Shown: one piece after another, positions 1 through 64,000 of the stretch | Layout of the letters: each line of letters begins with the position of its first letter | How positions within the stretch are numbered: position 1 is the first letter of the stretch | DNA from: Dehalococcoidia bacterium | GTDB lineage: Bacteria; Chloroflexota; Dehalococcoidia; UBA2979 | Assembly (NCBI GenBank): GCA_965219085.1 | Contig: OZ244720.1 | Coordinates: 3,241,962 to 3,305,961, forward strand | Direction: 5' to 3' | Length of the DNA: 64,000 bases | Program-made: the position numbers and the translations under genes | Notes under the pieces: model-generated | Told to the model about the DNA's origin: nothing | The model's input: the letters and a program-made list of their open reading frames with translations, nothing else | Databases searched by the model: none

Positions 1-342
1 GCTCAGCGGCTTGTTGAACGGCAGGCCCCACGTGCCCTCGATCGCCGGGCGGTGGCTCGGCCCGACGCCGAGCTTGAGCCGCCCGGGCGCGAGCTGGTCC
101 ACCGTCATCGCGCCCGCCGCCATCGTGATCGGGTGGCGCGGGAACGTCGGGACGATCGAGGTGCCGAACGTGATGCGCTCCGCGGTGTGCGCGGCCGAGG
201 CGAACACGGCGAACGGATCGGGCGCGGCGCCGCCCACGGTCAGCCACGCCGTGTCGAGGCCGAGCCGGTCGGCCTCGACGATGCGCGCGATCAGCCCGGG
301 CGCGTCGGCCGCGACGATGTGGACGCTGAGCGGGACGGTCAC
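1..342 (-). CDS. LLM-class (luciferase-like) flavin/F420-dependent oxidoreductase, N-terminal part (runs off window)
   Basis: Not in the ORF track. Manual translation from GTG at 342 gives MTVPLSVHIV...EADRLGLDTAWL...DPFAVFASAAHTAERITFGTSIVPTFPRHPITMA...DQLAPGRLKLGVGPSH, typical LLM motifs. Confidence 0.85.
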   Translation of the reverse strand, partial: MTVPLSVHIVAADAPGLIARIVEADRLGLDTAWLTVGGAAPDPFAVFASAAHTAERITFGTSIVPTFPRHPITMAAGAMTVDQLAPGRLKLGVGPSHRPAIEGTWGLPFNKPLS

Positions 343-344
343 CG

Positions 345-1109
345 CTAACGCCCGACGAAGTTCGGCTGGCGCTTCTCGGCGAAGGCGACCTTCGCCTCCT
401 GCGCGTCCTCGGTGCGCTGCAGGATGGCCGTGCGCGTCTGCTCGAAGCGGTAGCCGTTGCGGAGGTCCATGTCCTCGATGACGTTGAGGTTCTCCTTCGC
501 GAGGCGGATCCCGATCGGCATCTTCGACACGATCTCCTCGGCCTCCGCCATCGCGACGTCCATGAGGTCCTCGACCGGGACGACGCGGTCGACGGCGCCG
601 AGGCGGTGGGCCTCCTGCGCGTCCAGGCGGCGGGCGGTGTAGTGCATCATCCGCACGACGTGCTGCGGGAACAGCCGCATCGCGTGGCGGGCGCCGCCGA
701 GCAGTCCGACGTCGATCTCCGGCAGGCCGAAGACCGCGCGCTCCGAGGCGATCAGGTAGTCGCACGAGGCGGCGATAGCGAGACCCGCGCCGAGCGCCGG
801 GCCGTTGATCGCGCCGATCACGGGCACCGCGCACTCCATGATCGAGTAGAAGTTCTCCCGGCCCTCGCGCGAACCGGTGCGCTCCGGCCGCAGGGCGCGG
901 TCGCCGCGCGCCGCCGCCTTGATGTCGGCGCCGGCGCAGAAGACGCGGTCACCCTGCCCGGTGAGGACGATGACACGAGCGTCCTCGTCGGCGCTGATGG
1001 TGTCGAAGGTGCCCTGGATGTCCCACTCGGGGGACATCGCGTTCACGGGCGGGTTGTCGAAGACGACCAGCCGCACGTGACCGTGCTTCTCGACTCGAAG
1101 TTCGGACAT
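345..1109 (-). CDS. Enoyl-CoA hydratase/isomerase (crotonase) family protein
   Basis: FCAGADI oxyanion motif, GAINGPALGAG, FGLPEIDVG, C-terminal AFAEKRQPNF. Confidence 0.93.
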   Translation of the reverse strand: MSELRVEKHGHVRLVVFDNPPVNAMSPEWDIQGTFDTISADEDARVIVLTGQGDRVFCAGADIKAAARGDRALRPERTGSREGRENFYSIMECAVPVIGAINGPALGAGLAIAASCDYLIASERAVFGLPEIDVGLLGGARHAMRLFPQHVVRMMHYTARRLDAQEAHRLGAVDRVVPVEDLMDVAMAEAEEIVSKMPIGIRLAKENLNVIEDMDLRNGYRFEQTRTAILQRTEDAQEAKVAFAEKRQPNFVGR

Positions 1110-1155
1110 GACGTGCTCCTCTCGTGCGGCTCGGCGCCGCCGTCGGTGATGGTTG

Positions 1156-1962
1156 CTAGCGGCCGACGAAGACCGGGTCGCGGCGCTCCAGGAACGAGTT
1201 GACGCCCTCGAGGCCGTCCTCGCTCCGGAACATGATGTGCACGAACGGGCTCGTCAGGTCCTGCACGCGTGCGAGGTCGTTCTCCTCGAGCATGTACACC
1301 ATGCGCTTGATGGCGGCCATGCTCAGCGGCGGCCCGCTCGCGATCTCCGTCGCCAGCTCGATGGAGCGGTCCATGAGCTGCTCGCGCGGCACGACGTCCA
1401 TCACGAGGCCGAGCTCGAGCGCCTCCTGGGCGTTGACGCGGCGGCCGGTGAACATCAGCTCGAGGCCTCGCTGTGCGCCGACGATCTTCGGCAGCATGTA
1501 GCCGAGACCGAAGTCCGCGATGATGCCGCGCTTGGTCTGGGCGACCTGGAAGATGGTGTCCTCGGCCGCGATGCGCAGGTCGGTAGCGAGTGCGAGCCCG
1601 AAGCCCATGCCGACGGCGTAGCCGTTGATGGCGCCGATGATCGGTACGTCGCAGTCGCGCAGGTGGCGGATGGCGTAGCTCTCGGGGTGCGCGCGCCGCC
1701 ACGGGTCGGGCTTCCTGTCCGGGTTGGCGCCCGGGAAGCCGGTGACGTCGCCACCGGCGCAGAACGCGCGTCCCTCGCCGCTCAGCACGATCGCCCGCAC
1801 GTTGTACTCGCCGTCGTTGAGGCGGTCGATGAAGTCGAGCATCTCGGTCTGCATGGCCGGCGCCCAGGCGTTGAGCTTCTCCGGCCGGTTGAGCTTGATG
1901 ATGGCGATCTGGTCGCGTTCCTCGACAGTGATCGCCTCGTACTTCGTTGCTGTGGTTGTCAT
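1156..1962 (-). CDS. Enoyl-CoA hydratase/isomerase family protein
   Basis: LNRPEKLNA, FCAGGD, GAINGYAVGMG. Start moved to MTTTATK, which has a GGAGGAG RBS. Confidence 0.93.
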   Translation of the reverse strand: MTTTATKYEAITVEERDQIAIIKLNRPEKLNAWAPAMQTEMLDFIDRLNDGEYNVRAIVLSGEGRAFCAGGDVTGFPGANPDRKPDPWRRAHPESYAIRHLRDCDVPIIGAINGYAVGMGFGLALATDLRIAAEDTIFQVAQTKRGIIADFGLGYMLPKIVGAQRGLELMFTGRRVNAQEALELGLVMDVVPREQLMDRSIELATEIASGPPLSMAAIKRMVYMLEENDLARVQDLTSPFVHIMFRSEDGLEGVNSFLERRDPVFVGR

Positions 1963-2065
1963 GGCTCCTCCTCGGGCCGATCCGGGTCGGCCGTGTTCGC
2001 ACGCGTGCATGCTACCGCGTACGAGGGTGGTAGGGGCGGCGGGTGGTGCGGTGGCGCTGCGCTGT

Positions 2066-2332
2066 TCAGTGCGCTCGATCGGCCTTCGCGCGCGCCGCCC
2101 TCGGCAACGGGTCGGAGCGCCACGGATCGTGACCCGCCCGGCGGGCCATCGCGCGACGGTACGCGGGCACGACGATGAGGAGCAGCGCGCCGAGCAGGCC
2201 GGCGACGCCAAACACGCCGAACGCGGCGCCGGCCAGCGCCGCGACCGCACGGTGCCGCGCGCCATCGCTGAGCATCGCTCCGCCGATCGCCATCAGCATG
2301 GAAAGACCGAGCGCGAACAGCAGCACTTCCAC
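2066..2332 (-). CDS. Small hypothetical membrane protein (2 TM)
   Basis: GTG start after GAGGAGGAG; two hydrophobic segments; fills the gap between divergent genes. Confidence 0.55.
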   Translation of the reverse strand: MEVLLFALGLSMLMAIGGAMLSDGARHRAVAALAGAAFGVFGVAGLLGALLLIVVPAYRRAMARRAGHDPWRSDPLPRAARAKADRAH

Positions 2333-2410
2333 TGGCGCGACTCCTCCTCGACCGTTGGGCTCTGTTCCGCCCACGCGTGGCAGTGTACGGCGGGCGCCGG
2401 GCCGGCGGAG

Positions 2411-4375
2411 ATGGATGCGCTGGACGGCGACCTGCCGCACCATGTCGAGGTGTCCACGATCTGGCTTCGACGAGGCGCCGCCGTTCTGGTGGCTTTCGCC
2501 TTCGCGGTGGTGCTTTTGGCCGCGCTGACGCTGCAGGCGCTGAGCGCTACGTTCGCCCGCGCCGAGTTCTACCCCGAGCAACTGGAGCGCGCGGACGTCT
2601 ACCGCTTCATCAGCGCCGACCTAGCCGACGCGTTCATCGAGGACCTGCGACAGCTCGACGCCGACCAGTTCGGCGAGGACTTCACCGGCAACCCCGTTGC
2701 GGTCTCTGGGCTCACCACGCGCCAGGTCGCGGACGCGATGCGCCGCGGGCTCCCGCCCGAGGACCTGGAAGCACTGCTCGCTCCCGCCTTCGAGCAGGCC
2801 GCCGAATACGCAGCGGGCGAACGGGACGAGGTCACGATCACCATCGGCGCGGGCCGGCACGTCGAAGCCCTGGTGCGCGAGCTGACAGCCTTGATGCGCG
2901 AGTCCGGCGCGTACGGTCGCCTCCTCGACGACGAGTTCGAGCCGATGTTCCGTGAGTGGGCCGACGAGGCGCTACCGGCGGGTGAGGCGGACTCGGCCTG
3001 GCTCACGTTCCTCCGCGGCGCCGAGACCGGCGACAGCCTCGTCCGCGTGTTCAGGCGCGTCGTGACGCCCGAGTGGCTGGCCGGCGAGGTCGAGCAGTCC
3101 GCCGACGAGCTCACCGCCTACCTCGTCGGCAACGCCGAGGGATTCGAACTCCGCATCGAACTCGACGACGCCCAGGCGACGGCAGCCGCCGAGGAGCTGG
3201 AGGCGATCCTGGGTGACGCCGACGCGTACGACCTCGCGCGGGCCGCGGTGATCGAACCGGCGGTGGAGGAGCACGTGGTCGCGGCTGCCGAGCTGCCTTA
3301 CGGCATCACCCTGACCCGCGAGGAGGCCCGAGCGGCGCTGCTCGAGGCCGTGTCGCCGGCGTGGGTCGAGCAACAGGCCCGGGTGCTGGCGCGCGGGGTC
3401 AGCGCGTACGTGACCGGGCAAGCCGATGGATTCGCCGCCGAGATCGACCTCGCGTCCGTCAAGGCGGACGCAGCCGCCGCCCTCACCGACGCCGCGACGG
3501 CCAACCTCGAAGCGTCGCTGCGCGACCTGCCGCCATGCACGACCGCCGCGGAGATAGCAGCGGCGCGAGACGCGGCGCGGCGGTCGTTGCCCCCGTGTAT
3601 CCCGCCGGGCGTGACCGCGAGCGAGCTGGCGAGCCAGGTACGACCCGACATCGCCGCCTCGATCGCCGCGTTCATCGTCGAGCCCGTGCCCGACACGGTG
3701 CTGCTCACCGAGTCGGACCTCCGCGCCGCCATCCGGCAAGACGGCGGCGCGGAGGCGCTGACCGCCCTCGATGACCTCCGGGGGCTGTCCGCCGAGGGCT
3801 GGACGTACACGGACTCTGACCTCCGCAACGACCTCTCCGACGACGATGCCGCCACGCTGGACGACGTGCGTTCGTTCCTCGGTGAGGGTTACGTCATCGA
3901 GGTCTCAGTCGGGGATGACGAGGGCCTCGAGGCTGCGCTGGACGACGTACGCGAATGGACGGAGGCGGTGAGCCGGGCTCGCTGGGTGGCATTCGTGTTC
4001 GCGATAGCGCTGCTGGCGGCGGTGGGAGCGCTGGGCGGCACGAGTTGGCGCGGGCGGGTCGTGTGGGGCGCCGCCGCACTGCTCGCGGCGGCCGTGCCGA
4101 TCGCACTCGTGTCGGGGCCGGTGTACCAGGCGGCATCGGGTGCACTGCTCGATGCGATCCGCGACGAGATCGCAAGCGACCCCCGCGCGACGTTCGCGCT
4201 CACCTCCGAGCTCCTCACCAACAAGCTCATCGACATCGTCGAGGTGAGCGCCGACGCGTTCGCAGGGAGCATCGCGCGGAACAGCCTGGTGCTCGCCGTC
4301 CTGGGCGCCATCGCGCTCGGGGTGTCGCTGTCCTGGGACCGCATCACCGAGGCCGTGGACCGCGCCCGGGGCTGA
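2411..4375 (+). CDS. Hypothetical membrane protein with large acidic extracytoplasmic repeat region
   Basis: N-terminal TM, long acidic helical region with three internal repeats, about three C-terminal TMs. Start uncertain (2411 or 2450); the ORF-track extension to 1724 overlaps opposite-strand genes. Confidence 0.75.
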   Translation: MDALDGDLPHHVEVSTIWLRRGAAVLVAFAFAVVLLAALTLQALSATFARAEFYPEQLERADVYRFISADLADAFIEDLRQLDADQFGEDFTGNPVAVSGLTTRQVADAMRRGLPPEDLEALLAPAFEQAAEYAAGERDEVTITIGAGRHVEALVRELTALMRESGAYGRLLDDEFEPMFREWADEALPAGEADSAWLTFLRGAETGDSLVRVFRRVVTPEWLAGEVEQSADELTAYLVGNAEGFELRIELDDAQATAAAEELEAILGDADAYDLARAAVIEPAVEEHVVAAAELPYGITLTREEARAALLEAVSPAWVEQQARVLARGVSAYVTGQADGFAAEIDLASVKADAAAALTDAATANLEASLRDLPPCTTAAEIAAARDAARRSLPPCIPPGVTASELASQVRPDIAASIAAFIVEPVPDTVLLTESDLRAAIRQDGGAEALTALDDLRGLSAEGWTYTDSDLRNDLSDDDAATLDDVRSFLGEGYVIEVSVGDDEGLEAALDDVREWTEAVSRARWVAFVFAIALLAAVGALGGTSWRGRVVWGAAALLAAAVPIALVSGPVYQAASGALLDAIRDEIASDPRATFALTSELLTNKLIDIVEVSADAFAGSIARNSLVLAVLGAIALGVSLSWDRITEAVDRARG

Positions 4376-4451
4376 CGCCACGCCTCGACTCGGTTGTGAC
4401 GAGGGCCGGTGGCGATGGCCCTGAGCAGAGGGCGACGTATCATGTCGCGCC

Positions 4452-5954
4452 ATGCTGAATCGTCCCGTCCCGGCCTCCGACGGCAGCGCAGCAGGCACCG
4501 CCCCGGCCGCCGCACCGCCGCCGCGACGGCGCGCGCCGTCGTGGTGGCCGAACATCTACTACGGCTGGTACATGGCCACCGCGGGGGCGGCCAGCAACTT
4601 CCTCGTGCTGGGCATCACGGTCTTCGGATTCGGCGTGTTCATCCCGTCGCTGCGCGACGAGATGGGCTGGACGATCGCGCAGATCTCGATCGCATTCTCG
4701 TTGCGCAGCTTCGAGAACGGGCTGCTCGCGCCGTTCACGGGGTTCATGGTCGACAAGCTCGGCGCGCGCCGGATGGCGTTCACCGGGCTGTTCGCGCTCG
4801 TCGTCGGGCTGCTGCTGTTCTCGCAGTCGCGGACCATCTGGGCGTTCTACGCCGCGAGCCTCGTGATGGCTCTCGGGCAGAGCCTCGGCTCGTTCACGCC
4901 GTTCAGCGCGGCGCTGATGAACTGGTTCACGCGCCAACGCGGCCGCGCGATGGGCCTGGTGTCGACGGGCAACGGCGCGGGAGGCCTCGCCGCGCCGGTC
5001 CTCGCGGCGATGATCGTGTACATCGGCTGGCGCGAGACGGCGATTGTCGCCGCGCTCACCATCGGCATCGTCGGTTTCCCGCTCGCGATGACGCTCCGCG
5101 ACCGCCCCGAGCCGTACGGTTACGGCCCCGACGGTGTGCCGCTCGACGAGGCCGCGCGCCAGCGAGTTGCACGCGACGGTGCGGCCACCAGCGCGACGGG
5201 CATGAGTGTCGGCGAGGTACTGCGCACACCTGCGTTCTACCTGCTCGCGATGTCGTCCGGGTTGGGCGGCGCGATCCTCGGCACGTGGATCGTGCACCAG
5301 ATCCCGCACCTCGAGTCGACGGGGTTCTCGCTCACGGCGGCCGCGTCGATCGCCGGCTTCTACGCCGTGTTCCAGATCGCCATGCGCTACGTGCTCGGCT
5401 GGGTCGGCGACATGGTCGGACGGCGTCCGATGTTCGTCGCGTCCTTCGTGCTGATCGGGATCGGGCTGCTGGTGTTCAGCAGGCTCAACCCCAGTCAGTT
5501 GTGGCTCATCCCGGTGTACTACCTCACGTTCGCGACCGGGCACGCGACGTTCGTCGTGATGAGCCAGACCGTCGTCGCCGACTACTTCGGCACGAGGCGG
5601 TTCGCTACGATCCGCGGGTTGTCCCACAGCACGGCGATGCCGCTCGGCATCATCGGCCCGGTGTTCGCGGGCTGGATGTTCGACACCACCGGCAGCTACC
5701 AGATCGCGTTCACGGTGCTGTCGAGCTGCGCGGTCTTCGCGGCGATCTGCATCCTGCTCATCCGCCGGCCGCAGTGGAGCGAACTCGTCCCGGCCTCGAC
5801 GCCCTCGGCGCCAACGACGCCAACGATGTCCGTGCCATCGGCGGCGGCGGCGATGGTGCCTGCACAGGCCGCGGCAGCGATTCCGGCCGTGCCTGGCGCG
5901 GCCGCCCCTGCACCCCCGTCGACGCACCGCGGCATGGGCGCCGACGGCTGGTAG
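4452..5954 (+). CDS. MFS transporter (OFA/monocarboxylate-like)
   Basis: YYGW start motif, GFMVDKLGARR motif A, NWFTRQRGRAMG, about 12 TMs. Confidence 0.92.
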   Translation: MLNRPVPASDGSAAGTAPAAAPPPRRRAPSWWPNIYYGWYMATAGAASNFLVLGITVFGFGVFIPSLRDEMGWTIAQISIAFSLRSFENGLLAPFTGFMVDKLGARRMAFTGLFALVVGLLLFSQSRTIWAFYAASLVMALGQSLGSFTPFSAALMNWFTRQRGRAMGLVSTGNGAGGLAAPVLAAMIVYIGWRETAIVAALTIGIVGFPLAMTLRDRPEPYGYGPDGVPLDEAARQRVARDGAATSATGMSVGEVLRTPAFYLLAMSSGLGGAILGTWIVHQIPHLESTGFSLTAAASIAGFYAVFQIAMRYVLGWVGDMVGRRPMFVASFVLIGIGLLVFSRLNPSQLWLIPVYYLTFATGHATFVVMSQTVVADYFGTRRFATIRGLSHSTAMPLGIIGPVFAGWMFDTTGSYQIAFTVLSSCAVFAAICILLIRRPQWSELVPASTPSAPTTPTMSVPSAAAAMVPAQAAAAIPAVPGAAAPAPPSTHRGMGADGW

Positions 5955-5982
5955 CCGCGGCGACGCCGATTCCAGATCAACG

Positions 5983-6040
5983 TTGACTCGCGTGCCGGTC
6001 GCGACTCACAATGACTCACAGTGAGTCATATGCGAGTCGC
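5983..6040 (+). promoter_or_regulatory. Putative promoter and palindromic operator of the vapBC operon
   Basis: TTGACT (5983) ... CACAAT (6007); perfect palindrome ATGACTCAC-A-GTGAGTCAT at 6011-6029, flanked by GCGACTC/GAGTCGC. Confidence 0.65.
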
Positions 6041-6052
6041 TCGGAGGTGACC

Positions 6053-6307
6053 ATGCAGCAACTGACAGTACGAGGATTCGACGACGAACTCAGTGACCGG
6101 CTCAAGGGACTTGCGCAACGCGAGGGCATCTCCCTCAACCAGGCGGCGCTACGTCTGCTCCGCAAGGGAGCGGGCCTGCCCGAAACCGGCGGACCGATCG
6201 GCAACAGTCTCGACCACCTGTTCGGCGTGTGGACCGCCGAAGAGGCCGATGAATTCGATGCGGCGGTTGCCGAGTTTGACACGATCGATGAGTCCGCTTG
6301 GCAGTGA
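6053..6307 (+). CDS. vapB: Type II antitoxin (FitA/VapB-like RHH)
   Basis: MQQLTVRGFDDELSDRLK..AQREGISLNQ RHH pattern, acidic tail, GGAGG RBS, GTGA overlap with the PIN gene. Confidence 0.85.
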   Translation: MQQLTVRGFDDELSDRLKGLAQREGISLNQAALRLLRKGAGLPETGGPIGNSLDHLFGVWTAEEADEFDAAVAEFDTIDESAWQ

Positions 6308-6702
6308 GACTCACCCTTGATACGAGCGCGTACTCGCAACTGATGAGCGGCGAGCAGAGGGTCGCGGAACTCGTCAGGCGAGCCGACACAGTGATGTTGT
6401 CCGCGATCGTCCTCGGCGAGCTGCTGGCGGGGTTTCGCAAGGGGTCCCGGCTCGAGCGGAATCTTCAGGAGCTTCGGGCGTTCCTCGACATCCCGCTCGT
6501 CGCCGTTGTACCCGTAGGCGAGACAACGGCTGATCGCTACTCACGGATCAAGGAGGCCCTTCGCGCGAAGGGTCGGCCCGTTCCGTCAAACGATGCCTGG
6601 ATCGCAGCGCACGCCATGGAGACGGGCGCTGACCTCGTCTCGGCCGATCGACACTTCGAGGACATCGACGGCGTCGTCCTGGTCCGGTTGTCGCCACGCT
6701 AG
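6304..6702 (+). CDS. vapC: Type II toxin, PIN domain ribonuclease VapC
   Basis: LDTSAY, VLGEL, PSNDAWIAAHA, SADRHF PIN acidic motifs. Confidence 0.92.
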   Translation: MRLTLDTSAYSQLMSGEQRVAELVRRADTVMLSAIVLGELLAGFRKGSRLERNLQELRAFLDIPLVAVVPVGETTADRYSRIKEALRAKGRPVPSNDAWIAAHAMETGADLVSADRHFEDIDGVVLVRLSPR

Positions 6703-6709
6703 CCACCGC

Positions 6710-7135
6710 CTACGACCCCTCGGCCTCGCTCCACAGGTAGCGCCCCGTCGCCAGGGCGATCACCACGAACAGCGCGTCGACGATCGGGAAGTAGATGAGG
6801 TGCGACGTGACTGCGTCGCCGGTTTCGCTGTCCGGGTTGAGCGTCCAGATCCACCCCCAGAAGAACAGCATCGCCAGCACGACCGCGCCGTAGAACGCGA
6901 AGCTCACCCGCACATACTCCACCACCGAGGGCTCCATGCCGGCCTGCCCACGCTTGCGCATGAAGCCGACGATCAGCGCCACGAGCGTCGAAGCGGCCAT
7001 GAACCAGTTGATGATCTCCCACACCGGGTAGTCCGCGGCGCCGTCGTGGTAGACCGGCGTGAGGATGAGGTTCACGAACACTGCGATCGCCGTCGCGACG
7101 AGCAGAACCGACAAGGCCCGTTGCACCAGCTCCAT
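6710..7135 (-). CDS. Hypothetical 4-TM membrane protein
   Basis: Four hydrophobic helices; start at 7135 or 7147. Confidence 0.7.
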   Translation of the reverse strand: MELVQRALSVLLVATAIAVFVNLILTPVYHDGAADYPVWEIINWFMAASTLVALIVGFMRKRGQAGMEPSVVEYVRVSFAFYGAVVLAMLFFWGWIWTLNPDSETGDAVTSHLIYFPIVDALFVVIALATGRYLWSEAEGS

Positions 7136-7266
7136 GATTGCTCGCACCTCCCCGCCTGATACCGGGAATCACCTTCGTTGTGCCCAACATACGCCCGCGC
7201 ACCAGGTGAGTGGCACTGCCGGGCGACGAACCATTCAAGGCGAGCTGGCCCTATAGTTAACGTTCA

Positions 7267-8751
7267 GTGCCAACTCAGGAGGCACGCGTGAGCGTGACGC
7301 AGGATCGCCCAGCGGGTTCGGCAGCACCCGTGGCTGCCTCCCCACTCACCCACAGCGGCCTCAACGACCTCACGAACGGTGCACCGCCGGTCACGGCCCT
7401 CGCACCGCGCGCACCCGGGAACGGGGCTGTCGCCGACCTCGCGCCACCTCCCGCCCGCACGCCCGCGGTCGCGACGAGGCAGCCGCGCGTCTTCTACGGC
7501 TGGTGGATGGTGGGCGCGGGCTTCCTCGCCGCCTTCACCACTGCCGGAGCGCAGGGCTACATCGCCGGTTCGTTCCTCGTGCCGATGAGCGACGAGTTGG
7601 GCTGGACGCGCGCGGAGTTCCTGTACGGCCAGACCACCGGGCAGTTCGTCACGGCGTTCGCGGGCTTCTTCGTCGGCGCGTATGTCGACCGCTTCGGGTC
7701 GCGACCGCTGATGCTCATCGGCGCGACGCTGCTCGCGGGCGCGCTGTTCGCGATCTCCGAAGTGAACGAGCTGTGGCAGTGGGTGATCCTGCGCGGCGTC
7801 TTCAGCATGCTCGGCGCGGCCCTGCTCGGGTTCCTCGCCGTCAACGTCACGCTCTCCAAGTGGTTCGTCGAGCAGCGCGGACGCGCGATCGGCCTCGCGT
7901 CGATTGGCGTGTCGATGGCCGGCATCGTGCTGCCGGTGGCGATGACCTGGTACGTCGACGAGTTCGGGTGGCGCGCGGCGTGGCGCGTGCTCGCGGTCGG
8001 CGTCGTGGTGCTCGGCTACCCGGCGGCCGCGATCATGCGGCGCACGCCGGAGGACTACGGGCTCAACCCGGACGGTAAGAGCGAGCGCCAGATGGCGAGC
8101 GGCGGGGGCGCGCGCGCCATGGCCGACTTCGCCAACTCGTTCACACGCGGGCAGGCGATCCGCACGCAGGCGCTCTATGTGCTGATCGTGACGTTCGGCC
8201 TCGGGACCCTGGGTCTGATGACCATCATCGTGCTCACCATCCCGTACCTCACCGACTCCGGTTTCAGTCGCGGCACCGCCGCGATCATGCTCTCCATCCT
8301 CGCCATCCCGGCGGGGGTGTCGAAGCCGGTGTGGGGCTGGATGGCCGACGTCTGGTCGGAGCGGCTGTCGACGTCGCTGAGCTTCGTGATGAACGCCGCG
8401 GCGATGGTCGTGATCGTGCTGGCGGCGCAGACACAGTCGACGCTGATACTCGCGATCGGGTTCTTCGTCGTCGGCTGGGGCATCGGCGGGCAGATCCCGC
8501 TGCAGGAGACGATCTGGGCGAGCTACTTCGGCCGCCGCTACATCGGCGCGGTGCGCTCGGTGGCGATGCCGTTCACGATGCTGATCGCGGCGTCCGGCCC
8601 GATTCTCGTGGCGACATACGCGGACAACGTCGGCAACTACGACGCGGCCATGTTCGGCGTCGCCGCGGCGTGGGCGGTGGCATCGCTGCTCATCCTGATC
8701 GCGCGCCGGCCGCGCCTGCCCGAGTCGAGCGAGACGCCCGCCGCAGCCTGA
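7267..8751 (+). CDS. MFS transporter
   Basis: FYGWWMV, GAYVDRFGSR, KWFVEQRGRAIG, about 12 TMs; start uncertain. Confidence 0.92.
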   Translation: MPTQEARVSVTQDRPAGSAAPVAASPLTHSGLNDLTNGAPPVTALAPRAPGNGAVADLAPPPARTPAVATRQPRVFYGWWMVGAGFLAAFTTAGAQGYIAGSFLVPMSDELGWTRAEFLYGQTTGQFVTAFAGFFVGAYVDRFGSRPLMLIGATLLAGALFAISEVNELWQWVILRGVFSMLGAALLGFLAVNVTLSKWFVEQRGRAIGLASIGVSMAGIVLPVAMTWYVDEFGWRAAWRVLAVGVVVLGYPAAAIMRRTPEDYGLNPDGKSERQMASGGGARAMADFANSFTRGQAIRTQALYVLIVTFGLGTLGLMTIIVLTIPYLTDSGFSRGTAAIMLSILAIPAGVSKPVWGWMADVWSERLSTSLSFVMNAAAMVVIVLAAQTQSTLILAIGFFVVGWGIGGQIPLQETIWASYFGRRYIGAVRSVAMPFTMLIAASGPILVATYADNVGNYDAAMFGVAAAWAVASLLILIARRPRLPESSETPAAA

Positions 8752-8851
8752 CCTCGTCCCCTCGTTCTGTCAGCGCGCGCATCGGGCTATCATGGCGGCT
8801 GCCGCGCGCCCGCAACCGCCGCGTTCGGCGCCAATCACGAAGGGAACCGAC

Positions 8852-9637
8852 GTGTCGTACGAGAACATCACCATCGAGCGCAAGGATCACATCGCCACCA
8901 TCACGCTGAACCGCCCCGAGGCGCTGAACGCGCTGGACCGCGGCCTCACACGCGACATGCACGGAGCGATCGACGAGCTGAGTGGCGAGTTCCCCGACAT
9001 CCGCGTCGTGATCCTCACCGGCGCGGGCCGCGGCTTCTGCTCCGGCGCCGACGTGATGGCGCAGGCCCGGGCGCTCACGCCGGGCGAGCCCGAGCCGCAC
9101 GACCCGCTGAACAGCATCCCGCCGCTCGCCCCCAAGCTGCAGGCGATGCCGCAGCCGGTGATCGCCGCCGTCAACGGCGTCGCGGCCGGCGCCGGCTTCT
9201 CGCTCGCCATGGCCTCGGACATCCGCGTCGCCGCCGAGAGTTCGCGCTACTCGGTGATCTTCGTGAAGCGCTCGCTGGTGCCGGACACCGGCTCCTCGCA
9301 CTCGCTGCCGGCCGTCGTCGGGCGCGGGACGGCGATGGAGATGGCGCTCACCGGGCGCGTGTACCCCGCCGCGTGGGCGTTCGAGCGTGGGCTCGTGAAC
9401 TACGTCGTGCCGGACGACCAGGTCATGGAGGAGGCGCGGATGATTGCGAACGAGATCGCGAACAACCCGCCGCTGTGCGTGCGCTCGATCAAGCAGCTGA
9501 TGCACCGCACGGACCGGCTGACCGAGGTGCTCCCGTACGAGCACGACGCGAACACGCCGTCGATGAACACGGCGGACCGTCGCGAGGCGGTGATGTCGTT
9601 TGTCGAGAAGCGCGACCCGGTCTTCCTCGGGCGGTAG
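8852..9637 (+). CDS. Enoyl-CoA hydratase/isomerase family protein (PaaG-like)
   Basis: LNRPEALNA, FCSGAD, AVNGVAAGAG, LVPDTG. Confidence 0.92.
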   Translation: MSYENITIERKDHIATITLNRPEALNALDRGLTRDMHGAIDELSGEFPDIRVVILTGAGRGFCSGADVMAQARALTPGEPEPHDPLNSIPPLAPKLQAMPQPVIAAVNGVAAGAGFSLAMASDIRVAAESSRYSVIFVKRSLVPDTGSSHSLPAVVGRGTAMEMALTGRVYPAAWAFERGLVNYVVPDDQVMEEARMIANEIANNPPLCVRSIKQLMHRTDRLTEVLPYEHDANTPSMNTADRREAVMSFVEKRDPVFLGR

Positions 9638-9660
9638 CCACTCCGCCCGATCGACGAGCG

Positions 9661-9700
9661 GCGCCGTGGCTTCGCGAATGTTGTTTGCAAGCCACGGCGC
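9661..9700. terminator. Inverted-repeat hairpin after the crotonase gene
   Basis: GCGCCGTGGCTT / AAGCCACGGCGC perfect 12-bp arms. Confidence 0.5.
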
Positions 9701-9751
9701 GGTTCCGTACGTTCTTTGTATGCCTCTCACACCCTGATCGGGGATAGTCTC

Positions 9752-10033
9752 ATGGCGACAGCCAAGGTCACGAGCAACGGCCGCATCACGATCCCGAAGG
9801 ATGTGCGGGATCAGCTCGGCCTCGAGCCGGGCGACGAGGTGACCTTCGCCGAGGGGTTCGGCGGCTGGTACATCCGCAAGGAGGACCCCACTCCGGTAGG
9901 TGATTCGCCATTCACACCATGGCGCGGATACCTGAAGCATCTCGCGGGTCGACGTTCGGACGATCTGGTTGAGGAGATGCGCGGGCCGCCGCTCGATCCC
10001 GACGAACTCACCGAGGAAACGCGCGGTTCGTGA
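9752..10033 (+). CDS. AbrB/MazE/SpoVT-family antitoxin
   Basis: AKVTSNGRITIPKDVRDQLGLEPGDEV swapped-hairpin signature; GTGA overlap with the PIN gene. Confidence 0.9.
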   Translation: MATAKVTSNGRITIPKDVRDQLGLEPGDEVTFAEGFGGWYIRKEDPTPVGDSPFTPWRGYLKHLAGRRSDDLVEEMRGPPLDPDELTEETRGS

Positions 10034-10497
10034 TCTCGGCGGTCGATACCAACATCCTCCTCGACCTGTTGATCGGTGACCCTGAGTACGTTAGCGAATC
10101 GGAGCAGCGGCTCAACGAGGCAGCGGACGCAGGCAGAGTTGTGATCTCGGAGCCCGTGTACGCGGAGTTGTCGCCTCGCTTCGCTGACTCAGCGGACGTC
10201 GACGGATTCCTCGACCTGACTGGTGTCGTCTTTGAGTCGTCAACCCGTCCGACACTGCATCGTGCCGGAACTGCTTGGCGAGCCTACACGCGCCGACGGC
10301 CGCGGATGCTCGCCTGCCCGCAATGCGGCGAGCCGCTTCCCGGGCGCTGCCGGGCATGCGGTGCCGTCGTTCAGGTTCGGCAACACGTCCTGGCCGACTT
10401 CCTGATCGGCGCGCACGCCGCCTCGCAGGCGGACCGACTGATCACGCGCGACCGCGGCTACTACGCCACGTACTTCCCGGACCTCGAACTCGCGTAG
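10030..10497 (+). CDS. vapC: PIN-domain VapC-like toxin with CxxC-x8-CxxC insertion
   Basis: VDTNILLD, VYAEL, ADFLIGAHA, LITRD motifs; CPQC...CRAC insert. Confidence 0.88.
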   Translation: MISAVDTNILLDLLIGDPEYVSESEQRLNEAADAGRVVISEPVYAELSPRFADSADVDGFLDLTGVVFESSTRPTLHRAGTAWRAYTRRRPRMLACPQCGEPLPGRCRACGAVVQVRQHVLADFLIGAHAASQADRLITRDRGYYATYFPDLELA

Positions 10498-10514
10498 GTG
10501 CGTCCCGGCGCCGC

Positions 10515-11450
10515 CTACTCGCCTGCCTCGACCCACGCCCTGATCAGCTGATGCGCGATGGTGAACGGGGGCGGGACGCCGAAGCCGGCGTCGGGTGACG
10601 GGCCCCCGCCCTCCTCGGCCGTCGCGAGGGCACTCCGCACCTGATCGCGGGTGAACCACTGCGCGTCGCCGATCTCATTGTGGTCGACCTCGATATCCGT
10701 GCTCGCGGCGTCGGCGTGGCAGCCGATCATCAGCGACGACGGGAACGGCCACGGCTGCGAGGAGTGGTAGCGCACCGCGCCCACCTCGACGCCAGTCTCC
10801 TCGCGCACCTCGCGGCGCACGGCCTCCTCGATGGTCTCGCCCGGCTCGATGAAGCCTGCGACGCAGGTGTACATCGGCGCCCGGCGCGCGGTGGGGCTGG
10901 CGAGCAGGCAGCGCTCACCCCGCTCGACGAGCACGATCACGACCGGGTTCACGCGCGGGAAGTGCTCGGCGCCGCACGTCCCGCAGCGGCGCATGTCACC
11001 GCTGACGCGCGGCGCGGTGCCGCCCCCGCAGGCCGGGCAGTAGCGGCTGCGCGCGTGCCAGTCGATGAGCGAGCGCGCCTGCGCGAGGATGCCGGCCTCG
11101 GCGAGGGGTAGCGCGGCCCCCGCCTCGCGCGCGCCGATGAACGCATCGTCGCCAACGAGGGTGTCGAGCGTCGCCGCGTCGACGCCGGTCACGTCGGCGG
11201 CGAGGTGCGGCGTCCCGTCGCGCACGCCGAGCAGCACGGGCGCGGGCGCGTGGAACCGCGCCAGTTGCGCACGGCTACGCCACGCGAGTTGCGGCGACGA
11301 CTCGCCGCGGACCAGCGGGTTGAGGTCGCGGAACGCGAGGTAGCGCGCGTCGGGATGCTTGAGGGTCGCCTCGATCCACGCGCGGTCGCGCCGCTCGTTC
11401 GAGGAGCGATCGAGCGGGTTGCCCGCGAAGGTGTTGCGGACCGAGGTCAT
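10515..11450 (-). CDS. nudC: NAD(+) diphosphatase / NAD-cap decapping NudC
   Basis: CPACG..CGTC zinc ribbon, Nudix box GFIEPGETIEEAVRREVREETG, SQPWPFPSS signature. Confidence 0.93.
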   Translation of the reverse strand: MTSVRNTFAGNPLDRSSNERRDRAWIEATLKHPDARYLAFRDLNPLVRGESSPQLAWRSRAQLARFHAPAPVLLGVRDGTPHLAADVTGVDAATLDTLVGDDAFIGAREAGAALPLAEAGILAQARSLIDWHARSRYCPACGGGTAPRVSGDMRRCGTCGAEHFPRVNPVVIVLVERGERCLLASPTARRAPMYTCVAGFIEPGETIEEAVRREVREETGVEVGAVRYHSSQPWPFPSSLMIGCHADAASTDIEVDHNEIGDAQWFTRDQVRSALATAEEGGGPSPDAGFGVPPPFTIAHQLIRAWVEAGE

Positions 11451-12829
11451 GCGGCCCGCGGCTCCGAGGGGTCCGTGCGCTGAAGGAACGGGTTTTGGGA
11501 ACCGCGCGGGAGCCGCAGCAGGAAGGCGACCGGGATGGCCGCGGCGCTGAGCGCGGCCAGGACGAGGACGCCCGTGAAGTAGGTGCCCTGGAGGTCGAAG
11601 AACAGCCCGAGCACCATCGGCGCGAGGACCGCGAACGGCACCGACGTGAAGTTCGTCAGGCCCTGGATCGTTCCGAACGAGGGGAGCCCGAAGAGGCGTC
11701 CGACCAGCACGGGGCGCGACGGAATCATCCCGCCGAAGCTGATCCCGAAGAGCGAAGCGAAGATCACGATCTGCCAGTAGCTCGTCGCGTACGCGACCAC
11801 GAGCAGCGACGCCGTCTGGATGGCCAGCAGGAGCGCCGGCACGATCCTCAGGTCGAAGTCGCGGCGCGCCAGGAAGTCCATCAGCATGCCGCCGAGCACG
11901 CGCCCGAGCAGGCTTACGAGCGTCATCACGGCCAGGCTGAACGCACCTGCCTCGCGGGAGAACCCGAGGCTCACGAGGTATGGAATCTGGTGCAGCATGA
12001 AGCCGGAGATGCCGGTCGACAGCACGCCGTAGATCAGTGCAAGCACCCAGAAGTTGCGGTCCTTCAGGGCCTGCCCGGAGGTCATGCCGCCCTCGACCGG
12101 GTTGCCCATCGCGATGACTTCCGCGTCGCTGTCGCCGTCGGGGTTGAGGCCCTTGTCGGAGGGCTTCGAGCGGATCAGCATCGCGCACGGGACGCCCAGC
12201 AGCAGCATCCCGGCGCCGAGGATCAGCGCCGTCTCGCGCCATCCGTAGGTCGCCTCGAGCCACACGACGATGACGACGAACGGCCCGCTCAGCGCGCCGC
12301 CCGAGAAGCCAATGCCGAGCGCCTTGCCGCGCTGGCGGCGGAACCAGTTCACGATCGCGGTGTTGAACCCCACGCCCATCGTCGAACTCATCCCGATCGA
12401 GACGAGCGAGAAGGAGAGGAACAGCATCCACAGCGCCTGCATGAACGCCAGGGACATGATTCCGAGGCCGATGCACACGACACCGGCGATCGCTGCCGGT
12501 CGCGCGCCATGGCGGTCCACGAAGACGCCGATGAGCGGGCCCACGGCGCCGCCGACCGGCTGCATGAACAGCGCCGTCAGCGAGCCGATGCTGCGGCTCC
12601 AGCCGAATGTCTCGAGGATGGGGACGAAGAGCACGCCGAAGCCGTAGACGAAGGACGCACTGACGTACCAGTGGATCCCCATCATCCCGGCGATCATGTA
12701 CCAGCCGTAGAATAGCCCTCGGCGGCGGGGCGGGGCGCCCGCCGCTGCGGCGGTCGTGGTGGGCGTCGCGAGCGCAGCGGTCGTGGCAGGCGGCGCGAAT
12801 GCGGCCGTCCCCGGCATGAGGTCTTGCAT
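11447..12829 (-). CDS. MFS transporter
   Basis: FYGWYM, GVFVDRHGAR, NWFRRQRGKALG; ATGA-type overlap with nudC; start uncertain. Confidence 0.9.
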   Translation of the reverse strand: MQDLMPGTAAFAPPATTAALATPTTTAAAAGAPPRRRGLFYGWYMIAGMMGIHWYVSASFVYGFGVLFVPILETFGWSRSIGSLTALFMQPVGGAVGPLIGVFVDRHGARPAAIAGVVCIGLGIMSLAFMQALWMLFLSFSLVSIGMSSTMGVGFNTAIVNWFRRQRGKALGIGFSGGALSGPFVVIVVWLEATYGWRETALILGAGMLLLGVPCAMLIRSKPSDKGLNPDGDSDAEVIAMGNPVEGGMTSGQALKDRNFWVLALIYGVLSTGISGFMLHQIPYLVSLGFSREAGAFSLAVMTLVSLLGRVLGGMLMDFLARRDFDLRIVPALLLAIQTASLLVVAYATSYWQIVIFASLFGISFGGMIPSRPVLVGRLFGLPSFGTIQGLTNFTSVPFAVLAPMVLGLFFDLQGTYFTGVLVLAALSAAAIPVAFLLRLPRGSQNPFLQRTDPSEPRAA

Positions 12830-13090
12830 GCCGTCGTGCGTGAGTGCGGCGAGTCTCGCCGCGGTCGCCAGGTCGCGGGCTGGTATGGCCACGAGCATCC
12901 CGTTTCGTACCGACACACGGTACCAGCCGTCGGCTCCTCGCGCCCTCCGGCGCCCTGTGCGCGTGCCGGGAGATCCATCCGGGCTGCGCGCTCGTAATAC
13001 GGCCAGAGGGCCTGCGAGGATGCTCGTCCGGCAGCCGGTGCAAGACGCGCATCCCCCGCCCACACGAGACTGCGAGCGCGGAGGTGCACC

Positions 13091-14893
13091 ATGGCCGATC
13101 TGAAGTACGTGACCACGAGCGCGGTGTTCCTCGCCGCAAGCGCCTTCGCGACCGTGGCGCGAAGCAGCGTCGGTGTACCCCGGGCGATGGCGCCCATCCT
13201 GCTTCTCGCGGCGCTCACGCTCGGCCTCGCCGGCTGCGCGGCCGAGTTCGAGGACGACGGCGACGACGGGACATACCAGACCACGGAGACCGCGCTCGGC
13301 AGCTCCACGGACACGTCGACGCAGCAATCTGCCGCGCCGGTGTCCTCCTCGTCGGCTCTGTCATCGGCAGTGAGTGACTCGGACTCCGAAGACGACGCGG
13401 CGTCCACCACCGGGGTGCTGGTCCAGGATTCGAGCCCGCCCGAGCAGGGGAAGGGCGGCGTCGCGTACTTCGGGCCTGAGTCCGGCGGGACCCAGAACCC
13501 CAACGACCGCGCCTTGCCGCTCATGTACTTCGAGAGCCACGGGGTGAACCCGTTCGTCGACGCCGACGAGGATCCGCTGTCGACGTTCGCGCTCGACGGC
13601 GACACAGCGTCGTACGAGATCCTCGGGCTGTACCTCAGCGAGGCGCGGGTCCCACCGCCAGAGTCGGTGCGCATCGAGGAGTACGTGAACAGCCTCCCGC
13701 AGGACTACCCCGCAGCGGAGACGGCGCTCGGGCTGCACCTCGATGCCGGTCCCTCGCCGTTCGGGCCGGAGGGCTACGTGCTGCTGCGCGTCGGCGTGAG
13801 CAACCCACGGCCGGACACGGATCGCGACCCGGTGTCGCTGATCTTCGTCATCGACACCTCCGGATCGATGGGCGTCGACCGGCGGCTCGAGCTGGCGAAG
13901 ACCGTCGCCGAGGGCGTCGCCGACCGCATGATCGACGGCGACCGCGCCGCGCTCGTGACGTACGGCGACATCGCCGTCAAGAACAGCGACTTCGTCGATG
14001 CCGGCGACCGGTCGGAGGTCGTCACGGCCCTGCGAGGCCTGTACGCGAACGGCAGCACGTACGCCGAGGCGGGCCTGCGCATGGCGTACGGCCTGGCCGA
14101 GGACGAGCTCGACGAGGGGCGCACGGTACGCATCGTGCTGTTCTCCGACGGCGTCGCAAACGTCGGCCGCACCGGACCGGAGTCGATCCTCGAGTTCGTC
14201 GACGAGCAGGCGCACCGGCAGGCCACGCTTACCGCCATCGGCGTCGGTATCTCGGGCAACTACAACGACGTGCTGCTGGAGGCCCTGGCGAATCGCGGCA
14301 ACGGCACCTACCACTACGTCATCGATTACGCCGCGGCCGAGCGCTACCTGTCCGAGGACGTGAACGGCGTGTTCACCGAGACCGCGCGAGACGCCCGCAT
14401 CCAGGTCGCGTTCAACGCCGACGCCGTGCGCAAGTACCGGCTCATCGGCTACGAGAACCGCGCCGTCGCCGACGAGGACTTCGAGGACGACACCCTCGAC
14501 TTCGGTGAGCCCGGCTTCGCCCGCGACGTGACCGCGCTCTACGAGCTGCGCCTCGAGGAGGGCGCGTCGTCCGATGACCAGCTCGCCCTGGTGCGGCTGC
14601 GCTGGCTCAGCCCGGGAACCGGCGGGGCGATCGAGACGTCCGCGAGCATCACGGTCGACGACGTCGCCGGCAGCATCGCTGACACGAGCGCGCACTTCCG
14701 GCAGGCCGCCGCGACCGCCGAGTTCGCGGAGCTGCTGCGCAAGTCGTTCTGGGCGCAGTGCGGCGACATCTCCGCGGTCGGCGACCTCCTCGACGGCGTC
14801 GACGGCGAACTGGGCGAGAACAGCGACTACACTCGGCTCGTCAGCCGTGTGGCGCGGGCTTCGGAGTACTTCGAGCCCTACTGCAAGGAGTAG
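13091..14893 (+). CDS. vWA-domain lipoprotein (YfbK/DUF3520-like)
   Basis: Lipobox LAGC, PLSTFALDGDTASY, VRIEEYVN, MIDAS DTSGS, YRLIGYENR. Confidence 0.88.
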   Translation: MADLKYVTTSAVFLAASAFATVARSSVGVPRAMAPILLLAALTLGLAGCAAEFEDDGDDGTYQTTETALGSSTDTSTQQSAAPVSSSSALSSAVSDSDSEDDAASTTGVLVQDSSPPEQGKGGVAYFGPESGGTQNPNDRALPLMYFESHGVNPFVDADEDPLSTFALDGDTASYEILGLYLSEARVPPPESVRIEEYVNSLPQDYPAAETALGLHLDAGPSPFGPEGYVLLRVGVSNPRPDTDRDPVSLIFVIDTSGSMGVDRRLELAKTVAEGVADRMIDGDRAALVTYGDIAVKNSDFVDAGDRSEVVTALRGLYANGSTYAEAGLRMAYGLAEDELDEGRTVRIVLFSDGVANVGRTGPESILEFVDEQAHRQATLTAIGVGISGNYNDVLLEALANRGNGTYHYVIDYAAAERYLSEDVNGVFTETARDARIQVAFNADAVRKYRLIGYENRAVADEDFEDDTLDFGEPGFARDVTALYELRLEEGASSDDQLALVRLRWLSPGTGGAIETSASITVDDVAGSIADTSAHFRQAAATAEFAELLRKSFWAQCGDISAVGDLLDGVDGELGENSDYTRLVSRVARASEYFEPYCKE

Positions 14894-14930
14894 CAGCCCG
14901 CGCCGGAAGAGCGAGCGTGAGGAGCCGTCG

Positions 14931-15833
14931 ATGACCACCGAGACCGAGAGCACCATGCCCACCGACATCGGGATCGTCGACACGCTGCTCGGCATTCCGG
15001 CGGCGGACAAGACCGGCGCCTACGACTGGCTGCGCCCGCTGCTGCGCGACGACGAGTCCCTCGGTGCGTTCGACTTCCCGGTGCAGTACCAGTACCGCTC
15101 GCTGCCCGAGGTGCCGAAGGAGGGCACCGTCGACGACATGATCGACTTCACGGTCGAGCAGATGGACAAGCACCACATCTGGAAGGCGCTACTCAACGTC
15201 AGCCTCGAGGCCGGCGACCCCGGCCGTCGCGCAATGGAGCGCTACCCCGACCGCTTCTTCGGGAGCGTCAGCGTCGACCCCAACCGCGGCGTCCCGGCGC
15301 TGCGCGACCTGCAACACGCCGTTGAGGACCTCGGCGTGAAGGCGGCGAGCGTGACGCCGGCGTTCGTCATTCCGCAGTGCCCGATCAACGACAAGCGGAT
15401 GTACCCCGTCTACGCGAAGTGCGTCGAGCTGGACATCCCGATCCTGTGCACCACGGGCGTGCCGGGGCCGCGCGTGCCGATGGCCCCGCAGGACGTCTCG
15501 CTCATCGACGAGGTGTGCTGGTTCTTCCCCGAGCTGAAGTTCGTGATGCGGCACGGTGGTGAGCCGTGGACGTGGCTGGCGGCGAAGCTGCTGCTGAAGT
15601 GGCCGAACCTCTACTACTCGACGAGCGCGTTCGCGCCGAACCACTACCCGGACGACATCGTCCGCTTCGCGAACACGCGAGGGGCCGACAAGGTGATGTA
15701 CGCCGGGTACTTCCCGGCTGGGCTGTCGCTCGACCGCATCTTCCGCGACATGCCGTACGTGCCGTTCCGTGAGCACGTGTGGCCGAAGTTCCTGCGCGAG
15801 AACGCGGTGCGCGTGTTCGGCCTCGGCGAGTAG
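14931..15833 (+). CDS. Amidohydrolase_2 family protein
   Basis: YPVYAKCVELDIPI, FPELKFVMRHGGEPW, KWPNLYYSTSAFAP, KFLRENAVRVF. Confidence 0.88.
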   Translation: MTTETESTMPTDIGIVDTLLGIPAADKTGAYDWLRPLLRDDESLGAFDFPVQYQYRSLPEVPKEGTVDDMIDFTVEQMDKHHIWKALLNVSLEAGDPGRRAMERYPDRFFGSVSVDPNRGVPALRDLQHAVEDLGVKAASVTPAFVIPQCPINDKRMYPVYAKCVELDIPILCTTGVPGPRVPMAPQDVSLIDEVCWFFPELKFVMRHGGEPWTWLAAKLLLKWPNLYYSTSAFAPNHYPDDIVRFANTRGADKVMYAGYFPAGLSLDRIFRDMPYVPFREHVWPKFLRENAVRVFGLGE

Positions 15834-15848
15834 CGTCCTCGACGCGAA

Positions 15849-15872
15849 CCGGGCGGCCTTGAGGCCGCCCGG
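15849..15872. terminator. Hairpin between convergent genes
   Basis: CCGGGCGGCCT / AGGCCGCCCGG inverted repeat. Confidence 0.55.
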
Positions 15873-15896
15873 CGTGTTCGTGCGCGCGTCGAGTTG

Positions 15897-16691
15897 CTAC
15901 CGGCCCTGGAACTGCGGCTCGCGCTTCTCGAGGAACGAGTTGACGCCCTCGGCGCCGTCCTCGGTTGCGCCGAGCTGGCGGTTGTAGCCGATGCTGAGCT
16001 CCTGCACGCGCGAGAGGTCGTCTTCCTCGACCACCGAGACCATGCGCTTGGTCGCGGACATGCCGAGCGGAGGCCCACTGGCGATCTCCTGTGCGAACTC
16101 GACGGCGCGCGCCTCGAGCTCCTCGCGAGGCACCACCTCCAGCACGAGGCCGAGTTCGAGCGCTTCCTGCGCGTCGATGCGGCGCGCGCTGAGCATCAGT
16201 TCGAGGGCGCGCTGGCGGCCGAGCTGCTCCTGCAGGAAGTAGCTGAGCCCGTACTCGGCCACGATGCCGCGCTTCATCTGCGCGACCTGGAAGACCGCGT
16301 CGTCGGCCGCGATGCGCAGGTCGGTTGCCATGGCGAGCGAGAAGCCCCCGCCCATCGCGTACCCGTTGATGGCGCCGATGACGGGTGCGTCGCAGTCGCG
16401 CATGGCGCGGATGGGCTCGGCCTCGGGGTGGCCGCGCCGCCAGGGATCGGGCTCGGCGTCGGGGTCCTTCGGCGAGAAGTCGCCGCCGGCGCAGAAGGCG
16501 CGGCCGGCGCCAGTGAAGACGATGGCGCGGGTCTGGTAGGAGCCGGCCTTGAAGGCGGCGAAGTAGTCGTTGAGGCCCTCGATCAGTGCGGGGTTGAGCG
16601 CGTTGAGCCGTTCCGGCCGGTTCATGCGCACCACGGCCACGCCGCCGTCGCGCGCCTCGACCTCCACCACCGTCTCGACTGCTGTCGTCAT
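15897..16691 (-). CDS. Enoyl-CoA hydratase/isomerase family protein (close paralog of 1156-1962)
   Basis: MNRPERLNA, FCAGGD; shares DPWRR.HPE and FQVAQ.KRGI blocks with the 1156-1962 gene. Confidence 0.93.
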   Translation of the reverse strand: MTTAVETVVEVEARDGGVAVVRMNRPERLNALNPALIEGLNDYFAAFKAGSYQTRAIVFTGAGRAFCAGGDFSPKDPDAEPDPWRRGHPEAEPIRAMRDCDAPVIGAINGYAMGGGFSLAMATDLRIAADDAVFQVAQMKRGIVAEYGLSYFLQEQLGRQRALELMLSARRIDAQEALELGLVLEVVPREELEARAVEFAQEIASGPPLGMSATKRMVSVVEEDDLSRVQELSIGYNRQLGATEDGAEGVNSFLEKREPQFQGR

Positions 16692-16767
16692 CGCCCACCT
16701 CCGTCGATGTGTCGTGTTCGTGGGGTGCAGGGTACAGGGAGGGGCAGCGAGTGTGGGGGCGGCGGGG

Positions 16768-17378
16768 TCAGGTGCGTGGGGCGCGCCGGCCAGCCGTCAC
16801 GAATGACACTGTGGCGAGCGCGAACGCGAGTGCGACCAGTAGCACAACCGCCCGGTTATCTGCCCTCGGCGCCTGCTCACCTGCTGTCATCCCGGCTCCC
16901 GTTGCCGGACGCTCGGGTGACCGTGCTCCGCGTAGCTCTGGAGTGATCAAGCCGGTGCCAGGAGGGTGACCGGGACCGAGTAGGTTCAGGTAATGCTGCG
17001 CACCCTCCAGTCCGAAGATATTGCACACTCCGGTGACGAACCGGTCGCCTCCGTCGTCAAGCCAGGCATACACGAGGAACGTCTCGTCAAGGGCGAGGCG
17101 GGCCTCGCAGAAGCCTGTGCCTCGGAAGGCGATGCGCACGACTTCGGTCGTGCTCACATCGCCCTTCCATACTTCGGAGACCCGGAACGGCACGAGTTCA
17201 GTCTCAGTACGAGGGGTGAGCTCAAGCACTTCTGCCGCGAAGACGGCTTCGTAGTTCTCGAGTGATCCACTCCGCGGGGCCCCCCACAAACACACGCCGA
17301 GGCGCTCGGAGCTGGCAGTAACGCGCCAAGACTGAGCACCAGTGCCACCGCCGCGAGCAGAACAGGCCATGAACGCAT
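16768..17378 (-). pseudogene. Secreted TIMP/NTR-like CxC protein with C-terminal anchor, frameshifted (or sequencing indel)
   Basis: Signal peptide MRSWPVLL...ASA followed by CVC in one frame; AVFAAEV..FRVSEVWKG..FC..FLVYA..TGVC plus TM in another. The shift falls in the G6C4 run at 17276-17285. Confidence 0.6.
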
Positions 17379-17437
17379 GGGGCGCAGGGTACACGCCACG
17401 CGATGGTTGATGGTGTCCGAATCGCGCTCCGGGCGCA

Positions 17438-17465
17438 CGAAGGGCCGCCCGCGGGCGGCCCTTCG
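17438..17465. terminator. Hairpin downstream of the crotonase gene
   Basis: CGAAGGGCCGCCC / GGGCGGCCCTTCG perfect 13-bp arms. Confidence 0.6.
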
Positions 17466-17488
17466 ATGGTGTGCCGGGGGCGCTCGTG

Positions 17489-18256
17489 CTAGCGGCCCTC
17501 CCAGACCGGGTCGCGCTTCTCGGCGAACGCCGTCGGGCCCTCGACGGCGTCCTGCGAGCTCAGCACGTGCTTGCCGACCCAGTCGTAGAGCCGGTACGAG
17601 TCGTCCATCTTGGCGAGCCGCCAGCTCTGGATCACGGCCTTCGTGCCCTGCACCGACAGCGGCGCGTTGGCGGCGATCATCTCCGCGATCTCGACCGCGC
17701 GCGGCAGCAGCCGGTCGGGCTCGACGACCTCGGTGACCAGGCCCCACGCGAGCGCCTGCTCGGGCTCGATGCGGTCGGCGGTGAGCAGCGCGTACGCGGC
17801 CGCGGAGTGGCCAATCACGCGCGGCATGTGGTGGATGGCGTAGCCGGCGAGGATCCCGCGCTTCGGCTCGAACAGCCCGAAGAACGCCTCGGTCGAGCAG
17901 ATGCGGATGTCGCAGTCGAGGGCGGTCTCGCAGCCGCCGCCGATGGCGAGGCCGTTCACGGCGGCGATGAACGGCTTCTCGTTCTGCGAGTACGGGAAGT
18001 TGTCGACCAATGCCTGTGCGCCGCCGCGGTCGCGGGACTGCCCCCCTTCGGCCATCTCCTTGAGGTCGCCGCCGGCGGAGAAGGCGCGGCCGGCGCCGGT
18101 GACGATGCCGACGCGCATGTTGACGTCGTTGCTGAAGTCATCGATGGCCTCGGCGAGCTCGCGCGTGAGATTGCCGCCCATCGCGTTCAGCCGCTCGGGG
18201 CGGTTGTAGGTGAAGATCGCGTAGAAGTCGTGCTTGTCGTAGATCAGGTCGGGCAA
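17489..18256 (-). CDS. Enoyl-CoA hydratase (both catalytic Glu present)
   Basis: FSAGGDL, GGGCET, FGLFEPKRG; TTG start after a purine-rich RBS. Confidence 0.92.
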   Translation of the reverse strand: MPDLIYDKHDFYAIFTYNRPERLNAMGGNLTRELAEAIDDFSNDVNMRVGIVTGAGRAFSAGGDLKEMAEGGQSRDRGGAQALVDNFPYSQNEKPFIAAVNGLAIGGGCETALDCDIRICSTEAFFGLFEPKRGILAGYAIHHMPRVIGHSAAAYALLTADRIEPEQALAWGLVTEVVEPDRLLPRAVEIAEMIAANAPLSVQGTKAVIQSWRLAKMDDSYRLYDWVGKHVLSSQDAVEGPTAFAEKRDPVWEGR

Positions 18257-18392
18257 GGTGTTCCCTCTTCCTTGGCTCGCACTACCACGCGCGTTCTCGA
18301 TGCCGTGGCGGCGCGTCGCGAACGTATCGGCGCGCCGCACCGCTTGGCAAGCGGAACGAGGTATCGAGGGGTCCGAGGCCGCGTCCCTGAGC

Positions 18393-19166
18393 CTACTCGG
18401 CGAACTCGAACAGCACCGGCGCGTGGTCGGACGGCTTCTTGCCCTTGCGGAAGTCGCGGTCGAACCCCGCCGCGACGAGCCTCGACGCGAGCTCCGGGCT
18501 CACCAGCGCGAGGTCGATGCGCAGCCCCAGGCCGCGGTGGAAGTTCCCGCCGCGATAGTCCCACCACGAGTGCTGCACGAGGTCCGGTTCGACGACGCGG
18601 AACGCATCCGCCAGCCCGGCGTCGAGGATCGTGCGGAGCCGCTCGCGCTCGGGCGCGCTGACGTGGGTGCTGCCCTCGAACGCCTCGGGGTCGTACACGT
18701 CGATGTCGGCGGGGGCGACGTTGAAGTCGCCCGCGATGGCGAGCGGCTGCCCGGCGAGCGAGCGCGCGCGCTCGGCCATCGCGTCGAGGAACGCCAGCTT
18801 GGCCTCGTGCATCGGGTCGTCGAGCGACCGGCCGTTGACGACGTAGACGCTGGCGACGCGCACCCCGTTGACCGTGGCCTCGACCCAGCGGGCCTCCTCG
18901 GGCAGCGGGTTGCCCGGCAGGTCCGTCGAGACGTCGTCGAGGGGCACGTCGTTGCGGGCGAGGACGGCGACGCCCGCCCACTGCCCCGCCGAGTGGTCGG
19001 CGGCGTGGTAGCCGGCGGCGGCGAGCTCGTCGTGCGGGAAGGTGTCCGGCGCGACCTTCGTCTCCTGCAGGCAGAGGGCGTCGGGCGCGTGGACATCGAG
19101 GAACTCGAGCAGGCGCGGCAAGCGCGCCCGCACCGAGTTCACGTTCCAGGTCGCGAGCAGCACCAC
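18393..19166 (-). CDS. xth: Exodeoxyribonuclease III
   Basis: ATWNVNS, LCLQETK, GDFNVAP, SWWDYR, GLRIDL, SDHAPV. Confidence 0.95.
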   Translation of the reverse strand: MVLLATWNVNSVRARLPRLLEFLDVHAPDALCLQETKVAPDTFPHDELAAAGYHAADHSAGQWAGVAVLARNDVPLDDVSTDLPGNPLPEEARWVEATVNGVRVASVYVVNGRSLDDPMHEAKLAFLDAMAERARSLAGQPLAIAGDFNVAPADIDVYDPEAFEGSTHVSAPERERLRTILDAGLADAFRVVEPDLVQHSWWDYRGGNFHRGLGLRIDLALVSPELASRLVAAGFDRDFRKGKKPSDHAPVLFEFAE

Positions 19167-19231
19167 GACATCACCCGCTTCCGCGAACGACGTCGTGAGG
19201 TGTCGCGCTGACTGCTATGCGCTCAGGCGGC

Positions 19232-19969
19232 TCAGGCCTGGAACAGCAGCTCGAAGACCGCGTAGAACGCGACCGTCAGGATGGAGCCCGCGATGATCAC
19301 GCCCCGGATGGTGTCGTACGGCGCCTTCGACCAGTGCGGCGCGTAGCCGAACGGCCAGCCCAGCGCGTTAATCTCGATCGCCCCGACCAACGCGATGAAG
19401 ATCACCCAGTACGCGACGAGTGCGTCGTTGGCGACATCGAACACGAAGTGGCTCGAGGCGAACAGGTGCGAAGTGCCGCCCATGAAGAGCAGCATCGGGA
19501 TCGAGAGCAGCGTGTTGGTGCGCGATGCGAGCCCGGCGCGGCGGGCTGCCGCCGGTGCATCCGGGTCGGCCTCGCCGCCCTCGGCGACGGTAACGGCCGA
19601 GCCGATGGCGACCTGCTGCGCGGGCCAGATCACGAGCCACACGTTGCTGAACATGATGATGCCGAGGATCCCGCCGCCGGCGATGGCCGTGCCCTGCACC
19701 GTCGTGAAGTAGTCACGGGTGAGCTGCTCGTTGAAGGCGAGGATCAGGATGCCCGTGAGCAACGTGAACATCGCGCCCCAGCGGAACCACCACAGCGCGC
19801 GCCAGGTGACCCGCCGCATCGCCTCGGAGCGACCTTCGCCGCTCATCTCGGCAAACGCGGGCACCTGCACGAAGTTGAAGTAGTAGAGCAGGCCGATCCA
19901 GGTGATGCCGGCGAGGATGTGCGCGTACCGTGACAGGAACGCGTACCCCTCTTGGCTCAGAATCTCCAT
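19232..19969 (-). CDS. Urate hydroxylase PuuD-like (Urate_ox_N) membrane protein
   Basis: HILAGITWIGLLYYFNFVQ, ALWWFRWGA, NVWLVIWPAQ, SRTNTLLSIPMLLFM. Confidence 0.75.
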   Translation of the reverse strand: MEILSQEGYAFLSRYAHILAGITWIGLLYYFNFVQVPAFAEMSGEGRSEAMRRVTWRALWWFRWGAMFTLLTGILILAFNEQLTRDYFTTVQGTAIAGGGILGIIMFSNVWLVIWPAQQVAIGSAVTVAEGGEADPDAPAAARRAGLASRTNTLLSIPMLLFMGGTSHLFASSHFVFDVANDALVAYWVIFIALVGAIEINALGWPFGYAPHWSKAPYDTIRGVIIAGSILTVAFYAVFELLFQA

Positions 19970-20084
19970 AGCATCCACCTTCCAGGATTGGCCTTGTGGC
20001 GCGAGCTTATCACACGGCATCGAGGCCCGGCGTGGCGTGCCGGGCCCGATCGTGCAAGGTGTGACCCTGACTACGAACGTGGCC

Positions 20085-20564
20085 CTACTCGATGACGAGC
20101 ACGCCCTCCATGCCGACCTGGCGGTGGCCGGCGACGCTGCACCAGAACGCGATCGTGCCCGACTCGGGAACGCGCAGCAGGAGCGTCTCCGACTCGCCCC
20201 GCTTCAGCAGCACGTGCACGTCGTAGCGTTCGTCGCCGAGCCCGATCTCCGAGGCGTCACCGGCGAACTCCTCGATCGTGAAGTCGTGCTCGATCACGCC
20301 CCTGTTCCTGAACTCGATGGCGAAGACCGAGCCGGCGGGTGCGCGCAACTCCTCGGCGCCGTACGCGATGTCGCGCATCTCCAGCTTGAGCGTGACCACG
20401 GGCGCCTCGCCGCCGAGCATCTCGACGGGCGTTGGCGTTGCGGTCGGCGTCGGCGTCCCATCCGGGTTGCCGTTGCCGCTGGGGCACCCGGCGAGGGCCG
20501 CCGCGAGCACGATTAGGGCCCCCGTCAGCGCCGAGGCCCGCACCATCCTTCGCAGCAATCGCAT
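20085..20564 (-). CDS. Cupredoxin-domain lipoprotein
   Basis: Lipobox LAGC, PT linker, HDF and CSVAGHRQVGM type-1 copper ligands. Confidence 0.85.
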   Translation of the reverse strand: MRLLRRMVRASALTGALIVLAAALAGCPSGNGNPDGTPTPTATPTPVEMLGGEAPVVTLKLEMRDIAYGAEELRAPAGSVFAIEFRNRGVIEHDFTIEEFAGDASEIGLGDERYDVHVLLKRGESETLLLRVPESGTIAFWCSVAGHRQVGMEGVLVIE

Positions 20565-20775
20565 GCCCGCTCCTACCGTTGCACTGGACTCCGCGCGTCG
20601 CGCCTCAAGTGTCCGTGCGTCGTTGGTTGAGCGGAAGCCGGGCGCATGCGACCGGCACGGACATGGCGAGGCACCTGCTGGACGAATCCTGCCATAACCT
20701 GCCTCCGTTATGTGCACTAGACTGGTGGTTACGTCTGGGTGCACCCTGTTATGGTATTCGCGGGTGAAGACCTAC

Positions 20776-20813
20776 GCGGGGTCGGCCGGGTGAGTGGCGC
20801 CGGCCGACCCCGC
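20776..20813. terminator. Perfect 14-bp inverted repeat
   Basis: GCGGGGTCGGCCGG / CCGGCCGACCCCGC with a 10-nt loop. Confidence 0.5.
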
Positions 20814-21155
20814 CTGTTCATGGCCTCGACGGCGAAGACGCGGCGGTGGCTCAAGTCGTTCCACGACGTGCGGCCGCTACGGCACGCGAAGATCCTGACG
20901 AGCGTACGCCTGCTCGGCGAACCTACAGCGGAGCAGAACCGTGATGTGGCTGCAGGCCAGGCCTGCCGGCGTGCCTGCACGAGTTCCTGGACGAGCTCGC
21001 AATCCTGATCCATCGCTTCGTACAGCGCCTCACGATCGGAGAGATCGACGAGTTCCCGCCCGCCGTTCCAGGACGGCAGTGGCCGGAGGGCGCGCGTTCG
21101 ACGATTGTCGCGAGATTCCATACCGAACAGCGTACCCGACGCCGCGCCGGACGCA

Positions 21156-22125
21156 TCAGACCGAATCGACGAAGGGCTGGACCGCTTCGATCAAGCCGGG
21201 CGTGTTCTGCCCATGAACGTTATGTCCGCAGTCCGGCACCGTTACGAGCCGGCCCCGAGGTAGCGCCCCGACGAAGCGCTCCGCCCCCTCGACCGTCAGC
21301 ACGTTCGAGTCGCCGCCGCGCACGACCAGCGCCGGCAGGTCGAACGCACGCACGGCGTCGAGGTCCGGTGCGCCCTCGATGCGGCCGTCCTCGCTGCGCT
21401 CGGCGCCCTCGCGGCGGAAGTCCGGGCTGTGTAGCAGCCGGTCGGACTTCGAGACGTACTTGCCGTCGGAGCGTTGCAGGAGGTTGTAGCGCACAGTGCG
21501 CGTGATGTGCTCGCGGCTGCGGTACGGGTCGTACGCCGTCACGCGCTCGATGAACGCGTCGAGGTCGTCGAACTCGACGTTCTGCTGCACGAACGCGCGG
21601 ATCACGTCGGCGCCCTCGCCCGAGACCTCGGGTCCCACGTCGACGAAGACCGCCGGCGCGCGCGGCGGCCGGACGCTTGGCGAGCAGCGTCATCGTGACC
21701 ATCCCGCCCATCGAGTGGCCGATCACGAGTGGGTGCTCGAGGTCCTGTTGGTCGATGAACGCGAGGGCGTCGGTCGCCATCGCCTGCACCGAGTAGTTGG
21801 CGTCGCGCGCCCACTCGCTGTCGCCGTGGCCGCGCTGGTCGAGCGCGAGCACGCGGTAGCGGTCGGCGAGGTGGAGGCTGACGAGGTCCCACGAGTGGGC
21901 GGTCTGGTTGCCGCCGTGCAGCAGCACGATCGGCGGCGCGTCGGGCTCGCCCCACTCGAGGAAGTGGAAGCGCTGTCGCCTGAGCACCGTGTTGCGGGAG
22001 AAATGACGAACCTCGGGATCATGGGAGATCCCGAGGTCCGATGCGCTTTCCAGGAGGGACTGCAGCTCGGGCGACGCGCTCAAGTCCAGCGGATCGAGAT
22101 CCGCGGCGAACTCGCTGAGGTACAT
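21156..22125 (-). pseudogene. Alpha/beta hydrolase, frameshifted near 21655 (or sequencing indel)
   Basis: LLHGG, DQRGHGDS and GHSMGG in ORF 21220-22125; VFVDVGPE...GHNVH continues in ORF 21156-21638. Confidence 0.8.
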
Positions 22126-22155
22126 CGCGCCGCCCGGGCCGCGCCGGACGAGGGC

Positions 22156-24456
22156 TTAGCCGTCCGGGTGCAGCTCGTCGAGGATCACGCCCGGGCTCGC
22201 CGGCAGGTGGTTCATGCGCGCACCCACGGCGTCCTTGATGGCGTTCGCGACCGCCGCCAGTGGCGGGATGATCGGCACCTCGCCAACCCCGCGCACGCCG
22301 TACGGGTGACCGGGGTTCGCCTTCTCGACGAGGATAATATCGATCATCGGAACGTCGAGCGCGGTCGGCATGCGGTAGTCGAGCAGGCTCGAGTTCTCCA
22401 TGCGGCCGGTCTCGTCGAACACGTACTCCTCGGTCAGCGCCATGCCGATACCCTGGGCGACGCCGCCCTGGATCTGGCTCTCGACGTACGAGGGGTGCAC
22501 CGCCGTGCCGACGTCCTGCACCGCCGTGTAGCGGAGGATGTCGACCTTGCCGGTCTCGGGGTCCACCTCGACGTCGACGATGTTGCCGGCGAAGGCCGGG
22601 CCGACGGTCGTCGGCTTGGCGCTCGCCTTGCCCTGCACGAGCCCGCCGGTGGCGGACAGCTGTGCGGCAATCTCCTTGAAGGTGAACGTGCGCTCGTTGC
22701 CGTCCTCGTCGGCGGGGCCACGGAGGACGGCGTCGTCGCCGTAGGTCACGTCGTCGCGGTCGACCTCCCAGATCATCGCAGCACGCTCTTCGAGTTGCGC
22801 GCGGATGTCGAGCGCTGCGTCATGCACGGCCCAGCCCGTGGCGAAGGTCGTGCGGCTGCCGCCGGTCGTGCCGGTCCAGCCGATCGAGTCGGTGTCGACG
22901 ATGGTCGGCTTCACGTCCTCGTACGGGATGCCGAGCGATTCGGCGTGCGTCATCGCCATCGCGGCGCGCTGGCCGCCGATGTCGACCGAGCCGAGCACCA
23001 GGCTGACGGTGCCGTCGGCGTTGACGTTCGCGTAGGCGGCGGACTCGTTGCCGCCGTTGAACCAGAAGCCCATGGCGACGCCGCGACCGCGGTTCTCGCC
23101 CGACAGCTCGGAGCGGTAGTGGTCGCTCTGCTGGATCGCCTCGATCACCTCGATGTTGCCGACGACGCCGAAGGCGGCGCCGTCGACGCGGCGTGTGCCC
23201 TCAGTCGAGGCGTTCTGGAGCCGCAGCTCCATCGGATCCCTATCGAGGCGCTCGGCGAGCTCGTCGACGAGCGACTCGACGGCGAACTCAGACGCCGGAG
23301 CGCCGGGCGCGCGGTAGGCGGCGACCTGTGGCTTGTTGAGCACCACATCCCACGCCTCGACGCGCTGGTTGGGCACGTTGTAGGGGCCGAACGCGCAGCG
23401 CGCGCCGGCGACGTAGGGGGAGCCGGGGTAGGCGCCGGCCTCGTAGGCGAAGCTGCCCTCGATGGCGACGATGGTGCCGTCGGACTTCGCGCCGATGCGG
23501 GCGCGCGAGTACGTACCGGAGGTGGGGCCGCTGGCCTCCATCACCTCGGTGCGGGTCATGTTGACCTTGACCGGGCGGTTCGTCTTCTGCGAAAGCAGCG
23601 CGGCGACAGGCTCCAGGTAGAGCTTGGTCTTGCCGCCGAAGCCGCCGCCGATCTCGGTCGGGATGACCTTGATGCGCGACACCGGCAGTTCGAGCATGTC
23701 GGCCATCAGGTCGCGGATGCCGAAGGCGCCCTGCGTGGTGGTCCAGACGATCAGCTCGCCGTCGCGGTTCCACAGCGCGGTCGAGACGTGCGGCTCGATG
23801 TAGCCCTGGTGGGCCATCGTCGTGCTGAACTCGTCCTCGACGATGATGTCGGCCTCGGCGAAACCCGCCTCGACGTCGCCGATCGCGAGCTCGAGGTGCT
23901 TCGCGACGTTGGTGGGCCGCTCCATGGTGGTCTCACCGGCCGCGCCCATGACCGGCGTGATCAGCTCCTCGGTGCGCATGTCGTCGTGCAGCACCGGGGC
24001 CGCCTCGGTCATCGCCTCCTGCACGTCGAGCACCGTCGGCAGCTCCTCGTACTCGATCTCGATGAGGTCGAGGGCGTCCTCGGCGATGTGCTGGTCGGTG
24101 GCGCACACGGCGGCGACGGGGTGGCCCTGGTAGAGCACCTTGTCGATCGCGATGATGGCGCCACGGATCCACTTCAGCGGCGTGAGCCCCCGGATCGTCG
24201 GGACGATGCGCTCGCCGGGGTCGGGCAGGTCCTTGCCCGTGACCACCGCGAGCACGCCCGGCAGCGCCTCGGCCTTCGAGGTGTCGATGCTCAGAATGTT
24301 CCCGTGGGCGATCGGGCTGCGCTTCATGCGCCCGAACGCCATGCGCGGGAGGTTGACGTCCGCGCCGTACTCGGCGCGGCCCGTGACCTTGTCGGCGCCG
24401 TCCGGGCGGACGGGGCGGGTGCCGATGACCCGATACGGCTTGTCGGTAGCGACCAT
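22156..24456 (-). CDS. Xanthine dehydrogenase/aldehyde oxidase family molybdopterin-binding subunit
   Basis: KVTGRAEYGAD, GGGFGGK, AYRAPG, GGSRTT, QIQGGVAQGIG, RGVGE. Confidence 0.93.
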   Translation of the reverse strand: MVATDKPYRVIGTRPVRPDGADKVTGRAEYGADVNLPRMAFGRMKRSPIAHGNILSIDTSKAEALPGVLAVVTGKDLPDPGERIVPTIRGLTPLKWIRGAIIAIDKVLYQGHPVAAVCATDQHIAEDALDLIEIEYEELPTVLDVQEAMTEAAPVLHDDMRTEELITPVMGAAGETTMERPTNVAKHLELAIGDVEAGFAEADIIVEDEFSTTMAHQGYIEPHVSTALWNRDGELIVWTTTQGAFGIRDLMADMLELPVSRIKVIPTEIGGGFGGKTKLYLEPVAALLSQKTNRPVKVNMTRTEVMEASGPTSGTYSRARIGAKSDGTIVAIEGSFAYEAGAYPGSPYVAGARCAFGPYNVPNQRVEAWDVVLNKPQVAAYRAPGAPASEFAVESLVDELAERLDRDPMELRLQNASTEGTRRVDGAAFGVVGNIEVIEAIQQSDHYRSELSGENRGRGVAMGFWFNGGNESAAYANVNADGTVSLVLGSVDIGGQRAAMAMTHAESLGIPYEDVKPTIVDTDSIGWTGTTGGSRTTFATGWAVHDAALDIRAQLEERAAMIWEVDRDDVTYGDDAVLRGPADEDGNERTFTFKEIAAQLSATGGLVQGKASAKPTTVGPAFAGNIVDVEVDPETGKVDILRYTAVQDVGTAVHPSYVESQIQGGVAQGIGMALTEEYVFDETGRMENSSLLDYRMPTALDVPMIDIILVEKANPGHPYGVRGVGEVPIIPPLAAVANAIKDAVGARMNHLPASPGVILDELHPDG

Positions 24457-24534
24457 GCCGGTGATCTCCTTCGCGTATGCTTGCGTTGTTGCGGCATTGT
24501 AGCGGAAACGTCCGCTACCGCCGTGACGACCTCG

Positions 24535-26259
24535 TTAACTCCCCTGCGGCAGCACCCACACCAGCAGCGCCGAGGGGTGACCGGCGTCGTGCAGCACCTG
24601 CTGCACAGCGGGACGCGTCTCCACCGCGCTCCAGCCTGGCTCGCCCGTGTTCGGGTTCGCGTCGAAGCGCGGGAAGTTCGAGCTCGACACCTCGACGCGC
24701 AGTTGGTGCCCCGCCGCGAAGCGGTGGGCGACGCTCGACAGCTCGATCTCGTAGCGCGCGGGCTCACCCGGCGTGACCGGCGAGGGTTCGGCCAGCGAGT
24801 CACGGAAGCTCGCGCGACGGATGCCGTCGCAGAGCCCGAGCGCGCGCCCGTCAGGCGACACGTCGACGAGCTTCGCGGTCCAGTCCGTGTCGGGCGCGTC
24901 GGTGACTGCCCAGACCTCGGCGACGACGGGGCCCGCGACGTCCAGCGGCTCGCGCAGCGGCTCGCTCGTGTAGCACAGCACGTCGTCGCGCATCTCGACG
25001 ACGCGCTGGTCGCGCGGGCCCGGCTGCCCGACGGGGAGTTGGAGCAGGCAGCCGCCCTCGGTCGGCACGGGGCGCTCCGGGTCGTACACGTAGCGGTCGG
25101 CGGGCTCGCCGGCGTCGGGCGCGGCCTCGGTCAGCTCGCCGTCGCCGCGCACGCTGTTGGCCGCACCGCCCGAGCGCAGGTGCAGGCGCAGCTCGGTCGC
25201 GTCCGGGGGTGGCCACGCGTCGGCGTCGCGCCACTCGTTGGCGCCCATCAGGAAATAGCGCACGACGGGATCGTGCGCGGGCGCGTCGACGCCCATCAGG
25301 TGCTCGTCGAAGAAGCGCTTGTACGCCTCGACCACGCCCGAGAAGAGCGCCGGGCCGGTCGGCCCGAAGTCGACCTCGCCGTGGTAACGCTCGTACGAGG
25401 TGTGCGACCACGGCCCCATCCACAGTCGTTGCGGCGTCTTGCCGAGCTCGTGCAGACCGACGAAGTTGCGGATCGTGCCGATGGCGAACAGGTCGAACCA
25501 CCCGCCGACGTGCATGACCGGCACGTCGAAGTCCGCGTAGTCGCGCGACAGCCGGAGGCCGTCCCAGAACTCGTCCAGGGTGTCGTGCTCGAGCCACTCG
25601 GCCCACCACGGCGCGACGCCGGGCTCCGACAGCCCGGGCATCTCGACGAGCGGGCGGTGAGCCATCGCCGCGCCCGGATTGGCGGCAGCCGCCATGAGCC
25701 CCGCGCGCTCCTCGTCGCCGATGCCGTGGTCGGCGCGCAGCAGCTGCGCGGCGGCGAGCCCGAGGCCCCAGGAGGCGCTGAAGCCGAGCTGGAACGCGCC
25801 GCCGTAGTGCGTCCAGTCGTCGTAGTAGTCGCTCGCGGTGATGATCGAGACGGCGCAGCGCAGCGACGGCGGACGCTCGCGCGTCGCCAGCATCGTCGTC
25901 GCGCCGAAGTAGGAGGCGCCGAAGATGCCGACGTCGCCGTTGCAGAAGTCCTGCGCGGCGAGCCACTCGACGGTGTCGTAGCCGTCGGCGCCCTCGTCCA
26001 CGAAGGGGTGGAACTCGCCCTGCGAGGAGAAGCGACCGCGCGTGTCGGTCACGAGCACGGCGTAGCCGCCCTCGGCGAGCTTGAGCGGGAGCGGCATCGA
26101 GCGCAGGCCGCCGTAGCCCTCCTTGTCGTAGGGCGTGCGGCTGACGATGCCCGGCGCCGGCGCGCCGCCGGCGGGCCGGTAGAGGTCGCCGTAGGTCTCG
26201 ACGCCGTCGCGCATCGGTACGGTCACGTTCTTCTCGACGAGTACGTTGGCGGGCGCCAT
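24535..26259 (-). CDS. CocE/NonD family serine hydrolase
   Basis: VPMRDGV, RTPYDK, DTRGRFSSQG, GASY nucleophile, GGWFD, GPWSH, SSSNFPRF. Confidence 0.93.
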   Translation of the reverse strand: MAPANVLVEKNVTVPMRDGVETYGDLYRPAGGAPAPGIVSRTPYDKEGYGGLRSMPLPLKLAEGGYAVLVTDTRGRFSSQGEFHPFVDEGADGYDTVEWLAAQDFCNGDVGIFGASYFGATTMLATRERPPSLRCAVSIITASDYYDDWTHYGGAFQLGFSASWGLGLAAAQLLRADHGIGDEERAGLMAAAANPGAAMAHRPLVEMPGLSEPGVAPWWAEWLEHDTLDEFWDGLRLSRDYADFDVPVMHVGGWFDLFAIGTIRNFVGLHELGKTPQRLWMGPWSHTSYERYHGEVDFGPTGPALFSGVVEAYKRFFDEHLMGVDAPAHDPVVRYFLMGANEWRDADAWPPPDATELRLHLRSGGAANSVRGDGELTEAAPDAGEPADRYVYDPERPVPTEGGCLLQLPVGQPGPRDQRVVEMRDDVLCYTSEPLREPLDVAGPVVAEVWAVTDAPDTDWTAKLVDVSPDGRALGLCDGIRRASFRDSLAEPSPVTPGEPARYEIELSSVAHRFAAGHQLRVEVSSSNFPRFDANPNTGEPGWSAVETRPAVQQVLHDAGHPSALLVWVLPQGS

Positions 26260-26435
26260 CGCGGCCTCCGTTCGGTGGTGCTGTCCCGGGTGGCGCGGGG
26301 AGCATAGCGCGCCGCCTCGGCGGCCACATTGCCGGGCCGCCGCGTTGCCAGGGGGCCGCGTTGCCGGGCCCCGCGTTGCTGGTGGGACAGGCGCTGGGGT
26401 AGCGTGCGCGCGAACAGCACCAAAGGAGCGTCGAG

Positions 26436-27215
26436 ATGGCCTACGAAGCAGAGTTCGTCAACTACAGCGTGGAGGGCCACGTCGCGACGATCGCGATGAA
26501 CCGCCCCGAGCGGCTCAACGCCTACGGCGCGCAGCTGCGCGAGGACATGACCGGCGCGTGGGCGGAGGCGGTTGCCGACGACGACGTGCGGGTCATCATC
26601 CTCACCGGCGAGGGGCGCATCTTCTGCGCGGGCCGCGACATCCGCGAGCAGGCCGAGCGCGGCGGCGCCGCGCCAGCGCCGGCGGCGCCCGGGAACCTCA
26701 ACTACTTCGGCGTGCCGGACACGGACAAGCCGATCATCGCCGCCGTGCGCGGCGGCGCGTGGGGCCAGGGCTGGTTCATGGCCTGCGGCTCCGACATCGT
26801 GATCGCGGCCGACGACGCGCGCTTCGCGATGTCCGAGGTGCCGACGGGCATCATCGGTCCGGCGTTCATCCCGCTGAAGATGAACATCCCGTGGCTGGTC
26901 GGCTCGGAGATCGTCCTGCGGGGCCACCAGATCTCCGCGCAGAGCGCCTACGACGCCGGACTCCTCAACCACGTGGTGCCGAGCGACCAGGTGATGACGC
27001 TGGCGCGCGAGATCGCGCAGGAGATCGCCGCCCTGCCGCCCCGGCACGTCCAGGTCACGAAGCGCCAGCTCGCGATGGCGCGGCCCGAGCCCTCGCACTA
27101 CCAGTCCGAGGTCGCGTTCGGGCAGGGCCGTGACGAGCTCATGGCCCTCGACGACACGCGCGAGGCGGCGCAGGCGTTCGCCGAGAAGCGCACCCCGGTC
27201 TTCCAGGGCCGGTAG
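26436..27215 (+). CDS. Enoyl-CoA hydratase/isomerase family protein
   Basis: MNRPERLNA, FCAGRD, AFAEKRTPVFQGR. Confidence 0.92.
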   Translation: MAYEAEFVNYSVEGHVATIAMNRPERLNAYGAQLREDMTGAWAEAVADDDVRVIILTGEGRIFCAGRDIREQAERGGAAPAPAAPGNLNYFGVPDTDKPIIAAVRGGAWGQGWFMACGSDIVIAADDARFAMSEVPTGIIGPAFIPLKMNIPWLVGSEIVLRGHQISAQSAYDAGLLNHVVPSDQVMTLAREIAQEIAALPPRHVQVTKRQLAMARPEPSHYQSEVAFGQGRDELMALDDTREAAQAFAEKRTPVFQGR

Positions 27216-27244
27216 CCGCGACGCGCCACGGGACGCCTCGCCGG

Positions 27245-29115
27245 TCAGTAATACCGGAACGCGTGGCCGAAATGCGCGATGTCGCCCCAGCACACGACAT
27301 CGCCATCGACGGCGATGCCGCACGTGCGGGATTCGCTGGCGCTGATCGAGATGTAGCGGGCGGGCGGCGGCTCGGTCTGGCCGGCGTCCCACCCCGCCGG
27401 TGAGCCCCAGCACACAGCCTCGCCCTCCACGGTGACGGCGCACACGTAGCCCCAGCCGGTGTCGATGGCGCTGTATCGGCCGGGGGGCACGTCGAGTTGT
27501 CCGTCGCTGTTATCGCCCAGCACATTGCCTCGCCGGCTTCGGTCAGTGCGCAGGTCGTCCGGTAGCCGGCGCTGATCGCGGCAAAGCGACCCGGAGGCGG
27601 GTCGTTCTGGCCGTAAGCGTCAGACGTCCGGGGGCGCCCCCAGCAGACTGCATCCCCGTCTTCGGTGAGCGCGCAGGTGTGTTGCCAGCCCGCGCTGATG
27701 GCCGCGTAGTGACCTGCGGGAGGATCCGCCTGGTCCTGACGGATTCCTCCCCAGCAGACAGCTTCGCCTTCGAGCGAGAGGGCACAGGTATGGAGCGGCC
27801 CGACGCTCATCGCTGCATACTGCCCCGGTGGAGCGTCGGTCTGGCCCGACCGGCCAGCTCCCCAGCAGACAGCCTCACCCGTTTGGGTCAAGGCGCACGT
27901 GTGCTCATCCCCCACGCCGATCGCGGTGTAGGAGCCCCGCGGAGCCTCTGACTGACCGGCGAAGTTCGATCCCCAGCAGCCGACCCGTCCGTCCTCCCCG
28001 AGCGCACACGTATGAGACGCCCCGTCACTGACGTCGCGGTAACGCCCCGACACTAGTTCCCCGGCGAAAGGGCGCACCTTGCCGACCGGTCGCCAGCACT
28101 CCGCCTCACCGGCCTCTGACAAGGCGCACGCAAAGGAGTCTCCTACACTGATGGCCTTGTAGCGATCGGAGCCTGAGCCGGGCCGCCGAAGTTCCGTGTC
28201 GAGGCCACCCCAGCACTCGATCGCACCATCCTCCGTAAGTGCGCACCCGTAGGGCCCAGACACATCGAGGGCGACGTACGTCTCGCTGGCCAGTCGGGCG
28301 GAGAGCCCACCGCCCTCCCCTACGTCGAGGCACTCGATGGCGCCGTCTGCCGTGAGTGCGCAGATGTGGGACATCGACCTCCCCCCGGAGCTGCCGTGGG
28401 CGACGCTGACCGTCGTATACACATCCGGAGGGAAGGCCGCGGAGGTATACGCACCCGAAGCGAAGGCGGGGTAGCCGTCGATGCCGCCATACCCTTCCCA
28501 ACAGACGACGGATCGCTCAACAGTGAGCCCGCACCCGTGGACCCGACTGACATCGATGGCGGCCCACGCCCCCGGGGGCGCAATCGCGATCTCGGAACCA
28601 ACCTCGTCCCAGCAGAAGGCCTCGCCGGCGCGACTCACGGCGCAGCCACCCCAGTTGCTCACGGCAATCGAGACAAAGTGCTCCTCTGGTGCATCGGACG
28701 GCGTGCTACCTGAGCCCCAGCAGACGATCTCGCCGCCCTCGGAGAGCGCGCACGTGGTCAGAGTTCCGCCGGCATCGATGGCCGTATAGCGCCCAGGTGG
28801 CGCGCCTCTCTGCCCGTACCAGTTGCCGCCGCCCCAGCACACCACCTCAGCGTCCTCGGTGATCGCGCAGGCGTGGTCCCAGCCGTGGCTGATCGTCGTG
28901 TAGCGGCCGGGCGGCTCGTCGAGCGTCACCCACTGCATCGGTGTCCCAGTGGGGATGGGCGTCGCGGTCGGGGTCTGCATGCTTGCCGCGGCGGGCGAAG
29001 CCTCGGCCGTCGCTGCGGGAGTCGTGGCTGGTGGTGTGTCCTCCGCGCGCTCGCACGCGAGGCCTGCGAGCGCCAGGACCATCGCCGTAGCCAGCGCCAC
29101 CGCCCGTGCGCGCAT
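27245..29115 (-). CDS. Secreted RCC1/BLIP-II repeat lipoprotein, frameshift near 27517
   Basis: Lipobox-like AGLAC, PT linker, many repeats PPGRY.AIS.G..HTCAL...GEAVCWG. The last two repeats are in ORF 27245-27523; adding one G to TGGGCG restores CWGDN. Confidence 0.85.
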
Positions 29116-29210
29116 CCGCACCACCCTCACCCCGCCACGCGCCGACGCCGATGCTACAGTCGCGGCAACATCGCGCGCTCGGTGACAGTACGCGTGAGGA
29201 CGCCGGACGG

Positions 29211-30056
29211 ATGCCGCCACTTGATCCTCGATCGACCTTCGGCGCCCCGCCCGCTGTACGCGCTCCGGGCCCGCTGCGCCGCGCCGCCCGCCGCTGGCTG
29301 CCGCGGCGCCTGCGTGCCGAGGTCGCGATCGCCCGCCGGCATCTGCGCGACCGTCGCGGCCGCGACGCGTTCGCCACGCGCCGCGGCGACCCCTCGGCCT
29401 TCCCGCATCGCTTCGAGGGCTACGCGTTGCCGATGATCATCTACCCCGGCCAGGAGCACCTCGCCCAGGGCAAGCGCCACAACCAGCGCTTGCTGGCCCA
29501 GGCGCTGGACGGCGTGCGCGTCGAGCCGGGCGAGGTGCTGTCGCTGTGGCGCTGCGCGGGGCGGCCGAGCGCGCGCCGCGGCTACCTGCCCGGCGCGGCC
29601 ATCGTCGCCGGCGAGCTCACCAGCGAGGACGGCGGCGCCACCTGCCAGCTCTCGACCGTGCTCTACAACGCCGGCCTGCTCGCCGGCCTCGACGTCGTCG
29701 AGCGCCACGCCCACTCGGTCGACGTGTACGGCGAGGCGCGCTACTTCGAGCCGGGGCGCGACGCGACCATCGAGTACGGCGTGCTCGACGTGCGCTTCCG
29801 CAACCCCCACCCGTTCGCCGTGCTGCTCGAGCTCAGGGCCGACGACGACCGCGTCGCCGCCGCGTTCCGTGCGCCGGTCGGCGACCTCCCGGCCGTCGCG
29901 ATTACGGCGGAGCGGTTGCCTGTCGACGGGGGTGCGTGGCGGGCGCGCACGTTGCGCACGATCACCCCACCAGGCACCCCACCAGGCACCCCGCCGGGCA
30001 GCGAGTCACGCCGCGAGGACCTCGGCTGGTCGGTCTACCGCGCAGGCGACAGCTAG
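29211..30056 (+). CDS. VanW-family protein
   Basis: LDGVRVEPGEVLS, GGATCQLSTVLYNA, VERHAHS, DATIEYGVLDVRFRN; start uncertain. Confidence 0.85.
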   Translation: MPPLDPRSTFGAPPAVRAPGPLRRAARRWLPRRLRAEVAIARRHLRDRRGRDAFATRRGDPSAFPHRFEGYALPMIIYPGQEHLAQGKRHNQRLLAQALDGVRVEPGEVLSLWRCAGRPSARRGYLPGAAIVAGELTSEDGGATCQLSTVLYNAGLLAGLDVVERHAHSVDVYGEARYFEPGRDATIEYGVLDVRFRNPHPFAVLLELRADDDRVAAAFRAPVGDLPAVAITAERLPVDGGAWRARTLRTITPPGTPPGTPPGSESRREDLGWSVYRAGDS

Positions 30057-30268
30057 AGTCGCACTTCAGCGACGGCGTACGGGCCCAGGCTGCCCCTGAG
30101 CGTCCGGGCCGCTACAATCGCCCCGGCGCCGCACGGTGCGGCGCCGCAATCGACCCGCCCGTCCCGGGCCTTTCTGTGCGTCCCGCCCCGCGGCGGATGC
30201 CCCACATCCACGGAGATGGCGGGGTACGCCCCGCGGCCGCGGAGGCGCGGCCGCACGAGGTAACAACG

Positions 30269-31777
30269 ATGACCGAAGCCCCCCTGGGCGAACACCCCCT
30301 CGAACCGATCTTTCACCCGCGCTCGATCGCGATCGTCGGGGTCTCGCGCGATGGCCCCGGGCGGCGCCGGAGCGGCTTCCTGGCATCGCTCATGGAGCAC
30401 GGCTACCACGAGTCGCGGCCGCTCTACCCCGTCAACCCCAACGCCGACACCATCGCCGGGCTGCGCGCCTACCCCTCCATCCGCGACATCGAGGGACCGG
30501 TCGACCACGTGATCTCGTCCGTGCCGGCGTCGGTCGCCCCCTCGCTCGTCGACGACGCGATCGCCAAGGGCGTGCGCTCGATTCACTTCTACACCGCCGG
30601 CTTCGCCGAGATCGGCGACCCCGAGCTGGCGCGCCAGCAGCACGAAATCATCGGCCGCGCCACGGCCGCGGGCATCCGCGTGCTCGGCCCCAACTGCATG
30701 GGGCTCTACGTGCCGTCCGAGCAGATCTCGTTCCAGGGCGAGTTCCCGACCGAGCCGGGCAACGTGATGGTGATCTCGCAGTCCGGCGGCAACTCGATGG
30801 ACATCGTCCACGGCCTCGCCAAGCGCGGCGTGCGCTTCTCGCGCGCCGTCTCCTTCGGCAACGGCGAGGACATCGACGCCGCCGACCTCTTCGACTACGC
30901 CGCCGCCGACCCCGGCAGCGAGTACGTCGTCGCCTACCTCGAGAGCTCGGCGCGCGGCCGCCAGATGTTCGAGGCGCTCCAGCGCTGCGCGCGCGTCAAG
31001 CCGACGATCGTGCTCAAGGGCGGCATGACCGGCGCGGGCGGCCGCGCCGCCAGCTCGCACACCGGCGCGCTGGCCGGCTCGCGCGAGGTCTTCGAGGCGA
31101 TGTGCCGCCAGACCGGCGCCATGCTCGCCGAGACGATGGAGGAGCTGCACGACCTGCTCATCGGCGTCACCACCAACACGCGCCTCGTGCGCGGCGAGCG
31201 CGCGCTGCTGCTCGGCGGCGGGGGCGGCTTCTCGGTGCTTGCCGCCGACGTGATCGCCCGCTCCGGCCTCGACCTGCCGCTGCTCGACGACGAGACGACC
31301 GCACGGCTGCGCGAGCTGATGCCGGTGGCCGGCAACTCGATCCGCAACCCGATCGACGCCAGCCACTTCCAGACCGGTGACGACCGCGGCGAGGCCTACC
31401 GCACCCTGCTCGACATCGGCGCGCATGTGCGCGACCTCGACGTGCTGCTCGTGATGGCGGGAGGCCCGCCCGACTTCTCTCCGCGCTCTCTCGCCGAGCA
31501 GCGCGACCCGGACTACGCGCGCGAGCGCGACGAGCGCCGCCGCCGCTCGGACCGCCGCGCGATCGAGCAGCTGATCGAGCTGCAGGAGTCGAGCCACCAC
31601 CCCGTGGTCGCGCTGCGCCGCGACCGGATGGGCCAGCCCGAGCTCGACGACGACGTGCTGACCGAGGCCTACGCGCACGGCCTCGGCGTCTTCCACACCG
31701 TCCAGCGCGCCGCGCGCACGGTCGCGCGGCTGCTGGAGTGGCGGCGCCAGCGCGAGGGCCTGCCCGAGCTGTTCTAG
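30269..31777 (+). CDS. Acyl-CoA synthetase (NDP-forming) alpha-type CoA-binding protein
   Basis: PRSIAIVG, YPVNP, GPNCMG, SQSGG, SFGN, ASSHTGALAG (phospho-His), NPID. Confidence 0.9.
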   Translation: MTEAPLGEHPLEPIFHPRSIAIVGVSRDGPGRRRSGFLASLMEHGYHESRPLYPVNPNADTIAGLRAYPSIRDIEGPVDHVISSVPASVAPSLVDDAIAKGVRSIHFYTAGFAEIGDPELARQQHEIIGRATAAGIRVLGPNCMGLYVPSEQISFQGEFPTEPGNVMVISQSGGNSMDIVHGLAKRGVRFSRAVSFGNGEDIDAADLFDYAAADPGSEYVVAYLESSARGRQMFEALQRCARVKPTIVLKGGMTGAGGRAASSHTGALAGSREVFEAMCRQTGAMLAETMEELHDLLIGVTTNTRLVRGERALLLGGGGGFSVLAADVIARSGLDLPLLDDETTARLRELMPVAGNSIRNPIDASHFQTGDDRGEAYRTLLDIGAHVRDLDVLLVMAGGPPDFSPRSLAEQRDPDYARERDERRRRSDRRAIEQLIELQESSHHPVVALRRDRMGQPELDDDVLTEAYAHGLGVFHTVQRAARTVARLLEWRRQREGLPELF

Positions 31778-31799
31778 CGCCGGCCGACGGCCTCGGCCA

Positions 31800-32459
31800 T
31801 CAGTTGCAGAACGGCAGCCGGAGCTCCTCGAAGTCGTTCGAGGGCGCAGCACGCAACGCGGGCGGGATGCACCCGGCGAGGTCGTTGCCCGCGAGACTGA
31901 TGACCCCGAGCGACCAGAGGTTGCCGAGTTCGGGCGGGATCGGCCCGTACAGCTCGTTGCCGTCGAGATGCAGGCGCCGCAGAGATCGGAGGTTCCCGAG
32001 TTCCGCCGGGATCCACCCGGTCAACTCGTTTGACCCGAGATACAGGCGCTGCAGCGCGGTGAGGTCGCCCAGTTCCGGTGGGAGCGGCCCGCGCAAGCGG
32101 TTGCCGGCGAGCCGCAGGCTCGTGACCCGTCCCGCGCTGTTCGTGGAGACCCCGTACCACTCCCCGACGGGCCGGTCGCTCAGCCAGTGCGTCGCGTCCA
32201 ACCAGGACTCGCCCCTGGTCGCCTCGTAGAGCGCCACCAGCGCGGCCCGGTCCGGCGAGGGGCCGCGAACGGTCGTCGATGGCCGCGCCGTGCCATTGGC
32301 ATACCCGCGGGCGGCCGGGGCTGCGGTCTCCGTCGGGGCCGGTTCAACGACGAACGCCTCGCCGTCTCCTCCACGCGCGTCCCAGGCCGCGATCACGATG
32401 ATGACCACGGCGCCGAGCGCCGCGAGGACCGTTGCCGCACCCACTGCACGCGTTGACAT
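31800..32459 (-). CDS. Membrane-anchored leucine-rich repeat protein (plant-type LRR)
   Basis: TM, DRAALVALYEAT...W.GV cap, repeats L.G.IP.ELGNL..L..L.L..N. Confidence 0.88.
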   Translation of the reverse strand: MSTRAVGAATVLAALGAVVIIVIAAWDARGGDGEAFVVEPAPTETAAPAARGYANGTARPSTTVRGPSPDRAALVALYEATRGESWLDATHWLSDRPVGEWYGVSTNSAGRVTSLRLAGNRLRGPLPPELGDLTALQRLYLGSNELTGWIPAELGNLRSLRRLHLDGNELYGPIPPELGNLWSLGVISLAGNDLAGCIPPALRAAPSNDFEELRLPFCN

Positions 32460-33132
32460 CGTCGCGCCACCCTAGCAGGGTGCTGAAAAAGGCGCGGCCA
32501 TCTGGCAGGATAGCGAAGGCGGCGGGGGCGTAGCCTGGGAGGCAGCCCCGTGCGAGGCGACGCTGAGCGTCAGACCAACATGTTGCTGGCGGTGACGCCG
32601 GACTCCTTCATCCCGGACGACCACCCGATCCGACGCATCAAGCCGATCGTCGATGCAGCGCTGCAGCGGCTCTCGCCGCTCTTCGGCACGATGTACGCAA
32701 CGAGCGGGCGGCCCTCGATCCCGCCCGAGCACCTGCTCAAGGCGAGCCTGCTGATCGCGCTCTACTCGATCCGCAGCGAGCGCCAGTTCAGCGAGCGGCT
32801 GCGCTACGACCTGCTCTTCAAGTGGTTCTTGGACCTCAACATCTCAGACGCGCCGTTCGACGCCTCGACCTTCTCCAAGAACCGCGAGCGCCTGCTCGCA
32901 GCCGATGTCGCGCGCGCCTTCTTCGCCGAGGTGGTGGCCGAGGCAAAGCGCCGCCGGCTGCTCTCGGCCGAGCACTTCACGGTGGACGGGACGCTGCTCG
33001 AGGCGTGGGCGTCGCTCAAGAGATGGCATGAGGGCCGGTCTCTTCCTCAAGGGGGATACTCGCCCCCGAAACAGCGGCCTCGATGGGCCAGAACGGCTCT
33101 TTGCGGAGCTTTGACGAGGTAGGAGACCGGCC

Positions 33133-34221
33133 GTGCAGCAGGATACCGCAACGACGTGGAGCATTGAGGGCAAGGAAGGGTCAGGGGTCACCATCGGCCT
33201 CGACGTGGGCGACCGCTACACCCACGTCCACGCCCTCGGCGCCGGCGGGGAGGTGGTACGTGAGAGGCGCGTCCGCACCACGACGGCAGCGCTGGGCATG
33301 GTGCTGACCGGCCTCCCCCCATCGCGGGTCGTGATCGAGGCGGGGCCGCGCTCGCCGTGGCTGAGCCGCCTCATGGCGGACCTCGGCCACGAGGTGGTCG
33401 TCGCCAACCCGCGCCAGGTCGCGCTGATCGCCGGCAGCCAGCGCAAGACCGACCGGCTCGACGCCGAGTGGCTGGCGCGGCTGGGGCGCTTCGACCCCCA
33501 GTTGCTCGCCCCGATCCGCCACCGCAGCGAGGCGAGCCAGCACGACCTCGCCGTGGTGCGCGCCCGCGACGCGCTGGTGCGCTCGCGGACGCTGCTCATC
33601 AACCACGTGCGCGGGGCCGTCAAGGCCTGCGGAGCCGCGTTGCCGTCGTGCACGGCCGAGGCGTTCCACCGCAAGACGGCGGACCACATCCCCGACGGGC
33701 TGCGCCCGGCGCTGCTGCCGCTGGTGGAGGCGATCGGCGAGCTGACCGCGCGCATCGCGGCGGCCGGCCGCGAGATCGAGGCGTTGTGCGAGGCTCACTC
33801 CGAGACCGCGGCGCTGCGCCAGGTCACGGGCGTCGGGCCGATCACCGCGCTCACGTTCGTGCTGACGATCGAGGATCCTGGGCGCTTCCCGAAGAACCGC
33901 GAGGTCGGCGCCTACCTCGGGCTCGTGCCGAGGCAGCGCGACTCGGGCGAGCGCACGCCGCAACTCGGCATCGGCAAGAGCGGCGATCCGCACCTGCGGC
34001 GGCTGCTGGTGCAGGCCGTGCACTACATCCTCGGCCCCTTCGGGCCCGACACCGACCTGCGCCGCTGGGGTGAGCGCTACACCGCTACGGGGGCCGGTAA
34101 CGCGAAGAAGCGCGCCGTCGTGGGCGTCGCGAGGCGGCTGGCGGTGCTGCTGCTCGCGCTGTGGAAGACCGGCGAGGTCTACGAGCCGTTGCGCGACGCC
34201 GCGGCGCAGGAGGCCGCGTAG
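33133..34221 (+). CDS. IS110/IS1111 DEDD recombinase (transposase)
   Basis: IGLDVG, VIEAG, KTDRLDA (DEDD), GVGPITA, YLGLVPRQRDSG (catalytic Ser), AVVGVARRLA. Confidence 0.95.
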   Translation: MQQDTATTWSIEGKEGSGVTIGLDVGDRYTHVHALGAGGEVVRERRVRTTTAALGMVLTGLPPSRVVIEAGPRSPWLSRLMADLGHEVVVANPRQVALIAGSQRKTDRLDAEWLARLGRFDPQLLAPIRHRSEASQHDLAVVRARDALVRSRTLLINHVRGAVKACGAALPSCTAEAFHRKTADHIPDGLRPALLPLVEAIGELTARIAAAGREIEALCEAHSETAALRQVTGVGPITALTFVLTIEDPGRFPKNREVGAYLGLVPRQRDSGERTPQLGIGKSGDPHLRRLLVQAVHYILGPFGPDTDLRRWGERYTATGAGNAKKRAVVGVARRLAVLLLALWKTGEVYEPLRDAAAQEAA

Positions 34222-34557
34222 CAAGGCGCGGCGCCGAAGCAACCGACCAGGAGAGCGAGACTGAGACGGACCTGGGAGGAGGCCCAGCAAACCAACCACT
34301 GCACGTGATGCCGGGCAACGGGCGACTGCGAGGCGGTAGCGGTCCAACAAGGACGTTCAAGAGTTGGCAGCGCCCCCTGGAAGCAGGATGTGCCTTCATG
34401 CACCGGGCCCGATACGTGGCCCATCAAAGAGTGCGGATAGAAGCTCGGCACAGGCTCCGTCAGGGGACATCACGAGCGGATCGGCCCCGATGTCGAGGAG
34501 CGCCACGCCCCGAGGAGGAGGCCGCCACGTCGGCCTTGCAGAAAGACCGTCCCTCAT
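34222..34557 (+). ncRNA. Putative seek/bridge RNA of the IS1111-like element (ends approximate)
   Basis: Guide segments GGCGGTAGC and GTTCAAGAG match the two target flanks; ATAGAAG matches the donor junction; all sit in stem-flanked loops. Confidence 0.75.
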
Positions 34558-34714
34558 AGAAGCTACCGCCCGCGCGACGAGCAGGAGCCACCCCTGGGCG
34601 GACGCAACCCGGATGTCGACTTCCGCGGGCGGCGGCGCAGCCGCGATACGCATAGTTCCGGCACGGACCCGGAGGCGCGGCTGTACACGAAGACACCCCC
34701 AGGACGCTAAGGGG

Positions 34715-35938
34715 TCAAGCAGCGAGGTCCTCGTGGGTGTAACGGTGTCCCCAGGCGGTCGTCTCGTCGTAGGGCAAGCGGCGCTTCAGGCAGCCATGTA
34801 GGTAGCCGACGAGACGGTTGCCGAGGGCGCGGAGCGCCTGGTGGTGGAGGTCGCCCGCGGCGCGCCGCCGATCGTAGAACTCGCGGCAGCCGGGGCTGGC
34901 CTGCAGGGAGCACAGCGCCCACTGGTCGACTGCGTCGTAGAGGCGCCGGTTGCGGACGAAGCGGGCTTTCACGGTGTGCTTGCGGCCGGATGCTACCGTC
35001 AGCGGCGACGTGCCGGCGTAGTTCCTGCGGGACTTCGCCGACTCGTAGCGTTCGGGGTCATCCCCGAACTCGCCAAGCACCCGGGCGCCGAGGACCACGC
35101 CGAGACCGGGCAGGGAACGGTAGATACCGGCGTCCGGGTGCTGCTCAAAATGGCTCGCGAGCTCGGCCTCGAGCTCCTTGATCTGACGGTTGATCTCGCC
35201 GATCACCCTCATTGCCGCACTGGTGCTCGCGGCGAATGCCTTGCTCACCGCGGGCGGAGCCTCGAGCTGCGGTGAGCGCAGCGCGTCGCGGACCTCGGCG
35301 GCGCGCCGCTCGATGTTGCGCCGGCGGCCGCCGCGGCGCAGCGCGGAGCGGATCTGGGTGATGCTCAGCCGCGCCGCCTCGCGCGGGCCAGGCGCTGTCG
35401 CCAGCACGCCCACCGCGTCGTCGTGCGCGAGGTCGGGGAAGGCCTCCAGCGCACCCGGAAAGTACTCCCTGAGCGCGTTGCGCAGCCGGTTGGTCTGGCG
35501 GACGCGGTCCCAGATCAACTGCTGGTGGGCGCGGGCGAGGATGCGCACCGCGGCGGCTTCGTCGCTGTCGCCGGCGACCTCCCGGTGGTTGTGCCGGTCG
35601 GTGCGGACGAGGTCGGCGAGCAGCTTCGCGTCGCCGGCGTCGGACTTGGCGCCGCCGACGTGGTGGCGGTCGCGGTAACGCGACGCCGAGCGCGGGTTGA
35701 TGGCGTAGACGTGGTAGCCGGCCGCGAGCAGTGCCGCGACCCAGGGGCCGCGGTCCGTCTCGATGCCGACGATCACCTCACCCGGCCCTGAGGCGTACCC
35801 GGCGACCAGTCCGTGCAGGGCAGTGATGCCCTCCACCCCTTCGGGCAGACGCCGGGCGGCGAGCCGCTCGCCCGCGTCGTTCATGAGATGGACGTCGTGG
35901 TGGTCTTCGGACCAGTCATCGCCCAGGTACAAGGCCAT
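34715..35938 (-). CDS. IS110 DEDD recombinase (transposase)
   Basis: LGDDWS, GIETD, KSDAGDA, SLPGLG, YAGTSPLTVASG, ALRALGNRLV. Confidence 0.95.
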   Translation of the reverse strand: MALYLGDDWSEDHHDVHLMNDAGERLAARRLPEGVEGITALHGLVAGYASGPGEVIVGIETDRGPWVAALLAAGYHVYAINPRSASRYRDRHHVGGAKSDAGDAKLLADLVRTDRHNHREVAGDSDEAAAVRILARAHQQLIWDRVRQTNRLRNALREYFPGALEAFPDLAHDDAVGVLATAPGPREAARLSITQIRSALRRGGRRRNIERRAAEVRDALRSPQLEAPPAVSKAFAASTSAAMRVIGEINRQIKELEAELASHFEQHPDAGIYRSLPGLGVVLGARVLGEFGDDPERYESAKSRRNYAGTSPLTVASGRKHTVKARFVRNRRLYDAVDQWALCSLQASPGCREFYDRRRAAGDLHHQALRALGNRLVGYLHGCLKRRLPYDETTAWGHRYTHEDLAA

Positions 35939-35985
35939 CGTGTTTCAGTTCCTCTCCCGCTTCGCGCTGCTCGGTGCGACCCGGC

Positions 35986-36188
35986 GGGTTGGTTCCTGCG
36001 ACGGCCTAATGGATCAGTGCTCGATGGCACGACACCCCATGAGTGCTGCAGAACAACCCGGAATACCAGCAGGGGCTCGGTCTTCGTGAAGCGGTCCAGA
36101 AGCCGCAGGGATCAGCTGAGAGCTCACCGGCTGGCAGGGTCCAGAACCAGTCTGCCAGAGAACCTCTGGCCGCTGGTCGGGCCCCATT
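35986..36188 (-). ncRNA. Putative bridge RNA with target- and donor-binding loops (ends approximate)
   Basis: Four guide segments (36107-36115, 36082-36088, 36031-36038, 36006-36012) match the target and circle junctions in the IS621 order. Confidence 0.82.
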
Positions 36189-36811
36189 AGGGGTCGGGGC
36201 AGACGGCGAAGCTCAGCTACATGGGCCATCTGCTCACCGAGAACCGTCACGGTCTGGTGCTGGACGTGGAGTTGACCGAGGCGAACGGGTACGCCGAGCG
36301 CGAGGCGGCGGTCACGATGCTGGAGCGCAGCGTGAGCGGCTGCGGGACGCTGGGCGCCGACCGCGGCTACGACACGCGCGGCTTCGTGGCGGCGCTGCGC
36401 GCTCGCGGCGTGACGCCGCACGTGGCGCAGCACGACCGCGGCCGCCGCAGCGCCGTGGATGGGCGCACCACGCGGCATCGCGGCTACAGGCAGAGTCAGA
36501 AGCGGCGCAAGATCGTGGAGCAGGTCTTCGGCTGGATGAAGACCGTGGGCGGCGGGCGCAAGCTGCGCTTCGTGGGCCGCGAGCGCAACCGCTGTTGGCT
36601 GGAGCTCACCGCCGCCGCCTACAACCTCGTGCGCATGGCCACGCTCGAGACCGCCGCGGCGTAGGCGCAGTGCGCCCTCCGCCCCGCCAGGGAGCCCTCA
36701 GAGGCCCCCGGGGGCAGGTCAGGAGGCCACGATCACGAACCCGGAGGCGGCTTGAAGCCGCCTCTCGCCACTCCGAGACCCCGGAAGGCGCTTCTTCAGC
36801 ACCCTGCTAGC

Positions 36812-37859
36812 TGTAGTGTCCCGGGACGTTGTTTACAGGCGTGAGGCGGGGACAGCCCCGCCGATACCGCCGTGCGGTCGGCGAGCATTGTAGCGATAGA
36901 GCCAGCGCGGGAGCACGTGGAGGCGTTCGGCGTTGGAGCGGTATGGCCGGGCGTACGCCCATTCGTTCTGCAGGATCTGGATGAAGCGCTCGGCCTTGCC
37001 GTTCGTCTGCGGCCGGTAGGGTCGGGTGTGCAGCAGCTCCACGCCCGCGGCGGCGGCCGTGCTGCGGAAGCTGCGCGCGACGGTGTAGGCCTTGGCGTTG
37101 TCGGTCAGCACGCGCCTGACGCGCACGCCGCGCCGGCTGAACGCCGCGAGCGCCTGCTCGAGGAAGGCACTACAGCTCGCGGCCCGCTCGTCGGGCAGGG
37201 CGGCGACGTACGCGTAGCGGCTGTGGTCGTCCACGGCGACGTGTAGGTACTCAAGGCCCAGCGACCGTCCCCGCTGCGGCCCGGAGCGCGTCTCGGCGAA
37301 GCCGGGTGCGATGCGCTTACCGCCACCCTCGGGGATGCGCCCCAGCTTCTTCACGTCGATGTGCAGCAGGTCGCCGGGGGCTGGGTGCTCGTAGCGGACC
37401 GTCTCGCGGGTGACACGATGCAACCGGTCGAGGCGGTTGAGGCCAAAGCGCCTGAGCACGGCGTAGACCGTGGAACGGGCGAGCCCGAGCGCCCAGGCGA
37501 TGCGATGCGGCCCGAAGCCCGCACTGCGGCGCACGGCGCAGATGCGTTGCTCCAGCTCGGGTGCGGTGCGCCGGGGGTTCGAGCGCGGCGCCGAGGTGCG
37601 GTCCTCGAGCCCGTCCGCTCCTGCCTCGCGGAAGCGCCGCACCCACTTCGCGACCGTTGGGCGCGAGACCGGGAAGCGACGGGCGACCTCGGCCTGCGGC
37701 CAGCCGTCCTCCACCTCCCGGACCAACTCCAACCGGGTGACCGGCGTCAGACGCGCGTTACGATGTGCCACGAGAGGCTCCTCCCCTGCTACTGGTGCTT
37801 GCAACACACACAGCAGCAGGCGGAGCCCCTCACCTGCAACAACCTACGTGGGAACTACA
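36812..37859 (-). mobile_element. IS481-family insertion sequence
   Basis: TGTAGT...ACTACA ends with imperfect IRs; 6-bp duplication GCTAGC at 36806-36811 and 37860-37865. Confidence 0.9.
36833..37771 (-). CDS. IS481 transposase
   Basis: HRNARLTP, LHIDVKK, VDDHSR, LTDNA, PQTNGKAERF; GTG start after GGAGGAG. Confidence 0.95.
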   Translation of the reverse strand: MAHRNARLTPVTRLELVREVEDGWPQAEVARRFPVSRPTVAKWVRRFREAGADGLEDRTSAPRSNPRRTAPELEQRICAVRRSAGFGPHRIAWALGLARSTVYAVLRRFGLNRLDRLHRVTRETVRYEHPAPGDLLHIDVKKLGRIPEGGGKRIAPGFAETRSGPQRGRSLGLEYLHVAVDDHSRYAYVAALPDERAASCSAFLEQALAAFSRRGVRVRRVLTDNAKAYTVARSFRSTAAAAGVELLHTRPYRPQTNGKAERFIQILQNEWAYARPYRSNAERLHVLPRWLYRYNARRPHGGIGGAVPASRL

Positions 37860-37899
37860 GCTAGCGGCGTCCGAGGCTGAGCCGCGCTCGCGGGGCTGC

Positions 37900-38047
37900 G
37901 CAGCCGCAGCGGCGTGGGCCAGCCGTACGGGCACGCTTGCGCGAACTCCCGCGCCTGCCTTGTCGCTGCAATCATCGACGACCGCACGGCGGCGTCGGCA
38001 GGGTCGTCCCCGCCTCCCGCCTGTACACAACCTCCGTGGGAACTACA
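37900..38047 (+). pseudogene. Degenerate IS481 3'-end relic in the opposite orientation
   Basis: Encodes LPRLPCRCNHRRPHGGVGRVVPASRL versus LPRWLYRYNARRPHGGIGGAVPASRL in the intact copy; ends ACAACCTCCGTGGGAACTACA. Left boundary approximate. Confidence 0.7.
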
Positions 38048-38768
38048 CCTGGGCCGTGGAGCGCCCGCGGACCGCCGATCGTGCCGCCAGCACGGCCAGC
38101 GCTGCGACGGCCACGATCGCCCCGACGACGAGTCCCGTGGGCGGCCCGCTCGGCGGTTGACTGTGTGCGCTGAGCACGCGCGCTTCCGCGGCAGTGATGT
38201 CGAGCTCCCACACCGCCTCGCCGGCCTCGACGCGATCGGCGTTGTGTTCCGTCAACTTGCCCGGCAACGAGAGGCGCACGGTGTACGAGAGGCCCTGGTC
38301 CAGCGCATCCAGGGCTTGCGGATCATCCAGACCGACCAGGTCGTCGCGCGGTGGTTCCACGACGAGCTCAAAGCGCCATCCCTCGCCCTCGCGTTCGACC
38401 TGCAGCTGCTCGGCGGCCTGCCACACCTCGTCGACCCCGCCGAGGAATTCGACTATGCGCGTCATGTCGGGAACCGTGATGGTGAGGCGCTCTCCGCTGA
38501 ATCCGTCTTCCCGGTACTCCTCGACAATCGCACCTGGAATGTGGCGGATGTCACCGAGGAAACTCCCGTCGTCGTTTGCCGGTCCTCCGATCTCCACCAG
38601 CGCATCGATAAATTCGTCGCTCAGCGCCATGACCACCGCGACAGCGCCCGAGCCGTCGTCATCCACGGTGAACGAGATTTCGACGCGGATGCAGCCGGTG
38701 AGCACGACGGCGCACAGCGCGAGCAACAGGGCGGTCCACCGTGAGCACCTGCGGGGGACAGACGTCAT
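38043..38768 (-). CDS. LppM/DUF3153-like lipoprotein with C-terminal TM
   Basis: Lipobox LTGC, ISFTVDDDGSG, LSLPGKLTEHNAD, C-terminal hydrophobic anchor. Confidence 0.75.
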   Translation of the reverse strand: MTSVPRRCSRWTALLLALCAVVLTGCIRVEISFTVDDDGSGAVAVVMALSDEFIDALVEIGGPANDDGSFLGDIRHIPGAIVEEYREDGFSGERLTITVPDMTRIVEFLGGVDEVWQAAEQLQVEREGEGWRFELVVEPPRDDLVGLDDPQALDALDQGLSYTVRLSLPGKLTEHNADRVEAGEAVWELDITAAEARVLSAHSQPPSGPPTGLVVGAIVAVAALAVLAARSAVRGRSTAQV

Positions 38769-38791
38769 AATGGTATGACAGCAGGAGATTG

Positions 38792-40624
38792 TTAGCGCCG
38801 CCCGAACGAGCGCCGCACCTGCTCGCTGCTGAGCCGCAGCAGCGTGGGGCGGCCGTGCGGGCACGTCTGCGGGTGCTCGCACGCCTCGAGCTGCCGCAGC
38901 AGCTCGCGCTGCTGCTCCCCTGCCAGCAGGTCGCCGGCGCGCACCGCCGAGCGGCACGCGAGGCTCGCCGCGGCGCGCTCCGGCCCCGACAGCCGCTCCT
39001 CCGCCTCCATGCGGTCGAGCAGGTCGCGCAGCGCCTGGGCGGGGTCGCGCCCGGCCAGCGCGGCCGGCACGGCGCGCACGATCAGCGCCGCCCCGTCCGT
39101 CGGCTCCAGCACGAAGCCGAGCGCCGCCAGCGCCTCCGCCTCCTCGGCGGCCAGCGCCGCCTGCGCCGCGCCGAGCGGCGCCAGCACGGCCTCCAGCAGC
39201 GGCTGCGAGGACGCCTCGCCGCGCGCCAGGCGCGCCCGCACCTGCTCGTAGCGCACACGCTCGTGCGCGGCGTGCTGGTCGACCAGGTAGAGCCCGTCGG
39301 GCGCCTCGGCCACCAGGAACGCCTCGTCGAACTGCCCGAGCGGGCGCAGCGCGGGCAGCCGCTCGGCGAGCGGCAGCGCCGCCTCGTCGCGCGGCTCGCC
39401 GGCCACTGCGGGCCGCGTCGAGGCATCGAACGGCGACGCCGGCCGCGCCGAGGCCAGCATGGCGCGCGCCTCGGCTGCGGCGCCTGCCCGGGCGGGAGGC
39501 TCAAACACCGGCGTTGCGAACGCAGGCGCGGCGGCCCCTGCCAGCGCGCCTCGCACCGCCGCCGTCACCGCCTGCGCCACGGCGCGCGCCTCGCGGAACC
39601 GCACCTCGGCCTTCGCCGGGTGCACGTTGACGTCGACCGCCGCGGGGTCGACCTCGACGCGCACGAGGCCGACCGGGTGGCGCGCGGACGGCAGCAGCCC
39701 TTCGTAGGCGCGCTCGGCGGCGAACGCCAGCGCGCGGTCGCTCACCGCCCGCCCGTTGACGACGACGTGCAGCGCCGAGCGGTTGCCGCGGTGCCGCTCC
39801 GGCGGTCCCACCAGCCCGCGCACCACGACCGGCCCGTGCTCGCCCGCGGCGGGTTCGTGATGGTCGAACGTGATCAGCGACGCGGCGAGGCCGTCGTCGT
39901 AGACCGCCGCCCACGCCGCGCGCTCCCCGCCCGCGCCGGGCGAGGCGAGCAGCACGCGGCCCTCGCTCTCGAGCCTGAGCGCCACCTCCGGCCGCGCCAG
40001 CGCGTAGCCGGCGACCACCTGCGCCACGGCGCGCGCCTCGGCCCGCGCGCTGCGCAGGAAGCGCCGCCTGGCCGGCAGCGCCGCGAACAGCCCGCGCACC
40101 TCGAAGGTGGTCCCCGGCGCCGCCGCCGCCGCGCCCTGCGGCAGCGCCCGCCCGTCCCGGAAGCGCGCCACCGCCGCCGCCGACTCGCCGCCCACGCGCG
40201 TCGTGCAGGTCACGTCGGCCGCCGCCGCGATCGCCGCCAGCGCCTCGCCGCGGAACCCCAGCGTGCGCACCGCGAACAGCTCCTCCGCCGCGCGCAGCTT
40301 CGAGGTCGCGTGCCGCTCGAAGGCGTCGGCGAGCTGCTCCGGTTCGATCCCGCGGCCGTCGTCGCGCACGCGGATGCGCTCCGCTCCGCCGCCCGCGATC
40401 GCCACCTCGATGCGCGCGGCGCCCGCGTCGAGCGCGTTCTCGAGCAGCTCCTTCACCACCGAGGCCGGGCGCTCGATCACCTCGCCTGCCGCGATCCGCG
40501 CCGCCACCTCCGGCGCCAGCACGCGGATCCGCGGCGCCCCGTCTGTTGCGGCCCCCGCGGGGTATCCCCGCGTCGAGGAGACTTCGGGGTATCCCCGCGT
40601 CCCGGAGACTTCTGTGGCCGTCAC
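38792..40624 (-). CDS. mutL: DNA mismatch repair endonuclease MutL
   Basis: IAAGEVIERPASVVKELLENALDAGA, GFRGEAL, DVNVHPAK, DQHAAHER, CPHGRP. Confidence 0.96.
   Translation of the reverse strand: MTATEVSGTRGYPEVSSTRGYPAGAATDGAPRIRVLAPEVAARIAAGEVIERPASVVKELLENALDAGAARIEVAIAGGGAERIRVRDDGRGIEPEQLADAFERHATSKLRAAEELFAVRTLGFRGEALAAIAAAADVTCTTRVGGESAAAVARFRDGRALPQGAAAAAPGTTFEVRGLFAALPARRRFLRSARAEARAVAQVVAGYALARPEVALRLESEGRVLLASPGAGGERAAWAAVYDDGLAASLITFDHHEPAAGEHGPVVVRGLVGPPERHRGNRSALHVVVNGRAVSDRALAFAAERAYEGLLPSARHPVGLVRVEVDPAAVDVNVHPAKAEVRFREARAVAQAVTAAVRGALAGAAAPAFATPVFEPPARAGAAAEARAMLASARPASPFDASTRPAVAGEPRDEAALPLAERLPALRPLGQFDEAFLVAEAPDGLYLVDQHAAHERVRYEQVRARLARGEASSQPLLEAVLAPLGAAQAALAAEEAEALAALGFVLEPTDGAALIVRAVPAALAGRDPAQALRDLLDRMEAEERLSGPERAAASLACRSAVRAGDLLAGEQQRELLRQLEACEHPQTCPHGRPTLLRLSSEQVRRSFGRR
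40558..40611. repeat. 27-bp tandem duplication (x2) in the 5' end of mutL
   Basis: CGGGGTATCCCCGCGTC(GA/CC)GGAGACTT twice, encoding EVS(G/S)TRGYP. Confidence 0.8.
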
Positions 40625-40626
40625 GC

Positions 40627-43320
40627 CTAGCCCTCGCGCCCGAGCCCGCGACGCGCCTCGGCGCGCAGCTCGTAGAGCCGCTGCAGCGCCTCGAGCGGGC
40701 TCAGCTCGTCGGGCTCGAGCCCCGCGACCGCCTCCGCGAGCGCGCGCTCCGCCGCGGACGCCGCCACCGGCAGCGCGAGCTGGGCCGGCGCGGCGGCCGC
40801 CCCGGGAGCACCGCCCCACGCGGCGCCGCCCTCGCCCGGCCGGCCGGCCTCGCCCCCTTCCAGCTGCGCGAGCAGCTCGCGGGCGCGCGCCACCACGGCG
40901 CGCGGCAGCCCCGCCAGCGCGGCGACGTGCACCCCGTAGGCGCGGTCGGCCGCGCCCTCGCTGATGCGATGCAGGAACACCACCTCGCCTGCGCGCTCGG
41001 CGACGGCGACCGAGCGGTTGGCGACGCGCGGCAGCAGCCCGGCCAGCGCCGTCAGCTCGCGGTAGTGCGTCGCGAAGAGCGTGCGCGGCGTCCCGCCGGG
41101 GCGGTGGTGCAGCGCCTCCACCACCGCGCGCGCGATCGCCAGTCCGTCGCCCGTCGAGGTGCCGCGCCCGACCTCGTCGAGCACCACCAGCGAGCGCTCC
41201 GTCGCGCGGCGCAGGATCTCCGCCGTCTCCACCATCTCGCGCATGAACGTCGAACGCCCCGCCGCCAGCTCGTCGCTGGCGCCGACGCGCGTGAAGACGC
41301 GGTCGGCCATGCCGATCTCGGCCCGCTCCGCCGGCACGTAGCAGCCGGCCTGCGCCATCAGCACGATCAGCGCCGTCTGCCGCAGGTACGTCGACTTCCC
41401 GCCCATGTTCGGGCCCGTCAGCACCACGATGTCCGGCGCCGCCCCGCCCAGTTCGCAGTCGTTGGGCACGAACGCGCCCGGTTCCATGCGCCGCTCGACC
41501 ACCGGGTGCCGGCCGCCCGCGATCGCGATCGGCCCCGCAGGGCGCAGCACGGGCCGCACGTAGCCGTGCTCAGACGCCACCTCGGCCAGCGCCGCGGCGA
41601 CGTCGAGCCGCGCCAGCGCCCGTGCAGCGCGCTCCACGGCCGCGCCGCAGGCCGCGACCTGCGCGCACAGCCGCTCCAGCGCCGCGCGCTCCGCCCCGGC
41701 GAGCTCCTCGCGCGCACCGAGAATGCGGTCCTCGAGCTCCGAGAGCGGCGCATGGCGGTAGCGCTGCGCCCCCGCCAGCGTCTGGCGCGGCTCGTAGTCG
41801 TCCGGCGCGCGATCCGCCTGCGAGCGCGGCAGCTCGAGGTAGTACCCGAACACGCGGTGATAGCCGACCTTGAGCGCCCCGAGCCCCGTGCGTGCCCGCT
41901 CCTGGGCCTCGAGCGCCGTGAGCGCCCCGCGCGCGTCCTCGGCGAGCGCGCGCAGCTCGTCCACCTCCGGCGCGAAGCCGGGGCGCAGCGACGCCCCGTC
42001 GCCGGCCTCCGCGGGCGGCTCCCCGGCGAGCCCCGCCGCCAGCGCCGCGTGCGCCTCGCCCGCGCCCGCGAGGTCCGCGGCGAGCGCGTCGAGCGCCCCG
42101 GTCCCCGTGGCGCGCGCCTGCCCCGCCGCCTCCGGCAGCGCGCCCAGCGCCGCGCGCAGCTGCGCGAGCTGGCGCGGCCCCGCGCTGCCCGCGCGCACCC
42201 GCCCCAGCAGCCGCTCGGGGTCCGGCAGCCCGCGCAGCACCCGCCTCAGCGCCGCGCGCTCCAGCGGCGCCTCCAGCCACGCCTGCACCTCGTCGAGCCG
42301 CCGCCCGGCCTCGGCGGCGTCGCGCCCGGGGCGCGCCAGCCGCGCGCGCAGCAGCCGCCCGCCCGGCCCCGTGCGCGTGCGGTCCAGCACCGCGATCAGC
42401 GCCGCGTCCGGCCCCGCCGGCGACTCGAACAGCTCCAGCGTGCGCACCGTCTGCGGGTCCAGCTCGAGGTGGTCGCCGGAGGCGATCACGCGCGGCTCGC
42501 GCAGGTTGCGCAGCGCCTGCGGCCAGCCCTCGGCGAGATACGCCAGCAGCGCCCCCGCCGCCGCCACGGCCGGCTCCATCCCGCGCAGCCCGAAGCCCTC
42601 GACGTCCGCGACGCCGTACTGCCCGCACAGCGCGCGGGCCGCCTCGCCCGGGGCGAACTGCCGCGCCGGCCGCTCCGTGCGCCGCGCCGCCCCGGCCGCG
42701 CCCTCCGGCAGCGTGTCCTCGGCCCCGTGCGCCCCGTGCGCCGCCTCGGGCACGAGCATCTCACGCGGCGCGCGCCGCGCCAGCTCCCCGGCGAGCGCGG
42801 CGCCCTCCACGACCATGCACTCCAGCTCGCCCGTGGTGACGTCGCACGCCGCGAGCCCGAAGCGCTCGCCGCCAACCCCGTTGGCCCCACCGACAGCGGC
42901 ATCGCTGGCCGCGCCGTTGGCAGCGCCGGCCGGCGCGACCGCGACGAGCCAGTTATGTCCGCCCGCCGGGAGCAGCGCGCCCTCCTCGACGGTCCCCGGC
43001 GTGACGACGCGCACAACGCGACGCTCGACGAGGCTCCGCCCGTCGGGCTCGGAGGTCTGCTCGGCGAGCGCGACGCGGTGGCCCGCCCCAACGAGCTGGT
43101 CGAGGTAGCGTTCGAGCGCGTGGTGCGGCACCCCGGCCATCGGCACGCGGCCCTCGGCCTTGCCGAGCGGCCGCGAGGTGAGCGCGATTCCGAGCGTCTC
43201 CGCCAGGACCGCGGCGTCTGCGTCGAACGCCTCATAGAAATCGCCCATGCGGAACAGCAGCAGCGCGTCCGGGTGCTGCGCCTTGAGCGCGAGGTACTGT
43301 CTGCGGACGGGGGTGGACAC
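40627..43320 (-). CDS. mutS: DNA mismatch repair protein MutS
   Basis: FRMGDFYE, TGPNMGGKSTYLRQ, STFMREM, DEVGRGTST, FATHY. Confidence 0.97.
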   Translation of the reverse strand: MSTPVRRQYLALKAQHPDALLLFRMGDFYEAFDADAAVLAETLGIALTSRPLGKAEGRVPMAGVPHHALERYLDQLVGAGHRVALAEQTSEPDGRSLVERRVVRVVTPGTVEEGALLPAGGHNWLVAVAPAGAANGAASDAAVGGANGVGGERFGLAACDVTTGELECMVVEGAALAGELARRAPREMLVPEAAHGAHGAEDTLPEGAAGAARRTERPARQFAPGEAARALCGQYGVADVEGFGLRGMEPAVAAAGALLAYLAEGWPQALRNLREPRVIASGDHLELDPQTVRTLELFESPAGPDAALIAVLDRTRTGPGGRLLRARLARPGRDAAEAGRRLDEVQAWLEAPLERAALRRVLRGLPDPERLLGRVRAGSAGPRQLAQLRAALGALPEAAGQARATGTGALDALAADLAGAGEAHAALAAGLAGEPPAEAGDGASLRPGFAPEVDELRALAEDARGALTALEAQERARTGLGALKVGYHRVFGYYLELPRSQADRAPDDYEPRQTLAGAQRYRHAPLSELEDRILGAREELAGAERAALERLCAQVAACGAAVERAARALARLDVAAALAEVASEHGYVRPVLRPAGPIAIAGGRHPVVERRMEPGAFVPNDCELGGAAPDIVVLTGPNMGGKSTYLRQTALIVLMAQAGCYVPAERAEIGMADRVFTRVGASDELAAGRSTFMREMVETAEILRRATERSLVVLDEVGRGTSTGDGLAIARAVVEALHHRPGGTPRTLFATHYRELTALAGLLPRVANRSVAVAERAGEVVFLHRISEGAADRAYGVHVAALAGLPRAVVARARELLAQLEGGEAGRPGEGGAAWGGAPGAAAAPAQLALPVAASAAERALAEAVAGLEPDELSPLEALQRLYELRAEARRGLGREG

Positions 43321-43448
43321 GGAACGGCGCGCGTCTTCCCGGGGAGACCGTCAGTCTAGCGCACTTGTTCCCCGCTCCCAAGGCGGCCGTCCACACGCCG
43401 TCCACAACGGGAGCCGGCGGGGCGCCGGTGCGAGGGGCCGAGGACGCG

Positions 43449-45350
43449 CTACGTGACCGCGCGCGCCCCGGCCAGCGCGACGAGGTCGTCGCGGGCGATG
43501 CCGCGCGGGGCCAGGTCGTGGCAGGCGCCGCAGCGCACGCACGTGGTCTCGTCGAGCGTGTAGCCGCCGCGCGGGGAGCCCCGGATGGCGTCGACGGGGC
43601 AGATCAGCCGCGCCGCCTCGAGCCGCGGGTCGTCCTGGTCCGCGACGCGGTAACGCACGAACCCGCGGCCCTCGAGGCGCTGGTCGGCCGCCGCCACGTG
43701 GGCCTCGAACTCCTCGGAGAAGAAGCGCAGCGTGTTGCGCATGATCGTCGGGCTGGCCGATCCGTGCACGCAGTTCGAGTACTGCAGCGCGTCGCCGACC
43801 ATCTCGAGGTTGTGGCGGTCCTCGGGCCGCCCGCCGCCCGCGAGCACGCGCCGGAACACCTCGGTCATGCGCTGGTTGCCGTGGTGGCACGTGGTGCAGC
43901 GCCCGCACGACTCGTCCTCGAGGAACTCGGCGAACATCAGGTTGAGCTCGATCGAGTTGGCGTCCTCGCCGACGAAGACGATCCCGCCCGCGCCGATCAG
44001 CGTGCCGTGCTGCGCGAACGCCTCGCGCTCCAGCACGAGCGAGTCGGCGAGGCTGGCCGGCAGGTAGCCCGCGAGCGGGCCGCCCGGCTGGATCGCCTTG
44101 AGCGCGCCCGGGGCGCCTGAGCGCGTCGTCGCGCCGCCGAGGGCGGTAATGACGTCGTTCATCGCCACCCCGTAGGGCAGCTCCATGAAGCCGGTGCGCG
44201 CGATGTCGCCCGAGAACGAGAAGATCTTCGTGCCCGCGTTCGTCGCCGTGCCGAGCTCGCGGTACCACTCCGCGCCGTGCTCGAGCACGAGCGCCGCGCT
44301 CGCGTAAGTCTCGACGTTGTTGACGTTGGTCGGCTTGTAGAAGACACCCGACTGCGCCGGGAACGGCGGCTTGATGCGCGGCATCCCGCGGTCGTCCTGG
44401 ATCGAGGCGATCAGCCCCGTCTCCTCGCCGCACACGTACGCGCCGGCCCCCACGACCACCTCGAGCGTGCACGAGAAGCCGCTGCCGAGGATGTGCTCGC
44501 CCAGCAGCCCCGCCGCCTCGGCCTCCTCGATCGCGTGGCGCATGCGCTCGATCGCCAGCGGGTACTCGCTGCGGATGTAGAGGAAGCCGTGGATTGCGCT
44601 CGTGGCGTGGGCGGCGATGAGCATGCCCTCGATCACGACGTGCGGGTCGCCCTCGAGCAGCACGCGGTTCACCCACGCGCCGGGGTCGCCCTCGTCGGCG
44701 TTGCACACCAGATAACGTTCAGCGTCGGCGGCGCCGGCGAGGAAGTTCCACTTCACGCCCGCCGGGAAGAACGCCCCGCCCTTGCCGAGCAGCTGCGCGT
44801 CCTGCTGGAGCTGCCGCACGGCCTCGGGGCCGTGGTGGCGGTCGAGCATGCGCGACAGCGCGTGGTAGCCGCCGGTCGCGACGTAGTGGTCGATCTCGTC
44901 GGGGTTCGAGTGGCCGATGCGCTGCAGCAGCCGCCGCTCGTCCTCGCAGGCGAGGTACGGGTGCTCCCCGATGCGCGGGATGCCGGGCCGCGAGCCGGAC
45001 AGCACGCCGACGGCGAGCTCGGCGGCCGCGCCGACGAGTCCCGCGGCCTCGTCGAGCAGCAGCCCGACCTGCGCGGGCCCCACCGGTCCGTAGAGCACGC
45101 GCGTACCGTCGGGCCAGGCGATCGTCGCCAGTGGCTGCAGCCACTGTAGCCCGTAGCCGTGCACGATGGCGGTGTCGGCCGCCGCCGCGCGCTCCTCGAT
45201 CGCGGCCTCCAGCGCGTCGCGCGTGCGCCCCGCGCCCGCGGCCAGCGAGGAGGTGTCCCAGGCGAGGTCGATGCGCGGCCGCTCGGGGTGGCGCCACGCC
45301 TCCCAGACGGCGTCGGCCTGCTCGCGCAGCGCGTCGTAGGCTCCCGGCAC
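43449..45350 (-). CDS. NuoF/HoxF/HydB-like NADH-binding flavin Fe-S subunit
   Basis: GKGGAFFPAGVKW, CNADEGDPG, GAGAYVCGEETGL, NNVET, ESCGRCTTC. Confidence 0.9.
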   Translation of the reverse strand: MPGAYDALREQADAVWEAWRHPERPRIDLAWDTSSLAAGAGRTRDALEAAIEERAAAADTAIVHGYGLQWLQPLATIAWPDGTRVLYGPVGPAQVGLLLDEAAGLVGAAAELAVGVLSGSRPGIPRIGEHPYLACEDERRLLQRIGHSNPDEIDHYVATGGYHALSRMLDRHHGPEAVRQLQQDAQLLGKGGAFFPAGVKWNFLAGAADAERYLVCNADEGDPGAWVNRVLLEGDPHVVIEGMLIAAHATSAIHGFLYIRSEYPLAIERMRHAIEEAEAAGLLGEHILGSGFSCTLEVVVGAGAYVCGEETGLIASIQDDRGMPRIKPPFPAQSGVFYKPTNVNNVETYASAALVLEHGAEWYRELGTATNAGTKIFSFSGDIARTGFMELPYGVAMNDVITALGGATTRSGAPGALKAIQPGGPLAGYLPASLADSLVLEREAFAQHGTLIGAGGIVFVGEDANSIELNLMFAEFLEDESCGRCTTCHHGNQRMTEVFRRVLAGGGRPEDRHNLEMVGDALQYSNCVHGSASPTIMRNTLRFFSEEFEAHVAAADQRLEGRGFVRYRVADQDDPRLEAARLICPVDAIRGSPRGGYTLDETTCVRCGACHDLAPRGIARDDLVALAGARAVT

Positions 45351-45352
45351 GG

Positions 45353-45895
45353 CTAGCCTCCGGTCCCGTCTAGCGCGTTCCCGTCGGCGCCGTCGTCCGG
45401 CCAGCCGAGCGTGTCAGGGTCTGTCCCGTCGCGCAGCGCGCGGGCGATCTCGACGGCGCGCGCGGCGTTGAGCTTGCCGACGACGCGTTCCTGCAGCCAC
45501 ACCTGCGGCGCCTGCTCGCAGGTGCCGTTGCACTGCCCCAGCGTGAAAGCGACGCGCCCGTCCGGGCTGTCCTCGCCGAGCGCGCAGCCGAAGACCGCCT
45601 CGAAGGCGGCGCGGATGCCGCTCGCGTTGCGCAGCCGGCACGCGGGGCCTGAGCACCACGCGAGCGTGACCGGCGGCGGCGGGGTGGTGCGGAAGTCCGC
45701 GTAGTACGTGGTCGCGCCGTAGACGTGCGCCGCCGTGAGCCGCAGCTGCTCCGCGACGACCTCCATGGCCTCGCGCGAGATGTAGCCGTAGCGGTGGTGG
45801 ATGCGGTGCAGCGCCTCGAGCAGGTCGCCGTCGTCCGGCTTGAGCCCGTCGAGCAGTGCGCGCAACTCGGCCCGCGCCTCGGTTTCGAGCGGCAT
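45353..45895 (-). CDS. NuoE/HoxE/HydC-like [2Fe-2S] subunit
   Basis: LHRIHHRYGYI, VYGATTYY, CSGPAC...CNGTCEQAP. Confidence 0.9.
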   Translation of the reverse strand: MPLETEARAELRALLDGLKPDDGDLLEALHRIHHRYGYISREAMEVVAEQLRLTAAHVYGATTYYADFRTTPPPPVTLAWCSGPACRLRNASGIRAAFEAVFGCALGEDSPDGRVAFTLGQCNGTCEQAPQVWLQERVVGKLNAARAVEIARALRDGTDPDTLGWPDDGADGNALDGTGG

Positions 45896-46002
45896 GCGTC
45901 GACCCGTCCTCCGCGCGATCCGTAGTCCGCGACGATGATAGGCAGGCGGCCCCGCGCGGACAAGAACGGCCGGCGACCGCGGCGCTCGCGGCGCTCCCTT
46001 AC

Positions 46003-46407
46003 TTACTCGTCCTCGGTCTCGGCCGCCTCGTTGCGCAGCATCTCCACCAGCGCCTCCGCGCTGCGCGCCGCGAGGAACGCGACCGTGTTGGTGGGATCGA
46101 GCGCGGCGCCGCGCAGATAGGCAGACTCCCGGTCGAGGCGCTCGGCCACGCGGAGCATGACCGCCTCCGCGTAGGCGTGCCCCGGTGCTTCCTCCATGCT
46201 CGCGTCCGCCTCGCCGGCGGATACGAAGCTGCCGATCCGCGCGTAGAGCGCCGCGAGCCACACCGTCAGGTCCGCCGCCGGTTCGTCCAGGGCTTCCTCG
46301 AACTCCCGCGAGAGATCGACCAGCACCTCGGCGAGCGCGGCGGAGGCGGCCGCCTCGACGAGTTCGAGTCCCGCGTCTGATCCCTTGCCCGGCTCGTCGG
46401 CAGTCAT
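46003..46407 (-). CDS. Hypothetical acidic protein
   Basis: 134-aa ORF with GAGG RBS, co-oriented with its neighbours. Confidence 0.6.
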   Translation of the reverse strand: MTADEPGKGSDAGLELVEAAASAALAEVLVDLSREFEEALDEPAADLTVWLAALYARIGSFVSAGEADASMEEAPGHAYAEAVMLRVAERLDRESAYLRGAALDPTNTVAFLAARSAEALVEMLRNEAAETEDE

Positions 46408-46433
46408 GCGGACACCTCGCGCCCAGTCCGCCG

Positions 46434-47366
46434 CTAGAAGACGATCACGCAGCGCCCGCGCGTGCCCCCTGCCTCGAGGCGCGCGTGCGCAGCGGCGGCC
46501 TGCTCGGCCTCGTACGTCGCGGCCACCCGCAGCGTGAGCGTGCCGTCTTCGGCCTGCCTGCGCAGGCGGTCGAGCAGGTCCGCACGGTGGTCGTAGCTCG
46601 TCACCATCGTGCGGTGGAAGGCGACGCCGCGCTCGCCGTTACCGCCCCACCCGCGCACCGAGGCGAAGCCGCCGCCGTCGCGCACGGCCGGCGCCACGAG
46701 CTCGGACTGCACCGCGCCGTCGGCGAGCCCGTCGACGCCGCCGGGCGCGGCCTCGCGGAAGCGCCCGGCCACGTCGTCGCCGCGCCGCACGACCACGTCG
46801 GCGCCGAGGCCGGCAACAAGCTGCTCGTCGGCCTCGGAGGCGTCGGCGATGACGCGCAGCCCCTCGGCCTTCGCGAGCTGCACGACGTAGCCGCCGTAGC
46901 AGCCCGCCGCGCCCGTGACGGCGATGGTCTGGCCGGGCCGAAGCGCGAGCTGGTCGAGCGACTGGCGCGCCGTCAGCCCGTTCATCGGCAGCGTGCACGC
47001 CTCGACGTGGCTCGCGCCCTCCGGGGCGCGCACGACCGCGTCGGCGGACAGCACGATGCTCTCGCGGTATGCGCCCTGGCTGGCGTTCGGGACGACCATC
47101 GCCATCACCGCGTCGCCGACCGCGAAGTCGGTGTCCGGCCCGACCTCGTCGATGACGCCCGCGAGGTCCATGCCGGGGATGTAGGGCGGCGGGACCTCGC
47201 GCAGCGCGGCGGCGCGTCCGCCGTTGCGCAGCATGGTGTCGGTGGGATTGACGGCGACGGCGTGGACGCGGATGCGCACCTCGCCGGCCCCGGCGTGCAC
47301 CTCGGGCAGGTCGACGACCTGCAGCGCCTCCGGCCCCCCGAACTCGATCACCCCGACTCCACGCAT
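46434..47366 (-). CDS. NADPH:quinone reductase / Zn-independent MDR oxidoreductase
   Basis: [40 protein letters not shown]. Confidence 0.9.
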
Positions 47367-47509
47367 GGCTCGCCTCCTCGATGCTTTCGACGCGGCGACC
47401 ACGGTACATCGCCGCGCGCTTGTGGCGGCACGACCGTCACGCGCGCCGTGCTCCGGCGCGCCGGGGGTGGGTGGGGTAATTCCGATACCGCTCGCCGTAC
47501 GATGCTTCC

Positions 47510-49720
47510 GTGAAGCGCAACGGCCCTGGTCGACCGCGCCATCCCGACGTCCTGACGCCGGCCGAGTGGCGCCTGCTGGAGGCGTTGCGCGACGGCGGCA
47601 CGAACGCCGCGATCGCCACGCGCCTCGGCATCAGCCGCGACACGGTCAAGTACCACGTCTCGAACATGCTCGCGAAGCTGGAACTCGACGACCGCCGCGC
47701 GCTCGCGGCCTGGCGGCCCGGCGCCGAGCGAGGCCGCCTGCGTGGGCTGTTCACCTTCCCGGCGGCCATCGAGACGCTCGCGCGCTCCGTCGTCACGGTC
47801 GGCGTGGGCGCCGCGGCCGTCGCCGGCGTCGTGGTGGCGGTCGTCGCGGCCGTGGCCGTGGTGGCCGTAGTGCTGGTCGGGGGCGACGGGAACGGCGACT
47901 TCGCGGCGCTCAGGCCGGCGAACACGGTGACGCCGCAGCCCTCCCCCTCGGCGATGGCGGTCGCGCCGACGCCTACTGCGACCGTCACCCCGACGCCCAT
48001 CGCGACCGCGACGCCGACGCCCGCGCCGACTGCGACGCCGCCACCCACACCAACCCCGACCGTGACCCCCTCGCCCACGCCGACCCCGGCCCCGACCGCC
48101 TCACCCACACCCGTGCCGACGCCCGCACCCGTCGCCACGCCGCCGCCCGGTCGCTACGTCGACATCGAGGCCGGCTTCCGCCGCGCCTGCGCCCTGACCG
48201 ACGAGGGCGAGGTGGTGTGTTGGGGCGAGCTCAGCCCCGGCCATCCGGAGGTCCTACAGGGCCGCTACCAGGCGGTGATTTCGCCGCACTGGCAGAGCCC
48301 GGAGGGCGCATTCGGCGCCTGCGCACTGACGGAGGACGGTGGGGTGATGTGCTGGGACGCGCTAGCCGGCATGCAGCCCGTGGGATTGCCCGGGCCGTAC
48401 ACCACAGTGAGCGCGAGTAGCGGTCACATGTGCGCCGTCACCGAGACTCGGGAGGCCGAGTGCTGGGGTGCGAACTTCTACGGGCAGTCGGACGCACCAA
48501 CGGGGCGCTACACGGCCATCAGCACAGGGAGCATCAAGTACGCGGCGACGAGTTGCGCCCTGAGTGAGGCCGGGCAGATCGTCTGCTGGGGAGCCGGGTG
48601 GCAGACCGCCGACGCTCCGGCGGGCGTATACACGGCCGTGACCACGAGCGGGGGTCGCCACTGCTCACTCGCGGATGACGGTGAGATCGTCTGCGAAGGG
48701 TCCGCCGGCGCGCCTCCGGGCCTCTACCAGGCTGTCGATGCCAACTGGCTCCACACATGCGCCATTTCCGTCACCGGCGAGGCCGTCTGCTGGGGCGGCC
48801 AGACCACCATCTTGAGCCCGCCGCCCGGACGCTATACCGACATCAGCGTCGGCACCGAGTTCGCGTGCGCCTTGACGGCGGCCAGTGAGGCAAGGTGCTG
48901 GGAGTCACACAGGCCGGTATCGCAGCAGCCTGATCCCGCTCCAGGTCGCTACACCGCGGTCAGCGATGGCGGATACCACACCTGCGCCCTCACCGAGGAT
49001 GGCGAGGCGGTCTGCTGGGGCTGGAACATGCGCGGCCAGACGGAGCCACCGATCGAGTCGTTCACTACCATCGACTCGGGTAGCCACCACACATGTGCGC
49101 TGACGAAGGCAGGTGAGGCCGTGTGCTGGGGCGACAACTGGAACGGCCAGACCGACGCGCCGCCTGGTCGATACACCTCAATCAGCGCGGGTTCTCGTCA
49201 CACGTGCGCGGTGACCGATGACCGGCGCGCTATCTGCTGGGGTAGGGAAGGGCTCGGGGAGCCGGATGTGCCGTCGGGTGGGTACACAGCGATCAGCACC
49301 GGGAGCGAGCACGCCTGCGCGTTGGCGGTGAACGGCGAAGCGGTGTGCTGGGGCGAGAACAGCCAGGGCCAAATCGATGCGCCACCGGGCCGCTATATCG
49401 CCGTCAGCGTCGGGGGCGGACACTCCTGCGCGCTCACAGAGGCAGGACGGATAGTCTGCTGGGGCAGTTGGAACGACGACACAGCAATGGACGGGCTTGC
49501 GCCGTTCGTAGCTCTCAGCTCCAGTTGGTACACCACATGTGCCGTGACCGTAGCCGGCGAGGCGCATTGCTGGTCAGCCGATGGTCGCACCCTCGACACG
49601 CCTATCGGACCGTTCGAGGCGATCAGCCACGGCGGGAATCGCACCTGTGGAGTGACCAGGGATGGAGAGGTCGTCTGCCGGGGCGACGTTGAGTACCAAA
49701 TCGAGCCCTACGGCATCTGA
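47510..49720 (+). CDS. LuxR-type HTH + TM + Pro/Thr linker + RCC1-repeat protein
   Basis: [43 protein letters not shown], hydrophobic helix, (TP)n linker, about 14 HTCAL...GEAVCWG repeats. Confidence 0.88.
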
Positions 49721-51054
49721 CTTGCCCTCGCCCAGTCCCCTGCCGCCATCCGCGCCACCTCGATCGCCATCCGCATCGTGTAGTTCTGGCCGCGGTCCTC
49801 GGGGTAGAGCTGCGTGTTGTTCGCCAGGTACAGGCCCTCGACGGGCGTGCGGTGGGGGGCGATCGTCTCGGCGTAGCGGTGGTGCACGATGGGCTGACCG
49901 GAGCGGTCCTTGAACATCCACATGTCGTCGATCCACGAGCGGTCGAACGAGGGGTTGATGCGGCGGATGTGGGGCTCGTAGCGGGCGAGCACCTGCTCCG
50001 CGTCCTCCTCGGTCACCGGGTCGCCGGGGTCGGCGTAGTTCGAGAAGTAGACGATGTGCTTGCCGCCGTACTCGGCGGGGTCGCGGAAGTTCGTCTGCTC
50101 GACCGCGACGACGAACGGGCAGTCGGCGTCGGTGGCCGTGAGCCAGTAGATCTCCGACAGCGGCCGGTCGATCGAGAGCACCAGCACGGTCGCCCACTGG
50201 TAGTCGACGCCATCGAGGAGCGCGCGGTACTCCTCGCCGAGCTCCGGCGCGAGCCGCGCGAGGATCGGCGAGGCGACGGTCGCGAGCACCACGTCGGCGG
50301 GTAGCAGCTCGGACTCGCCGCCGGGCTCGGCGGGTTCGAGCTCGACGCCCGTCGCGCGGCCGTCCTCGACGACCACCCGGCGCACGGGCCGGCCGGCAAG
50401 CACGGTGCCGCCGCGCGCCTCGATGGCCGCGGTGAACGCGTCGACCATGCGGCCGAAGGAGCCGCTGAGGTAGCCGAGCTGCTCCTTCGCGAGCGGGCCG
50501 CCTTCGCGCGAGGCGAAGCGGAGGTAGATCTTGCTCCAGAACCACGGCATCGCCACGTCGGGGGCGTGGCGGCCGAACTTGGCGCGCAGGAGCGGGCCCC
50601 ACACGCGCTCGTAGCCCTCCCGGCCCGCACGGCGTCTGATCCACTCCGCCGCGCGCTGCCCCTCGTAGCGCTCCCAGTCGGCGACGCGACGCAGCCACAG
50701 CGCGCTCAGGCCGAGGCGCAGCCGTGTCAGCAGCGAGACCGGCGTGAAGCGCAGCAGGTCGAGCGCGCCGGTGAAGCGGAAGATGCGGCCCTCGACGAGC
50801 ATCCCCACCTTCGACTCGCGCCACTCGAGGTCCTCGCCGAGGCCGAGTTCCTCGATCAGCTCGGCGATGACGGTGTCGGAGCGGAAGAGGTGGTGGTAGA
50901 AGCTCTCGATCCGCCCGCCGCCGATCTCGAACGTGCGTATCTGCCCGCCGAGCACCGGGGATGCCTCGACGAGGTGCACCGAGTGGCCCTGCTTCGCCAG
51001 CTCGTAGGCGGCGGCGAGACCGCCCACCCCGGCCCCGATCACGACCGCCCTCAT
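49708..51054 (-). CDS. NAD(P)/FAD-dependent oxidoreductase (amine oxidase/HemY-like, glycosylation-locus type)
   Basis: [12 protein letters not shown] Rossmann motif, [22 protein letters not shown]. Confidence 0.88.
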
Positions 51055-51085
51055 GCGGGTATACCCGCATCCCAGAGAGACACGA

Positions 51086-52180
51086 CTACCCGGACTTCCG
51101 CGGATGCGCGGCGGTGACGGGTTCACCGACCGGCTCCGGGCCGTCCGCCGCAGGCTCGTCGCCCGCGTGGAGGATGGCGCCGACGGCGATGTGACGCCGC
51201 CACAGCAGCAGCAGGCCGAGCAGCACGACGGGGATGAGCAGCAGCGCGTGCAGCGCGATCGCGTAGGCCGTGCCGACGGCGATCGTGGCGCCGAACACCA
51301 CGGCGGTCTCGCGCGCGAGCAACTCGAACGGCCCGATGCCGCCCGAGGTCCACGGCACGGCGATGGCGAGGTTCGCGGCCCCGCACACGCCAAGGTAGAG
51401 CAGCGGGTCGAGGCTCAGGCCCATGCCGACCCCCACGAGCCAGTACATCGCCGCCTCGAGCGCCCACGAGGCGGCGCTGACGACGAAGATCGCGGTCCAG
51501 CCACGCGCGCTGCGTACCGCCGTCAGACCCTCGAGCAGGCGCGCGAGGCGCGGCGCAACGAGTGCGCGCAGCCGCGTGGGTGCGAGCGCGAGCAGGCGCG
51601 TCGCCAGTGCGGGGTCGCGGGCGAGGCGCGGGCCGAGCAGCATCAGGCCGAGCGTGAGCACGACGAAGCCGATGCCCGTCGCCGCGGCGAGGGCGCGCAG
51701 CGCGCCGTTCCCGCCGGCGAGCGCGATCGTGCCGGCCAGGAACAGCGCGAGCACGAGCCCGTCGAGGATCCGCTCGAGCCCGATCGTGCCGAGGGCGCGT
51801 GCGCGGTCGGCCTCGTGACGGTCGTGCAGCAGCTGCACGCGCACGAACTCGCCGGCGCGCATCGGCAGCACGTTGTTGGCGGCGTAGCCGATCACCACGA
51901 GCGCCGTCGCGTCGTTCGTCGAGAGCTGCGCGGTGCCGCGCAGCGCCATGCGCCAGCGCGCCCCGCGCACCCACAGCGCCACGAGGTACACGCCGAAGGC
52001 GAGGACCAGCCACGCGGGCTGGGCGGCGCCGAAGGCGTCCCCAAGCTCCGCGAAGTCGACGCGCCAGAGCAGGAGCGCGACGAACAGCAGGCTGACCGCG
52101 AGTCCGATCGCGGCGCGGCGTTTGCCCACGCCCACTCCCGTCCAGCCCGCGGGAACCACCTCGCCCCGCCGTGGTTCCAT
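51086..52180 (-). CDS. Flippase-like (LPG synthase TM / UPF0104) membrane protein
   Basis: RGARWR, NNVLPMRAGEFVR, ERILD, SGGIGPFE; start uncertain. Confidence 0.85.
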   Translation of the reverse strand: MEPRRGEVVPAGWTGVGVGKRRAAIGLAVSLLFVALLLWRVDFAELGDAFGAAQPAWLVLAFGVYLVALWVRGARWRMALRGTAQLSTNDATALVVIGYAANNVLPMRAGEFVRVQLLHDRHEADRARALGTIGLERILDGLVLALFLAGTIALAGGNGALRALAAATGIGFVVLTLGLMLLGPRLARDPALATRLLALAPTRLRALVAPRLARLLEGLTAVRSARGWTAIFVVSAASWALEAAMYWLVGVGMGLSLDPLLYLGVCGAANLAIAVPWTSGGIGPFELLARETAVVFGATIAVGTAYAIALHALLLIPVVLLGLLLLWRRHIAVGAILHAGDEPAADGPEPVGEPVTAAHPRKSG

Positions 52181-52250
52181 GTTGGGCCACGCGGGCGCAT
52201 GCGGCCAGCGGCGGGGACGCCCCTTCGGTGGCGCAGCGCTTCGAGGGGCG

Positions 52251-54194
52251 CTACGGCGGGAAGAGCACCTCGCCGCGCAGCGCGCCGATCGTCTCCTCGG
52301 GCACGCCGCCGGCGATGAAGTCTGCCCAGTCGGCGATGAGCTCACCCGACGCCAGCCCGTCAAGCAGGCTTCCCCACGAAGTCGTGCGGTACCCGGCCTC
52401 CGGGAACCACCAGCGATGCACGTAGGGGCGGCTGAAGGCGAAGCGCTGGCGCAGCGCCGCGTCGTACGGCAGCGTCGTGCTGGAGGTGATGACGATGGCG
52501 TCTTCGGCGTATCCGCCGGCGCGCACGGACTCCGCCGGCAGGTAGCGAACATCGGGTAGGTCGCGCAGGTACCAGGCCCAGGGCCACGTCAGCGAGGATG
52601 TCGTGTCCACGACGATCGTCACGGGGTCCGGGCGGGCGGCCACGTGGTCCTCGATCTCGCGCGTGAGGCGAGGCACGTCGGGTGCGGTCTGAGTGTAAAT
52701 GAGCGGCTCGACGGGCGTGTCCGGATGCCCGAACGAGACCCCGACCGCGGTGCGCAGCGAGAGCACCACGAGGAGCAACACCGCGGCCGCGCCCGCGCCC
52801 GCCGCCCCCCAGGTCGCCACCGTCGCGCGCTCGTCGCGCAGGCGCCGCCACAGCGGTGGTAGCGCGGCGCCGATCGCATGGCCCGCGAGGAGTGCGAGCG
52901 GCACTGCGAGGTGCACGTTGAGCCACGGCATCTTCTCGCCCGCGAACGTCAGCACGAGCAGCGTCGATACGAACCACCACGCGAGCAGCCTCGCCAGCCC
53001 GTCACCGCGCCGCAGCAGCCAGGCGCCGCCGAGGAGCGCCGGGATCAGCACCAGGAACTCGTAGAGCGGGAGCATCATCAGGTAGTAGAACCACGGCTGA
53101 TTGCCGCGGCGCACGTCCTGCTGGTCGAGCCAGTAGTCGAGCTGCCCCCAGAACGCGCCGAGGAAGCCGTCGGGGTTGGTGAACCACGTCGTGTAGAGCG
53201 GCACCGTGATGGCGAGCACGACCAGCGCGAGCAGCGGCCAGCGCCGGGCGTCCCACGCCATGCCGACCAGCGCCGCCGCGCCCATCGTCGCGAGGACCGT
53301 GACCGTCACGCCGTGCCCGGCGCCGAGGCGGCTCGTCTCCGCATCGCCCGTCACGAACTGGTAGCCGGCGGCCAGGAACGGGAGCGTCAGCGTGCCGAGC
53401 ACCACGAGCAGGTCGGCCTCGCGCGGGCGCTCCCCGAACCCCAGCCGCGCGCGCAGCGGATCGAGGTGCGTCCACAGCGCAGCGACGACCCACGCGACGG
53501 GAAACAGCGCCATCGCCAGTGCGGCGCGTCGAGGTCCACGCGCGTCTGCCTGGTCGAGCAGGGCCCCGGTAAGCGTCGCGTTGAGGTAGAGCAGGGTGCT
53601 GGCGAGGACGATGTACGCCGTCTCCTTCGTCGCGAACCCGAGCGCGAGCGCGGCGGCGGCGAGCACGAGCCAGCGCGTGCGGCCGTCGGCGCGGTAGCGC
53701 CAGACGGCGGCCACGATCAGCACCGCCCAGAGCACCGCGATCACGTCGTTGCGGGAGAAGCGCGAGAAGTAGAGCAACACCGGCGAGAGGGTGAGCAGCG
53801 TGGCGGCCGCGACGGTCGCCACCGGGCCGATCGAGCGCCGGAACAGCAGGGGCGTCGTCACGAGCGCGGCGCCCGCCAGCGCCATCGGCAGGCGCGATGT
53901 GACGTCGCCGTCGCCTGCGAGCTTGAACAGGCCGGCGACGGCATGGAACAACAGCGGGCCGTGCATGAGCGGGTTGTGCTCGTAACCACGGCCCTCGGCG
54001 AGGTACCACGCGAACGTGGCGTGCAACGACTCGTCGTGGTGCATCGCGCGGCTGCCGAGCTCGACCACGCGCAGCAGGAGCGCCACGGCGGCGATCGCGA
54101 GCACGGCCAGCGCGAGGCCATCGGGAGCGTGCGGGCGCCGAACCAGCGCGGAGAAGCCACCATGCGGCCTCGCCAGCTGCTCCTCCGTGCTCAC
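52251..54194 (-). CDS. TIGR03663/Agl23-like GT-C fold membrane protein
   Basis: MHHDESLHA, NPLMHGP, YFSRFSRND, TKETAY, YWLDQQDVRRGNQPWFYY, YTQT, WPWAWYLR. Confidence 0.85.
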   Translation of the reverse strand: MSTEEQLARPHGGFSALVRRPHAPDGLALAVLAIAAVALLLRVVELGSRAMHHDESLHATFAWYLAEGRGYEHNPLMHGPLLFHAVAGLFKLAGDGDVTSRLPMALAGAALVTTPLLFRRSIGPVATVAAATLLTLSPVLLYFSRFSRNDVIAVLWAVLIVAAVWRYRADGRTRWLVLAAAALALGFATKETAYIVLASTLLYLNATLTGALLDQADARGPRRAALAMALFPVAWVVAALWTHLDPLRARLGFGERPREADLLVVLGTLTLPFLAAGYQFVTGDAETSRLGAGHGVTVTVLATMGAAALVGMAWDARRWPLLALVVLAITVPLYTTWFTNPDGFLGAFWGQLDYWLDQQDVRRGNQPWFYYLMMLPLYEFLVLIPALLGGAWLLRRGDGLARLLAWWFVSTLLVLTFAGEKMPWLNVHLAVPLALLAGHAIGAALPPLWRRLRDERATVATWGAAGAGAAAVLLLVVLSLRTAVGVSFGHPDTPVEPLIYTQTAPDVPRLTREIEDHVAARPDPVTIVVDTTSSLTWPWAWYLRDLPDVRYLPAESVRAGGYAEDAIVITSSTTLPYDAALRQRFAFSRPYVHRWWFPEAGYRTTSWGSLLDGLASGELIADWADFIAGGVPEETIGALRGEVLFPP

Positions 54195-56506
54195 GGCGCG
54201 CCTCCCGGCGGGACCACGACGATGCGCGTGCCGAACGCATCGAACGCCGCTGGCCAGTCCCCGAATCTCGCCGCGACGTCCTCGCCGTAGCGCTGACGCT
54301 CCTCGCGTCCGAGGTAGATGTGCGTGACGCCCCAGCGGGCGAGGAGCCCGAGCATCCGCGGCGTCGCGCCTTCTCCGTATATCTCATCGACGGCGGCCTG
54401 CCGCTCGCCGATGGGCGGGTGGGCGCGCCACTGCAGTTGGTGCCCCGGCCATCCCAGCAGCGTCGGCACGCCGCTGGCCGCCGAGATCGCGTTGCCGCGG
54501 CTGTACGACGCACCCACGGCCTCGAGCAGCGTGTGCCGCTCGGCGTCCAGGTGCGTCCGCACCCAGTGCAGCGCCGCCGCGCCACCCGGGTCGCGGACGT
54601 CGAGGTACGCGAGCGCGTCGAGGGTGCGCTCCTGTCCCTCGCGCGCGCGGCTCACAGCCGCGGCCGGCGCGTACAGGAGCGAGCCGAGCCAGAGGAGCGT
54701 CACGACCGCGGCCACGGCGCCGAGCACGAGCGGGCGTGGGCGGAGGAGCGCGCTTCCTTCGATCGGGATGAGCCGGGACCTCGGAGCGCGGTCCCATGCG
54801 AGGGCAACGCCGACCGCGCCCGCGAGCGCCAGCAGTGGCCAGACGGCGCCCCAGAACTTGAACACGCTGTTGAGGCGCCCGTACCCGAGCGCGTCGGTGA
54901 TGTGGAAGAGCTCCGTCATCAGCACGATCGCCCCCGCGGCAGCGGCGAGGGCGAGCCACGCCGCCCGGTCGCGGGCCGCATCGCGGTAGGCGCTCGCTGC
55001 CGCCACGCCGGCGGTCGCGGTGGCCACGACGAGCACCGCCAACGTGAGCCAGCCCGAAGCGCGGTCTGTGAACGCGACGGTCTCACCGGCAATCACGGCG
55101 GCGACGGCCCACGCGCCGACCGGCGTCGCCGCGAGCAGCAGGCCCCTCACCAGGCCAGCACGGTCGCTTGCCGTGCGCGTGAACATGGCTGCGATCACCA
55201 CCGGTACGAGCACCGAGCCCCAGAACAGCAGGAAGCGCGCCGGGTCGCTGGCGCCACCGGTGACCAGCGCGAGGCCGGGGCGTTCGCCCTCGAACGTCGC
55301 GATCATCGGCCAGGCGATGACGAGCCCGGCCACGGTGGGAAGCGCGAGGTAGCGCACGGCCCCGAAGATCGCGCCCGGGAGCGGCCAGCCAACCGACGCG
55401 AAGACCCATGTCCCCGCTGCGAGCCAGATCACCCCGTAGGTGATGACGTCCCACGCGTTCGTCATCGCGAGCCCGGCGAACAGCGCGCCCGCCACCACGA
55501 GCGCGCCGGGCTGGCCGGTCCAGCGACGCCAGGTGAGCGCCGTCCCGCCCTCGAAGGTGTCGAGGGAGAGCGCGACGGCGACCAGGCCGAGCGGCAGCGC
55601 GAGCACGTGGGCGTGGAGGTCGCCGAGGATCAGCGAGAACGCCGGGAACTCGCTGATCGTGCCGGGCACGACGCGCGTTGCACGCCACCACCACCAGAAC
55701 GCGTCGGGCACGGCGTGCGTCGCCTCGGCGGGGCCGGGCAGTCCGGCCACCCCGAGCGTGCCCCAGAACCCGGCCCCGCCGATCCCGTTCGCCGCCGCGA
55801 GCTCCGCGAGACCCTCGAGCGGGGCAAGCCAGATCACGCCCACGACGGCGAGCGCGGCCGCGATCCAGACCGTCGAGCGGCGGCGCGGGCGCCCGAGTCC
55901 AACGGCATCGATGGCGAGCCCCGCGGTGGTGGCTGCAACCATCGCGCCGGCGGCGGCCAGTCCGAGGTTGAAGCCGTACCCCGGCCCGATGCTGGTGAGT
56001 TGCTGCGCCACGTCCACCATCACGTGTCCGAGGTGGTAGTAGGAGACGTCGAACCCGGCCAGCCACGCGTCGGGCGGCGGCATGTCCGCGGCGTGATGCA
56101 CGGCGTTGAGCAGCATCAGGTCCATCGGCTTCTCGGTCGCGATGGCCGCCGGCGCCTGTGCGCGGATGAAGGCGAGCAGCACGAACACGGCGAGGAACAG
56201 CGCCTCGCCGGCGAGCACCGTCCCCTTGCGCTCGACAAGCAGGCGGAGCCGTGCCGGGTCGCGCCACGCGATCCAGGCCGACCAGGCGTAGAGCGCGGCG
56301 AGCGCGATCACGATCAGCCCGATCCCGTACGGCGCGGCAGTGAGGGCCGCCGTCAGCCACGCGGCCTGCCCGACCAGTACGAACGCAACCGGGCGGGCGT
56401 ACAGCACGCCGCGCGAACGCAGGCGCGTGAACAGCAGGGTGGACGGGAGTACCCCCGCGACCCCAACGGCGAGCGTCGCAAGGTACCAGGCGAGGACCTC
56501 GAACAT
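54191..56506 (-). CDS. DUF2298 (Chlor_Arch_YYY-like) GT-C membrane protein
   Basis: TEKPMD, PPPDAWLAG..SYYHLG, ISEFPAFSLILGDLHAH, NSVFKFW, GVPTLLGWPGHQLQWR. Confidence 0.85.
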   Translation of the reverse strand: MFEVLAWYLATLAVGVAGVLPSTLLFTRLRSRGVLYARPVAFVLVGQAAWLTAALTAAPYGIGLIVIALAALYAWSAWIAWRDPARLRLLVERKGTVLAGEALFLAVFVLLAFIRAQAPAAIATEKPMDLMLLNAVHHAADMPPPDAWLAGFDVSYYHLGHVMVDVAQQLTSIGPGYGFNLGLAAAGAMVAATTAGLAIDAVGLGRPRRRSTVWIAAALAVVGVIWLAPLEGLAELAAANGIGGAGFWGTLGVAGLPGPAEATHAVPDAFWWWWRATRVVPGTISEFPAFSLILGDLHAHVLALPLGLVAVALSLDTFEGGTALTWRRWTGQPGALVVAGALFAGLAMTNAWDVITYGVIWLAAGTWVFASVGWPLPGAIFGAVRYLALPTVAGLVIAWPMIATFEGERPGLALVTGGASDPARFLLFWGSVLVPVVIAAMFTRTASDRAGLVRGLLLAATPVGAWAVAAVIAGETVAFTDRASGWLTLAVLVVATATAGVAAASAYRDAARDRAAWLALAAAAGAIVLMTELFHITDALGYGRLNSVFKFWGAVWPLLALAGAVGVALAWDRAPRSRLIPIEGSALLRPRPLVLGAVAAVVTLLWLGSLLYAPAAAVSRAREGQERTLDALAYLDVRDPGGAAALHWVRTHLDAERHTLLEAVGASYSRGNAISAASGVPTLLGWPGHQLQWRAHPPIGERQAAVDEIYGEGATPRMLGLLARWGVTHIYLGREERQRYGEDVAARFGDWPAAFDAFGTRIVVVPPGGAP

Positions 56507-56518
56507 GGCGTCGCGGCG

Positions 56519-57490
56519 TCAGGCTTCCGCGGTCTGTGGCGCCGTCTCCGGCATCGCCAACAGCGCGTCTACGAACGCCGCAGGGTCGAAGGGCGCCAGG
56601 TCGCCGGGCCCATCACCGGTACCGATAAACCGCACCGGCAGCCCGAGCTGGGAGGCGACGGCGAACACGATCCCACCCTTAGCGCTCCCGTCGAGCTTCG
56701 TGAGGATCACCGAGGTCACCTCGACGGCCTCGGTGAAGGCCCGCGCCTGCGCGAGCCCGTTCTGGCCCGTCGTCGCGTCCAGCACGAGCGCGACCTCGTC
56801 CGGTCCGCGCCCCAGCTGGCGCTCGATAACGCGACGCATCTTCGACAGCTCGTCGAGGAGGTGCTGCTTGTTGTGGAGCCGCCCGGCCGTGTCGACGAGC
56901 ACGATGTCGTGCCCGCGGGCCTGCGCGGCCTCGGCGGCGTCGAAGGCAACGGCGGCCGCGTCGGCGCCCTGCTGGTGCGCGACGATGTCGAAGCCGATGC
57001 GGTCGCTCCAGGTCCGCAGTTGGTCGATGGCCGCGGCACGGAAGGTGTCGCCCGCCGCGGCGAGGACGCGCTTGCCGTCCTCGCCGTAGGCGTGCGCGAG
57101 CCGCGCGATCGCGGTCGTCTTGCCGGTCCCGTTCACCCCCACCACGAGCACGACGGCGGGGTGCGGCGGCGGGTCGACGGCGTCCGGCCCCCAGAGCCGG
57201 CCGGCGCCACGGGGCGCATCGAGGATCGCAACGAGCTCACGCCGGAGCGCGTCTCGCACCTCGTCGGAACTCGAGGGGTTCGTGGCGCGGATGTGGTCGA
57301 GCACATCGAAGGTGGTCTCAACGCCGGTGTCGGCGCCGATCAGCACCTCCTCCAGCGACTCCCAGAGCTCGGGGCCGACGTCTCTGCCCCGCAGCACGTC
57401 ACTCACCCGCCCGAACCACGAGCGGCGCGTGCGCGCGAGGGCTTCGCCGGTCGCCGCCTCGGACTCCTTGCTGCGGCCGAACAGTCTCAC
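56519..57490 (-). CDS. ftsY: SRP receptor FtsY
   Basis: GVNGTGKTT, DTFRAAA, DTAGRLH, DATTGQNG, TKLDGSAKGG. Confidence 0.97.
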   Translation of the reverse strand: MRLFGRSKESEAATGEALARTRRSWFGRVSDVLRGRDVGPELWESLEEVLIGADTGVETTFDVLDHIRATNPSSSDEVRDALRRELVAILDAPRGAGRLWGPDAVDPPPHPAVVLVVGVNGTGKTTAIARLAHAYGEDGKRVLAAAGDTFRAAAIDQLRTWSDRIGFDIVAHQQGADAAAVAFDAAEAAQARGHDIVLVDTAGRLHNKQHLLDELSKMRRVIERQLGRGPDEVALVLDATTGQNGLAQARAFTEAVEVTSVILTKLDGSAKGGIVFAVASQLGLPVRFIGTGDGPGDLAPFDPAAFVDALLAMPETAPQTAEA

Positions 57491-57574
57491 GCCACGTCTC
57501 CATCCCGCGCCGCCGTGTGCGTCGATGGTATGGCCAAGGCCGGGCCGTGGCTACGCGCCCTACGGATCGGCGCG

Positions 57575-60500
57575 CTACGACGCCTGCGGGAGATCGGCGA
57601 GCCGCAGCGAGAGCACGCGAGAGGTCGAGTCGTCGCCCATGGAGACCCCGTAGATCGCGTCGGCGGCCTCGATCGTCCCGCGGTTGTGCGTGATCACGAT
57701 GAACTGTGAGCGGTCGGCCAGCTCGCGCAGCGTCTGCACGAAGCGCCCGACGTTCGCATCGTCGAGCGCGGCGTCGACCTCGTCCAGGACGCACACCGGC
57801 GCCGGGTTCACCGAGAGCAGCGCGAAGAGCAGCGCCACCGAGGTCAGCGCGCGCTCGCCGCCGGACAGCATCGCGAGCGACGAGATGCGCTTACCGGGCG
57901 GTTGGGCGCGCACGTCGACGCCCGCGTCGCCGGGCTCGTCCGACTCGTCATCCGGCGCCGCCTCCACGAGCGTGAGTGCGGCCGATCCGCCGCCGAAGAA
58001 GCGCTCGAAGTACTCACTGAAGGCAGTGTTGACCAGCTCGAAGGTCTCGTCGAAGCGCTCGCGGATGCGGCGTTCGAGGTCCCCGATCGCTTGCCGCAGC
58101 TGCTGCTCGGCCGTCTCGAGGTCGGAGACCTGGGCGACCAGGAAGTCGTGCCGTTCGCGCTCCTCCGTCAGGTCCTCCATGGCCTCGAGGTTGACGGGGC
58201 CGAGCGCGCGGATGTCCCCGCGCAGCTCGGCGACGCGGCTGCGCAGCTGCTCCGGCGAGACATCGGCGCCGCCGCTCGGCGGCGGCGGAGCGCCGTTCGT
58301 GCGCTGCGCGAGGACGGCATCGGGAGCGCTGTCGGGTTCAGGATCGCGCGCCTCGGGCGCCGGCGAGCGGCGCACGGCCCCGAGGTCGTCGACGAGCATG
58401 CCGTCGTCGGCGAGCTGTTGCTGCAGGGTCTGCACGCGCGCGGCGCACTCGCGCAGAGCCGCCTCGGCCTCCAGCAGGTCGCGCTCGGCGGCGAAGAGGC
58501 GAGCCTGGGTGTCACCGCGCGTGGCGGTGAGCGTGCGCGCAGCGGCCTCGGCATCGGCGAGCGCGGCGTGTGCGGGGGCGACCGCGGCCTCGGCGGAGGC
58601 GCGCGTCGCCTCGGCGTTGACGCGCTGCTCGCTCAGGTTCTGCACCGCGAGCTCCAGGTCGTCGAGTTCATGCTGGATGGCCTGCGCCTGCTCGCGCCGC
58701 TCGACCAGGCGCTCACGCGCCAGCCGTCGTTCGGCCTCGGCGGCCTCGCGACGGGACGCCGCGGCCTCGCGTTCGCCGCGCGCCGTGGCCAGCGCGCTCG
58801 TCGCGACGGCAACGGCCTCAGCCGCCGCATCGCGTTCCTCGCCCACGGTCTCCGAGCGGTCTCGCAGCGCCCCGAGTTGCTCATCGATGCGTACGAGTGC
58901 GTCGCGCAGCGGCGCGTCGTCTTCGGCGGACTCGTCGCGCTCAGCCTCATCCGCCGCCAGTGCCGCGTGGATGAGGCGGAGTTCGCCACCAAGTGCGACC
59001 AGGCGGCCGCGCGGCAGTGACGCGGCACGCTCGTGGTCACGGAGCCGGATCTCGCCCTCCTCCGCGTCGCGGCGAGCCTTCCGCACCCCCTCGCGCATCT
59101 CCACCGCGGTGGCGTCGAGCCGCTCGATGCGGGCCGCGGCATCGACGACGGCTTGCTCTGCCGCCTCGATCTGCTCGGGCAGCGCCTCGGCCTCGTCCTG
59201 GAGCTCGAAGTGGTCCGCTGTCGCGCCGCGGGAGCCGCCGTAGATCGCGCCGCTGGCCCGCAGCAGGATCCCGTCGCGCGTCACGATTGAGCCGAGGCCG
59301 CGGTCGATGTGCCTGAGTGCGGTCTGGATGTTGTCGACGACGATCGTGCGGCCAAGCAGCGAGTCGACGAGCGGCCGGTACTCCTTCTCGGTACGCACGA
59401 GCCGGGCGGCGACGCCCACGACGCCGCGCTCGCTGAGCAGGTTGAGCGGGTACTGGTGCGATACGCCCTTGAGCGGCAGCAGCGTCGCAGCCCCCATCTC
59501 GCGCGCTCGCAGGTGCTCGACAGCCGCGAGGGCGTCCTCCTGCCGCTCGACGACCACGGCGCCGATCTGATCGGCAAGCGCCGCCTCGATCGCGCGCTCG
59601 AGCCCCGACGGGACGCGGATGACGCGCGTCAGCAGTCCGACCACGCCCTGTAGGGGCTCCTCGCCCTCCTCCGGCTCCTGGGCGGCGCGCAGGAGCTCGT
59701 TGCCCGCCGCGCCGCGTTCCGTGATGCGCGAGGAGAGCGCGGCGATGATGTCGCGGCGGGCGACGCGGCTGTCGCGTTCCGCAGCGCGTTCACGCAGGGT
59801 GTCGCGAGCCTCGGCCGCGGCCGTCAGCGCGTGCTCCAGGCGCTCCTCGGCGGCCATGCGGCGTCGCTGCAGTTCGCCCGAGGACTGCGTGAGGCGCTCG
59901 CCCTCGCGGCGCGCGCGGAGCGCTTCCCGGCCGTACTCCTCGACATCGGCGAGGAGTTCCATGCGGCGGGTTCCGGCGGCCTCGCGCTGGCGGGCGCGGG
60001 TGGCGCGTCGCGCGGCTTCCTGCTCGCGCCGCTGCTCCATGCCGGCCACGTCCACCTCGAGGCGCACCCGGCGGGTCTCGAGCGTGGTGAGCTCGCGCAG
60101 CGCCTCGCGCACGGTCTCGTCCGCGCTGCGCAGCGCGTCCCGCGCGGTCCCGAGCGCCGTCTCCATCTCCGCGACGCGGGCGTCGAGCGCGACCGCGGCC
60201 GGGCTCGCGTCATCGTCGTCGAGTGGCAGCGCCTCGAGGTCGGCGATGCTCACCGCGATCTCCGTGCTTCGCACGTCGAGCAGCTCGTGTCGCTGTTCGC
60301 TGAGTGCGAGCTGCTGGTTGAGCCCGAGCGCCTGTTCGGTGAGTTCGCGTTCGTGGCGCTGCGTGCGTTCGAGTTCGGCGCGGGCGGCCGTGACGGCCTG
60401 CTCGGCGGCGGCGATACGCGGCGCGAGCGCCCCGGAGGTGCGTTGCGCGGCGGCGAAAGCCTCGGTGCGCTGGTCGTGGCGGGCCTGCGCGGCCGTGTGC

Positions 60501-61219
60501 TCGTCGCGCGCGCGCCGCAGCTCGATCTCGTAGTAGGTCTCGAGCGCTGCGCCGAGCTCGGCCTCCAGCTCGCGGTAGCGCGCCGCCCGCTGGGACTGCC
60601 GTTCGAGTTGACGGAGCCGCGGCGCGAGCTCGCGGATGAGCACGCGTACGTGCCCGAGGTTGTCGCGCGTCTGCCCCAGCCGCCGCTCCGCGCGCGTCAG
60701 CTCGATGCGGTGCCGGTGGACATCGGCCGCCTCCTCGATGAGGCGACGGCGCTCGAGCGGCCGCAGGCCGAGCACCTCGTCGACGAGTCCCTGCGACATC
60801 ATCGCGTAGGAGTTCTGGCCGACCTGGGCGCGGCGGAACAGGTCCTGCACATCCATGAGCCGCACCTTCTGGCCGTTGATGCGGTATTCGCTCTCCCCTG
60901 TGCGGTACGTGCGACGGGTGACGGTCACCTCGTCGTAGTCGATGGACATCCAGTGTTCGGAGTTGTCGAGGGAGAGCGTGACCTCGGCCATGCCCTGCGG
61001 GTTGCGGGTGTCGGAGCCGGAGAAGATGAAGTCCTCGCTGCGGCGCGCGCGGATCGCGCGCGCGGACTGCTCGCCGAGCGCCCAGCGCAGCGCGTCGGAG
61101 ACGTTCGACTTGCCCGAGCCGTTGGGGCCGACGACGGTGGTGATGCCGGGGCCGAACTCGAAGACCTGGCGGTCCGCGAACGACTTGAACCCGTGCGCTT
61201 CGACGCGGCGCAGGTACAC
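57575..61219 (-). CDS. smc: Chromosome segregation protein SMC
   Basis: GFKSF, GPNGSGKSN, coiled coils and hinge, LSGGE, LDEVDAALD. Confidence 0.97.
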   Translation of the reverse strand: MYLRRVEAHGFKSFADRQVFEFGPGITTVVGPNGSGKSNVSDALRWALGEQSARAIRARRSEDFIFSGSDTRNPQGMAEVTLSLDNSEHWMSIDYDEVTVTRRTYRTGESEYRINGQKVRLMDVQDLFRRAQVGQNSYAMMSQGLVDEVLGLRPLERRRLIEEAADVHRHRIELTRAERRLGQTRDNLGHVRVLIRELAPRLRQLERQSQRAARYRELEAELGAALETYYEIELRRARDEHTAAQARHDQRTEAFAAAQRTSGALAPRIAAAEQAVTAARAELERTQRHERELTEQALGLNQQLALSEQRHELLDVRSTEIAVSIADLEALPLDDDDASPAAVALDARVAEMETALGTARDALRSADETVREALRELTTLETRRVRLEVDVAGMEQRREQEAARRATRARQREAAGTRRMELLADVEEYGREALRARREGERLTQSSGELQRRRMAAEERLEHALTAAAEARDTLRERAAERDSRVARRDIIAALSSRITERGAAGNELLRAAQEPEEGEEPLQGVVGLLTRVIRVPSGLERAIEAALADQIGAVVVERQEDALAAVEHLRAREMGAATLLPLKGVSHQYPLNLLSERGVVGVAARLVRTEKEYRPLVDSLLGRTIVVDNIQTALRHIDRGLGSIVTRDGILLRASGAIYGGSRGATADHFELQDEAEALPEQIEAAEQAVVDAAARIERLDATAVEMREGVRKARRDAEEGEIRLRDHERAASLPRGRLVALGGELRLIHAALAADEAERDESAEDDAPLRDALVRIDEQLGALRDRSETVGEERDAAAEAVAVATSALATARGEREAAASRREAAEAERRLARERLVERREQAQAIQHELDDLELAVQNLSEQRVNAEATRASAEAAVAPAHAALADAEAAARTLTATRGDTQARLFAAERDLLEAEAALRECAARVQTLQQQLADDGMLVDDLGAVRRSPAPEARDPEPDSAPDAVLAQRTNGAPPPPSGGADVSPEQLRSRVAELRGDIRALGPVNLEAMEDLTEERERHDFLVAQVSDLETAEQQLRQAIGDLERRIRERFDETFELVNTAFSEYFERFFGGGSAALTLVEAAPDDESDEPGDAGVDVRAQPPGKRISSLAMLSGGERALTSVALLFALLSVNPAPVCVLDEVDAALDDANVGRFVQTLRELADRSQFIVITHNRGTIEAADAIYGVSMGDDSTSRVLSLRLADLPQAS

Positions 61220-61221
61220 GG

Positions 61222-61977
61222 CTACTCCGCTCCGCTCGTCACGTCGACCGCCGGCGCTTCGGCATCGAGCCGCTCGCGGAGGCGGCGAACCGCCTCGCGT
61301 GCGGCCTGCTTCTCCGCCTGTTGCTTGCTCGCGCCGCAGCCGGTCCCGAAGACCTCGCCGTCGAGGCGCACCTCGACAGTGAACTCACGCTCGTGGTCGG
61401 GCCCACGCTCTTCGGTCGTCACGTACTGCGGGCGGCCGAGTGCGGTCTCGGCGAGTTGCTGGAGCGCGCCCTTGGGGTTGAGCTCGGCCGGATCCGTCTG
61501 CAGGCCCATGATCTCGGGCTCAAGTGAGCGCTCGATGAAGCGCCGCGCGCCGTCCATCCCGCCATCCGGGCCCGGGTCGAGGCGGATCGCGCCGACGAGC
61601 GACTCGTAGACGTGGGCGAGGTTGCCCTCGCGCTCACGCCCGCCGGTCGCGTCCTCGCCGCGGCCGAGCGAGAGCCACTGCCCGAGGCCGAGCCGGGCGG
61701 CGACGCGCGCCAGAGTCGGGCCCTGCACCAGATGGGCGCGCCACTGTGTCAGTTGGCCCTCCTCGATGTCGGGGAAGTCCGTATACAGTCGTTCCGCCAC
61801 CACGAGTCCCAGCACCGCGTCGCCCAGGAACTCCAGGCGCTCATTCGACCCTGGGGCGTCGCTGTGCTCGTTCGCGTACGAGGAGTGCGTCAGGGCGAGC
61901 CTCAGCAGCGATTCGTCCGCGAAACGCAGCCCAATCCGTTCTTGCAGATCGTCAAGCGAAACGGATGCGGGAAGCAC
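61222..61977 (-). CDS. rnc: Ribonuclease III
   Basis: ALTHSSY, NERLEFLGDAVLG, dsRBD NPKGALQQ...SKQQAEKQAA; start uncertain. Confidence 0.96.
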   Translation of the reverse strand: MLPASVSLDDLQERIGLRFADESLLRLALTHSSYANEHSDAPGSNERLEFLGDAVLGLVVAERLYTDFPDIEEGQLTQWRAHLVQGPTLARVAARLGLGQWLSLGRGEDATGGREREGNLAHVYESLVGAIRLDPGPDGGMDGARRFIERSLEPEIMGLQTDPAELNPKGALQQLAETALGRPQYVTTEERGPDHEREFTVEVRLDGEVFGTGCGASKQQAEKQAAREAVRRLRERLDAEAPAVDVTSGAE

Positions 61978-62068
61978 TCGATCCGCCCCCTGGGACGCTC
62001 CATCTACCGCCAACTCGTACGATGGCGTGCAGACAGGCGCCGAGCCCCCCGCAACACGCCGCCATCGT

Positions 62069-63355
62069 ATGGACGAAACACATCCGGCGTCAATAACCGA
62101 TAACGTGACTACACCCGCTACCCTCGACGCGCTCCTGTCCGCGGTGCCTCCAGCGGCGCGGGAACTCCTCGCCGCAGCCCGGGCGTCGGCCGACGATGCG
62201 GGCAGCGAACTGTGGATCGTTGGCGGCGCGCTGCGTGACTGTGCTGCGGGGCGACCGGTGCGCGACGTCGACCTCGCTATCGCGTCGCATGACCCGAGGG
62301 CTGCCGAGCGCCTCGCGCGGGTGGTCGTGGACCGATGTGGCGCGGGCGAGGTGAGTACGGAGCCGCGCTTCGGCGCCGCATCGGTGCGCGTCGAGACCAG
62401 TCGCATCGAGATCGCGACGCTGCGCACGGAGCGCTACGCGCGGCCCGGCGCGCTGCCTGAGGTGCGCTTCGGCGCGTCGATCGAGGCAGACCTCCAGCGG
62501 CGCGACTTCAGCGTGAACGCCGTCGCGCTCGCCGTCTGTGGGCCTCGACGCGGCGAGCTGCTGGACCCGCTCGGCGGCCTCGACGACCTCGCCGCACGGC
62601 GGCTGCGCGCGCTGCACGCGCGCTCGTTCGCCGACGACGCGACGCGGCTGTGGCGCGGGGCGCGCTACGCCGCGGCGCTCGATCTGCGGCCCGAGCCAGC
62701 GACGGCGCACTGGATCGCCGAGGGTGCTCGCTGGGTCACGCCAATCTCGGGCGCGCGGCTGTGGGCGGAGTTTGAGCGCACCGCCGCGCACCGCCGCGTG
62801 GCGCGCACTGTGGGGCTGCTCGAACGGTGGGGCGTGCTGCACGGCGTGGATGAGGGGTGGAGCACGCCCGATGCGGCGCGGCGCGCGCTGCGCCATCGAC
62901 CGGGGCCACACGCGCCCGAGTTGCTGCTGGCGGTGCTGCTCGCCGCCCTGCCTGCCCGCGACGCCATCGCGGCGCGCCTCACCGCGCCTCGCGCGGCACG
63001 TGCCTCCGTCGGCGACAGCGCGCGGCTGCTCGGCGTGTCCGAGACGACCCCGGAAGCCCTCGAAAGTGTCGAGGCTGTGGGGCGCGACGCGCGCATGGCG
63101 GCGGGCTGGCTCGATCCGGAGCGACAGGGCGCGCTGCAGCAAGCGCTGCGGCGCTGGGAGCGCACGCGCGCACCGCTCGACGCGCGCGAGTTGGAGCGGC
63201 TCGGCGTCCCCGCCGGCCCGGAGTTCGGTGCGTGGCTGCGGAGGTTGCGTCGCGAGCGCTATCTCGGCACTCTGGGCAGCGCCGCCGCCGCTCGGCGGCT
63301 CGTCCGCGCGGAACTCGCCCGCGAGGACGCGGACGGCGGTCGAGGATCACGATGA
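62069..63355 (+). CDS. CCA tRNA nucleotidyltransferase / polyA polymerase family protein
   Basis: VGGALRD, DVDLA, EIATLRTERY, DLQRRDFSVNA, SFADDATRLWRGARY. Confidence 0.9.
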   Translation: MDETHPASITDNVTTPATLDALLSAVPPAARELLAAARASADDAGSELWIVGGALRDCAAGRPVRDVDLAIASHDPRAAERLARVVVDRCGAGEVSTEPRFGAASVRVETSRIEIATLRTERYARPGALPEVRFGASIEADLQRRDFSVNAVALAVCGPRRGELLDPLGGLDDLAARRLRALHARSFADDATRLWRGARYAAALDLRPEPATAHWIAEGARWVTPISGARLWAEFERTAAHRRVARTVGLLERWGVLHGVDEGWSTPDAARRALRHRPGPHAPELLLAVLLAALPARDAIAARLTAPRAARASVGDSARLLGVSETTPEALESVEAVGRDARMAAGWLDPERQGALQQALRRWERTRAPLDARELERLGVPAGPEFGAWLRRLRRERYLGTLGSAAAARRLVRAELAREDADGGRGSR

Positions 63356-63591
63356 GCGAGCTCACGCGTTGCGCCGTGTGCGGCGAGCCGGGAACGCCCC
63401 CGGACCTCGCCGAGTGCGCCGACTGCGGGCAGTGGTTCCACCTCGTACTGGACGTGCGGCGCACCGATCCGGGCTGCGGGGCGGCGACGTTCGGCGGCAA
63501 CTGCGGCTTCAGCTTCGCCTGCAACCCGTGCATCGAGGTCGCCGAGGCCGGGGCAGCGGCAGGCGGGGCCTGGCGCTCGGCCGTGCGCTAG
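63352..63591 (+). CDS. Small Cys/His zinc-finger protein (PHD-like)
   Basis: ATGA overlap with the CCA gene; CAVC...CADCGQWFH...C...FACNPC. Confidence 0.75.
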   Translation: MSELTRCAVCGEPGTPPDLAECADCGQWFHLVLDVRRTDPGCGAATFGGNCGFSFACNPCIEVAEAGAAAGGAWRSAVR

Positions 63592-63611
63592 CGCCGCCGC
63601 GGAGGACACGC

Positions 63612-64000
63612 ATGGCCGACGACATGACGTGCGCCGTCTGCGGCGAGTCGGTGGACGATCCCGCCCTGCTGTCCGAATGCAGATCCTGCGGCGTCCCCTT
63701 CCACCTCAACCCGCGCGCCGACACCGAGGGCATCGACTGTGGGGACGTCTGGACCGGCGACGCCGAGGCGCCCGCGCTGCAGTTCTATTGCCGGCCGTGC
63801 ATCGACCGCTTGCAGGGGGTTTCGGTGGCGCAGGGCGTGCAGGCAGCTCCCACGCCGACGCCGCCCGGCATGCCGCCGCTCCCGCCCGGCGCGCCGCCCG
63901 GGATGCTGGCGGCGATGGCCGGGTGGGCGACGCCCACCGATCCCGCCGCCGATCAAGCACCCGAGGAGGCTGCCGCGGAGTCGCCCCCGTCGCTGCGTCC
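63612..64000 (+). CDS. PHD-like zinc-finger protein with Pro-rich tail (runs off window)
   Basis: Not in the ORF track. GGAGG RBS; MADDMTCAVC...CRSCGVPFH...DC...FYCRPC followed by PTPTPPGMPP. Confidence 0.75.
   Translation, partial: MADDMTCAVCGESVDDPALLSECRSCGVPFHLNPRADTEGIDCGDVWTGDAEAPALQFYCRPCIDRLQGVSVAQGVQAAPTPTPPGMPPLPPGAPPGMLAAMAGWATPTDPAADQAPEEAAAESPPSLR

Follow-up and report, generated by a model that had tools for sequence, protein, structure and literature searches.

Two divergent RNA-guided insertion sequences recur at fixed sites within an IS5-family transposase gene

IS1383 reportedly inserts into the inverted repeats of IS1384 in Pseudomonas putida H, and IS4321 and IS5075 are said to insert into the repeats of Tn21. 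(IS1384 belongs to the IS5 family.) The targeting of transposon ends by the IS110/IS1111 family is already known; what looks undescribed is the targeting of coding sequences, and of multiple families of mobile elements. We found no description in the literature of coding-sequence targeting or of a radiation of guide loops such as the one reported here. As described in the seekRNA paper (PMC11187229), elements of the IS1111 family have subterminal inverted repeats with a 7-bp left extension and a 3-bp right extension, and their seekRNAs have the complement of the top strand first.

Here we describe two elements, A and B, in a 64,000-nucleotide stretch of DNA from a Dehalococcoidia bacterium (the window). 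Very probably, A and B are unrelated and apparently active RNA-guided insertion sequences (IS) whose guide loops are directed at two short stretches of an IS5 transposase gene, and which have spread between IS5 copies. We will first describe the locus and then the copies of both elements in this genome and its relatives.

Both elements lie inside the transposase gene of an IS5-family element (32476-36806, + strand), which is flanked by a target duplication, CTAG, at 32472-32475 and 36807-36810. Across 12 copies, this IS5 has terminal repeats of 19-20 nt and (C/T/G)TAG on both sides. The interrupted element is in three pieces, all on the + strand: 32476-33020 has the left terminal inverted repeat and the codons up to ...EAWASLK, including DUF772; 34563-34692, the 130 bp between A and B, encodes SYRPRD...ARLYTK; and 36191-36806 has the codons from GSGQTAK... 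to the stop at 36664, including DDE_Tnp_1, and the right terminal inverted repeat. The intact 358-aa protein of an empty IS5 copy confirms both break points, WASLK|SY and ARLYTK|GSG, which had been proposed from the sequence-only reading. The transposase is of the IS5-type DDE kind by its Pfam domains (DUF772 and DDE_Tnp_1), and the intact protein matches the NCBIfam model transpos_IS5_4 at 254 bits (cut-off 140). That reading had also described two divergent IS110-family elements of different subgroups, in opposite orientations and 130 bp apart, and we found all of these features, with small corrections to the coordinates. A is on the + strand while B is on the - strand, and their proteins are just 29% identical over 161 aa. 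As for the subgroups, the long non-coding region is 3' of the gene in A, which also has subterminal inverted repeats, and 5' of the gene in B. Directly next to the right CTAG is an unrelated element of the IS481 type (about 36811-37880, - strand), in the range originally noted for the locus, which ran to 37865.

Element A is an IS1111-type RNA-guided IS (33021-34562, + strand; 1540 bp inserted) with the same junctions in 5 copies. Both junctions (33021-22 and 34561-62) have the AG core, and the span can be given as 33021-34560 or, equivalently, as 33023-34562. The empty site, CTCAAG-AG-CTACC, is present in intact IS5 copies. The 362-aa transposase (33133-34221, + strand), whose reading frame is open in all 5 copies, contains DEDD_Tnp_IS110 (PF01548) and Transposase_20 (PF02371) and matches the NCBIfam model transpos_IS110, "IS110 family RNA-guided transposase," at 238 bits (cut-off 140). 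With 341 non-coding nt after the stop codon versus 112 nt before the start, A has the IS1111 layout. IS1111 elements have subterminal repeats of 11-13 bp; those of A are 13 nt (33028-33040 and 34545-34557, + strand; 12 of 13 positions match), with a 7-nt extension to the left (33021-33027) and a 3-nt extension to the right (34558-60).

In the predicted seekRNA (or bridge-like RNA) of A, the loop that binds the target is at 34320-34375 (+ strand). It would form an outer stem (34320-29 with 34367-75) around a hairpin (34341-55), with a guide on either side of the hairpin. The 5' guide (34332-40) is a 9-nt complement of the core G and the right flank, and the 3' guide (34356-63) repeats 7 nt made up of the left flank and the AG core. 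In silico, this loop follows the seekRNA order, with the top-strand complement located 5' of the bottom-strand match. We infer that the donor guide is at 34437-34443 (+ strand), where the sequence is that of the right end plus the core; this putative guide is also the break point of tandem right-end duplications in paralogues.

Element B is an IS110-type RNA-guided IS (34693-36190, - strand; 1498 bp, including one copy of its CT core, which is AG on the + strand), and its junctions are the same in 5 IS5 copies. The 407-aa transposase (- strand, read from 35938 to 34715) contains PF01548 (128 bits) and PF02371 and is also an "IS110 family RNA-guided transposase" according to NCBIfam (191.6 bits, cut-off 140); the recombinase chains of IS621 match it weakly (E = 5.6e-8). 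There are about 250 non-coding nt upstream of the gene versus 22 nt downstream, and the putative bridge-RNA region is upstream (35939-36188, - strand). An alignment of 11 relatives has 7 base pairs with compensatory changes and points to two loops around a shared core dinucleotide, with an outer stem, an inner hairpin, and two variable segments. Based on this alignment, the target guides are at 36114-36107 (left) and 36088-36082 (right), and the donor guides are at 36038-36031 (left) and 36012-36006 (right). Across the B family, the donor guides are invariant and match the RE and LE ends, while the target guides are variable and track the flanking sequence (in the variants from genomes G000, G013, G017, and G022). 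Around the CT core, the right target guide of B matches its site at 7/7 nt, but the left one matches at only 6/8 nt. Aside from this partial match, the proposal that each element carries guides for its own site holds up: the guide segments could be located for both elements, and they co-vary with the targets across natural variants.

In this 3.3-Mb genome, all five near-identical copies of A (at least 99.7% identical) are inserted at the same nucleotide of IS5, as are five of the six copies of B (99.9-100% identical). Had most of the copies been in non-IS5 sequence, the IS5 insertions would have looked incidental, but this is not the case. The recurrence of these insertion points is not due to chance. 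Furthermore, the IS5 backbones that carry A or B differ from each other by 2-6%, and because near-identical inserts sit on such different backbones, the insertions must have been independent. For example, two A copies share a 926-bp stretch that is 100% identical and that contains an ORF-less group II intron, yet their IS5 backbones are 94.0% alike; similarly, B copies that are 100% identical are found in IS5 backbones that are 95.4-95.7% alike. A diverged copy of A, too, occupies this site, in an IS5 that is 85% diverged.

These comparisons make it very unlikely that A and B each inserted just once, in the distant past, into a single IS5, and that the repeated positions reflect nothing but copying of the resulting composite. 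Copying does explain the three IS5 elements that contain both A and B: their backbones form a tight clade (99.5-99.8% identical), with no singly occupied or empty copy within it, and they were probably copied as a unit. It does not explain the copies with A only or B only, in which backbones that are 94-98% alike hold inserts that are 99.7-100% identical, or the diverged A copy. Nor does it explain the sixth B copy, which lies outside of IS5 at a site with the same core and five flanking bases, or the paralogues (described below) that have other guides and occupy fixed sites in other IS.

The three A+B copies are at unrelated loci, and each has its own (C/G)TAG flanks, so the 4.3-kb composite does occur at other CTAG sites, where it had been suggested to look for it, and it most likely moved as a unit. 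The composite backbones are at most 98.1% identical to any other IS5 copy. The transposase for this could come from five IS5 copies that are 100% identical to each other, encode the intact 358-aa protein, and are unoccupied.

We also searched for unoccupied targets. Taken as a 16-mer, 14-mer, or 12-mer, the target of A has 6, 7, or 8 free occurrences, respectively, in this genome, all of them inside IS5 copies. These eight unoccupied targets include those of all five of the youngest IS5 copies. The cognate 16-mer of B, on the other hand, has no free copy in the genome, and all seven of the close IS5 copies that lack B have a variant B site. Among the 13 IS5 copies that retain both sites, 7 are broken by A and/or B. 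It could be argued that A and B are a host-beneficial, RNA-guided brake on IS5, which was domesticated or tolerated because it inactivates transposase genes. Besides these broken copies, wherever an IS5 copy has the cognate B site, that site is occupied, and the variant B site of the intact IS5 lineage resembles target escape. Nevertheless, we consider this explanation unlikely. Instead of a non-mobile locus that lowers the spread of mobile elements, A and B are multicopy; their genes and ends are intact and several of their copies are identical, as expected for selfish elements. Also, the five youngest IS5 copies persist intact and untouched despite having a perfect A site, the broken copies keep spreading as composites, and the genome is crowded with IS (there are 27 matches to DEDD transposases alone).

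The relatives of A are also found in mobile elements. In this genome, all 11 members of the A family are within other mobile elements: 6 are in IS5, 3 are in an IS1380 gene (at ...RLTH|SARRW), 1 is in an IS3 gene (at ...YNTKRPH|SS), and 1 is just upstream of another IS110 gene. We compared 13 variants of the A loop from six genomes and read the matches between guides and flanks by eye. The stems are invariant, but the two loop segments that contain the guides are hypervariable. In all 11 variants whose right flank is known, the 5' segment is the complement of the core and the right flank across 6-9 contiguous nt. In 9 of the 13 variants, at least 7 nt of the 3' segment are identical to the left flank plus AG, and in 3 others the match is weak (4-5 contiguous nt). 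The targets of these variants include genes of IS5, IS1380, IS3, IS21, and ISNCY elements, the terminal repeats of IS5, guide-RNA regions in other IS110 elements, and sites beside a group II intron. In particular, relatives that are 74% identical to A occupy IS5-type terminal repeats in G012, G013, G015, and G017. In two elements, the guides do not fit the site: the diverged A copy (G000 340394) is at the IS5 site but has IS1380-type guides, and one copy in G013 (L033) also has mismatched guides. These cases would require either that guidance acts in trans or that paralogues have recombined. In six related genomes, with 10 candidates scored per genome, the 25 full-length IS5 homologues that were listed have no insertion at either the A or the B site, so the specialisation on IS5 seems to be confined to this genome.

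Another explanation is survivorship: IS might be favoured as sites only because repeats alone allow site-specific elements to multiply, with no parasitising strategy and no further benefit or cost. Indeed, most relatives of B in the genus are aimed at REP-like palindromes and not at IS, one A-family variant targets a palindrome upstream of an IS110 gene, and another (L044) breaks a host gene for an M16 peptidase. Targeting of repeats in general is known for this family, according to the bridge RNA paper (PMC11208160). This explanation is a reasonable possibility, though we doubt that it suffices. It is compatible with guided spread between IS5 copies rather than opposed to it, but by itself it leaves unexplained why so many targets are in conserved coding motifs and why the composite still transposes.

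If A and B do spread between IS5 copies by RNA guidance, then, from what is known of the family, each element would leave as a circle. One loop of its non-coding RNA would pair with the joined ends of the element and the other loop with the target, and the DEDD recombinase would then insert the element at the core dinucleotide. Because the target is found only in IS5 copies, A and B would pass between IS5 copies and leave host genes alone, breaking the IS5 transposase as they did so. The broken IS5, which retains both ends, could then be moved by the transposase of intact copies, which would ferry A and B to new sites. Relatives in the genus may follow the same logic, with their loops set to other mobile elements.

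More broadly, we suggest tentatively, and with slightly less than even confidence, that two lineages of RNA-guided IS in one genus have repeatedly re-set their loops onto mobile elements to form a layered network of "parasites of parasites," in which guides are borrowed in trans, targets escape, and the ends of the host element do the ferrying. The targets of this putative network would be conserved coding motifs in the transposases of IS5, IS1380, IS3, IS21, and ISNCY elements, IS5-type terminal repeats, sites adjacent to group II introns, and the guide-RNA regions of rival IS110 elements. Paralogues that borrow each other's guides would explain the two elements at non-matching sites, and a target might escape by a synonymous or conservative change, as perhaps in the variant B site of the intact IS5 lineage.

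Bridge RNA and seekRNA recombinases are being engineered as tools for genome writing, and these elements (at least 13 closely related ones) are a natural reprogramming series: the stems and ends are common, the guide pairs differ, and the targets are known. The series offers a record of the guide sequences, guide lengths, and mismatches that function in nature, and it includes half-matched off-targets and tandem duplications of the ends. As for conflict between mobile elements, an RNA-guided IS can reside almost exclusively within other mobile elements, at little cost to the host, and can disable its carriers yet still travel with them. It also becomes possible to test whether paralogues guide each other in trans and whether targets in a parasitised IS escape.

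Among the described systems, IS1383 is also an IS110-family element with a specific target inside another IS, but that target is a terminal repeat instead of a transposase codon, and there is one element with one target and no converging second element. IS4321 and IS5075 are reportedly like A in that they are IS1111-type elements with subterminal repeats and 7-nt and 3-nt extensions and reside inside other transposons. They target transposon ends, as do the relatives of A at IS5-type terminal repeats, whereas A and B target coding sequence. ISEc11 and ISXne4, a case of natural reprogramming described with the seekRNA model by Siddiquee et al. (2024; PMC11187229), resemble A in that their short RNA comes from non-coding sequence 3' of the gene and has the complement of the top strand located 5' of the stretch that matches the bottom strand, and in that close relatives with different loops occupy different targets. 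That case is a pair of elements, while the present set, from sequence alone, comprises 13 loop variants from a single genus that are mostly aimed at mobile elements. B is similar to IS621 (Durrant et al. 2024, PMC11208160; Hiraizumi et al. 2024, PMC11208158), which has a distantly related recombinase, both a target loop and a donor loop in its 5' non-coding region, the same order of guides on both loops, and a CT core. However, identity to B is low, the loops of B were assigned by alignment, and IS621 targets REP sequences instead of a codon pair in an IS5 transposase gene. Finally, the IS1111-attC group (ISKpn4, ISPst6, and ISPa25) also resides at specific sites within another mobile genetic unit, but its target is the folded recombination site of gene cassettes and not a protein-coding motif.

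Two insertions interrupt the transposase gene of a single IS5-family element, which spans 32476-36806 and has CTAG at both flanks. An uninterrupted copy of this element is 1293 bp long and encodes a transposase of 358 amino acids (NCBIfam transpos_IS5_4, 254 bits, with a cut-off of 140). In the window, element A (33021-34560, + strand, an insertion of 1540 bp) breaks the gene after ...EAWASLK, and element B (34693-36190, 1498 bp, - strand) breaks it after ...ARLYTK. Both A and B encode a DEDD transposase of the IS110 family. The two proteins are only 29% identical, over 161 residues, and the elements are organized differently: A has the IS1111 layout, with a 341-nt non-coding region 3' of its gene, while B is laid out like IS110, its gene preceded by about 250 nt of non-coding sequence. 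A also has subterminal inverted repeats (13 nt, complementary at 12 of 13 positions) and end extensions of 7 nt on the left and 3 nt on the right. This bears out the sequence-only reading, which had described two divergent IS110-family elements 130 bp apart in one IS5 reading frame.

The interval originally singled out also took in an IS481-type element (approximately 36811-37880, - strand, with a 324-amino-acid reading frame at 36833-37807). It is a separate neighbor, directly next to the flanking CTAG of the IS5 element. Both IS481-type and IS5 elements seem to prefer CTAG. An IS5 copy in the related genome G013 that appeared to be occupied at the A site was set aside: its insert is an IS481-type element, at a CTAG that a base change in the A site had created. 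The neighboring reading frames are of ordinary appearance: 31800-32459 (- strand) encodes a leucine-rich-repeat protein (Pfam LRR families), and the long frame at 38792-40819 (- strand) looks, by eye, like a MutL-type mismatch-repair protein. The G+C content is about 63-80% across 30000-40000, the part of the window that we profiled.

The genome is a single contig of 3.306 Mb, and we compared each part (IS5, A, and B) to all of it with BLAST. We obtained 14 IS5 loci that are 547 bp or longer, and a further 2 fragments. Six of the 14 are uninterrupted (five are 100% identical and one is 98.7%); three contain both A and B, one of which additionally holds an IS1380 element; two contain B only, one of which additionally holds an IS256-like element; two contain A only, one of which is truncated after A; and the last is an IS5 relative (85% alike) with a diverged copy of A (86%) at the same site. 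The sequence-only reading had proposed that A and B might specialize on this IS, and had allowed that the IS5 insertions would be incidental if most other copies lay in non-IS5 sequence. Because all five A copies that are at least 99.7% identical, and five of the six B copies, share the same IS5 junctions, the insertions do not appear to be incidental. The sixth B copy, the only one outside IS5, lies outside any IS, downstream of an unrelated reading frame, and its site has the core (the dinucleotide at the insertion point; CT for B and AG for A) and five flanking bases in common, on one side only. A 2026 preprint terms insertion at such a site half-match insertion.

Shared junctions could reflect either independent insertion or copying of the 4.3-kb composite (IS5 with A and B), and we used the pairwise identity of the IS5 backbones to separate these. 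The backbones of the two A-only copies are 94.0% alike, yet they contain the same A and, after position 1525 of A, an identical stretch of 926 bp (100%; G000:C1:1972909-1973834, which is 110-1035 of locus L056, and 1859038-1859963, where G000 is this genome). Therefore, A and its passenger moved by themselves. Similarly, B copies that are 100% identical are in backbones that are 95.4-95.7% alike. The three copies with both A and B have backbones that are 99.5-99.8% alike, and their clade contains no empty and no singly occupied IS5 copy. As had been anticipated, these composites are found at other CTAG sites: every copy is bounded by its own (C/G)TAG and lies among unrelated neighbors. The simplest reading of these comparisons is that the composite transposed at least twice, probably with transposase from intact copies. 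The 926-bp passenger holds a group II intron of roughly 0.9 kb that lacks a reading frame (Rfam group-II-D1D4-4, 95.1 bits; Intron_gpII, 44.8 bits). In two A copies it lies on the opposite strand within the right end of A, so the nesting is three layers deep: intron in A in IS5.

We also observed tandem partial duplications of the right end after three A-family copies, with up to four units in one (G000:C1:2850006-2850740, locus L054; 893322-893397, locus L055; and 1261336-1261392). The new joints fall within the element, where its sequence mimics the right end and core. These duplications resemble the local duplications of IS110 loci that are described in a 2026 preprint.

A search of 32400-38000 with Rfam did not match any bridge-RNA or seekRNA family. 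The sole match was Ms_AS-4 (35033-35114, + strand, 63.9 bits, with a gathering threshold of 50), which is antisense within the gene of B; it is probably a conserved coding part of IS110 genes and not a separate RNA here. Single-sequence folds of the non-coding regions of A and B were no more stable than those of shuffled sequences (z = -0.24 and 0.14), so the RNA structures rest on alignments.

In the 3' non-coding region of A, the fold has two single-stranded segments around a small hairpin, within a closing stem of 9-10 bp. At 34332-40, the 5' segment reads as the reverse complement of the second base of the core and eight bases of the right flank; the 3' segment, at 34356-63, is identical to five left-flank bases followed by AG. 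When the loop is aligned across 13 A-family variants in six genomes, the stems and the AG are invariant and the two segments are hypervariable. (The stems never vary and therefore provide no covariation evidence of their own.) We scored the matches between guides and flanks by eye. The 5' segment has 6-9 contiguous bases complementary to the core and right flank in all 11 variants whose right flank is known. In 9 of 13 variants, the match of the 3' segment to the left flank plus AG is at least 7 bases long; in the other four it is 6, 5, 4, and 4 bases. By simple arithmetic, a seven-base match in a fixed register would arise by chance about 6 times in 100,000. The order of the segments is that reported for IS1111 seekRNAs in PMC11187229.

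For B, we aligned eleven upstream regions from nine genomes (85% mean identity). The fold of the alignment comprises an outer stem, an inner hairpin, and two loop segments, and seven of its base pairs show compensatory changes. The donor loop does not vary; it matches the right end plus the core and the complement of the core plus the left end. The target loop varies with the flanks. The left guide matches at 8/8 and 9/9 positions in two variants, and the right guide at 6-8 of 8 in four variants. We considered a left guide for B at position 51 of its own strand and dropped it, because it is also conserved in relatives that have other targets. The claim that each element's guides match its own site stands, with 9 + 7 bases for A and 6/8 (left) and 7/7 (right) for B. 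For most relatives of B, the target is a REP-like palindrome; for B in this genome, it is IS5.

Insertion into mobile elements extends beyond IS5. All 11 A-family copies in this genome are within other mobile elements. IS5 accounts for six of them; an IS1380 gene, at ...RLTH|SARRW, for three; and an IS3 gene, at ...YNTKRPH|SS, for one. The last copy lies upstream of another IS110 gene, by about 40 nt. Among 40 related genomes, 6 contain the A family and 8 contain the B family. In these genomes, variants interrupt an IS21 gene and an ISNCY gene, the latter split at profile position 192/193. Other targets lie ahead of genes, at 17 nt before an ISNCY start codon and in a palindrome about 150 nt before an IS110 gene. 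The donor loop of a B-type element and the final 7 nt of IS5-type terminal repeats are also targets, as is a site 25-35 nt from a match to group II intron D1-D4. In a subfamily that is 74% identical, the right flank has the IS5-terminal-repeat form in all 8 copies examined. The exceptions are one variant inside a peptidase M16 gene and one whose target was not identified. A B-family variant (locus L058, G022:C1:2084984-2089204) interrupts an ISNCY transposase gene at codons 2-3, so that ISNCY is a second case of the A and B lineages converging on one IS, in different genomes. The L058 site is about 22 nt from an A-family insertion site in the related genomes G004, G012, and G013. Among the matches listed from six relatives, with 10 candidates scored for each genome, the A and B sites were both empty in 25 full-length IS5 homologs, so the setting in IS5 coding sequence looks confined to this genome.

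This genome has 27 DEDD transposase matches in 3.3 Mb. We viewed the context of 8 remaining matches by BLAST: two pairs of IS110-type elements lie inside IS1380 copies at around position 580 (1081255-1085579 and 3172964-3176858), and others are adjacent to a repeat of 1185 bp that occurs in about 15 copies. Seven copies in G013 (L002, L009, L023, L029, L031, L032, and L036) have IS21-type guides. Their right side is IS21 sequence, and their left side is joined, via an altered left end, to sequence from beside a group II intron. They look like a repeated hybrid unit.

Free targets remain for A: its unoccupied site occurs 6 times in the genome as a 16-mer, 7 times as a 14-mer, and 8 times as a 12-mer, always within IS5 copies. 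The cognate 16-mer of B has no unoccupied copy in this genome, and all seven of the close IS5 copies that lack B have a variant B site. This could be escape, or these copies could just belong to a different sublineage. Contigs of the public runs X1 and X11 pass straight across the B site (34690-36189), omitting 1498 bases with a 2-base overlap, so an unoccupied cognate site does exist in those samples. Across the A site, no joints were seen among those listed for contigs of four public runs.

Two elements have guides that misfit their sites. The diverged A copy is in the diverged IS5, but its guides are of IS1380 type; one G013 copy is at the palindrome site with guides of IS21 type. Because all of the variants have common ends, the RNA of a co-resident variant could have guided these insertions. 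Alternatively, the misfit guides may have arisen by recombination between paralogs.

In the literature that we searched, we found no description of IS110 or IS1111 targets within transposase coding sequence, of two unrelated elements converging on one gene, or of a radiation of guide variants over many families of mobile elements; the supplementary target tables of PMC11187229 and PMC11208160 could hold such cases. Our data give good support to the view that A and B are RNA-guided insertion sequences that inhabit, disable, and travel with another IS. They do not support a role in host-serving transposon control, to which the sequence-only reading had likened them. In published studies, the repeats chosen by IS110-family elements include the terminal repeats of transposons, as in the insertion of IS1383 into IS1384 and of IS4321/IS5075 into Tn21-type ends, as well as attC sites and REP sequences, and natural reprogramming was shown between two relatives, ISEc11 and ISXne4 (PMC11187229).

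What the first reader, a model, noticed from the sequence alone, without database searches (positions are those of the whole stretch)
34222..34562. IS1111-type seek/bridge RNA in the 3' end matching a second site in the same IS5 gene
Seen: the reconstructed target is GCTCAAG-AG-CTACCGCC. The 3' non-coding region holds GGCGGTAGC (34332-34340), the exact reverse complement of the right flank 34562-34570. It is followed by an inner hairpin GTCC-aacaa-GGAC and then GTTCAAGAG (34355-34363), an 8/9 match to the left flank 33014-33022 whose one mismatch is a U:G wobble. The loop is closed by GGGCG-CTGC/GCAG-CGCCC. A second domain closed by TGTGCC/GGCACA contains ATAGAAG (34437-34443), matching the donor junction CATAGA-AG. 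The other donor arm is ambiguous (TGCCTTC or CCATC versus TGCCATC). The core reads CT on the strand opposite the transposase. Established: IS1111 elements have sub-terminal IRs and a downstream guide RNA.
Basis: partly seen in the sequence, partly recalled or inferred. Interest (0 to 1): 0.85.

Follow-up and report, generated by a model that had tools for sequence, protein, structure and literature searches.

The report
IS1111-type guide RNA aimed at IS5
A small jumping gene carries, behind its transposase gene, a folded guide RNA whose two short variable stretches spell out the exact spot in another jumping gene where it has landed; the mechanism is already known, and this is a clear new natural example of it.

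Summary
Window 33023-34562 is a 1540-bp IS110-family element of IS1111 type. It has a 14-nt sub-terminal inverted repeat, a 110-nt left end and a 341-nt right end, and it sits at an AG core in an IS5-family transposase gene. Eight uninterrupted copies of the target elsewhere in the genome fix the boundaries.

The right end holds a conserved, structured RNA (about 34300-34478). Its first internal loop carries GGCGGTAGC, complementary to the top strand right of the core, and GTTCAAGAG, which matches the left flank plus core.

The decisive evidence is natural reprogramming. Across the copies in this genome and relatives in other genomes, the scaffold is nearly invariant, yet 16 different guide pairs occur.
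- Guide 1 matches its own right flank by at least 7 nt in 17 of 24 contexts (non-cognate pairings: 7 of 312).
- Guide 2 matches its own left flank by at least 7 nt in 16 of 27 contexts (non-cognate: 4 of 308).

A few contexts mismatch. The two I examined are mosaic copies.

All four guide sets in this genome aim at transposase genes of other resident IS families.

The donor loop is only half supported. Expression was not shown. Verdict: a new member of a known kind (seekRNA/bridge RNA).

The parts
33014..33022 (+). Left target flank GCTCAAG plus core AG (33021-22)
   Evidence: uninterrupted targets. It matches guide 2.
33023..34562 (+). IS1111-type element, 1540 bp counting one copy of the AG core
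   Evidence: 11 near-full copies in the genome; empty sites. DNA contigs of runs X1 and X7 join 33020 to 34561, skipping 1540 nt with 2 ambiguous bases.
33028..33041 (+). Left sub-terminal inverted repeat
   Evidence: pair I23: 14 nt, 93% complementary to 34544-34557. It starts 5 nt inside the end.
33133..34221 (+). Transposase gene, 362 aa
   Evidence: PF01548 and PF02371. NF033542, 238 bits against a cut-off of 140. GLVPRQRDSG motif.
34300..34478 (+). Predicted long form of the guide RNA: an outer stem (34300-34313 with 34464-34478) enclosing both loops
   Evidence: RNAalifold consensus. Pair 6/194 reads CG in 5 sequences, UA in 3 and UG in 1. The ends of the RNA are not mapped.
34320..34375 (+). 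Target-binding stem-loop
   Evidence: Stems are conserved and the inner hairpin has compensatory changes.
34332..34340 (+). Guide 1, pairs with the top strand of core G plus the right flank
   Evidence: a 9-nt exact complement that co-varies in relatives.
34355..34363 (+). Guide 2, identical to the left flank plus core, so it pairs with the bottom strand
   Evidence: 7-nt exact run plus a U:G wobble; co-varies in relatives.
34376..34387 (+). Small linker hairpin CCUG-GAAG-CAGG
   Evidence: helix 5.
34389..34452 (+). Second (putative donor-binding) stem-loop
   Evidence: helices 6-9. Helix 9 (34405-34422) has three pairs with compensatory changes.
34437..34443 (+). ATAGAAG, identical to the last 7 nt of the right end including the core
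   Evidence: It is invariant, as is the right end, even at 52% protein identity. It lies 3 nt from the closing stem, as guide 2 does in the first loop.
34544..34557 (+). Right sub-terminal inverted repeat
   Evidence: pair I23.
34563..34571 (+). Right target flank CTACCGCCC
32472..36810 (+). Host IS5-family element, split into 32472-33022, 34563-34692 and 36189-36810
   Evidence: blastn against an intact copy (L020). DUF772 and DDE_Tnp_1.

Best explanation
Window 33023-34562 is an IS1111-type member of the IS110 family. Its right non-coding end encodes a seekRNA/bridge RNA on the transposase strand.

The RNA folds into an outer stem enclosing two stem-loops. In the first loop, the 5' strand (guide 1, 34332-34340) pairs with the top strand of the target just right of the AG core. 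The 3' strand (guide 2, 34355-34363) pairs with the bottom strand left of and including the core. The DEDD transposase bound to this RNA then recombines the joined ends of the excised element with that site.

Here the site is GCTCAAG-AG-CTACCGCC, in a conserved stretch of an IS5-family transposase gene.

Shown here: the boundaries and target, the IS1111 architecture, the conserved structured scaffold, and co-variation of both guides with the flanks.

Inferred from published work on ISEc11, ISPa11, ISKpn4 and IS621:
- that the region is transcribed, processed and bound by the transposase;
- that recombination goes through a circular form;
- that the second loop reads the donor ends. Only its ATAGAAG arm has support here.
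For: (1) Architecture.
- Pfam PF01548 and PF02371; NCBIfam 'IS110 family RNA-guided transposase', 238 bits.
- A 14-nt sub-terminal inverted repeat with 13 of 14 positions complementary.
- Left end 110 nt, right end 341 nt.
- GLVPRQRDSG motif.

(2) Target.
- 6 exact and 2 one-mismatch uninterrupted sites among 16 hits.
- The AG core is present at both junctions.

(3) Natural reprogramming in the same genome.
- The 11 near-full copies carry 4 guide sets on one scaffold.
- A: GGCGGTAGC / TTCAAGAG at gctcaagAG|ctaccgcc.
- B: CACCCACTT / GGCAGAG at gggcagAG|tgggtgag.
- C: CGAGCTGCT / CCACCAG at cccaccAG|cagctcg.
- D: CAGGCTGCTT / CCGCATAG at ccgcatAG|cagcctg.

(4) With relatives from 7 other genomes there are 32 distinct contexts and 16 guide pairs.
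- Guide 1 against its own right flank: run of at least 7 nt in 17 of 24 contexts; non-cognate 7 of 312.
- Guide 2 against its own left flank: run of at least 7 nt in 16 of 27 contexts; non-cognate 4 of 308.
- One single-base compensation is visible: target AAGTGGGTG with guide CACCCACTT (own genome) against AAGCGGGTG with CACCCGCTT (L047).

(5) Only two short blocks are hypervariable in an otherwise 82-85% identical RNA alignment.

(6) Structure.
- 96% of cells are paired.
- 11 pairs have changes on both sides, against 2.0 +/- 1.2 in shuffles (0 of 500 reach it) and 0-2 in slid controls.
- Conserved U-G pairs (columns 25/63 and 124/160) fit the + strand only.

(7) The order of matches, top strand first, is as published for IS1111-type seekRNAs (PMC11187229, sections read). 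Durrant et al. predict a right-end bridge RNA in 93.0% of IS1111 elements (PMC11208160, passages read).
Against: - No expression evidence. The only RNA run found (X21, metatranscriptome contigs) does not cover 34181-34485.
- No sigma-70-like promoter or intrinsic terminator in 32950-34650, and none across the computed right-end/left-end junction.
- No Rfam family matches the region.
- Some contexts do not match their guides.
  - L009: B guides at the IS5 site.
  - L037: guides of the IS21-targeting set at a different, palindromic site. That genome holds no module with the fitting guides among the 17 parsed loci of its 19 matches.
  - L074: both sides mismatch.
  - L036 and L076: right side only.
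  - L005: right flank is not IS5.
  - The L038 group has 2 mismatches on the right.
- Only L009 and L037 were examined further. Both are mosaics.
- Guide 1 pairs with the core in a register that shifts by 0-2 nt between variants.
- The alignment used was fitted to the model, which favours the structure. Helix 8 never varies.
- Donor loop: the right-donor arm is unresolved.
Confidence: 0.9

Rival explanations
1. The first loop is a true target guide, but the second domain (34389-34452) is a protein-binding scaffold and not a donor-binding loop. In this reading the ends are recognised by the transposase through the sub-terminal inverted repeats.
For: - ATAGAAG and the right end never vary, so there is no co-variation.
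- CCATC (34421-25) changes to ACC, ACA, ACG or GCA in relatives whose left end stays AG-ATGG.
- TGCAC/GTGCG is invariant and pairs with itself (helix 8).
- In ISEc11, the short 82-nt seekRNA with the target matches sufficed for movement, and the authors stress that end recognition may differ in IS1111.
Against: - ATAGAAG sits 3 nt from the closing stem, exactly as guide 2 does in the first loop.
- It equals the right end plus core even in L048, at 52% protein identity.
- The first base of the 5' strand (G, C or U) tracks left-end position 5 (C, G, G) in three lineages. This is weak.
- Durrant et al. report donor-binding bases in multi-loops in many IS1111 orthologues.
Confidence: 0.35
2. The guide segments act at the DNA level: the folded single-stranded transposon end pairs with the target, as in IS200/IS605, and no RNA is involved.
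For: Sequence alone cannot tell RNA from single-stranded DNA. No transcript was seen.
Against: - The transposase belongs to the family for which RNA guidance has been shown experimentally.
- The layout of the guides is the published seekRNA layout.
- The module lies about 90-240 nt from the end, not at it.
Confidence: 0.03
3. The matches are coincidence, or remnants of captured flank sequence, and target choice is made by the protein alone.
For: Some copies sit at sites their guides do not match.
Against: - 0 of 5000 shuffles reproduce the pair of matches.
- 16 guide pairs track their flanks at fixed positions of a conserved scaffold, one as a complement and one as a copy.
- Transposases that are 85-90% identical use unrelated targets.
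Confidence: 0.01

Closest known systems
seekRNAs of IS1111-family elements ISEc11, ISXne4, ISPa11 and ISKpn4 (Siddiquee et al. 2024, PMC11187229; outline and sections 6, 9, 10, 13, 14 read)
   Same: - The guide RNA lies in the 3' non-coding region.
- The ends carry sub-terminal inverted repeats.
- The top-strand match lies 5' of the bottom-strand match, and the two overlap at the insertion point.
- The stems are conserved while the guide bases diverge.
- Natural re-direction between relatives is seen.
- The transposase matches an ISEc11-family transposase at 30.7% identity over residues 63-293 (H60).
   Different: - The host is a Chloroflexota genome (relatives are in Dehalococcoidia and Tepidiformaceae MAGs).
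- The transposase is 362 aa, against the 330-350 aa stated for the family.
- The core is AG.
- The re-direction series is much denser: 16 guide pairs among elements mostly 85-90% identical, against one pair at 72% protein identity.
- Targets are coding sequences of other IS transposases rather than REP, attC or Tn21 inverted repeats.
- No experimental RNA data exist for this element.
IS621 bridge RNA (Durrant et al. 2024, PMC11208160, passages read; PDB 8wt6)
   Same: - Two internal loops.
- Each target guide reads a different DNA strand around a 2-nt core.
- The guides are programmable.
- The transposase has the DEDD plus PF02371 domains.
   Different: - In IS621 the RNA lies in the left end, upstream of tnp, and the guide order is reversed.
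- IS621 lacks long sub-terminal repeats.
- Sequence similarity to our protein covers only residues 227-353 (E 9.7e-07).
- The donor loop here is not a simple two-guide internal loop.
ISPpu9 and expanded IS110 loci (PMC12288879, passages read; bioRxiv 10.64898/2026.08.14.744561, passages read)
   Same: - An invariant AG recombination dinucleotide.
- Tandem duplicated non-coding modules next to the transposase gene, whose units keep the left-donor boundary. This resembles the right-end arrays at L007, L008 and L010.
   Different: Those reports concern IS110-group elements. Here the arrays consist of right-end pieces of an IS1111-type element, each joined after an internal AG.

Membership tests
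IS1111 group of the IS110 family | DEDD (RuvC-like) N-terminal domain plus PF02371 C-terminal domain | tested here: met
   PF01548 E 1e-18 and PF02371 E 1.8e-19. NF033542, 238 bits against a cut-off of 140.
IS1111 group of the IS110 family | Sub-terminal inverted repeats of 7-17 bp | tested here: met
   pair I23: 33028-33041 with 34544-34557, 14 nt, 93% complementary, 5 nt inside each end.
IS1111 group of the IS110 family | The long non-coding region lies downstream of tnp | tested here: met
   110 nt upstream (33023-33132), 341 nt downstream (34222-34562).
IS1111 group of the IS110 family | GL-P----S/TG motif in the C-terminal domain (as stated in PMC11187229, section 6) | tested here: met
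   GLVPRQRDSG.
IS1111 group of the IS110 family | Transposase related across its full length to IS1111-group transposases | tested here: inconclusive
   30.7% identity over residues 63-293 with an 'ISEc11 family' transposase (E 5e-13), and 26-29% over about 83% of the query with enterobacterial plasmid IS110-family genes. IS110-group structures match only residues 227-354. No tree was built.
IS1111 group of the IS110 family | Site- and orientation-specific insertion at a short core, without a long target duplication | tested here: met
seekRNA / bridge RNA | Two short segments that match opposite strands of the target on either side of the core | tested here: met
seekRNA / bridge RNA | Guide segments co-vary with targets among relatives | tested here: met
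   17 of 24 and 16 of 27 cognate contexts reach a run of 7 nt, against 7 of 312 and 4 of 308 non-cognate pairings. The exceptions are listed in the Against line.
seekRNA / bridge RNA | Conserved secondary structure with guides in internal loops | tested here: met
seekRNA / bridge RNA | A second loop complementary to both donor ends | tested here: inconclusive
   ATAGAAG equals the right end. No clear left-end guide was found; CCATC and TCATGC were rejected.
seekRNA / bridge RNA | The RNA is made, binds the transposase and is needed for movement | not testable with these tools
   One search gave no usable RNA coverage.
Rfam families | Match to a curated covariance model | tested here: not met
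   no hit in 34222-34562 at E up to 1.

The most novel reading that the evidence does not exclude
This scaffold may be a specialised 'IS-hunter'. One lineage of IS1111-type elements, seen so far in a handful of Chloroflexota genomes, has repeatedly re-written its two guides to land in conserved motifs of the transposase genes of other co-resident IS families.
- In this genome: IS5, IS1380-like, IS3 and another IS110-family element.
- In a relative: IS21.

In other genomes a further IS110-family element sits inside this element's own guide-RNA gene.

The mosaic copies with wrong guides would then record either exchange of the guide module by gene conversion or insertion directed in trans by a sister copy's RNA. 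Together this would be a layered, RNA-guided parasitism among mobile elements.
Probability: 0.4. Interest if true: 0.55.

Novelty: new member of a known kind. Interest (0 to 1): 0.4.

Why it matters
The mechanism is already established, so the finding does not open a new question. Its value is as a natural data set. A nearly fixed RNA scaffold carries 16 guide pairs with known targets, single-base guide/target compensations, recurrent U:G positions and shifts in core register. Mismatched mosaic copies also occur. All of this bears on the pairing rules of the less-studied IS1111-type guides, and on whether these RNAs act in trans. The choice of other transposase genes as landing sites shows how such elements find harmless, multi-copy targets.

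Tried and rejected
- Whole-NCR fold: no better than shuffles, z +0.22. Only the 185-nt sub-region gives the expected fold.
- Rfam: nothing in the NCR.
- Promoter and terminator scan, and a search for a promoter across the computed right-end/left-end junction at up to 2 mismatches per hexamer: none found.
- RNA evidence: 22 runs were listed. Only one is on record as RNA (share 0.05, contigs only). It does not cover 34181-34485, so it says nothing about expression either way.
- CCATC (34421-25) as the left-end guide: rejected, because that segment varies while the left end does not.
- TCATGC (34396-34401) pairing with GCATGA of the left end: rejected. L048 keeps CATGC although its left end reads GGGATGA, and the bases belong to invariant helix 8.
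- Model R1 in 150 sampled genomes of the same class: 0 of 150 have a match, and only the window's own genome does (stricter filters). This means 'not found in those searched', not 'absent'.
- Trans-mobilisation of L037 by a co-resident element with the fitting guides: no such module among the 17 parsed loci of 19 matches in that genome. The idea is therefore unsupported there.
- Pfam on 10 flank fragments of relatives: 5 gave nothing, partly because my frame choice in GC-rich DNA was crude.
- Literature: searches found no paper describing IS110/IS1111 elements aimed at other IS transposase genes. One search, with six phrases, returned 0 papers. This is not proof that none exists.

Full report
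**What is there.** The window holds an IS5-family element at 32472-36810, identified by blastn against an intact copy and by DUF772 and DDE_Tnp_1 hits. Its transposase gene is interrupted twice.

The first insert, 33023-34562, is the subject of the finding. It encodes a 362-aa protein (33133-34221). This protein carries PF01548 and PF02371 and scores 238 bits on NCBIfam NF033542, 'IS110 family RNA-guided transposase'.

The element has a 14-nt sub-terminal inverted repeat, 33028-33041 with 34544-34557, with 13 of 14 positions complementary, lying 5 nt inside each end. Its left non-coding end is 110 nt and its right end is 341 nt. It also has the GLVPRQRDSG motif.

These are the features that two papers give for the IS1111 group. 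They are PMC11187229, section 6, and PMC11208160, passages.

The protein matches an 'ISEc11 family' transposase on an E. coli plasmid at 30.7% identity over residues 63-293. The solved IS110-group proteins IS621 and ISCro4 match only its C-terminal domain. I built no tree, so group membership by phylogeny remains open.

The target was reconstructed correctly. A 20-nt query joining the two flanks gave 16 hits at up to 4 substitutions. Six exact hits and two one-mismatch hits all lie inside uninterrupted IS5-type genes; the other eight hits have 3-4 mismatches and are unrelated.

An AG dinucleotide stands at both junctions. Metagenome contigs of two runs join 33020 to 34561, skipping 1540 nt with 2 ambiguous bases.

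In 5000 shuffles of the non-coding region, none produced both matches in order within 40 nt.

**The decisive evidence: natural reprogramming.** The genome has 11 near-full copies. Five are about 100% identical to the window copy and six are 85-88% identical.

In an alignment of their right ends, the RNA region is almost invariant except for two short blocks.

Four guide sets occur. Each matches its own flanks once tandem right-end duplications are read through.
- A: GGCGGTAGC / TTCAAGAG at the IS5 site.
- B: CACCCACTT / GGCAGAG at gggcagAG|TGGGTGAG.
- C: CGAGCTGCT / CCACCAG at cccaccAG|CAGCTCG.
- D: CAGGCTGCTT / CCGCATAG at ccgcatAG|CAGCCTG.

The protein search in one genome per species returned 26 loci, in six Dehalococcoidia/Tepidiformaceae MAGs and one Acidobacteriota MAG. 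A covariance-model search of two of those genomes added further modules.

Pooling everything whose first loop could be parsed gives 32 distinct contexts and 16 distinct guide pairs. L048, L049 and L088 were dropped because the pattern did not fit them. Contexts lacking a flank are not counted on that side.
- Guide 1 has an exact complementary run of at least 7 nt with its own right flank in 17 of 24 contexts. Non-cognate pairings reach this in 7 of 312, all between near-identical guides.
- Guide 2 has a run of at least 7 nt with its own left flank in 16 of 27 contexts. Non-cognate pairings reach this in 4 of 308.
- One difference is a single compensated base: AAGTGGGTG with CACCCACTT here, against AAGCGGGTG with CACCCGCTT in L047.

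**Structure.** RNAalifold on ten distinct full RNAs gives the following layout.
- An outer stem, 34300-34313 with 34464-34478.
- The first stem-loop, 34320-34375, with the guides in its internal loop.
- A 4-bp linker hairpin.
- A second, irregular stem-loop, 34389-34452.

On a model-fitted alignment of 17 distinct sequences, 96% of cells pair. Eleven pairs change on both sides, against 2.0 +/- 1.2 in shuffles (0 of 500 reach it) and 0-2 in slid controls. That alignment leans towards the model, and helix 8 never varies. Conserved U-G pairs place the RNA on the transposase strand.

The guide order, top-strand match first, is the one reported for IS1111-type seekRNAs and is reversed relative to the IS110 type.

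**The donor loop.** ATAGAAG (34437-43) equals the last 7 nt of the right end including the core. It lies 3 nt from the closing stem, as guide 2 does in the first loop. It is kept even in L048, at 52% protein identity, whose right end also ends in CATAGAAG. Because neither side varies, this is consistent with donor reading but is not a test of it.

TCATGC belongs to an invariant helix.

The 5' strand (GCCUUCA here) fits AGATGGC in 5 of 7 positions. Its first base tracks left-end position 5 in three lineages (G:C, C:G, U:G). This is a weak hint only. Durrant et al. note that many IS1111 RNAs hold donor-binding bases in multi-loops.

**Results against the reading.** Several contexts do not match their guides.
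- L009 has B guides at the IS5 site.
- L037 has the IS21-site guides at a palindromic site used by another guide set.
- L074 mismatches on both sides.
- L036 and L076 mismatch on the right side, the only side known.
- L005 has a right flank that is not IS5.
- The L038 group has two mismatches on the right.

I examined two of these. L009 is 100% identical to group B over its last 1.2 kb, but only 74-89% identical over its first 300 bp or so. L037 is likewise a patchwork relative to its guide donors. Gene conversion of a resident copy would explain both.

Insertion directed in trans by a sister copy's RNA is possible for L009, since A-type copies share its ends. It has no support for L037, because no fitting guide was found in that genome.

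Expression was not shown. No promoter or terminator was found.

**Targets.** In this genome all four guide sets aim at transposase genes of other IS families.
- A: IS5-family gene, 8 empty sites.
- B: a DDE_Tnp_1_4 (IS1380-like) gene, antisense, 6 empty sites with 1-2 mismatches.
- C: a 407-aa IS110-family gene. Six copies differ from the occupied site by 3 bases on the right. One of these lies in the window at about 35513-35532.
- D: an rve/rve_3 (IS3-like) gene, 10 exact empty sites.

In relatives, one set hits an IS21-like istA gene. Another lies once next to HTH-only reading frames and once in a non-IS gene with Flg_new_2 repeats. Multi-copy, dispensable targets would be favoured by selection in any case, so a dedicated preference for IS genes is plausible but not proven.

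**Comparison and verdict.** This works like the published IS1111-type seekRNA/bridge RNA, and it passes every family feature that sequence analysis can test. Natural re-direction is also in print, for ISEc11 against ISXne4. The finding is therefore a new member of a known kind.

What it adds is the density of the natural guide series and the choice of other IS genes as targets. No paper describing the latter turned up in the searches.

Noticed in passing
window 34686-36190 (- strand): A second, different IS110-family element (407-aa transposase, ORF 34715-35938) sits about 130 bp further along the same IS5 gene. The same pairing of IS5 with this element recurs elsewhere in the genome: the 6 sites lie beside IS5 copies, and two of those IS5 copies still have an empty A target.
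   Followed up: partly
window 35033-35114 (+): Rfam Ms_AS-4 (Actinobacteria sRNA) matches at 63.9 bits against a gathering score of 50. The match is antisense to the 407-aa IS110-family transposase gene.
   Followed up: no
window about 35513-35532 (-): Near-target of guide set C inside the 407-aa IS110-family gene. The left half is identical and there are 3 mismatches on the right. The one occupied C site (L008) lies in a diverged copy that matches the guide perfectly.
   Followed up: partly
G000:C1:2850004-2850740 (L010), 893320-893397 (L008), 1261334-1261394 (L007): Tandem arrays of partial right ends: 5, 2 and 2 right-end termini respectively. Each unit ends in CATAGAAG and is joined after an internal AG. 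One junction lies at GGATAG|AAGC inside the second RNA loop. L010 thereby carries a second complete guide RNA. This resembles the tandem non-coding units with left-donor boundaries described for IS110 loci in bioRxiv 10.64898/2026.08.14.744561 (passages read).
   Followed up: partly
L047 3808-4896 (-); same insert in L028, L036, L041: In other genomes, a different 362-aa IS110-family element (PF01548 and PF02371) is inserted inside this element's second RNA loop, at GGATAG|AAGC. One RNA-guided IS thus sits in the guide-RNA gene of another.
   Followed up: partly
G000:C1:1972909-1973819 and 1859038-1859948: An identical insert of about 910 bp splits the right end of copies L004 and L005 at GCAGAAAG|ACCGTCCC. 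L005 also has a right flank that is not IS5, which suggests a rearrangement between copies. The nature of the insert is unknown.
   Followed up: no
L029, L031-L036, L049 around locus position 2390: In two other genomes the left end of many copies is cut 4 nt inside (..CT|GGCATGAGGG) and abuts the same repeated sequence of at least 300 bp. This probably reflects another element or a recurrent rearrangement at the left end.
   Followed up: no
L048 3588-3820: The Acidobacteriota relative (52% protein identity) carries two tandem copies of the first (target) loop, with longer inner hairpins, before a single second loop.
   Followed up: no

Follow-up and report, generated by a model that had tools for sequence, protein, structure and literature searches.

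The analysed window, a stretch of 64,000 nucleotides, contains an IS5-family element whose transposase gene is interrupted by two insertion sequences of the IS110 family, named here IS110A and IS110B (Table 1). As read from its sequence, IS110B is a member of the IS110 group of this family, and it is the main subject of the present study. IS110A lies 130 bp from it, and the relatives of IS110A present in the genome sit in or beside transposase genes of other insertion sequences.

Table 1. Positions in the window of the IS110B features, of its host element and of the neighbouring IS110A
Feature	Position	Strand	Remarks
Host IS5-family element	32472..36811 (approx.)	+	transposase gene (DUF772 + DDE_Tnp_1) in three pieces: 32472-33020, 34561-34690, 36191-36811; from Pfam, BLAST of the pieces and contiguous empty copies
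IS110A, second IS110-family element, IS1111-type	33021..34560	+	in the same IS5 gene; from Pfam, junctions and guide-like segments in its right end
IS110B, IS110-group insertion sequence	34693..36190	-	1498 bp including one CT core; six genomic copies with 0-3 differences; both ends defined by empty IS5 sites
Core dinucleotide CT (AG on +), left-end junction	36189..36190	-	single in empty sites, double around the element
Core dinucleotide CT, right-end junction (second core copy)	34691..34692	-	single in empty sites, double around the element
Right end, 22 nt	34693..34714	-	final 7 bases GGGGTGT = left donor (LD)
TTGACC, presumed -35 box; the promoter would be complete in the circular form only	34713..34718	-	lies over the stop codon
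Recombinase gene, 407 aa, DEDD RuvC-like domain + Tnp domain	34715..35938	-	Pfam PF01548 + PF02371
Left end, 250 nt, non-coding	35939..36188	-	encodes the bridge RNA, then the recombinase leader
5' stem-loop of the bridge RNA	36136..36185	-	predicted in single-sequence folds
Target-binding loop module: outer stem, internal loop, inner hairpin	36065..36135	-	helices 1 and 2 are 98.3% and 100% paired; 6 pairs changed on both sides
LTG, CUGAUCCCU	36107..36115	-	aligned block varies among homologs and follows each element's own left flank
Hairpin GCGG/CCGC between LTG and RTG	36106-36091	-	
RTG, CACGAAG	36082..36088	-	reverse complement of CT+TCGTG, 7/7; block follows own right flank
Donor-binding loop module: outer stem, internal loop, inner hairpin	35985..36060	-	helix 3 is 87.1% paired, 8 pairs changed on both sides; helix 4 invariant
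LDG, GGGGUGUC	36031..36038	-	last 7 right-end bases + C of the core, 8/8
Hairpin GUGC/GCAC between LDG and RDG	36030-36017	-	
RDG, CCAUUAG	36006..36012	-	reverse complement of CT+AATGG, 7/7

Both ends of IS110B are fixed to the base, since its flanks abut with a single AG (CT on the element strand) in seven other, empty, copies of IS5. On the + strand, the left junction reads TACACGA-AG-ACACCCC and the right junction CCCCATT-AG-GGGTCGGGG. The target rebuilt in the sense of the element is CCCCGACCC-CT-TCGTGTA, and the predicted circle junction is GGGGTGT-CT-AATGGGG. Comparison of filled and empty IS5 copies revealed a scarless insertion and the absence of terminal inverted repeats, and the pairing of a 250-nt left end with a 22-nt right end is the arrangement of the IS110 group.

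The recombinase of IS110B matches PF01548 (2.7e-37) and PF02371 (4.1e-11), and a search among solved structures gave a single match, the IS621 transposase (8wt6_A, E 5.6e-8). In the alignment to this chain, D8, D100, D103 and S317-G318 stand opposite D11, D102, D105 and S241-G242 of IS621, the catalytic roles of the aligned IS621 residues being those given by Hiraizumi et al. 2024 (PMC11208158). E60 occurs in an IE(T/A) motif and is placed two residues off E60 of IS621 in the printed HMMER alignment. All five catalytic residues (D, E, D, D and S, with the Ser-Gly loop) are present in the IS110B recombinase.

The left end of IS110B displays four guide segments, LTG, RTG, LDG and RDG, of 9, 7, 8 and 7 nt respectively, in the order and strand sense of IS621. 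According to the rule established for IS621, recognition of the target falls to the first internal loop of the bridge RNA and that of the donor to the second (Durrant et al. 2024, PMC11208160); within each loop, the rule given for the family is a match to the sense of the top strand on the 5' side (8-9 nt) and complementarity to this strand on the 3' side (4-7 nt) (PMC11208160). The loops, guide order and strand sense of IS110B fit this published rule, in agreement with the preliminary description, which had proposed an IS621 bridge-RNA layout with a CT core and whose reconstructed target, circle junction and four guides were each recovered where it had placed them. [quoted passage not shown] In the window copy, LTG, RTG and RDG span the core CT, and LDG spans its C only, leaving the second core base unmatched. 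The same base is left unmatched by LTG, whose last base is not U, in 8 of the 18 guide classes distinguished among relatives of IS110B.

The probability of such matches arising by chance was evaluated with 100000 mononucleotide shuffles of the 250-nt left end. The single guides were retrieved in 1656 (RTG 7-mer), 788 (LDG 8-mer) and 896 (RDG 7-mer) of them, and the wobble-tolerant LTG pattern in 9054, so that the LTG match is weak taken alone. At least three of the four guides occurred together in 2 shuffles and all four in none; multiplying the single frequencies gives about 1e-7, order and loop position not yet being demanded. A search of positions 32000-38000 against Rfam 15, with E values up to 1, gave no family matching the left end, the only match in this interval being Ms_AS-4, located within coding sequence.

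The structure of the putative bridge RNA was analysed among relatives of IS110B, mostly retrieved from Dehalococcoidia MAGs, through a scan of species-representative genomes of which the best 80 of 251 loci were kept (66-86% protein identity). The left ends of 77 of these loci, together with that of the window, constitute a set of 78 left ends and 33 distinct sequences; a truncated locus (L063) and two loci with no recognisable left-end start (L028 and L042) were left out. A hand-written structure of 35 pairs, with two outer stems and two inner hairpins, was compared with the 33 distinct sequences. The stem CCAGC/GCUGG belongs to a longer one of 13-14 pairs closing the first loop, and the second loop is closed by GGGUUG.../...CAACCC. 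Standard pairs occupy 94.5% of the cells of the proposed structure, against 29-47% when the 3' partners are slid by 1-3 columns. The test of stem covariation in homologous IS110 ends was positive, with 14 pairs changed on both sides in the 33 left ends versus 9.0 in shuffles (1/500 as high) and a covariation score of 0.269 versus 0.169 (0/500 as high). No variation occurs in the inner hairpin of the donor loop, which is consequently uninformative for or against pairing. A duplex at the outer stem of the donor loop is predicted for each of the 33 homologs taken singly. It is equalled by no more than 5 of 100 shuffled arms in 27 of them, and is weakest in L077 (37 shuffled arms of 100 as good), L067 (25), L080 (12), L025 (11), L076 (10) and L046 (7). 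RNAalifold applied to MAFFT alignments did not recover this stem, owing to register shifts in these alignments, and paired RDG with the left-end terminus in 33/33 sequences.

The folding energy of the whole 252-nt left end is ordinary (z = -0.24; 69/200 shuffles fold as well). In the unconstrained minimum free energy fold of the 207-nt RNA, the 5' stem-loop, the two outer stems and the hairpin of the donor loop are all formed, together with extra pairs inside both loops. When folded with the guides unpaired, the RNA comes near the consensus structure with few extra pairs, at -76.7 versus -75.1 kcal/mol for the consensus. The guides are not buried in stems: they sit in the loops and are open in this constrained fold.

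The covariance model used for searching the bridge RNA across genomes (R1) matches 9 of the 41 genomes searched, including that of the window. By rank, matches were obtained in 7/18 other genomes of the genus, 1/6 other genera of the family and 0/16 other families of the class, a patchy distribution which is as expected of a mobile element. In the 3.3-Mb genome from which the window comes, R1 finds exactly six copies. BLAST retrieved, besides one relative at 82.6% identity, six copies of IS110B at 99.8-100% identity, with 0-3 differences from each other over 1498 positions. This relative (C1 893433-894622) was considered as another carrier of the bridge RNA and rejected, as R1 finds none there.

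No sigma70-like site was found in the integrated IS110B. A promoter would be completed in the circular form, in which the presumed -35 box TTGACC of the right end would be followed by a presumed -10 box, TCTAAT, made of the last right-end base, the core CT and the first three left-end bases AAT. Across the circle junction, TTGACN, a spacer of 17-18 nt and TCTAAT are found in 16 of the 17 distinct end combinations of the homologs. The seventeenth is that of the window copy, with TTGACC and a 19-nt spacer, and four of the six genomic copies carry one G fewer, which brings the spacer to 18 nt. Reconstitution of a promoter across the circle junction, absent from the integrated element, is a trait of the family (PMC11208160), with which the predicted junction promoter of IS110B agrees. 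The assembled contigs of 4 of the 22 listed public runs contained no RE-LE junction. One contig that skips the element, linking 34692 to 36195 through 4 extra letters, was examined as a possible excision product and rejected, as it corresponds to the empty IS5 allele. Contigs of RNA libraries, about 93% alike, cover 35998-36191 and parts of the gene; they derive from relatives, maybe through DNA carry-over, and therefore say nothing on the expression of IS110B.

IS110B could be a silent relic in this genome, with a bridge RNA that is still readable and no longer used. The lack of a promoter-like site in the integrated state would suit this reading, as would the lack of any circle or excision in the contigs of the four public runs and the presence in the genome of the 82.6%-identical relative devoid of a bridge RNA match. 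We nevertheless regard it as unlikely: the near identity of the six copies, the open frame of 407 aa and the full set of catalytic residues speak against it, and the absence of a promoter from the integrated element is what the model of the family predicts (PMC11208160).

Five of the six copies of IS110B (c1 to c5) share identical flanks, corresponding to the same IS5 site, and the sixth lies outside IS5. IS110A is present at the same place in c1, c2 and c3 and absent from c4 and c5. Additional insertions in the IS5 copies of c3 and c5 were considered as IS110 relatives and rejected, since they are DDE-type insertion sequences (DDE_Tnp_1_4, Transposase_mut). Over about 930 bases, the IS5 parts differ by 22 positions between c1 and c4, 51 between c1 and c5 and 53 between c4 and c5. 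This divergence of the hosts implies at least three separate insertions of IS110B into IS5, plus one elsewhere; c1 to c3 may represent one composite duplicated later.

Alternatively, IS110B could have entered IS5 a single time, the five IS5-borne copies being produced by copying of the composite, either through mobilisation of IS5 in trans or through segmental duplication, in which case the shared site would be uninformative on targeting. The IS5 parts of c1, c2 and c3, which differ by 1-3 bases and share IS110A at the same place, are consistent with such a history. A composite copied as a unit would however diverge equally in both parts, whereas the IS110B copies of c1, c4 and c5 differ by 0-1 of 1498 positions despite the 22, 51 and 53 differences in their hosts. 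The absence of IS110A from c4 and c5 and the location of the sixth copy outside IS5 also contradict a single entry, which we consider very improbable.

Repeated insertion of IS110B is associated with a target that its guides match closely. The occupied IS5 site, CCGACCC-CT-TCGTG, pairs at 12/12 non-core positions, wobbles counted. A scan of the 336593 CT sites of the genome gave no unoccupied site with complete pairing over the 12 non-core positions; 19 sites reach 11 of them, and seven of these 19 are the empty IS5 allele CCGCTCC-CT-TTGTG. IS110B occupies all five IS5 copies that carry the fully pairing allele and none of the seven with the GCTCC/TTGTG allele. Relative to the filled allele, the empty one introduces one true mismatch and one rG:dT wobble, and turns one rU:dG wobble into a Watson-Crick pair. 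This contrast fits discrimination by the guides and is not proof of it: c1 to c3 may be duplicates and the empty copies e6 to e10 are identical, so that the comparison is confounded and amounts to about 3 versus 3 independent lineages. Moreover, an empty site need not mean rejection, since IS110A leaves 8 matching sites empty. The site of the sixth copy, GGGATCT-CT-TCGTG, is perfect over its right side and core and pairs at 9/12 positions overall; the open frame split by this insertion (139 plus 50 aa) has no match in Pfam. The preliminary description had seen here a natural programmable pair with its cognate target captured in place. The target part of this proposal is upheld by the five of six copies located at the same IS5 site with 12/12 pairing, whereas programmability is apparent only as natural reprogramming among relatives.

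This reprogramming was revealed by the comparison of homologous left ends. The scaffold of the bridge RNA has a mean column identity of 69-79%, and the two most variable blocks of the left end fall exactly on LTG and RTG. Guides and targets were compared for the 63 distinct insertion rows, out of 72, in which the flanks on both sides are available, representing 18 guide classes (L070 and L073 are cut by contig ends). LTG matches its own target at 5.24 of 7 non-core positions on average (cross pairs: 2.98), and RTG at 4.68 of 5 (cross pairs: 2.07). At the level of classes, the guide-target match is 9.75/12, against 5.11 after permutation (sd 0.55, max 7.51), and 0/20000 permutations reached as high a value, a positive outcome for the guide-target covariation that the preliminary description had proposed to look for in homologous IS110 ends. 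Exceptions are L045/L046, whose left target is matched at 1/7 only, and L002 and L026, whose right flank AACCC misfits their RTG. On the donor side, a G-to-A variant of LDG (GGGAUGUC) accompanies the right end GGGATGT in L070-L073, L075 and L076, which represent three related elements. Since the donor ends are nearly invariant in the clade, any donor covariation rests on this one position. The donor guides also show one mismatch in LDG of L080 and one in RDG of L014/L022.

It is scarcely credible that these guide-like matches act without RNA, either as subterminal repeats and target look-alikes read as DNA by the protein or as products of chance: RDG, complementary to the left-end terminus with which RNAalifold pairs it in every sequence, could be a plain inverted repeat at the DNA level, and the contigs of the public runs gave no RNA evidence for the bridge RNA, but the variable blocks follow flanks that lie outside the element and differ between relatives, which a fixed protein surface could not do, these blocks are situated in internal loops closed by compensatorily changing stems, a mark of RNA, the four guides were found together in none of the 100000 shuffles, and guidance by RNA has been experimentally shown for the family (PMC11208160, PMC11187229).

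The anatomy of IS110B, its exact ends, the catalytic residues of its recombinase, the compensatory stems, the guide-target covariation and the repeated insertion at a matching site point, with high confidence, to an intact and recently active IS110-group element working like IS621 by means of a bridge RNA. For transcription, RNA-protein binding, the circular form and the chemistry, we infer from the family the following course of events. IS110B would excise as a circle, in which the joining of the right end to the left end would set the -35 box TTGACC before the -10 box TCTAAT spanning the core. The resulting junction promoter would transcribe the left end into a bridge RNA of about 200 nt, comprising a 5' stem-loop, a target loop (with LTG CUGAUCCCU and RTG CACGAAG) and a donor loop (with LDG GGGGUGUC and RDG CCAUUAG). 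Once this RNA is bound by the DEDD/Ser recombinase, the donor loop would pair with the circle junction GGGGTGT-CT-AATGG and the target loop with CCGACCC-CT-TCGTG inside the transposase gene of the IS5-family element, and strand exchange at the CT core would lead to a scarless insertion.

Five guide variants are distinguished among the IS110-family elements of the genome (IS110B, IS110A, A2/A3, A4 and A6). Four of them have their junctions inside transposase frames of other insertion sequences (IS5 twice, DDE_Tnp_1_4 and rve), and the fifth lies 75 nt after a frame of the IS256 type (Transposase_mut). A search for an intact copy of the predicted target of A4 gave only two look-alikes with 2 mismatches. 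In another genome, two relatives of IS110B are inserted at a different site of a homologous IS5 gene. Three substitutions in the 14-bp target of IS110B, two of them synonymous, are found in seven IS5 copies (five identical and two more diverged), all unoccupied; the five identical empty copies probably represent a still-active lineage. It is conceivable, and we propose it as a rather doubtful hypothesis, that the RNA-guided IS110-family elements act here as parasites of other insertion sequences. If true, the target substitutions would fit an arms race between selfish elements, in which reprogramming of the guides alternates with escape of the target. Our literature search gave no description of IS110 elements that have transposase frames as their targets; such cases may be listed in the supplementary target tables of PMC11208160.

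The locus constitutes a compact natural data set, with six near-identical copies whose ends are exact to the base, in a genome that harbours both the occupied and the empty allele of the target. The clade provides 18 naturally reprogrammed guide pairs on a near-constant scaffold, a possible source of orthologues and of hypotheses on mismatch tolerance. The locus also gives a hint that the genes of other insertion sequences could be multi-copy landing sites harmless to the host.

Compared with IS621 of Escherichia coli (PMC11208160, PMC11208158), IS110B is alike in several respects. Both have DEDD RuvC-like and Tnp domains with a Ser-Gly loop, and in both an RNA encoded by the left end, predicted in the case of IS110B, would present a 5' stem-loop, then the target loop, then the donor loop. 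Around a CT core, the 5' guides carry the sequence of the top strand and the 3' guides its complement, the insertion is scarless, and a promoter is completed across the circle junction, that of IS110B being a putative one. They also differ: similarity between the proteins is weak and limited to two short stretches (E 5.6e-8), and the recombinase of IS110B has 407 aa versus 328 residues for the IS621 chain of the PDB entry. RTG has 7 nt in IS110B versus 4, extendable to 7, in IS621. The second core base unmatched by LDG of IS110B, and by LTG in 8/18 classes, constitutes a minor deviation from the IS621 pattern. IS110B targets the coding sequence of another insertion sequence, versus a REP element for IS621.

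ISEc21, of the IS110 type, and the seekRNA system of IS1111/IS110 elements (Siddiquee et al. 2024, PMC11187229) share with IS110B a non-coding region upstream of the tnp gene that encodes a guide RNA, and close relatives naturally redirected by swapped target-matching blocks, as described there for ISEc11 and ISXne4. The seekRNA of this report is an RNA of 70-100 nt with matches to the target; in IS110B, the donor loop is readable as well. Known IS110-family elements with a fixed target inside another mobile element are comparable to IS110B in this preference. Unlike these elements, which strike non-coding terminal repeats, IS110B has its site inside a transposase reading frame, which it inactivates. 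As bridge RNAs are predicted in 85.7% of the catalogued IS110-group elements (PMC11208160), a bridge RNA in IS110B was to be expected, and this element offers a clear-cut natural case of a mechanism described before.

The genome stretch around the window's IS5-family element is a pile-up of insertion sequences. Two IS110-family elements, IS110B and its neighbour IS110A, are inserted within one IS5 transposase gene at a distance of 130 bp from each other, and an IS481-type transposase gene begins 22 bp past the right end of IS5. Further insertion sequences were observed at L089 and L090, two loci of the window's own 3.3-Mb genome sequence (C1): one carries a DDE_Tnp_1_4 element with CTAC on both flanks, the other a Mutator-family (Transposase_mut) element. 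The sequence flanking A2, a guide variant of the IS110A kind, is found within the DDE_Tnp_1_4 element of this pair.

At the IS110B target in IS5 (window 34684-34692 joined with 36191-36199), the empty and occupied alleles differ at 3 of the 14 bases covered by the guides, compared with 31 differences over approximately 930 bases between the occupied and empty IS5 lineages as a whole (rough binomial, ~0.01). From the occupied to the empty allele, two of the changes are synonymous (ACG to ACA and GGG to GGA) and one replaces Ser with Ala (TCG to GCG). The five identical empty IS5 copies appear to be the IS5 lineage that is currently active.

Relatives of IS110B also occur at other sites. In another MAG, two of them (L045 and L046, around 2253 and 3745) occupy the site GCCGCCGC-CT-ACAACC, close to the 3' terminus of a gene of the IS5 family. 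This gene shares 57-74% identity with its counterpart in the window, and the window's IS5 carries the same motif intact around 36610-36640. Compared with their own site, the guides of these two relatives match at 5/5 positions for the right target guide (RTG) and at only 1/7 for the left one (LTG). Within C1, the bridge RNA model found no match in the relative at 893433-894622, which is probably a truncated copy adjoining A4, another guide variant of the IS110A kind. The Rfam match to Ms_AS-4 inside the IS110B gene (63.9 bits for a gathering score of 50, E 1.7e-8) probably reflects the conservation of IS110-type coding sequence in the Ms_AS-4 seed.

Positions of IS110A, of related elements and of neighbouring features
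Feature	Sequence	Position	Strand	Remark
IS110A, second IS110-family element	window	33021-34560	+	recombinase 33133-34221
Rfam Ms_AS-4 match	window	35033-35114	+	antisense within IS110B recombinase gene
IS481-type transposase gene	window	36833-37807	-	rve, rve_3, LZ_Tnp_IS481
IS110A relative	C1	1936775-1938289		85-87% identity (range of four); different guide-like blocks
IS110A relative	C1	1259819-1261333		as preceding
IS110A relative	C1	2848474-2850003		as preceding
IS110A relative	C1	891783-893319		as preceding
IS110A relative	C1	340394-341911		in diverged IS5 copy, usual IS5 site
IS5 copy with IS110B and further IS (L089)	C1	1803400-1805400
IS5 copy with IS110B and further IS (L090)	C1	3090650-3092300
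IS110B relative	C1	893433-894622		82.6% identity, alignment restricted to coding part

The four C1 relatives of IS110A with different guide-like blocks are all placed within or adjoining other IS genes: two are hosted by DDE_Tnp_1_4 transposase frames, one lies in the codons for YNTKRPH of an rve/rve_3 frame, and one is found 75 nt past a Transposase_mut frame. Among IS110A-type elements, four classes have a left-flank block that fits the element's own flank. For the right-flank block such a fit is seen in the window's own variant and in A2, and partially in A6. The relative located in the diverged IS5 copy shares its right end, without any difference, with A2/A3, and the guide-like blocks of A2/A3 fit another target; one possibility is that a post-insertion exchange between copies accounts for it.

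IS110A itself has subterminal inverted repeats (CCCTCAT/ATGAGGG), a CT core when the opposite strand is read and a right end of 340 nt. Blocks within this right end, matched by eye in six copies only, fit the IS5 flanks (GGCGGUAGC and UUCAAGAG) and IS110A's own ends (UUCAUGC and AUAGAAG). This right end looks like a bridge RNA of the IS1111 type.
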